Assembly (NCBI GenBank): GCA_043822305.1
Contig: JBDRBU010000066.1
Span: 1-17,702, forward strand
Origin: Candidatus Firestoneibacteriota bacterium
Lineage (GTDB): Bacteria > Oederibacteriota > D2-FULL-39-29 > JBDRBU01
Direction of reading: 5' to 3'
DNA: 17,702 bases
The notes beneath the pieces are model-generated. The model searched no databases, had not been told where the DNA came from, and worked only from the letters and a program-made list of their open reading frames with translations. This document shows, in pieces, positions 1 to 17,702 of the stretch; position 1 is the stretch's first letter, and every line of letters starts with the position of its first letter. The translations under genes were made by a program, and so were the position numbers.

Positions 1-31
1 TAAGTATTCAGTGAAAGCCCTCTAATTTTTA

Positions 32-65
32 ATTCCCCCTTAATAAAGGGGGTTAGGGGGTTGTT
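32..65 (+). repeat. CCCCCTT/AAGGGGG palindromic repeat, copy 1
   Basis: ATTCCCCCTTAATAAAGGGGGTTAGGGGGTTGTT. Related copies lie at 140-175 (inverted) and 10964-11001 (direct). Confidence 0.85.
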
Positions 66-139
66 CTTTTAACGCTTAAATTTCATGAATTCTAATAATC
101 GTTGCCGTTCCATATCGTATTGTCATAGATATTCATAAC

Positions 140-175
140 AACAACCCCCTTGTTCCCCCTTAACAAAGGGGGAAT
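140..175 (-). repeat. CCCCCTT/AAGGGGG palindromic repeat, copy 2 (inverted)
   Basis: Reverse complement reads ATTCCCCCTTTGTTAAGGGGGAACAAGGGGGTTGTT, which matches copy 1. Confidence 0.85.
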
Positions 176-216
176 ATGGAAATATAATCCTCACGGCTTT
201 TACTGACTATTTACGT

Positions 217-247
217 ATTATATAACAAACCAGACATCATATGTCAA
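217..247 (-). promoter_or_regulatory. Putative sigma70 promoter pointing left, out of the window
   Basis: Minus strand has a perfect TTGACA (242-247), then TGnTATATA at 17-nt spacing or TATAAT (217-222) at 19-nt spacing. Confidence 0.55.
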
Positions 248-262
248 CAATTTTTTGGCTGT

Positions 263-1606
263 TTATTTCTTAGTTTTTGATTTTAGTAACTTTTCAATTT
301 CAATGATTTTTTCTATAATATTTTTATTAATAATATAAACTGAATCTAAACTGTCTGTTTTTGCATAATAATCTGTTTTTTCTTTATTGCCTACAAGTAA
401 TTTTACTTTTGAATTCAAAGAAATTATATACTGTGGTTTTTTTAAACCGTATTTTTCTAATCTTTTCCCGGAATCATCTACAAATTTATCCACTCTTAAG
501 GAAGACATTTCAGAAACCAAACTATCAAATTGCACTTCTGCTAATTTTTTAATCGGTTCTTCTATTTTGAATTTACCTAATCTATCTTTTTTAGCAAATA
601 TTTTCTTTTTGTCTTTAAGGATTTCTATTTCCATTATATCGTTTTCCTTAAAAGAAAATAACTTTTTTTCTCTAAGATCATTGTAATTTTTATCAAAATT
701 CGCAGCAAAACTATGCTCTATAGAATAAACGACTGAAACATCTTCTCTTTTCACATAATCTTCTTCCTTGTCTTTTAATTTCTTGCCAATACAAAAAGTC
801 ATTTCTGGTTTATCAGATCCTTCGTTTATTGAAATTGTAACTTTAGGTTTATCCAATCCGTATTTTTTAAAATCAGTTGGCTCGTCTTCAACAAAATCTT
901 TTGCTTTTAGCTCTTTTAGTTTGTTTATTAAATTTTCGACAGAACTTTTATCAGCTGTAAAACTATATGGAACTATAATCCATCTGTCCAAGTCTTTAGA
1001 AAATGTTAATTCTTTTTTCTCAAATTTTATAGTTAGCTTTGTAACTTTTTCTAAAACAATATCCAATATGTTTTTCTTCCTCAAATCTTTCACGTCTTTT
1101 TTAAGTGGCTCAACAATATAAGAAAATGTTGTATAAATATCTTTTTTTGATGCGTCTTTTATATAATAAAAATTCTCTGTAGGTGTCTTTGAACCAATAA
1201 GAAATGCATAATTCTTATTATCTTTAGTCGAAAAATTTATAGTGTAAGCTGGTTTATCAAGTTCAAATGGAGATAAATCAGTAAGATTTTCCAATTTTCT
1301 GTCAGTGGATAATCCAGTGATACTATTAATAACTCCTTCTAACTCGCTTTTTTCAAGTTCGTATTGTTTTGGTTTTACCATCTTCCAATCTTCGGTTGAA
1401 CCGATTTTTTCACATACAAGTGATTCTTTTTTTTCATTATTTACAATTTCAAATTTTTTTAAATCTTCCTTTTTTATGTTAAATACTTTTTTTACTGTAC
1501 TTTCAACTTTTTTATCTTTTTCAAAAAAGTAAACATATACACCTAATAATATTAAAATACCCAGGACTATATATGTTGCTCTAAATGTTTTTTTGGCTGG
1601 ACTCAT
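263..1606 (-). CDS. DUF4340 domain-containing membrane-anchored protein (accessory to the Gld-like ABC system)
   Basis: 447 aa with one N-terminal TM helix and three repeats of a (Y/F)(G/E)L(D/K)KP..(I/V)G..Y unit, the first two followed by DLR. GGAGGTG SD. Last gene of the ABC operon, the usual position for DUF4340. Confidence 0.8.
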   Translation of the reverse strand: MSPAKKTFRATYIVLGILILLGVYVYFFEKDKKVESTVKKVFNIKKEDLKKFEIVNNEKKESLVCEKIGSTEDWKMVKPKQYELEKSELEGVINSITGLSTDRKLENLTDLSPFELDKPAYTINFSTKDNKNYAFLIGSKTPTENFYYIKDASKKDIYTTFSYIVEPLKKDVKDLRKKNILDIVLEKVTKLTIKFEKKELTFSKDLDRWIIVPYSFTADKSSVENLINKLKELKAKDFVEDEPTDFKKYGLDKPKVTISINEGSDKPEMTFCIGKKLKDKEEDYVKREDVSVVYSIEHSFAANFDKNYNDLREKKLFSFKENDIMEIEILKDKKKIFAKKDRLGKFKIEEPIKKLAEVQFDSLVSEMSSLRVDKFVDDSGKRLEKYGLKKPQYIISLNSKVKLLVGNKEKTDYYAKTDSLDSVYIINKNIIEKIIEIEKLLKSKTKK

Positions 1607-1628
1607 TTAACAATCACCTCCATGCGTT

Positions 1629-3155
1629 TTACTTTGCTCTTCTTCTTAACCAGACAACTACACCTGCTCCAATTACAAGTAAAGGAGTTATTATAAAACT
1701 TATATAAAACATGATTTTTGCTTTCGTTGGTGTTAAGTTTAATTTTCTTATATCAGTTCTTTTTGCCCGAAGTGATATTTTCTCGCCTTCTTTTACCATC
1801 CAGTTGATTGAATTTATAAATAAATCAATATTCCCTTTTACTCCCATAAGTCCTGCTGGAGCATTCGTAATAAAATCAGAATCACCTATCACGACAAACT
1901 TAGTTTCCTTTGATATTTTTGTTTTCTCTTTTTCTTCTTTTTTTACTTTATTTACTTCTTTCACTTTCTCCACTTCTTTCACAAACTCAGAAACCACTAC
2001 TCCAAAAGTTAACGGACCTTTTAAATCCTTTCCTTCATCAAATTTCGCCTTCTGGTCTTTTAAATTAGTTTCACCCCAGGCTTTATCAGAAGTAACCAAT
2101 AAATCTTCTTTTGTTACTGTTCTTCTTTCTAATTTTTTCTTTGCATCCGAGATACTCCTTGTTACAGGAAAAAAAGTTGGTATATTTGCTTTTAAAAGTG
2201 GTTCAAGTATCAAATGTGACTTATATGTAGGAATAAGTGTTACCGGATCACTCCCAACAAGTGGCATAGAAAAACATTGAGCCGTGTCTATGATAACATC
2301 GTTATCTAATTTTATATTCCAATCTTCAAGTACTGGCTCTAAATTAGTTAAAACCAATGGGTCAAGTAGAAATATCGCTTTTCCACCATTTTTTAAGTAT
2401 CCTTTAATTAACTCTGCCTCTTTATTGATAAGTGGAATCTTTGGACCACTCACAACAAGAACATCACAATCATCAGCAATTTTCCCTTCTTTGATTATAT
2501 TAATTTTTCGGACACTATAATTTTCTCCTATTAAATACTTATTTAACTCACTTAATCCTCCTCTTTCAGAATCGACCAAATCTAACTCTTTATGACCTTC
2601 AGTAAAACAAATTACTTTTTGTTTTTCTTCGGTTACCGACAAAATTGCATTTATAAAAGACTGTTCACCAATATATTCTATTTCTCCTTGACCATATGGG
2701 GAAGACTCTCTAAAAAATATCTGGTTTTCCATTACATCTTTTCTTTTGGTTCCGCATTCAAAAACCACTGTATCATTTTGGCTTATATTTTTAATCTTAC
2801 ATTTTGATATATCCCGATCAACATCATTTACCTCAGAGACCAGATTAGAAGTTCTTTTTGAAAACTCATTTACTAAATCACTTATATATCTTCCATCTAA
2901 ACTACCCTTTCGAACAAAAACAGAAACATTAACTTTTACCTTCAAACTCTTTAAAATTTTTATTGTTTGAGGAGCTAAACTGAATTGTTTACTGGCGGTT
3001 GTATCAATTTTCAGAGGATGACTGTCAAGAATTACTCCCACAAACCAAATAACACCAAGAATCAGGATTGTTAAAACAACAGCATTTGTTCCATACTTAA
3101 ATGTTCTATCTTTAAAAAATTTTTTAATTTTTTCAAATATATTTTTAAAATCCAC
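1629..3155 (-). CDS. GldG-family ABC transporter auxiliary component
   Basis: 508 aa with N- and C-terminal TM helices. Motifs IDTTASKQFSLAPQT, FTEGHKE, VLVVSGP, YLKNGGK, VVIGDSDF, LFINSINW. GTG start with AGGAGGG SD. Confidence 0.85.
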   Translation of the reverse strand: MDFKNIFEKIKKFFKDRTFKYGTNAVVLTILILGVIWFVGVILDSHPLKIDTTASKQFSLAPQTIKILKSLKVKVNVSVFVRKGSLDGRYISDLVNEFSKRTSNLVSEVNDVDRDISKCKIKNISQNDTVVFECGTKRKDVMENQIFFRESSPYGQGEIEYIGEQSFINAILSVTEEKQKVICFTEGHKELDLVDSERGGLSELNKYLIGENYSVRKINIIKEGKIADDCDVLVVSGPKIPLINKEAELIKGYLKNGGKAIFLLDPLVLTNLEPVLEDWNIKLDNDVIIDTAQCFSMPLVGSDPVTLIPTYKSHLILEPLLKANIPTFFPVTRSISDAKKKLERRTVTKEDLLVTSDKAWGETNLKDQKAKFDEGKDLKGPLTFGVVVSEFVKEVEKVKEVNKVKKEEKEKTKISKETKFVVIGDSDFITNAPAGLMGVKGNIDLFINSINWMVKEGEKISLRAKRTDIRKLNLTPTKAKIMFYISFIITPLLVIGAGVVVWLRRRAK

Positions 3156-3179
3156 TTTTTATCCCTCCTTTTACCCCAT

Positions 3180-3887
3180 TTACCATCTTTTCCATTCAAG
3201 TCTTCTGACAGTGATAAATAAAAAGAAAAATATCATGGCCAGATAATAAAAAATATTTCCTAAATCAATAACACCTTTTACAAAATCATCAAAATGTTTT
3301 ATTATAGAAAGTGAAGAAACAAAGTTGCCAACAGAACCTCCGATACTGTCACCGGCCATTCCAATTAACCAGAAAAGTAATATCAGACCAAGTCCTATTA
3401 CGGCTGAAACAAGCTGATTTTCTGTCAAAGATGAGGCGAAGGTCCCTACGGCCAAACAAGTTGCTGAAATAAGAACAAATCCAAGTAAGGCAGATAACAT
3501 CGGGCCTATATCTGGACTACCACCAATTAATACAAAAATAGGGTATTCTAATATTAGCAAAAACATAACCAAAAACAATAAAACTGATGAGAGATATTTT
3601 CCGACAACTATACTTGTTAAAGTTATTGGCGAAGTATAAAGTAGTTCTATAGTGCCTAATTTTCTCTCCTCTGATAAAAGTCTCATGGTAATCATCGGAC
3701 TAATAAAAAGAAATATAAAAGCCATATTGTACACAATACCTCTAATCTCTGCAATCTGATACCTCATGATAATAACATTAAATATAAACGCTGAAAAAAG
3801 CAGAAAGACGACAATGACTATATATGCAATTGGAGAGACAAAATAAGACTTCAATTCTCTTTTAGTAATTGCCCAGATTTTATTCAT
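3180..3887 (-). CDS. ABC-2 type transporter permease (GldF-like)
   Basis: 235 aa with about 6 TM helices. Motifs KRELKSYFVSPIAY, PMITMRLLSEERKLGTIELL, GKYL, SSLTENQ. Confidence 0.9.
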   Translation of the reverse strand: MNKIWAITKRELKSYFVSPIAYIVIVVFLLFSAFIFNVIIMRYQIAEIRGIVYNMAFIFLFISPMITMRLLSEERKLGTIELLYTSPITLTSIVVGKYLSSVLLFLVMFLLILEYPIFVLIGGSPDIGPMLSALLGFVLISATCLAVGTFASSLTENQLVSAVIGLGLILLFWLIGMAGDSIGGSVGNFVSSLSIIKHFDDFVKGVIDLGNIFYYLAMIFFFLFITVRRLEWKRW

Positions 3888-3889
3888 AT

Positions 3890-4834
3890 CTACACCTCCT
3901 GCTCTTTTGTGGTAAGTTTCAAGAAAACATCTTCCAAACTCATATGTTCTGCTTTCATTTCGTACAATATCCAGTTATTTGAAACTACAGTCTTAAATAT
4001 TTCTTCTCTAATATCTTTATCTCCTTCACTTTCTAAAGATAAAGCAACTATTCCACCTTCTTCCAATTCTTTCTGCAAATCTTTAATTCCTTTTATTTGG
4101 CTGATTTGCTTTATGACATCGTTTTCCTGCCCTTTTATCTTTACAAAAATCTTCTCTCCTCCTTCTTTTAACCTTTTACTTAATTGTTCCTGAGTATCGA
4201 CGGCTACAACATTTCCTTTATCAATAATTACTATTTTCTCGCAAGTCATACTAACTTCAGGGAGAATGTGACTGCTTAAAATAACAGTTTTTTCACCACT
4301 AAAACTTTTTATCAACTCTCTTATCTCAATGATTTGCTTTGGGTCCAATCCTATAGTTGGCTCATCAAGTATTAATACCTCAGGGTCGGTTAGTAATGCT
4401 TGGGCCAATCCAACTCTCTGCCTGTAACCTCTTGATAATCTGCCAATTATTCTGCTTTCAACTTCTGAAATTTTAGCCATTCCAATGGATTTTGCAACTT
4501 TTTTCTTTATTTCCTTGGATTCTATCCCTTTCAATTTTGCCACATACTCCAAATATAAAGATACAGTCATTTCATTATATAAAGGCAGTGTCTCCGGAAG
4601 ATAACCTATTCTCTTTTTCACCTCTAACGGTTCTTCTACAGTATCAAAACCAGCTACTTTTGCCTTACCAGATGTTGGCTGAAAAAATCCCGTAAGCATC
4701 CTCATTATTGTCGTTTTCCCTGCACCATTCGGTCCAAGTAAACCTAAAATCTCACCTTTTTCTACTTTAAAAGATACATTTTCAACAGCTCTTCTTGGTC
4801 CATAATACTTTGTTAAATTTTCTACTTCTATCAA
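3890..4834 (-). CDS. ABC transporter ATP-binding protein (GldA-like)
   Basis: Walker A GPNGAGKTT, signature LSRGYRQR, Walker B ILDEP, H-loop SSH. TTG start with a G-rich SD. Confidence 0.95.
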   Translation of the reverse strand: MIEVENLTKYYGPRRAVENVSFKVEKGEILGLLGPNGAGKTTIMRMLTGFFQPTSGKAKVAGFDTVEEPLEVKKRIGYLPETLPLYNEMTVSLYLEYVAKLKGIESKEIKKKVAKSIGMAKISEVESRIIGRLSRGYRQRVGLAQALLTDPEVLILDEPTIGLDPKQIIEIRELIKSFSGEKTVILSSHILPEVSMTCEKIVIIDKGNVVAVDTQEQLSKRLKEGGEKIFVKIKGQENDVIKQISQIKGIKDLQKELEEGGIVALSLESEGDKDIREEIFKTVVSNNWILYEMKAEHMSLEDVFLKLTTKEQEV

Positions 4835-4868
4835 GGATTACCACCCCCCTTTTAATGAATTCGAACAT

Positions 4869-4897
4869 ACTATAACATATATCCTATTTAAAGTAAA
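4869..4897 (-). promoter_or_regulatory. Putative sigma70 promoter for the ABC operon
   Basis: Minus strand TTTACT (4892-4897), 17 nt, TATAGT (4869-4874) with an extended -10 TG. About 35 nt upstream of the ATPase start. Confidence 0.55.
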
Positions 4898-4912
4898 GAC
4901 AAAAACTCATTC

Positions 4913-4930
4913 AAAATGTTCCCTGTCCCT
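4913..4930 (-). repeat. Possible solitary arm of the GGGACAG repeat family
   Basis: Minus strand AGGGACAGGGAACATTTT overlaps the GH57 TAG stop. It shares the GGGACAG core with the arms at 14005-14021 and 14075-14091. The match is short. Confidence 0.35.
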
Positions 4931-6506
4931 ATTTATACATTTTGTAATCAATATCAGGGAAGATATTATCTTTATATTCTATATCAGAAAGCCATTTTTC
5001 ATATATAGAATTACTATTTATCATATCATAAATTCTTGTAAATTTAGCGATATGTTCTTTTGTCCTTTTAACGGCATAATTTACATTTGTTTTTGTCTTC
5101 ATCATAAATGCCCAGTCAGAACTTTGAGCAAGTAATAATTCACGACTAGCCTGATTTAAAGCTCTTTTAAAAAGCCCTTCTGCATTTGGAAACCTTTCGG
5201 CTAATTCGCACATCCGGTCCGCTGCTTTATGCAAATGTCTATAAATCCAGTCATTACTTCCTTCTAGCCATACCTCATGATAACCTTTATACCCCCAGCT
5301 TGATTCACATGGCGTACAAACCTGATTTTTTGGGTATTCCTGTAAATATTCAGAAGGAGTTATACATTTTATAGTTTTTTGGTCATAATAAATTTTTCTG
5401 AATAAAAAGTTTAAAAAATTAGGACCTTCATACCACCAGTGACCAAAAAGTTCTGCATCATATGGAGAAATAATTATTGGCTTTCTATCCATTCCTTCGG
5501 AAAGCCATTCTATTTGCTTTTCTCTATTAAACATAAAATTACCAGATTGATCTGCTGCTTTTTCTAATGCTTTTTCTGGAACATAAACTTCTTTACATTC
5601 TAAAGAAGGACCTGTAATTCTATAATACTTTATTCCTGTAAATATTCTAGTACCATCAGAATTGATATATGGTTTTATATAATCATATTCTAAATCAAAA
5701 CCAACATCTCGGTAAAAATCCCTGCACCAGAAATCCCCCGGATAACCTTCTTTTGCACTCCAGACTTGTTTTGAAGATTCTAAATCTCTTCCAAATGCAG
5801 CTACACCTGATTTACAAAATACCGGAGCATAGACACCATACTTTGGACGAGGAGTTGAAAAATAAATACCATGGGCATCTAAAAAGAAAAATTTAATTCC
5901 ATTTTCTTTTAATATGTAATCAAGTCCGGGATAATATCCACATTCTGATAACCAGATACCATTTGGTCCCCGGCCAAAATGTTTTTTATAAATATCAACA
6001 CCTACTTTTATCTGTGCTTTAACCGCCTTTTGATTTAACATTAAAGGTAAATATCCATGTGTGGCTGCACAGGTAATGATTTCTAACTTTCCAGTATCCT
6101 GAATTTTTTTAAAAGCATGAACAAGATTCTTATCGCACTTTAAAAAATAATCTCTGGCTAATTTAAATTTATAATTATACATTCTTGCAACTTTGTTAAA
6201 ATCTGGTTGAAATTCTGTTCTCCTAATTTCTTTTTCAGTTAGTTCCATGAGTCGTTCAATATGTTTTAATGTTCTATCACAAAGTAATGGATCGACTAAC
6301 ATTGATATTAACGACGGGGTTAAGGACATGGTAATTCTAAAATCCACTTTATCTTCTAACAGTTTCTCCATCATTAAAAGCAAAGGAATATAGGTCTCGG
6401 TTATTCCCTCATAAAACCAGTCTTCTTCCAAAAAATCCTCATACTCAGGATGCCTGACATATGGTAAATGTGCATGTAAAACCAAACAAATATACCCTTT
6501 TTCCAT
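4929..6506 (-). CDS. 1,4-alpha-glucan branching enzyme, GH57 family (DUF1957-containing)
   Basis: Motifs LVLHAHLPYV, ETYIPLL, ATHGYLP, GIWLSECGY (nucleophile Glu), PYDAELFGHWWYEG (acid/base Asp), RELLLAQSSDWAF. Start moved to ATG 6506 (MEKGY, 525 aa) with AGAGAGGG SD, because the ORF-track extension runs through a repeat. Confidence 0.93.
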   Translation of the reverse strand: MEKGYICLVLHAHLPYVRHPEYEDFLEEDWFYEGITETYIPLLLMMEKLLEDKVDFRITMSLTPSLISMLVDPLLCDRTLKHIERLMELTEKEIRRTEFQPDFNKVARMYNYKFKLARDYFLKCDKNLVHAFKKIQDTGKLEIITCAATHGYLPLMLNQKAVKAQIKVGVDIYKKHFGRGPNGIWLSECGYYPGLDYILKENGIKFFFLDAHGIYFSTPRPKYGVYAPVFCKSGVAAFGRDLESSKQVWSAKEGYPGDFWCRDFYRDVGFDLEYDYIKPYINSDGTRIFTGIKYYRITGPSLECKEVYVPEKALEKAADQSGNFMFNREKQIEWLSEGMDRKPIIISPYDAELFGHWWYEGPNFLNFLFRKIYYDQKTIKCITPSEYLQEYPKNQVCTPCESSWGYKGYHEVWLEGSNDWIYRHLHKAADRMCELAERFPNAEGLFKRALNQASRELLLAQSSDWAFMMKTKTNVNYAVKRTKEHIAKFTRIYDMINSNSIYEKWLSDIEYKDNIFPDIDYKMYK

Positions 6507-6534
6507 GATAATAACCCTCTCTTTAATCTGTTTT

Positions 6535-6595
6535 GTAGCCGCAGGCTCTTTAGTCCTGTATCCGAGCATAACGAGTGGTACAGGGTTAACCTGCG
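6535..6595 (+). repeat. GTAG-tagged REP-like palindrome with a nested inner hairpin
   Basis: GTAG foot (6535-6538), outer stem CGCAGG (6540-6545)/CCTGCG (6590-6595), inner stem CCTGTA(T)CC (6555-6563)/GGTACAGG (6577-6584). Confidence 0.7.
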
Positions 6596-6599
6596 TATT

Positions 6600-7604
6600 C
6601 TATACAATATTTTGTTCTACAGTTATTCTTGCGGATTTTTTATGCTTGCCATCTTTTGACCTTGCTTCAATATTTATAATATGCTTGCCATCTGTTAAAG
6701 CAAATCTTAAACTAAAAGTACCGTCTTTTACTAATTTTACTGGAGTCTTATTTATTAAAACAACAGAATCTGGTTCTGTAGCACCATAAATAATTAACTC
6801 CGTACCAACCGTAAGCCAAAAAACTGACGGTAGCTTAAATTCCTTAAATCCGCTGCTAAGGCTACTTACCATCCCGGAAGAAATTTCCTCTCTTAACCTT
6901 CTTGAAATAATCTTTGATATAAACTCGGAACCAACTCCTCCCTTTAATTCACCTCTTAAGTATCTGCGATATAACTCTTCTTCGGATACCATCCATTCTT
7001 CATCATATACATTTGAAACTTTATCTGATGGGGTAGTGATAACATTTGACCTGGCATAAACAAAAAACTTACCAGATGGTGTCAGGATTCCAAGTTCAAC
7101 ACACCAACTTCTTTCTGGTTCTCCTACATTTATATACCAGTTATTAGCCAATCCACTAAGCACTAGATCAAAAGATTTATGAGCATTTTTCCCATTAAAC
7201 TTAATATTTGTGACATCATAGACTCTTAAAATAGATTTTGAATTATTAAAGTCCGAACCTGTCTTTTTCCTCATCAACTCTATATCAGAAGACGCAACAT
7301 CCCAATAGGCATAAATCCAGTATGGGTCCCTGGACATAATAACTATTTTAGTTTCATTATATCTCTCAGGTATTTCTTCTTTTTCCACTTCAATTATTTT
7401 TTTTTCTTTATTTACTCCGTCCCAAATGAATTGGGATGCTACTTTTTCTTTCTTTACTCCTGCTTTTTCTACTTCTTTTACCAACACACCAGAGGGTGTG
7501 GGGTTTACTTTTCCCACTTTTTTTGCTTTTTTAATCCTTGGAGTATTAACAAAGCCTTTTCTTCCCAGATTCTCTTTATTTCTAAAAGATTCTTTTTTTT
7601 TCAT
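6600..7604 (-). CDS. DUF4912 domain-containing protein
   Basis: Motifs PERYNET..SRDPYWIYAYWD, LRVYDVT, NNWYI, ARSN.ITTP, and a C-terminal ELIIYGATEPD..DGTF domain. Basic low-complexity N-terminus. ATG 7604 follows a GAGGTG SD. Adjacent to GH57. Confidence 0.85.
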   Translation of the reverse strand: MKKKESFRNKENLGRKGFVNTPRIKKAKKVGKVNPTPSGVLVKEVEKAGVKKEKVASQFIWDGVNKEKKIIEVEKEEIPERYNETKIVIMSRDPYWIYAYWDVASSDIELMRKKTGSDFNNSKSILRVYDVTNIKFNGKNAHKSFDLVLSGLANNWYINVGEPERSWCVELGILTPSGKFFVYARSNVITTPSDKVSNVYDEEWMVSEEELYRRYLRGELKGGVGSEFISKIISRRLREEISSGMVSSLSSGFKEFKLPSVFWLTVGTELIIYGATEPDSVVLINKTPVKLVKDGTFSLRFALTDGKHIINIEARSKDGKHKKSARITVEQNIV

Positions 7605-7619
7605 ATTTATCACCTCTTT

Positions 7620-8828
7620 TCAAAATTTATTTATCACTATTCCCGTAGGTACTTTAGGATAAAAGTATGTTGTTTTAGGTGGCATTCTTTCTAACCTAAA
7701 CGCAATATCCCTTACATCCTTTGCCGTTATGCCTGGCAATAAAAAACCAATATTAAAATCGCCTGAATTAACTTTCTTTATCACTTCTTTTTCATCAACC
7801 GTGTAAAAAATTTCTTTTGATTTTGGAAGAGTTTTCAATATTATATAATGCAATACTGCCGTTGGTAGTTTCCTCCACTTTAACGAATTTTTCGTTTTTA
7901 TTTTTTTTAATGAGATTTCATTTTTTAAACTTAATCTATAATACCTTTTATTTACATACATTACAATATTTTTATGGACATCTTTTGATTTAATTTCCTT
8001 AATATAAAAATCTTTAGATAATTTCTTTTTTATCTCATCAAAACCAACCCTGTGAACAAATTTAACCACCCTGTGAGTCGGCAATATCTTAAGTCCCTTA
8101 TCCTTAATGCTTACAAGAGAAAACATTATATAATTCCAGACTTCTTGAACATTTTTACAAACTTTCCCCATCTTTTTCTTAAAGGCCAGTGCAACCTCAT
8201 ATCTATGATGTCCATCTGCAATAAAAATTCTTTTGTTGGCCATGATATTAATAATATTTTTTATGGTTTCTACATTCTCTACCTTCCAAACTTTATTTAC
8301 CACCCTGCCTAATTTATCTTCTATATTAAATTTTAAAAATGGTTTTCTTTTCAAAGTATTATTAAAATCCAACCCTCCATCGTATAAGCCAAATATTGGA
8401 CTTAAATTCGCTTTACATTCTTTTAAAAGTTTTAACCTGTCCTTTTTATGTGTTGAAAAAGTATTCTCATGAGGTAAAATTTTCTTTTTCTTAAAATCTT
8501 CTAACTTTACAAGACAAATTAAACCAATTCTACTGTTATTCTTACCATCCATAATAAATTTTTGTTCATGAAGATAGAAACCTGGATAACCATCCTGAAT
8601 AAAAATTTTCTTTTTAATCCACTCGTCTAAAGTTCTCTTTGCTTTTTTATACTTATTCTCATTATTGTCTTTACGGAGAATAATCCTTACGATATTATAA
8701 GGAGAAAGATTATAATATTTACTTTGCATCGAAGGTGTTATGACATCATATGGAAGAGAAACCACTTTACGCAAATCTAACTTGTTTTCGTTAAACCTGT
8801 AGCCCTTAAAAGGAATTATTTTTACCAT
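7620..8828 (-). CDS. DUF1015 family protein
   Basis: 402 aa. Motifs PFKGYR, PYDVI, ILPHENT, NLSPIF, FIADGHHRY, ILPTHR, MPPKTTYFYPK. Confidence 0.9.
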   Translation of the reverse strand: MVKIIPFKGYRFNENKLDLRKVVSLPYDVITPSMQSKYYNLSPYNIVRIILRKDNNENKYKKAKRTLDEWIKKKIFIQDGYPGFYLHEQKFIMDGKNNSRIGLICLVKLEDFKKKKILPHENTFSTHKKDRLKLLKECKANLSPIFGLYDGGLDFNNTLKRKPFLKFNIEDKLGRVVNKVWKVENVETIKNIINIMANKRIFIADGHHRYEVALAFKKKMGKVCKNVQEVWNYIMFSLVSIKDKGLKILPTHRVVKFVHRVGFDEIKKKLSKDFYIKEIKSKDVHKNIVMYVNKRYYRLSLKNEISLKKIKTKNSLKWRKLPTAVLHYIILKTLPKSKEIFYTVDEKEVIKKVNSGDFNIGFLLPGITAKDVRDIAFRLERMPPKTTYFYPKVPTGIVINKF

Positions 8829-8830
8829 AA

Positions 8831-9151
8831 TTAAGATATTAAAGAGTTAACTTTTTCTTTAATGATTTCCTTGGATTGAACTCCAACTAATTGTCCCATA
8901 ATTTCACCGTCTTTAAAAATTATAAGTGTAGGAATACTTCTAATCCCGAGTCTTGAACTAACTGCTGGATTTTCGTCAACATTTATCTTTCCAACTTTAA
9001 TTTTTCCAGAATATTCTTTACTCAACTCCTCAATAATTGGTGCAATCATCTTGCAAGGACCACACCACTCTGCCCAGAAATCAATCAAGACTGGTTGTTT
9101 AGACTTTATAACTTCGTCCTCAAAGTTTTCATCTGTAAGTGGAATGGACAT
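8831..9151 (-). CDS. trxA: Thioredoxin
   Basis: 106 aa with active site [10 protein letters not shown], cis-Pro motif SIPT, and GGAGG SD. Confidence 0.97.
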
Positions 9152-9162
9152 AGAACCTCCAT

Positions 9163-9196
9163 AATGGAGTCGTGGTCGTCCCTGACCCCGACATAC
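9163..9196 (+). repeat. REP-like hairpin repeat (GTCGGGGTC family), copy 1
   Basis: AATGGAGTCGTGGTCGTCCCTGACCCCGACATAC. 9-bp stem with one mismatch (T9173) and a 6-nt loop. Confidence 0.9.
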
Positions 9197-9202
9197 CTTT
9201 TA

Positions 9203-9937
9203 TTATTTCCCTTCTTTTGCTTTCTTTAAAGATTCCTGAGCTAATTGTGTAGATTTCTTTGCTGCTTCACCACATTCCTTAAAATTATTATTGTCCATTT
9301 CTTTCTTCGCTGTAGCCAAAGCTTCTTCAGCGCTTTTATAAAGCTCAGAGGCAGAAACATCAGCACCTGCTTCTTTTGCCTCAACTAAAGCGGTTTTGGC
9401 CCGAGTTAATTCAGCCGTTGCTTTCTCAACTTCATCAAGCGCCTTTTTTATGCCATCTAACGCCTGTGAACCAAAATTTTTTGCGAAACTATATTTTTTT
9501 AATCTTACATAATTCCTTGTATCATATAGTAAATCATTTACTTCTTTAATCTTTTTACCATATGTTTTATCCAAACCAAGTTCTTTTGCATATCTTATGC
9601 TCTTTTCTGTCTCATCTATGAGATTTGAAACAATAGTTGGAAGTTCTCTAACCTCCCTTGCTTCTGAAGATGCTTTTAAAGCAAGTTCTATGGCCTTAGC
9701 GTAGCTCCCCTTGTTAAGATAATCATTCGCCGTGGCTAAATCTGCCTTGGCCGTGTTAAACAAATCAATTAAATCTTTCTTGTTTTCCGAAGATTCAGTT
9801 TGTTTAATCTCTTTTTCTGCTTGGGCCATAGAATTAACCGCATTGTCATATGCAGGTTTATCTTCAGGTTTTATATATTTTCCACAGCTGTATAAGAAAA
9901 CCAATCCTACCATTAAACAAATATATTTTTTTAACAT
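9203..9937 (-). CDS. Alanine/lysine-rich helical lipoprotein (DUF4398-like repeats)
   Basis: Start moved to ATG 9937 (AGGAGG SD at 9945-9950), giving 244 aa. Signal peptide MLKKYICLMVGLVFLYS-C with lipobox. Helical modules such as AKEAGADVSASELYKSAEEALATAK. Confidence 0.75.
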   Translation of the reverse strand: MLKKYICLMVGLVFLYSCGKYIKPEDKPAYDNAVNSMAQAEKEIKQTESSENKKDLIDLFNTAKADLATANDYLNKGSYAKAIELALKASSEAREVRELPTIVSNLIDETEKSIRYAKELGLDKTYGKKIKEVNDLLYDTRNYVRLKKYSFAKNFGSQALDGIKKALDEVEKATAELTRAKTALVEAKEAGADVSASELYKSAEEALATAKKEMDNNNFKECGEAAKKSTQLAQESLKKAKEGK

Positions 9938-9952
9938 TCTGCAGCCTCCTTT

Positions 9953-9995
9953 TGTCATTGCCCTGTACCGTAATGGTGCAGGGCGTGGCAATCTC
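9953..9995 (+). repeat. GTCATTGC..GTGGCAATCTC palindromic element with a nested CCTGTACC/GGTGCAGG hairpin
   Basis: TGTCATTGC-CCTGTACCGTAATGGTGCAGG-GCGTGGCAATCTC. 10-bp stem GCCCTGTACC/GGTGCAGGGC (one G-T pair) inside ATTGC/GCAAT. Confidence 0.7.
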
Positions 9996-9998
9996 ATA

Positions 9999-10032
9999 AA
10001 TGGAGTCGGGGTCGTCCCTGACCCCGACATAC
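9999..10032 (+). repeat. REP-like hairpin repeat (GTCGGGGTC family), copy 2
   Basis: AATGGAGTCGGGGTCGTCCCTGACCCCGACATAC. Perfect stem 10005-10013/10020-10028. Confidence 0.92.
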
Positions 10033-10059
10033 TTTATATAAATTACAACGGCTTTCAGA

Positions 10060-10944
10060 CTACTCTTTTACTTTTCCTTTTTTATAAGCTTCTTCTATAT
10101 TTCCAATAAATGGTTTAAGTAATGATGTAAACTCCATCGGGAAAATATATTTTGTTGATGGCGATGCTCCTAATGCCTTTAATGCTTCTAAATATTGCAA
10201 ACTTAGTGTTTTATCATCTATTATCTTAGCGGCACCAAAAATATTCTCTAATGCCTTTGCATATCCTTCTGCTTCTAACATCTGTGACTGCCTCTTTCCT
10301 TCTGCCCTGAGTATAGATGACTGTTTCTCTCCATCGGCTATTGTTATGGCTGCTTGTCTCATTCCATCTGCTTCTATAACCACTGCCCTTCTATGTCTTT
10401 CTGCTGCCATCTGCTTGGTCATCGCTGATTGTACCTCTGTCGGTGGCATTATCTCTCTTATCTCTACAGATGTTATTTTAACTCCCCATCTTCCTGTTAC
10501 TTCATCCATTTTCGTCCTTAATATATCATTTATCTGCTCCCTCTTTGTTAAGACATCATCTAATGGAATATCTCCAACCACGGCTCTTAATGTTGTCGTG
10601 GCTATACCTTGAGCTGCACCGGCAAAATTCCTAACCTGTATAACAGATGCTGTTGGGTCTACTACTTTCCAATAAATTAGAAAATCCACTGATATCGGTG
10701 CATTATCTTTTGTTATACATGTTTGCTCTGGAATTTCCAAATATGCCTCTCTTAAATCTACCCAGACTATCTGGTCAACCACTGGCCAGACAAAAACTAC
10801 TCCAGGCCCTTTTTCTCCTCTTGATTTACCCAATCTAAAAAGTACTAACCTCTGATATTCCTTTACTATCTTTATCACACTAGATACCACAATTACAACA
10901 AAAAGTATAACTATCACTAATACCATCATTGCCGGTCCTATCAT
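10060..10944 (-). CDS. SPFH/band 7 stomatin-like membrane protein
   Basis: 294 aa with an N-terminal TM helix. Motifs IVKEYQRLVLFRLG, GPG, ITKDN, TTLRAVVG, WGVKITSVEI, QMAAER. AGGAGG SD. Downstream of nfeD. Confidence 0.93.
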   Translation of the reverse strand: MIGPAMMVLVIVILFVVIVVSSVIKIVKEYQRLVLFRLGKSRGEKGPGVVFVWPVVDQIVWVDLREAYLEIPEQTCITKDNAPISVDFLIYWKVVDPTASVIQVRNFAGAAQGIATTTLRAVVGDIPLDDVLTKREQINDILRTKMDEVTGRWGVKITSVEIREIMPPTEVQSAMTKQMAAERHRRAVVIEADGMRQAAITIADGEKQSSILRAEGKRQSQMLEAEGYAKALENIFGAAKIIDDKTLSLQYLEALKALGASPSTKYIFPMEFTSLLKPFIGNIEEAYKKGKVKE

Positions 10945-10963
10945 CTTGCCTCCTTTTTATTTT

Positions 10964-11001
10964 ATTCCCCCTTATTAAAGGGAGCCAGGGGGTTGTTCTT
11001 T
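10964..11001 (+). repeat. CCCCCTT/AAGGGGG palindromic repeat, copy 3 (solitary)
   Basis: ATTCCCCCTTATTAAAGGGAGCCAGGGGGTTGTTCTTT aligns with 32-69. It fills the nfeD-SPFH gap and abuts the nfeD stop. Confidence 0.82.
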
Positions 11002-12277
11002 ATTCTTTTCTTTTTTTCAATGGCTCCACCACTAATTTCACCCCTTCGACTGATATTACTTTCACCTCCTCGCCTTTTTTAATCGGTTCACCAGTATTAC
11101 TTACGGCACTCCAATCTTCATTATTAACAAAAACAATTCCTTCAGGGTCTATCCCAACTTTCACCTCTCCTATCGAATGGATTAAACTACTTATTCCTGT
11201 CACAACTTTACCTTTAAGTGATGCAATCCCTATTGAAATTATAAAAGCAAAAAATCCTACAGTTAAGACTAACATGGTAATAACTACTGTTAGTGATATC
11301 CTGAAATATGGGACCATAGGATTAAACATAAGTAACGAACCAATAAATAAAGAAACTGCCCCTCCTGTGGCCAGTACTCCATGTGTCATGGCTTTTATCT
11401 CTAAAATAAATAAAACTACGGCTAAGATTATAAGAGCTACACCCGCATAGTTTATCGGTAAACTACCAAACGAGACTAAGGCTAACAGGATACATATCGT
11501 TCCGGCTATCCCGGCTAACCCAATACCAGGTGCGGCTAATTCATAAATTAATCCATAAAGACCTATCATAAATAAAACATAGGCAACATTAGGGTCGCCT
11601 AATACATGAAATAAACCTTCTCTCTTGCTCATTTTTACATATTTAATTTCTGCATCTTTAAGATTTAAAATAACTTCACCCTTTAATCTTTTTATTTTCT
11701 GACCATCAAGTTTAACAATCAAACTATGAATATCGTCTGCTATGGCATCTATAATCTTCTTATCCAAAGCTTCTGCCTCTGTTATGGATACACTCTCTCT
11801 TACTGCTTTTTCAGCCCACTTTTCGTCTCTACCCTTATTCTTGGCAAGTGTTCTTATATATGCTGCTGCATCGTTTGTAATTTTCTCGGATGCCGTCTTA
11901 CCTGATATATCTACTGGATGGGCTGCACCTAAATTTGTTTCAGAAGACATGACGATATAATCAGAGGCCATGGCTATAAATAATCCAGCTGAGGCTGACC
12001 TTGCTCCTTTTGGATATACATGAACTACAACAGGAATTTCTGAATCTAATATCTTTTGAACAATACTTCTCATAGAAGTATCAAGACCACCTGGAGTATC
12101 CATCTGAATTATTACGCATTCTGCCTTTTCCTTCTCAGCCGTGCTAATTCCCCTGACAATATACTCACTGGCCATAGGATTTATGACACCTGAGAACTGT
12201 AAAACAATTACTTGCTTTGCAGAAGAAATCCCACCAAAAAACAAACATATCATTAAAACTATTTTAAATATTTTCAT
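11000..12277 (-). CDS. nfeD: NfeD long form: membrane-bound ClpP-class serine protease
   Basis: Signal peptide, DTPGG, SASAG (catalytic Ser), GAAHPV, SEK (Lys), TM region, and C-terminal OB fold (EGIVFVNNEDWSA). ATG 12277 fits the AGGAG spacing better than TTG 12286. Confidence 0.92.
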   Translation of the reverse strand: MKIFKIVLMICLFFGGISSAKQVIVLQFSGVINPMASEYIVRGISTAEKEKAECVIIQMDTPGGLDTSMRSIVQKILDSEIPVVVHVYPKGARSASAGLFIAMASDYIVMSSETNLGAAHPVDISGKTASEKITNDAAAYIRTLAKNKGRDEKWAEKAVRESVSITEAEALDKKIIDAIADDIHSLIVKLDGQKIKRLKGEVILNLKDAEIKYVKMSKREGLFHVLGDPNVAYVLFMIGLYGLIYELAAPGIGLAGIAGTICILLALVSFGSLPINYAGVALIILAVVLFILEIKAMTHGVLATGGAVSLFIGSLLMFNPMVPYFRISLTVVITMLVLTVGFFAFIISIGIASLKGKVVTGISSLIHSIGEVKVGIDPEGIVFVNNEDWSAVSNTGEPIKKGEEVKVISVEGVKLVVEPLKKRKE

Positions 12278-12309
12278 ACTTTTCAACTCCTTTTTTATTT
12301 ATAAATCCT

Positions 12310-13053
12310 TTACTTTCGTCCCCATATGTACCTCCCCATGACCAAAACCATCCCATCTAATATTAAATTCAAGTTTATTATATTTATCCCGTTAATATAA
12401 GGAGCCATAAGATTCGCAGCTCCTCCTGTGGCTATAACTTTACTATTATTTCCAATAACTCTTTTTATCTTGTTCATAAGACCTTTTATCATTTCTATAT
12501 TACCATAAAATGCTCCGATTTGTATACAATCTTTTGTGCTTTTTCCTATGAGATTATTTACTTTCTTAAACTTAATCTTTGGTAATTTATCAGTATTTTC
12601 GTATAAAAAATTTCCCCACATTTTTATACCGGGAAGTATAACGCCACCGGCAAATTCTCCTTTTTTATTTACAACATTAAAAGTAGTTGCTGTCCCAAAA
12701 TCAATAATTATTAAAGGAGGACCATACTTCTCTCTGGCGGAATAAGAGGCTAACAATCTATCTATTCCAACTTCTGATTTTTTTTTATAAAGATTTTTTA
12801 TATGGACATCTGAATTTTTTATTTCAAGTATTCTGGTTTTAATATTTTTCTTTAAAGTTTTTGTAACTGAAGGAACTACTGAAGATATTACAGTATATTT
12901 TATGTCTTTTCTTCCAAAAATGTTATAGTTTTTAAAATCCTTTGTTTTTGTGGGTATATGTTGGACAAAAATTAATTTTTTATCCTTATATAATCCACAA
13001 GTAATATTTGTATTTCCTATATTTATGGCTAGTATTTTAGAACACATTTCCAC
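12310..13053 (-). CDS. coaX: Type III pantothenate kinase
   Basis: Motifs (N)IGNTN, SSVVP, VGIDR, IIDFGTATT, GGVILPG, IATGG. Overlaps the 3' end of birA, a common pairing. Start is GTG 13053 or ATG 13047. Confidence 0.93.
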   Translation of the reverse strand: MEMCSKILAINIGNTNITCGLYKDKKLIFVQHIPTKTKDFKNYNIFGRKDIKYTVISSVVPSVTKTLKKNIKTRILEIKNSDVHIKNLYKKKSEVGIDRLLASYSAREKYGPPLIIIDFGTATTFNVVNKKGEFAGGVILPGIKMWGNFLYENTDKLPKIKFKKVNNLIGKSTKDCIQIGAFYGNIEMIKGLMNKIKRVIGNNSKVIATGGAANLMAPYINGINIINLNLILDGMVLVMGRYIWGRK

Positions 13054-13999
13054 TCACTACCTTTCTAATCATACCATTATCTAACCGTATTAATAAGGCA
13101 CATTCATCATCAACATCTATGGCATATCCTTCAATAATATCTCCCTCTGTGGCTACCTTAACCCTTTTATTTAAAGTAACTGATTTTCCCTTCCAATTTT
13201 CTAAAATTGGTTTGAAACCTTCTTTTTTAAACATCTCATAATAGTTTTCAATATTTTGCAGTATGACCTTTAAAAGATTTAATCGCAAGATGTCTCTTCC
13301 TAATTCTATTTTTAACGATGTAGCTGTACTTCTTATATTAAAAGGAAAATCTTTTTTTAAGAAATTAACATTAACACCCAGACCAATAACCAGATAATTT
13401 ACTATATCTAATTCTGCTTTTATTTCAGTAAGGATTCCACATAATTTTTTGCCATTATATAAAACATCATTAGGCCATTTTAATTTAGTATCTAATCCGG
13501 TGGTTTCTTTTATGGCCTCAATGACAGATAATCCTCCCAAAAATGTTATCTTTGAAGCATGATGCGGACTAATCCTCGGCTTTAAAATAATAGAAAAATA
13601 CAATCCCAGACAAGACGGAGAGAGCCAACTTCTGCCTAATCTTCCTTTTCCATAAGTTTGTTTTTCCGAAATAATAACCGTTCCTTCTTTTACCTTTCCC
13701 CCGGCTAATCTTAATGCAAAATCGTTTGTAGAACCTATCTCATTGAAACAATATAAATCTTTCCCTATGTATTTTGTATTTAAATCTTCTTTTATTTCTG
13801 CTGGAAGTAGTTTATCCGGAGAAGAAATAAATTTATAACCCAGATGTGGATGTGGTTCAATATTATATCCCTGGTTTATTAAAGAATGTATATGTTTCCA
13901 GATAGCCGTTCTACTTATCTTAAATTTCTTACTTAATTCTTCACCTGAAACATGCTCATTTTTATATAACTTAATTATTTTTAAAATTTCTTCTTCCAT
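13037..13999 (-). CDS. birA: Bifunctional biotin operon repressor / biotin-[acetyl-CoA-carboxylase] ligase
   Basis: wHTH VSGEELSKKFKISRTAIWKHI, then STN, QTYGKGRLGRSW, KWPND, KLCGIL. ATG 13999 (320 aa) preferred because the TTG 14068 extension is repeat sequence. Confidence 0.95.
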   Translation of the reverse strand: MEEEILKIIKLYKNEHVSGEELSKKFKISRTAIWKHIHSLINQGYNIEPHPHLGYKFISSPDKLLPAEIKEDLNTKYIGKDLYCFNEIGSTNDFALRLAGGKVKEGTVIISEKQTYGKGRLGRSWLSPSCLGLYFSIILKPRISPHHASKITFLGGLSVIEAIKETTGLDTKLKWPNDVLYNGKKLCGILTEIKAELDIVNYLVIGLGVNVNFLKKDFPFNIRSTATSLKIELGRDILRLNLLKVILQNIENYYEMFKKEGFKPILENWKGKSVTLNKRVKVATEGDIIEGYAIDVDDECALLIRLDNGMIRKVVSGNVF

Positions 14000-14004
14000 A
14001 GGGA

Positions 14005-14091
14005 TAAAGGGGACAGCGACTTTTAAATCCACTCTCTTAATGGAACAATCCAATCTATTCTCTATCAATTTAATAGTCGCTGTCCCCTTTA
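14005..14091. mobile_element. 87-bp MITE/REPIN-like inverted-repeat element
   Basis: Perfect 17-bp inverted repeat TAAAGGGGACAGCGACT (14005-14021)/AGTCGCTGTCCCCTTTA (14075-14091), extending to 24 bp with one mismatch. 39-bp spacer. TA at both ends. Confidence 0.75.
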
Positions 14092-14346
14092 AATCAGTCC
14101 AGATTTTTCTTCAAATTTTTTCATATTATCTTGCAAGGCTAACAAAAATCTTTTTGTATGCTGAGGTGAAGAGATTATTCTCGACCTTATTTTATTCCTT
14201 GGTTGACCGGGAAATACAAAAGCAAAATCTATTATAAATTCCGTAGCTGTATGAGAAACCACAGCAAAATTAGCGTATATCCCCTTACCCGTTTCTTCAT
14301 CAATCTCTAAATTAACCTCCCCTTCTTTACCTCCATTTCCACTCAT
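14089..14346 (-). CDS. DUF3467 domain-containing protein
   Basis: 85 aa from ATG 14346 (AGGAGGTG SD). Motifs GIYANFAVVSHTATEFIIDF and SRIISSPQHTK. Confidence 0.9.
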   Translation of the reverse strand: MSGNGGKEGEVNLEIDEETGKGIYANFAVVSHTATEFIIDFAFVFPGQPRNKIRSRIISSPQHTKRFLLALQDNMKKFEEKSGLI

Positions 14347-14355
14347 ATACACCTC

Positions 14356-14380
14356 CTGATATCAGATGACAGTTCTGTCA
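14356..14380. promoter_or_regulatory. Two adjacent palindromes, possibly an operator
   Basis: CTGATATCAG (14356-14365) and TGACAG-TT-CTGTCA (14367-14380) lie between the upstream stop codon and the DUF3467 SD. Confidence 0.3.
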
Positions 14381-16450
14381 AAAATATAATCCAATTTTTT
14401 TTAATTCTTTAATTTTCTTCATTATGTGTGTTTGGTTTTTCTTTAATAATTTTTTACCATTTGTACAAAATTTACATTTTGGATTATCACAAAGAAGAAT
14501 ATCTAATCTTCCTTTTTCTATTTCTCTTATTGTAGTATTAACTATATCCTTCGCCCTTATTATGACAACATCTGCATTTCCTAAACTGCTTTTTTTTATA
14601 ATCCCGGATTTTTTAAAAACTTTCTCAATCTTTGAATCTTTTTTATAAAAATCTCTGCAACCAGATGGCGATTTAGTAACTTTAACTATTTCCTCTTTAC
14701 CGGCCATACCGGCGTCTCTTTCAACAATTGCTTTCTCTGTAGTTAGGTAAGGTAAATCTAACCAATCTTCTATAGCGTGTAAAGTAGTATTGCACCCCAG
14801 ACCCGTGCCGATAAAGATTACTTTTGCATTTAATTTCACATACTTCCCATATGGACTTTCTTTGGCAAAAGTACTTCCCTTATGTCCAGTTACTAATTCC
14901 CCTGCACCTTTTCCAACCGCACTTATTGAATGTGTGGGATGTTCACTTCTAAAAACATCTTTTCTCCTGAGTAACGCATTTGTTATTTCGCCTACTCTTG
15001 ATGGAGTTTTTTTTGGATTAAAGGCATAGTATCCTCCCAGAAACGAGAAACTTAAGGTAGGCACTATAACTATCCCCTCTTTTCCGACACATTCAACTAA
15101 GGCCTCAACAACAGTCTCAGCACCGCCTTCTACAACTCCAATACTTTTAAACGAAGAATGAACAAAAAGCACATCTCTTTTTTTTATTCCCATCTTCTTT
15201 AAATCTTTAATGATTTCTTGTTTTTTAATTCTATCATTCTTTTTAAATTTAATATATCCATTTTTGCCCATATATTTAAAAAATTTTATTAAATCTTTTA
15301 ATTTTATTTTATTAATTAGACTAATTATGTTAAATATCTCCGCTATTGTTCTTTTTCCATCAACCCAGTTAAGCATTACATTTGAATCTTTTTCAGAAAG
15401 TATCCAGGATAATGGAATTCCTGAAAATGTTTGCTCGGGAATTAATGAATGTGCAAATTTATTTTCTTTTAAGATATGTTTATTATTATTTTTATTGTAA
15501 AGATTAATAACTTCTTTAAGACTAACACACCTCATGTTGTAAAGATTTATAACTATATCTTTGTAAAACTTTTCTACCGATTCTCTTAAATCATCTGATA
15601 ATTTATGAACATAATTTCTTAAGCTAACCTTGTCCCCTTTATTGATTACAAGTTTTAACAAATCAGAAAGAGCGTTTGTTTCAATATTCATCAAATAATT
15701 TAATCTTTTATTAAATGATTCAAGATTCACATTAATACTACCTGTAAATTTTGTAAATGAATCTTGTATATTTTTAAAAAGGCGAGTTCTGGCACGAGTT
15801 ACCATTTCTTCACCTAACCAGCAAACATGATGAAGTCCAGAAGTAGCAAAGAAATAAAGACATGTGCCAATTACAACCCCAACATTATCAGGCGTATCTT
15901 TATCAGTCTCTTCAATTAACCTGACTAAAAAATCGTTCACATAAGAAGGAAATGAAGGACATGATTTTCCAATCACTAAATTTGTTCCGGCCTTATCTTC
16001 ATCTTCTCCGGCTATATCCAAGTTTATTCCTGCTATAATTTTTAAATTTTTATTTTTTTTTGCTTTAAAGAAAGATGCAAGGGCAAATATTTTATGCATC
16101 AAAATAAATCTAATAGTTCTTTCTGGTTTAAGTAGGATTTTTTTATTAATAAGATTAACTAAAGTCCTTGCAACTTCTAAACTTACTCTACAACCAGATG
16201 CATTATCATGAGAAATAACTAAGATTTCTTCTCCTTTCTTTTTCTCATTCACTCCAGGAATAACTCCAGTAATAGTATCAATAATTCCATGACAAGATAT
16301 TAACTCCACTTCAGCCAGACCGATTTCCCTCATTTTATCTGCACACCATTTTGCGGTTTCTTTATCAGAATAATGGATTTTTGCAATATTCTGTTTTGCT
16401 ATTTTACCTGAAAATTCTTTTGATACTGCTTCAAATATATTTTTATACAT
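14378..16450 (-). CDS. Fusion protein: degenerate M28/DUF4910-like peptidase domain, wHTH-like segment, and AAC(3)-family N-acetyltransferase
   Basis: C-terminal part (about 14378-15229) has LFVHSSFKSIG, VEGGAETVVEAL, VPT, RSEHPTHS, SPYGK and NTTLHAIE, which define the AAC(3)/Antibiotic_NAT family. N-terminal part has EEILVISH-DNASG, RTIRF, GINLD and LNWVDGKRTIAEI, resembling M28/DUF4910. Confidence 0.8.
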   Translation of the reverse strand: MYKNIFEAVSKEFSGKIAKQNIAKIHYSDKETAKWCADKMREIGLAEVELISCHGIIDTITGVIPGVNEKKKGEEILVISHDNASGCRVSLEVARTLVNLINKKILLKPERTIRFILMHKIFALASFFKAKKNKNLKIIAGINLDIAGEDEDKAGTNLVIGKSCPSFPSYVNDFLVRLIEETDKDTPDNVGVVIGTCLYFFATSGLHHVCWLGEEMVTRARTRLFKNIQDSFTKFTGSINVNLESFNKRLNYLMNIETNALSDLLKLVINKGDKVSLRNYVHKLSDDLRESVEKFYKDIVINLYNMRCVSLKEVINLYNKNNNKHILKENKFAHSLIPEQTFSGIPLSWILSEKDSNVMLNWVDGKRTIAEIFNIISLINKIKLKDLIKFFKYMGKNGYIKFKKNDRIKKQEIIKDLKKMGIKKRDVLFVHSSFKSIGVVEGGAETVVEALVECVGKEGIVIVPTLSFSFLGGYYAFNPKKTPSRVGEITNALLRRKDVFRSEHPTHSISAVGKGAGELVTGHKGSTFAKESPYGKYVKLNAKVIFIGTGLGCNTTLHAIEDWLDLPYLTTEKAIVERDAGMAGKEEIVKVTKSPSGCRDFYKKDSKIEKVFKKSGIIKKSSLGNADVVIIRAKDIVNTTIREIEKGRLDILLCDNPKCKFCTNGKKLLKKNQTHIMKKIKELKKIGLYF

Positions 16451-16456
16451 AAATAA

Positions 16457-16489
16457 AATGGAGTCGGGGTCGTCTCTGACCCCGACATA
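16457..16489 (+). repeat. REP-like hairpin repeat (GTCGGGGTC family), copy 3
   Basis: AATGGAGTCGGGGTCGTCTCTGACCCCGACATA. Perfect 9-bp stem with one loop substitution. Confidence 0.92.
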
Positions 16490-16498
16490 TATATTATA

Positions 16499-16527
16499 AG
16501 TATATCATATCTAATAAACCCTTTCAA
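16499..16527 (-). promoter_or_regulatory. sigma70 promoter for the leftward operon
   Basis: Minus strand TTGAAA (16522-16527), 17 nt, TATACT (16499-16504) with extended -10 TG. Confidence 0.7.
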
Positions 16528-16548
16528 GCACAAAGCGTATAAAACTTA

Positions 16549-16577
16549 TTGAAACATTCTTCTCTTTTTGATATACT
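16549..16577 (+). promoter_or_regulatory. sigma70 promoter for the CDF transporter (predicts a leaderless mRNA)
   Basis: TTGAAA (16549-16554), 17 nt, TATACT (16572-16577) with extended -10 TG. The ATG at 16584 is 7 nt downstream and there is no SD. Confidence 0.72.
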
Positions 16578-16583
16578 ACTAAT

Positions 16584-17513
16584 ATGGAATATAATATAGA
16601 TGCTAATAAGAAAAAGGTATATGCTGCAAAATTTTCCATAATCTCAAATACAATATTATTGGTTTTAAAACTTTTAACTGGGGTTATTACTACTTCTGTA
16701 AGTATTATCGCCGAGGCAATTCATTCTGGAATAGACTTAATAGCATCAGTCATAACAAATTATTCAGTAAAAACTTCCATCAAACCTGCAGATGAGAAAC
16801 ATAAATTTGGGCATGGAAAAGTAGAAAACATATCTGCCCTAATAGAAGGCATGTTAATATTTTTTGCTTCTTATCTTATATTACATGAAGCGTATGATCG
16901 AATAATACACAAAATACAATTAAAAACATTAGGTATTGGAATTGGAATAATGTTTGTATCAACTATCTCTAACTTTTTTATCTCTAAATATCTCTTTAAG
17001 GTGGCCAAGGAAGCGGACTCAGCAGCATTAGAAGCAGATGCCTGGCATTTACGAACTGATGTGTATACTTCATTTGGAGTTTTTATGGGTCTCATCTTCA
17101 TGAATTTTGTAAAAATAAAAGGGATAGAAATTTTTGACCCAATAATTGCCATAATAACTGCTGTATTAATCATAAAAGCAGGTTGGGATATTTCAAAAGA
17201 AGCAATAATTAACCTGACGGACATAAAACTTCCAGGTGAGGAAGAAAAATTAATAAAAATGGCTATAGAGGAAAACCCTGAAAAATTTATTGAATTTCAT
17301 AACTTAAGGACAAGAAAAGCAGGAGCATATAAATATATAGATTTACATCTTGTTGTATCAAAAGATTTACATATAGATAAAGCCCATAAATTAATGCATC
17401 ATCTGTCAGCAGATATAAAAAATAAACTTAAAAATACCGATATAATGTTCCATTTAGAACCTTGTAATTCAAAATGCGAGGGATGTAGATTAAAATGCTC
17501 AAAACAGAAGTAG
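16584..17513 (+). CDS. Cation diffusion facilitator (FieF/YiiP-like) metal efflux transporter
   Basis: 309 aa. Motifs AEAIHSGID (site A HxxxD), PADEKHKFGHGKVE, ADAWHLRTD, HNLRTR, IDLHL, AH, FHLEP. Cys-rich tail CNSKCEGCRLKC. Confidence 0.95.
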   Translation: MEYNIDANKKKVYAAKFSIISNTILLVLKLLTGVITTSVSIIAEAIHSGIDLIASVITNYSVKTSIKPADEKHKFGHGKVENISALIEGMLIFFASYLILHEAYDRIIHKIQLKTLGIGIGIMFVSTISNFFISKYLFKVAKEADSAALEADAWHLRTDVYTSFGVFMGLIFMNFVKIKGIEIFDPIIAIITAVLIIKAGWDISKEAIINLTDIKLPGEEEKLIKMAIEENPEKFIEFHNLRTRKAGAYKYIDLHLVVSKDLHIDKAHKLMHHLSADIKNKLKNTDIMFHLEPCNSKCEGCRLKCSKQK

Positions 17514-17554
17514 GACTTGGCACAAAAAAACTCAAAAGGAATTCTTCTTTCGAA

Positions 17555-17563
17555 TTATCCACA
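17555..17563 (+). promoter_or_regulatory. Single consensus DnaA box
   Basis: Exact TTATCCACA in an intergenic region. Only one intergenic copy seen, so it may be chance. Confidence 0.3.
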
Positions 17564-17665
17564 ATCAGGCTGTGTCGCAATGAAATTTTTTTATAGAAAA
17601 GTAACATCATATTGGGATATAATAGCAGATAGTATAAACTAAAGTAAAAAAAGGAGATTAATGTA

Positions 17666-17702
17666 ATGGCATATAGATGTGGTGTTAGAGAAGAAATAGA
17701 AC
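17666..17702 (+). CDS. 5' end of an unidentified CDS truncated by the window edge (MAYRCGVREEIE...)
   Basis: AGGAG at 17652-17656, ATG 9 nt later, open to the window end. TATAAT at 17618-17623. Confidence 0.55.
   Translation, partial: MAYRCGVREEIE

Follow-up and report, generated by a model that had tools for sequence, protein, structure and literature searches.

Described relatives of the protein analyzed here, though distant, include the CA_C2195 (PDB 3K9T)/Cj1295 family, whose members of about 435 residues combine DUF4910, DUF2172 and HTH_47. CA_C2195, the prototype of DUF4910, holds one Zn with a non-canonical ligand set (PMC4000134), and Cj1295 is needed for an N-acyl variant of pseudaminic acid, with N-acetyl removal as the hypothesized step (PMC3068675). 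The loss of part of a domain, or domain atrophy, was surveyed by Prakash and Bateman in 2015; the survey describes it as extremely rare, affecting 0.06% of domain instances (PMC4432964). A literature search on proteins that join M28/DUF4910-like and AAC(3)-like modules, including Antibiotic_NAT with M28 and Firestonebacteria as subjects, returned no paper characterizing such a fusion family.

Organization of the gene and its product

The window (the whole 17,702-nucleotide stretch of DNA that was analyzed) carries a gene of this kind on its reverse strand. The reading frame runs from an ATG start to its stop codon with zero internal stops, so the uninterrupted 690-residue ORF described in the earlier note stands. 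Its modules and immediate surroundings are as follows.

14378..16450, reverse strand: whole ORF, 690 residues; stop codon at 14378-14380; start aligned with the MYKNIF/MYKQIY of the orthologues
15836..16450, reverse strand: residues 1-205, putatively atrophied M28/DUF4910-like core, with five strands plus helices in the predicted model
16277..16294, reverse strand: residues 53-58 (CHGIID), sole leftover of the ~170-residue PA-like insert of relatives, with gaps of 82 and 85 residues
16205..16210, reverse strand: H81|D82 junction, where 7 residues (LYEVGAN in the orthologue) are gone between the His and Asp ligand positions
16091..16093, reverse strand: K120, at the position of the conserved Glu of the fusion family (E in 64/66 sequences)
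15902..15907, reverse strand: T182|D183 junction, where 44 residues are gone, the His ligand of FYHS included
15881|15880, reverse strand: further 8-residue gap in the alignment with the orthologue
15386..15835, reverse strand: residues 206-355, long-helix domain, complete but for a 2-residue gap when aligned to P0002
15383|15382, reverse strand: 15-residue gap just ahead of the winged-helix-like module
15236..15385, reverse strand: residues 356-405, winged-helix-like module with a W-x-DGKRT motif
14507..15235, reverse strand: residues 406-648, AAC(3)/Antibiotic_NAT domain, with H558 at 14777-14779 and E561 at 14768-14770
14381..14506, reverse strand: residues 649-690, C-terminal tail with a conserved LLCDxPxCxFC motif and two predicted helices
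14089..14352, reverse strand: DUF3467 gene, 25 nt downstream of the ORF, followed by birA and coaX
16463..16486, no strand assigned: palindromic hairpin, rich in GC, 12 nt upstream of the ATG; it belongs to a repeat with 17 copies in the genome
16499..16527, reverse strand: promoter-like site TTGAAA-17-TATACT with a TG extension, upstream of the ORF, a consensus match only

The composition of the ORF matches that of neighboring genes. Promoter-like sites are no more numerous here than in shuffled sequence, and an L20_leader candidate in the 5' leader scored at chance level in Rfam (17.4 bits versus 58.7). A 762-residue ORF that overlaps the start of the L016 orthologue was considered as a conserved partner and discarded: this query found no counterpart in G000, and the upstream gene of L017 differs.

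A fusion family and its deleted form

The 690-residue protein is the positional orthologue of the 939-residue proteins P0002/L016/L017, to which it is 74% identical and collinear over all modules, and the downstream order DUF3467-birA-coaX is common to the window gene and that of its 939-residue orthologue. P0002 itself scores on M28 (53.8 bits over profile positions 12-189), DUF4910 (25.8 bits versus a cut-off of 26.6) and Antibiotic_NAT, and the 74% identity to such a protein indicates that the window N-terminus derives from M28/DUF4910. The family order is an M28-like domain with a PA-like insert, a helical domain, a winged helix, AAC(3) and the Cys-motif tail. Among the 150 best clusters at 50% identity, 50 have a length of at least 800 residues, and P0103, which groups with the 939-residue fusion proteins of Firestonebacteria-like MAGs, is the NCBI entry 'AAC(3) family N-acetyltransferase [Candidatus Firestonebacteria bacterium]'. 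These comparisons show that M28/DUF4910-like and AAC(3)-like modules are genuinely fused, and frequently so; the earlier note had proposed both this fusion and the M28/DUF4910 ancestry from the window alone.

The deleted form is a single member sequence on one contig in a collection of 5.8 billion proteins. The earlier note had suggested looking for the same deletions in related genomes; across the protein collection and the homologue alignments, they were found in this one metagenome-assembled genome only. Nine matches of 601-799 residues were listed, comprising the window protein, five aligned sequences, and P0119 (667 residues), P0175 (675 residues) and P0251 (685 residues), which fall outside the alignment and have their AAC(3) match at the N-terminus (residues 5-278). 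None of six short candidates proved to be a deleted form like that of the window (0/6): P0139, P0165, P0168, P0173 and P0212 (689-725 residues) and P0219 (549 residues) have their ligand loops in place and begin only inside the M28 region. P0104 (708 residues) was likewise set aside as an N-truncated copy of the G002 type. Apparently complete proteins of 333-372 residues that consist of wHTH and AAC(3), lacking any M28 part, also occur, so the acetyltransferase module does not generally need an M28-like platform. G000:C34 encodes an intact M28/DUF4910 paralogue lacking AAC(3). Ligand changes are seen in relatives as well, with H to R plus D to N in the G002 orthologue and D to N in P0110-P0112.

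Losses in the M28-like domain

The Pfam model Peptidase_M28 (PF04389) matches only residues 82-156 of the window protein, over profile positions 32-104 of 193 and at 22.3 bits versus a cut-off of 21.3; the protein has no Pfam match to DUF4910 (at E ≤ 1), DUF2172 or HTH_47. Losses were counted on an alignment of 66 sequences, the window protein and 65 others (64 homologues plus P0002). The His and Asp ligand positions are spaced by 1 residue in the window protein, at the 'SH|DNASG' of 16193-16210, versus 8 (22 sequences) or 10 (43 sequences) in the others. The PA-like insert region holds 6 residues and the segment bearing the last His holds 1; among the other sequences listed, even the shortest have at least 170 and at least 41 residues there, respectively. 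The last His ligand column itself is H in 64/66 sequences. At 'RFILMHK' the Glu column reads E in 64/66, K in the window protein only, and H in one other. Hence, for the five M28 ligand positions (His, Asp, Glu, Asp, His), H81, D82 and D145 are kept, the Glu has become K120 and the last His is deleted. The earlier note had recorded the direct run of ISH into DNASG, ILMHK in the place of the catalytic Glu, the missing PA insert and the absent metal-ligand region, and each of these observations recurs in the alignment.

The Glu assignment is reasonable by alignment to known structures: in 3/3 printed alignments to M28 aminopeptidases of solved structure (2EK8, 3IIB and 6HC6), the single conserved Glu of the fusion family falls on the first of the two residues in the M28 'EE' pair. 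This first E is the general base in M28 enzymes. Throughout the fusion/DUF4910-like family the Glu stands alone, with P/F/Y/C before it and I/T/M after it, and the window protein has none. All of the losses are confined to the window protein among the 66 aligned sequences, and since every other sequence carries the deleted segments, the window protein is the derived form. Relative to its orthologue it is 249 residues shorter, through eight gaps whose lengths are all multiples of three within a single open frame. At columns conserved in at least 80% of sequences, its only specific substitutions are E to K and G to A, both in the Glu motif. Judged from the alignment, the metal site cannot be intact, and metal binding has presumably been lost.

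Predicted fold of the remnant

AF2 models of the whole protein (pLDDT 89.9, pTM 0.84) and of residues 1-410 (pLDDT 90.2, pTM 0.90, with block pLDDT of 78-98 over residues 1-205) are of high confidence. Intact homologues in the alignment may be the source of that confidence, and the Atlas model of the complete protein, built from a single sequence, is only moderate (pTM 0.54, pLDDT 0.76). VIA-align superposes the predicted core on 1RTQ with Z 21.0 and an rmsd of 2.4 Å over 194 aligned residues across model residues 1-205. Foldseek matches the predicted model to the M28 aminopeptidases 1AMP/3B35 at E about 1e-6, and for residues 1-408 the Atlas model finds DUF4910/M28 clusters at TM 0.83. The remnant is thus predicted to keep the M28 core fold, a point that the earlier note had proposed to check with AlphaFold and Foldseek. 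Beyond the core, helices are modeled at 206-233, 243-267 and 271-305 in the long-helix domain, and the winged-helix region contains helices over 353-396 and a strand at 400-404. Against the wHTH of 3K9T the family profile gives only a weak match, with the DGKRT motif aligned to 3K9T residues 393-421. A complex prediction for two copies of residues 1-410 scored 0.00 (mark 0.42), a value that speaks neither for nor against binding.

The AAC(3) acetyltransferase domain

The Pfam model Antibiotic_NAT (PF02522) covers residues 430-641 at 161.8 bits versus a cut-off of 25, nearly end to end (profile positions 2-228 of 232). VHSS (430-433), RSEHPTHS (501-508) and NTTLHAIE (554-561) are all present. 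Counted from the printed alignment, H558 corresponds to His183 of BA2930 (3E4F), which entries 3N0S and 3KZL carry in mutated form. The Glu three residues past this His has a catalytic role in AAC(3) enzymes, and both H558 and E561 are invariant among aligned fusion proteins (11/11 in one alignment and 8/8 in another). Foldseek places the predicted model on 6MN3_B (E 1e-16, TM by target 0.84, rmsd 2.9 Å), consistent with the AAC(3) fold. By its motifs and profile match the AAC(3) domain is intact, as the earlier note had judged from its catalytic His and Glu. With the 690-residue protein as query, no second AAC(3) match was found in the 96.8%-complete genome. All NCBIfam resistance equivalogs score under their cut-offs (AAC_3 107.6 versus 420, AAC_3_IV 106.7 versus 270 and AAC_3_II 90 versus 480), and the ORF provides no evidence of an aminoglycoside resistance gene.

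Selection on the remnant

Residues 1-205 keep 23/24 of the retained columns that are at least 90% conserved across the family. Pairwise dN/dS versus L016 is 0.245 (NG86) or 0.09 (ML) for residues 1-205, and 0.116 (NG86) or 0.056 (ML) for the AAC(3) domain. Under a synonymous clock, in which equal synonymous length is imposed on the two sister branches, the window branch has an omega of 0.135-0.162 in the remnant (omega=1 rejected, p ≤ 2e-12) and of 0.083-0.091 in AAC(3). It exceeds the orthologue omega by a factor of 1.35-1.8 in the remnant and of 1.65-2.1 in AAC(3), so there is no relaxation specific to one domain. Amino-acid relative-rate counts agree, being 25:11, 22:15 and 19:15 for the remnant and 21:12, 20:13 and 23:10 for AAC(3). 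A branch model lacking the clock does not reject omega=1 for the remnant on the window branch (p 0.78-0.86), and its estimates are unstable; this test is without power because the outgroups are saturated at silent sites and synonymous change cannot be apportioned between the sisters. Overall, the N-terminal remnant looks to be still under constraint.

The earlier note had taken frame preservation as a sign of a selected N-terminus, an argument that finds no support here: where a C-terminal domain is still needed, an indel ahead of it has to stay in frame in any case, so the pattern is uninformative. It had also named deletions unique to this genome combined with a dN/dS near 1 as a result that would speak against its reading. 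The deletions were indeed seen in this genome only, but the dN/dS is 0.135-0.162 under the clock.

Interpretation and alternatives

We consider it fairly probable that the protein is an active acetyltransferase with a catalytically dead, structurally retained M28 core, that is, a case of "domain atrophy" that would yield a pseudoenzyme module. The pseudoenzyme idea of the earlier note holds on this view, with scaffolding, substrate binding or oligomerization as candidate roles. The orthology, the losses, the intact AAC(3) domain, the predicted fold and the low dN/dS are the evidence on which this reading is built. The ancestor would have been a multidomain protein of the 939-residue type, with an M28/DUF4910-like metal-binding domain, PA-like insert, helical domain, winged helix, AAC(3) and tail. 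About seven in-frame deletions, together with E120K, would then have taken out the PA-like insert and broken the metal site; with two of the five ligand positions gone and the His-Asp loop excised, a 205-residue alpha/beta core would be left. We infer that acetyltransferase activity is retained and that the role of the remnant is structural. The protein would thus be a putative N-acetyltransferase acting on some amine substrate, not necessarily an aminoglycoside, and the dead M28 core, helical domain and winged helix would be kept as a structural platform for the acetyltransferase.

The main rival to atrophy is ongoing decay, in which a useless M28-like part is being whittled away, looks conserved only because relaxation is recent, and shows only in-frame deletions since the downstream AAC(3) is still translated from the ancestral start. 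That the deleted form is unique to one genome, that every N-terminal change is a loss, that wHTH-AAC(3) proteins lacking M28 occur in nature and that the G000:C34 paralogue could cover the lost function all fit decay, as do the failure of the clock-free test to reject omega=1 and the 25:11 excess of unique changes in the remnant against one outgroup (p 0.029). However, at least seven separate deletions would have taken time to accumulate, and still the remnant is accelerated no more than AAC(3) and has kept 23 of its 24 invariant residues. If silent change is split roughly evenly, the pairwise dN/dS of 0.09-0.25 also caps the window branch well below 1. Moreover, the deletions are non-random, removing the insert and the ligand-bearing loops, and the remaining core models as compact. 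On balance we regard decay as rather unlikely. An assembly or binning artifact, in which the contig misrepresents a full-length gene and the short form is unreal, is the least credible explanation. The genome is a 125-contig assembly and the protein was seen once, on one contig, in the 5.8-billion-protein collection; but eight gaps that are all multiples of three are not what misassembly would yield, the flanks differ by about 20% (nucleotide) from the nearest relatives, the composition is like that of neighboring genes and downstream synteny is intact. Scarcely more plausible is a remodeled catalytic N-terminal domain, in which the substrate of the acetyltransferase is bound or acted on at a new site built from H81, D82, D145 and perhaps K120. 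Three of five ligand residues are kept, the relatives G002 and P0110-P0112 tolerate ligand changes, and the non-canonical single-Zn site of CA_C2195 offers a precedent (PMC4000134). Against this, the 8-10-residue spacing of His and Asp has shrunk to direct adjacency, the Glu has become Lys, and the pocket has lost the loop, the PA-like lid and the 44-residue segment that shaped it.

The atrophy reading invites a more specific and tentative version, which we hold as possible but somewhat doubtful: a natural minimized M28 core, from which selection removed every catalytic and lid element while keeping the alpha/beta core, helical domain and winged helix, the M28-like module of the fusion family having a second, non-catalytic job. 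If this is true, that job would be separable from the metal site, such as holding the acetyltransferase in position or assembling it, and the pocket left empty by the metal may be occupied by K120. Carried further, the reading would make the intact family a two-step N-acyl editing enzyme, taking one group off and putting another on, with amino sugars or similar amines as substrates, and the window lineage would keep the second step only. The 690-residue variant represents a natural deletion experiment on the N-terminal module, in which the lid, ligand loops and Glu are losable and the core, helical domain and winged helix are conserved. Paired with its 939-residue orthologue, it is suited to two questions, the contribution of the metal domain and the autonomy of the acetyltransferase.

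Comparison with known systems

The 939-residue P0002/L016/L017 have domain order, AAC(3) domain and Cys-motif tail in common with the window protein, which differs in having no PA-like insert, His-Asp loop, His-bearing 44-residue segment or conserved Glu. CA_C2195/Cj1295 proteins have an M28-related domain with an inserted PA-derived domain, a C-terminal winged helix and no conventional peptidase site, a plan that the fusion family resembles, and the profile of the fusion family matches 3K9T at E 1.8e-17. The relationship is only distant, however: the window protein adds a helical domain and a covalently fused AAC(3), and its gene lies outside any sugar-biosynthesis cluster. The AAC(3) aminoglycoside N-acetyltransferases and their non-resistance relatives, here AAC(3)-IVa (6MN3), BA2930 (3E4F), YokD (2NYG) and FrbF (3SMA), share the fold and the catalytic His-x-x-Glu at 25-28% identity, to which the window protein adds a 405-residue N-terminal extension and the Cys-motif tail.

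Among M28-fold proteins, transferrin receptor 1 is matched by the 1-410 model at Z 19.7, and the model's alignment to GCPII spans 245 residues and reaches into the helical domain up to model residue 280. The transferrin receptor is catalytically inactive but keeps its PA (apical) domain, whereas the window protein has lost the PA-like insert. As in the atrophy cases described in the survey (PMC4432964), a large part of a domain has been lost within an otherwise maintained protein: part of the domain is missing, the ancestor is complete, and the ORF, as assembled, has a start of its own on one side of the domain and further domains downstream of it. Most of the cases in that survey retain their functional sites, whereas the 690-residue protein has lost precisely its functional site. 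It is a well-documented candidate for within-domain atrophy with active-site loss, a class described as very rare in the literature.

A complete acetyltransferase domain behind a reduced M28 core

A single 690-aa ORF with an ATG start occupies 14378..16450 (-). In Pfam, residues 430-641 match the Antibiotic_NAT (AAC(3)) domain in full (161.8 bits; profile 2-228 of 232), whereas the match to Peptidase_M28 is marginal and partial, covering residues 82-156 (22.3 bits, cut-off 21.3; profile 32-104 of 193); DUF4910 gives no match at E ≤ 1. The earlier note had described a stripped M28/DUF4910-like scaffold fused to an AAC(3)-family acetyltransferase; every motif it quoted was found in place, and its observation was borne out in every particular. 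NCBIfam aminoglycoside-resistance AAC(3) models score the protein at 107 bits, far under their cut-offs of 270-420, and the C-terminal domain therefore belongs to the AAC(3) family without being a recognised resistance enzyme. Among solved structures, sequence search matched BA2930, AAC(3)-IVa, FrbF and YokD (E 1e-20 to 3e-16), with H558 as the alignment counterpart of the BA2930 catalytic His183. The AAC(3) tail also carries a conserved Cys set, common to fused and short winged-helix-AAC(3) forms, which could form a small structural metal site:

14381..14506, with C598 at 14657..14659: GCRDFY and LLCDxPxCxFC Cys set

Using the N-terminal 410 residues as query, 102 proteins among 7,999 scored were matched at E ≤ 1e-3, nearly all of ~680 aa with Peptidase_M28 and DUF4910. 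The standout was P0002, a 939-aa protein bearing M28, DUF4910 and Antibiotic_NAT, which aligns collinearly with the window protein at 74% identity; the proteins of two metagenome contigs, L016 and L017, share 99.4% identity with P0002. DUF3467, birA and coaX lie in the same order downstream of the L016 gene and the window ORF. Overall, the collinear identity and shared gene order identify the window gene as a positional orthologue of the 939-aa gene. Upstream there is no such conservation, not even between L016 and L017. The 31%-GC genome of the window carries 17 copies of a GC-rich palindromic hairpin with 9-bp arms and a 6-nt loop (reversed control, 0), apparently a repeat family of REP-like or terminator type; 15 copies lie elsewhere (e.g. 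loci L018-L021) and two in the window:

16463..16486: hairpin, 12 nt ahead of the ORF's ATG
10005..10028: hairpin, between SPFH and DUF4398 genes

Deletions and metal-ligand positions

Compared with L016, eight in-frame stretches are missing from within the window protein, its AAC(3) domain carries a 3-aa insertion, and it stops one residue earlier. Microhomology at the deletion junctions is at most 2 nt.

In-frame gaps relative to L016 (window junction, strand, length)
16364/16363 (-): 8 aa
16289/16288 (-): 82 aa, PA-like region
16277/16276 (-): 85 aa, PA-like region; only CHGIID is left between this and the 82-aa gap
16208/16207 (-): 7 aa, LYEVGAN, between the His and Asp ligand positions
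15905/15904 (-): 44 aa, includes the FYHS His
15881/15880 (-): 8 aa
15488/15487 (-): 2 aa
15383/15382 (-): 15 aa

In a 66-sequence alignment, these deletions were seen in none of the other sequences; the insert region comprises 6 residues in the window protein versus at least 170 in the shortest other sequence listed. Nine mid-length matches were listed at 601-799 aa; the alignment covered five of these (689-725 aa) together with a 549-aa protein. Each of the six is N-terminally truncated with ligand loops kept, so none of them resembles the window protein. Three further mid-length matches outside the alignment (P0119, P0175 and P0251; 667-685 aa) have their AAC(3) match at the N-terminus.

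Ligand columns (conservation; window residue)
His: 65/66; kept
Asp (first): 63/66; kept
Glu: 64/66; Lys
Asp (second): 65/66; kept
His (last): 64/66; deleted

The His-to-Asp spacing is 1 in the window protein versus 8 or 10 in all other aligned sequences. Whereas classical M28 enzymes have Glu-Glu, the fusion family has one Glu only, corresponding to the first of the pair in all three printed alignments to solved aminopeptidases. Ligand substitutions also occur in the full-length G002 orthologue (L006:1501-4260; His to Arg, Asp to Asn, DNAFG) and in the full-length fusion orthologues P0110-P0112 (Asp to Asn), and metal-site erosion may therefore recur without deletions.

Probable retained core or possible recent decay

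For the whole protein, AF2 with the 66-row alignment gave a mean pLDDT of 89.9 and a pTM of 0.84; for residues 1-410 the values were 90.2 and 0.90. AAC(3) structures were the best matches of the whole model (6MN3: E 1e-16, TM by target 0.84), while residues 1-205, the M28 remnant, align to Aeromonas aminopeptidase 1RTQ (Z 21.0, rmsd 2.4 Å, 194 residues) and to further M28 and MH-clan enzymes. The model also matches transferrin receptor 1 (Z 19.7) and GCPII, the latter over 245 residues extending into the helical domain. The Atlas model is of lower confidence (pTM 0.54, pLDDT 0.76), with residues 1-408 matching DUF4910/M28 clusters at TM 0.83. A compact M28-like core is thus plausible as a prediction; the predictions are influenced by intact homologues, and folding is not thereby established.

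The most probable reading, which we favour with moderate confidence, is an active AAC(3)-type acetyltransferase joined to a catalytically dead M28 core that would be structurally kept, along with the helical and winged-helix domains. A remodelled active site is improbable. Assembly artefact, which would place the deletions in the contig rather than the gene, is the least likely explanation, rated very low.

The main rival, possible at perhaps half the weight of the favoured reading, is recent decay in which the downstream domain keeps the sequence in frame. Frame preservation, which the earlier note took as a sign of a selected N-terminus, is not independent evidence because the downstream domain enforces frame. 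The N-terminal region has 33 columns that are at least 90% conserved across the 64 other sequences; the window protein keeps 23 of them, substitutes one (Glu) and has lost nine. When the threshold is lowered to 80%, it shows no private substitutions besides E to K and G to A, both in the Glu motif. Pairwise dN/dS against L016 is 0.245 (NG86) or 0.09 (ML) for the remnant, 0.386 or 0.113 for the helical domain, 0.185 for the winged helix and 0.116 or 0.056 for AAC(3), with silent sites near saturation (third-position identity 0.63-0.72). If silent change is roughly evenly split, these values alone keep the window-branch figure far below 1. Relative-rate counts of private amino-acid changes with three outgroups (window:P0002) were 25:11, 22:15 and 19:15 in the remnant and 21:12, 20:13 and 23:10 in AAC(3); the window lineage is somewhat faster throughout, and the remnant is not singled out. 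Left unconstrained, a custom-written three-taxon branch codon model could not apportion silent change between the sister branches, and for the remnant omega=1 was not rejected (p 0.78-0.86). Under an assumed clock that holds the sister branches at equal synonymous length, the window branch had an omega of 0.135-0.162 in the remnant, where omega=1 was rejected at p ≤ 2e-12, and of 0.083-0.091 in AAC(3).

Distribution of the fusion and related systems

Some match was found in 23 of 41 genomes searched, the window's own included. In seven same-order genomes (G011, G010, G002, G008, G004, G001 and G007) the match is full-length or nearly so, in open frames spanning 900-937 aa, and that of G004 (L009, G004:C116) contains one in-frame TAG; G003 and G005 hold partial copies. 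Two of these proteins carry Candidatus Firestonebacteria as source name. Thirteen proteins (379-1208 aa) match the AAC(3) part, ten being fusions of 901-939 aa. Among the best 150 clusters from a search of 1.84 billion representatives, 50 are at least 800 aa, and fused clusters in the Atlas are commonest in Lentisphaerota. The literature searched yielded no study characterising the M28/DUF4910-AAC(3) fusion; the family is common, but uncharacterised as far as searches reach, and the window protein is a new, deleted variant within it. Four apparently complete proteins (P0120, P0127, P0130 and P0178; 333-372 aa, M start) comprise winged helix, AAC(3) and Cys tail alone, and P0117 (295 aa, apparently complete) only AAC(3) and Cys tail. 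This makes the M28 module an accessory that is absent or has been lost elsewhere. The family's conserved core may be the winged-helix-AAC(3) unit.

Within the window's own genome (96.8% complete), the window protein as query found no other match to its AAC(3) part. A 607-aa paralogue on contig C34 (L002:808-2628, +) has all ligand motifs intact (M28 57.9 bits, DUF4910 38.3 bits), with the helical region and winged helix but without AAC(3), and could cover the function lost from the window gene. The ORF's neighbours are housekeeping genes, with no sugar cluster. Elsewhere in the window lies an ordinary-looking, apparently glycogen-related cluster:

4929..8828 (-): GH57 branching-enzyme, DUF4912/glucodextranase-B-like and DUF1015 genes in a row

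According to PMC4000134, CA_C2195, the DUF4910/DUF2172/HTH_47 prototype, binds one Zn via His189, Asp195 and His324 and is described there as without a conventional peptidase site; its type is linked to aminosugar N-acetyltransferases through neighbourhood and occasional fusion. A relative, Cj1295, is needed for an N-acyl variant of pseudaminic acid, with removal of the N-acetyl group hypothesised in PMC3068675. By analogy with these two proteins, the intact fusion might couple two steps, one N-deacylase-like and one of N-acetyl transfer. For the window protein, the closest general concept is 'domain atrophy', as set out by Prakash and Bateman (PMC4432964).
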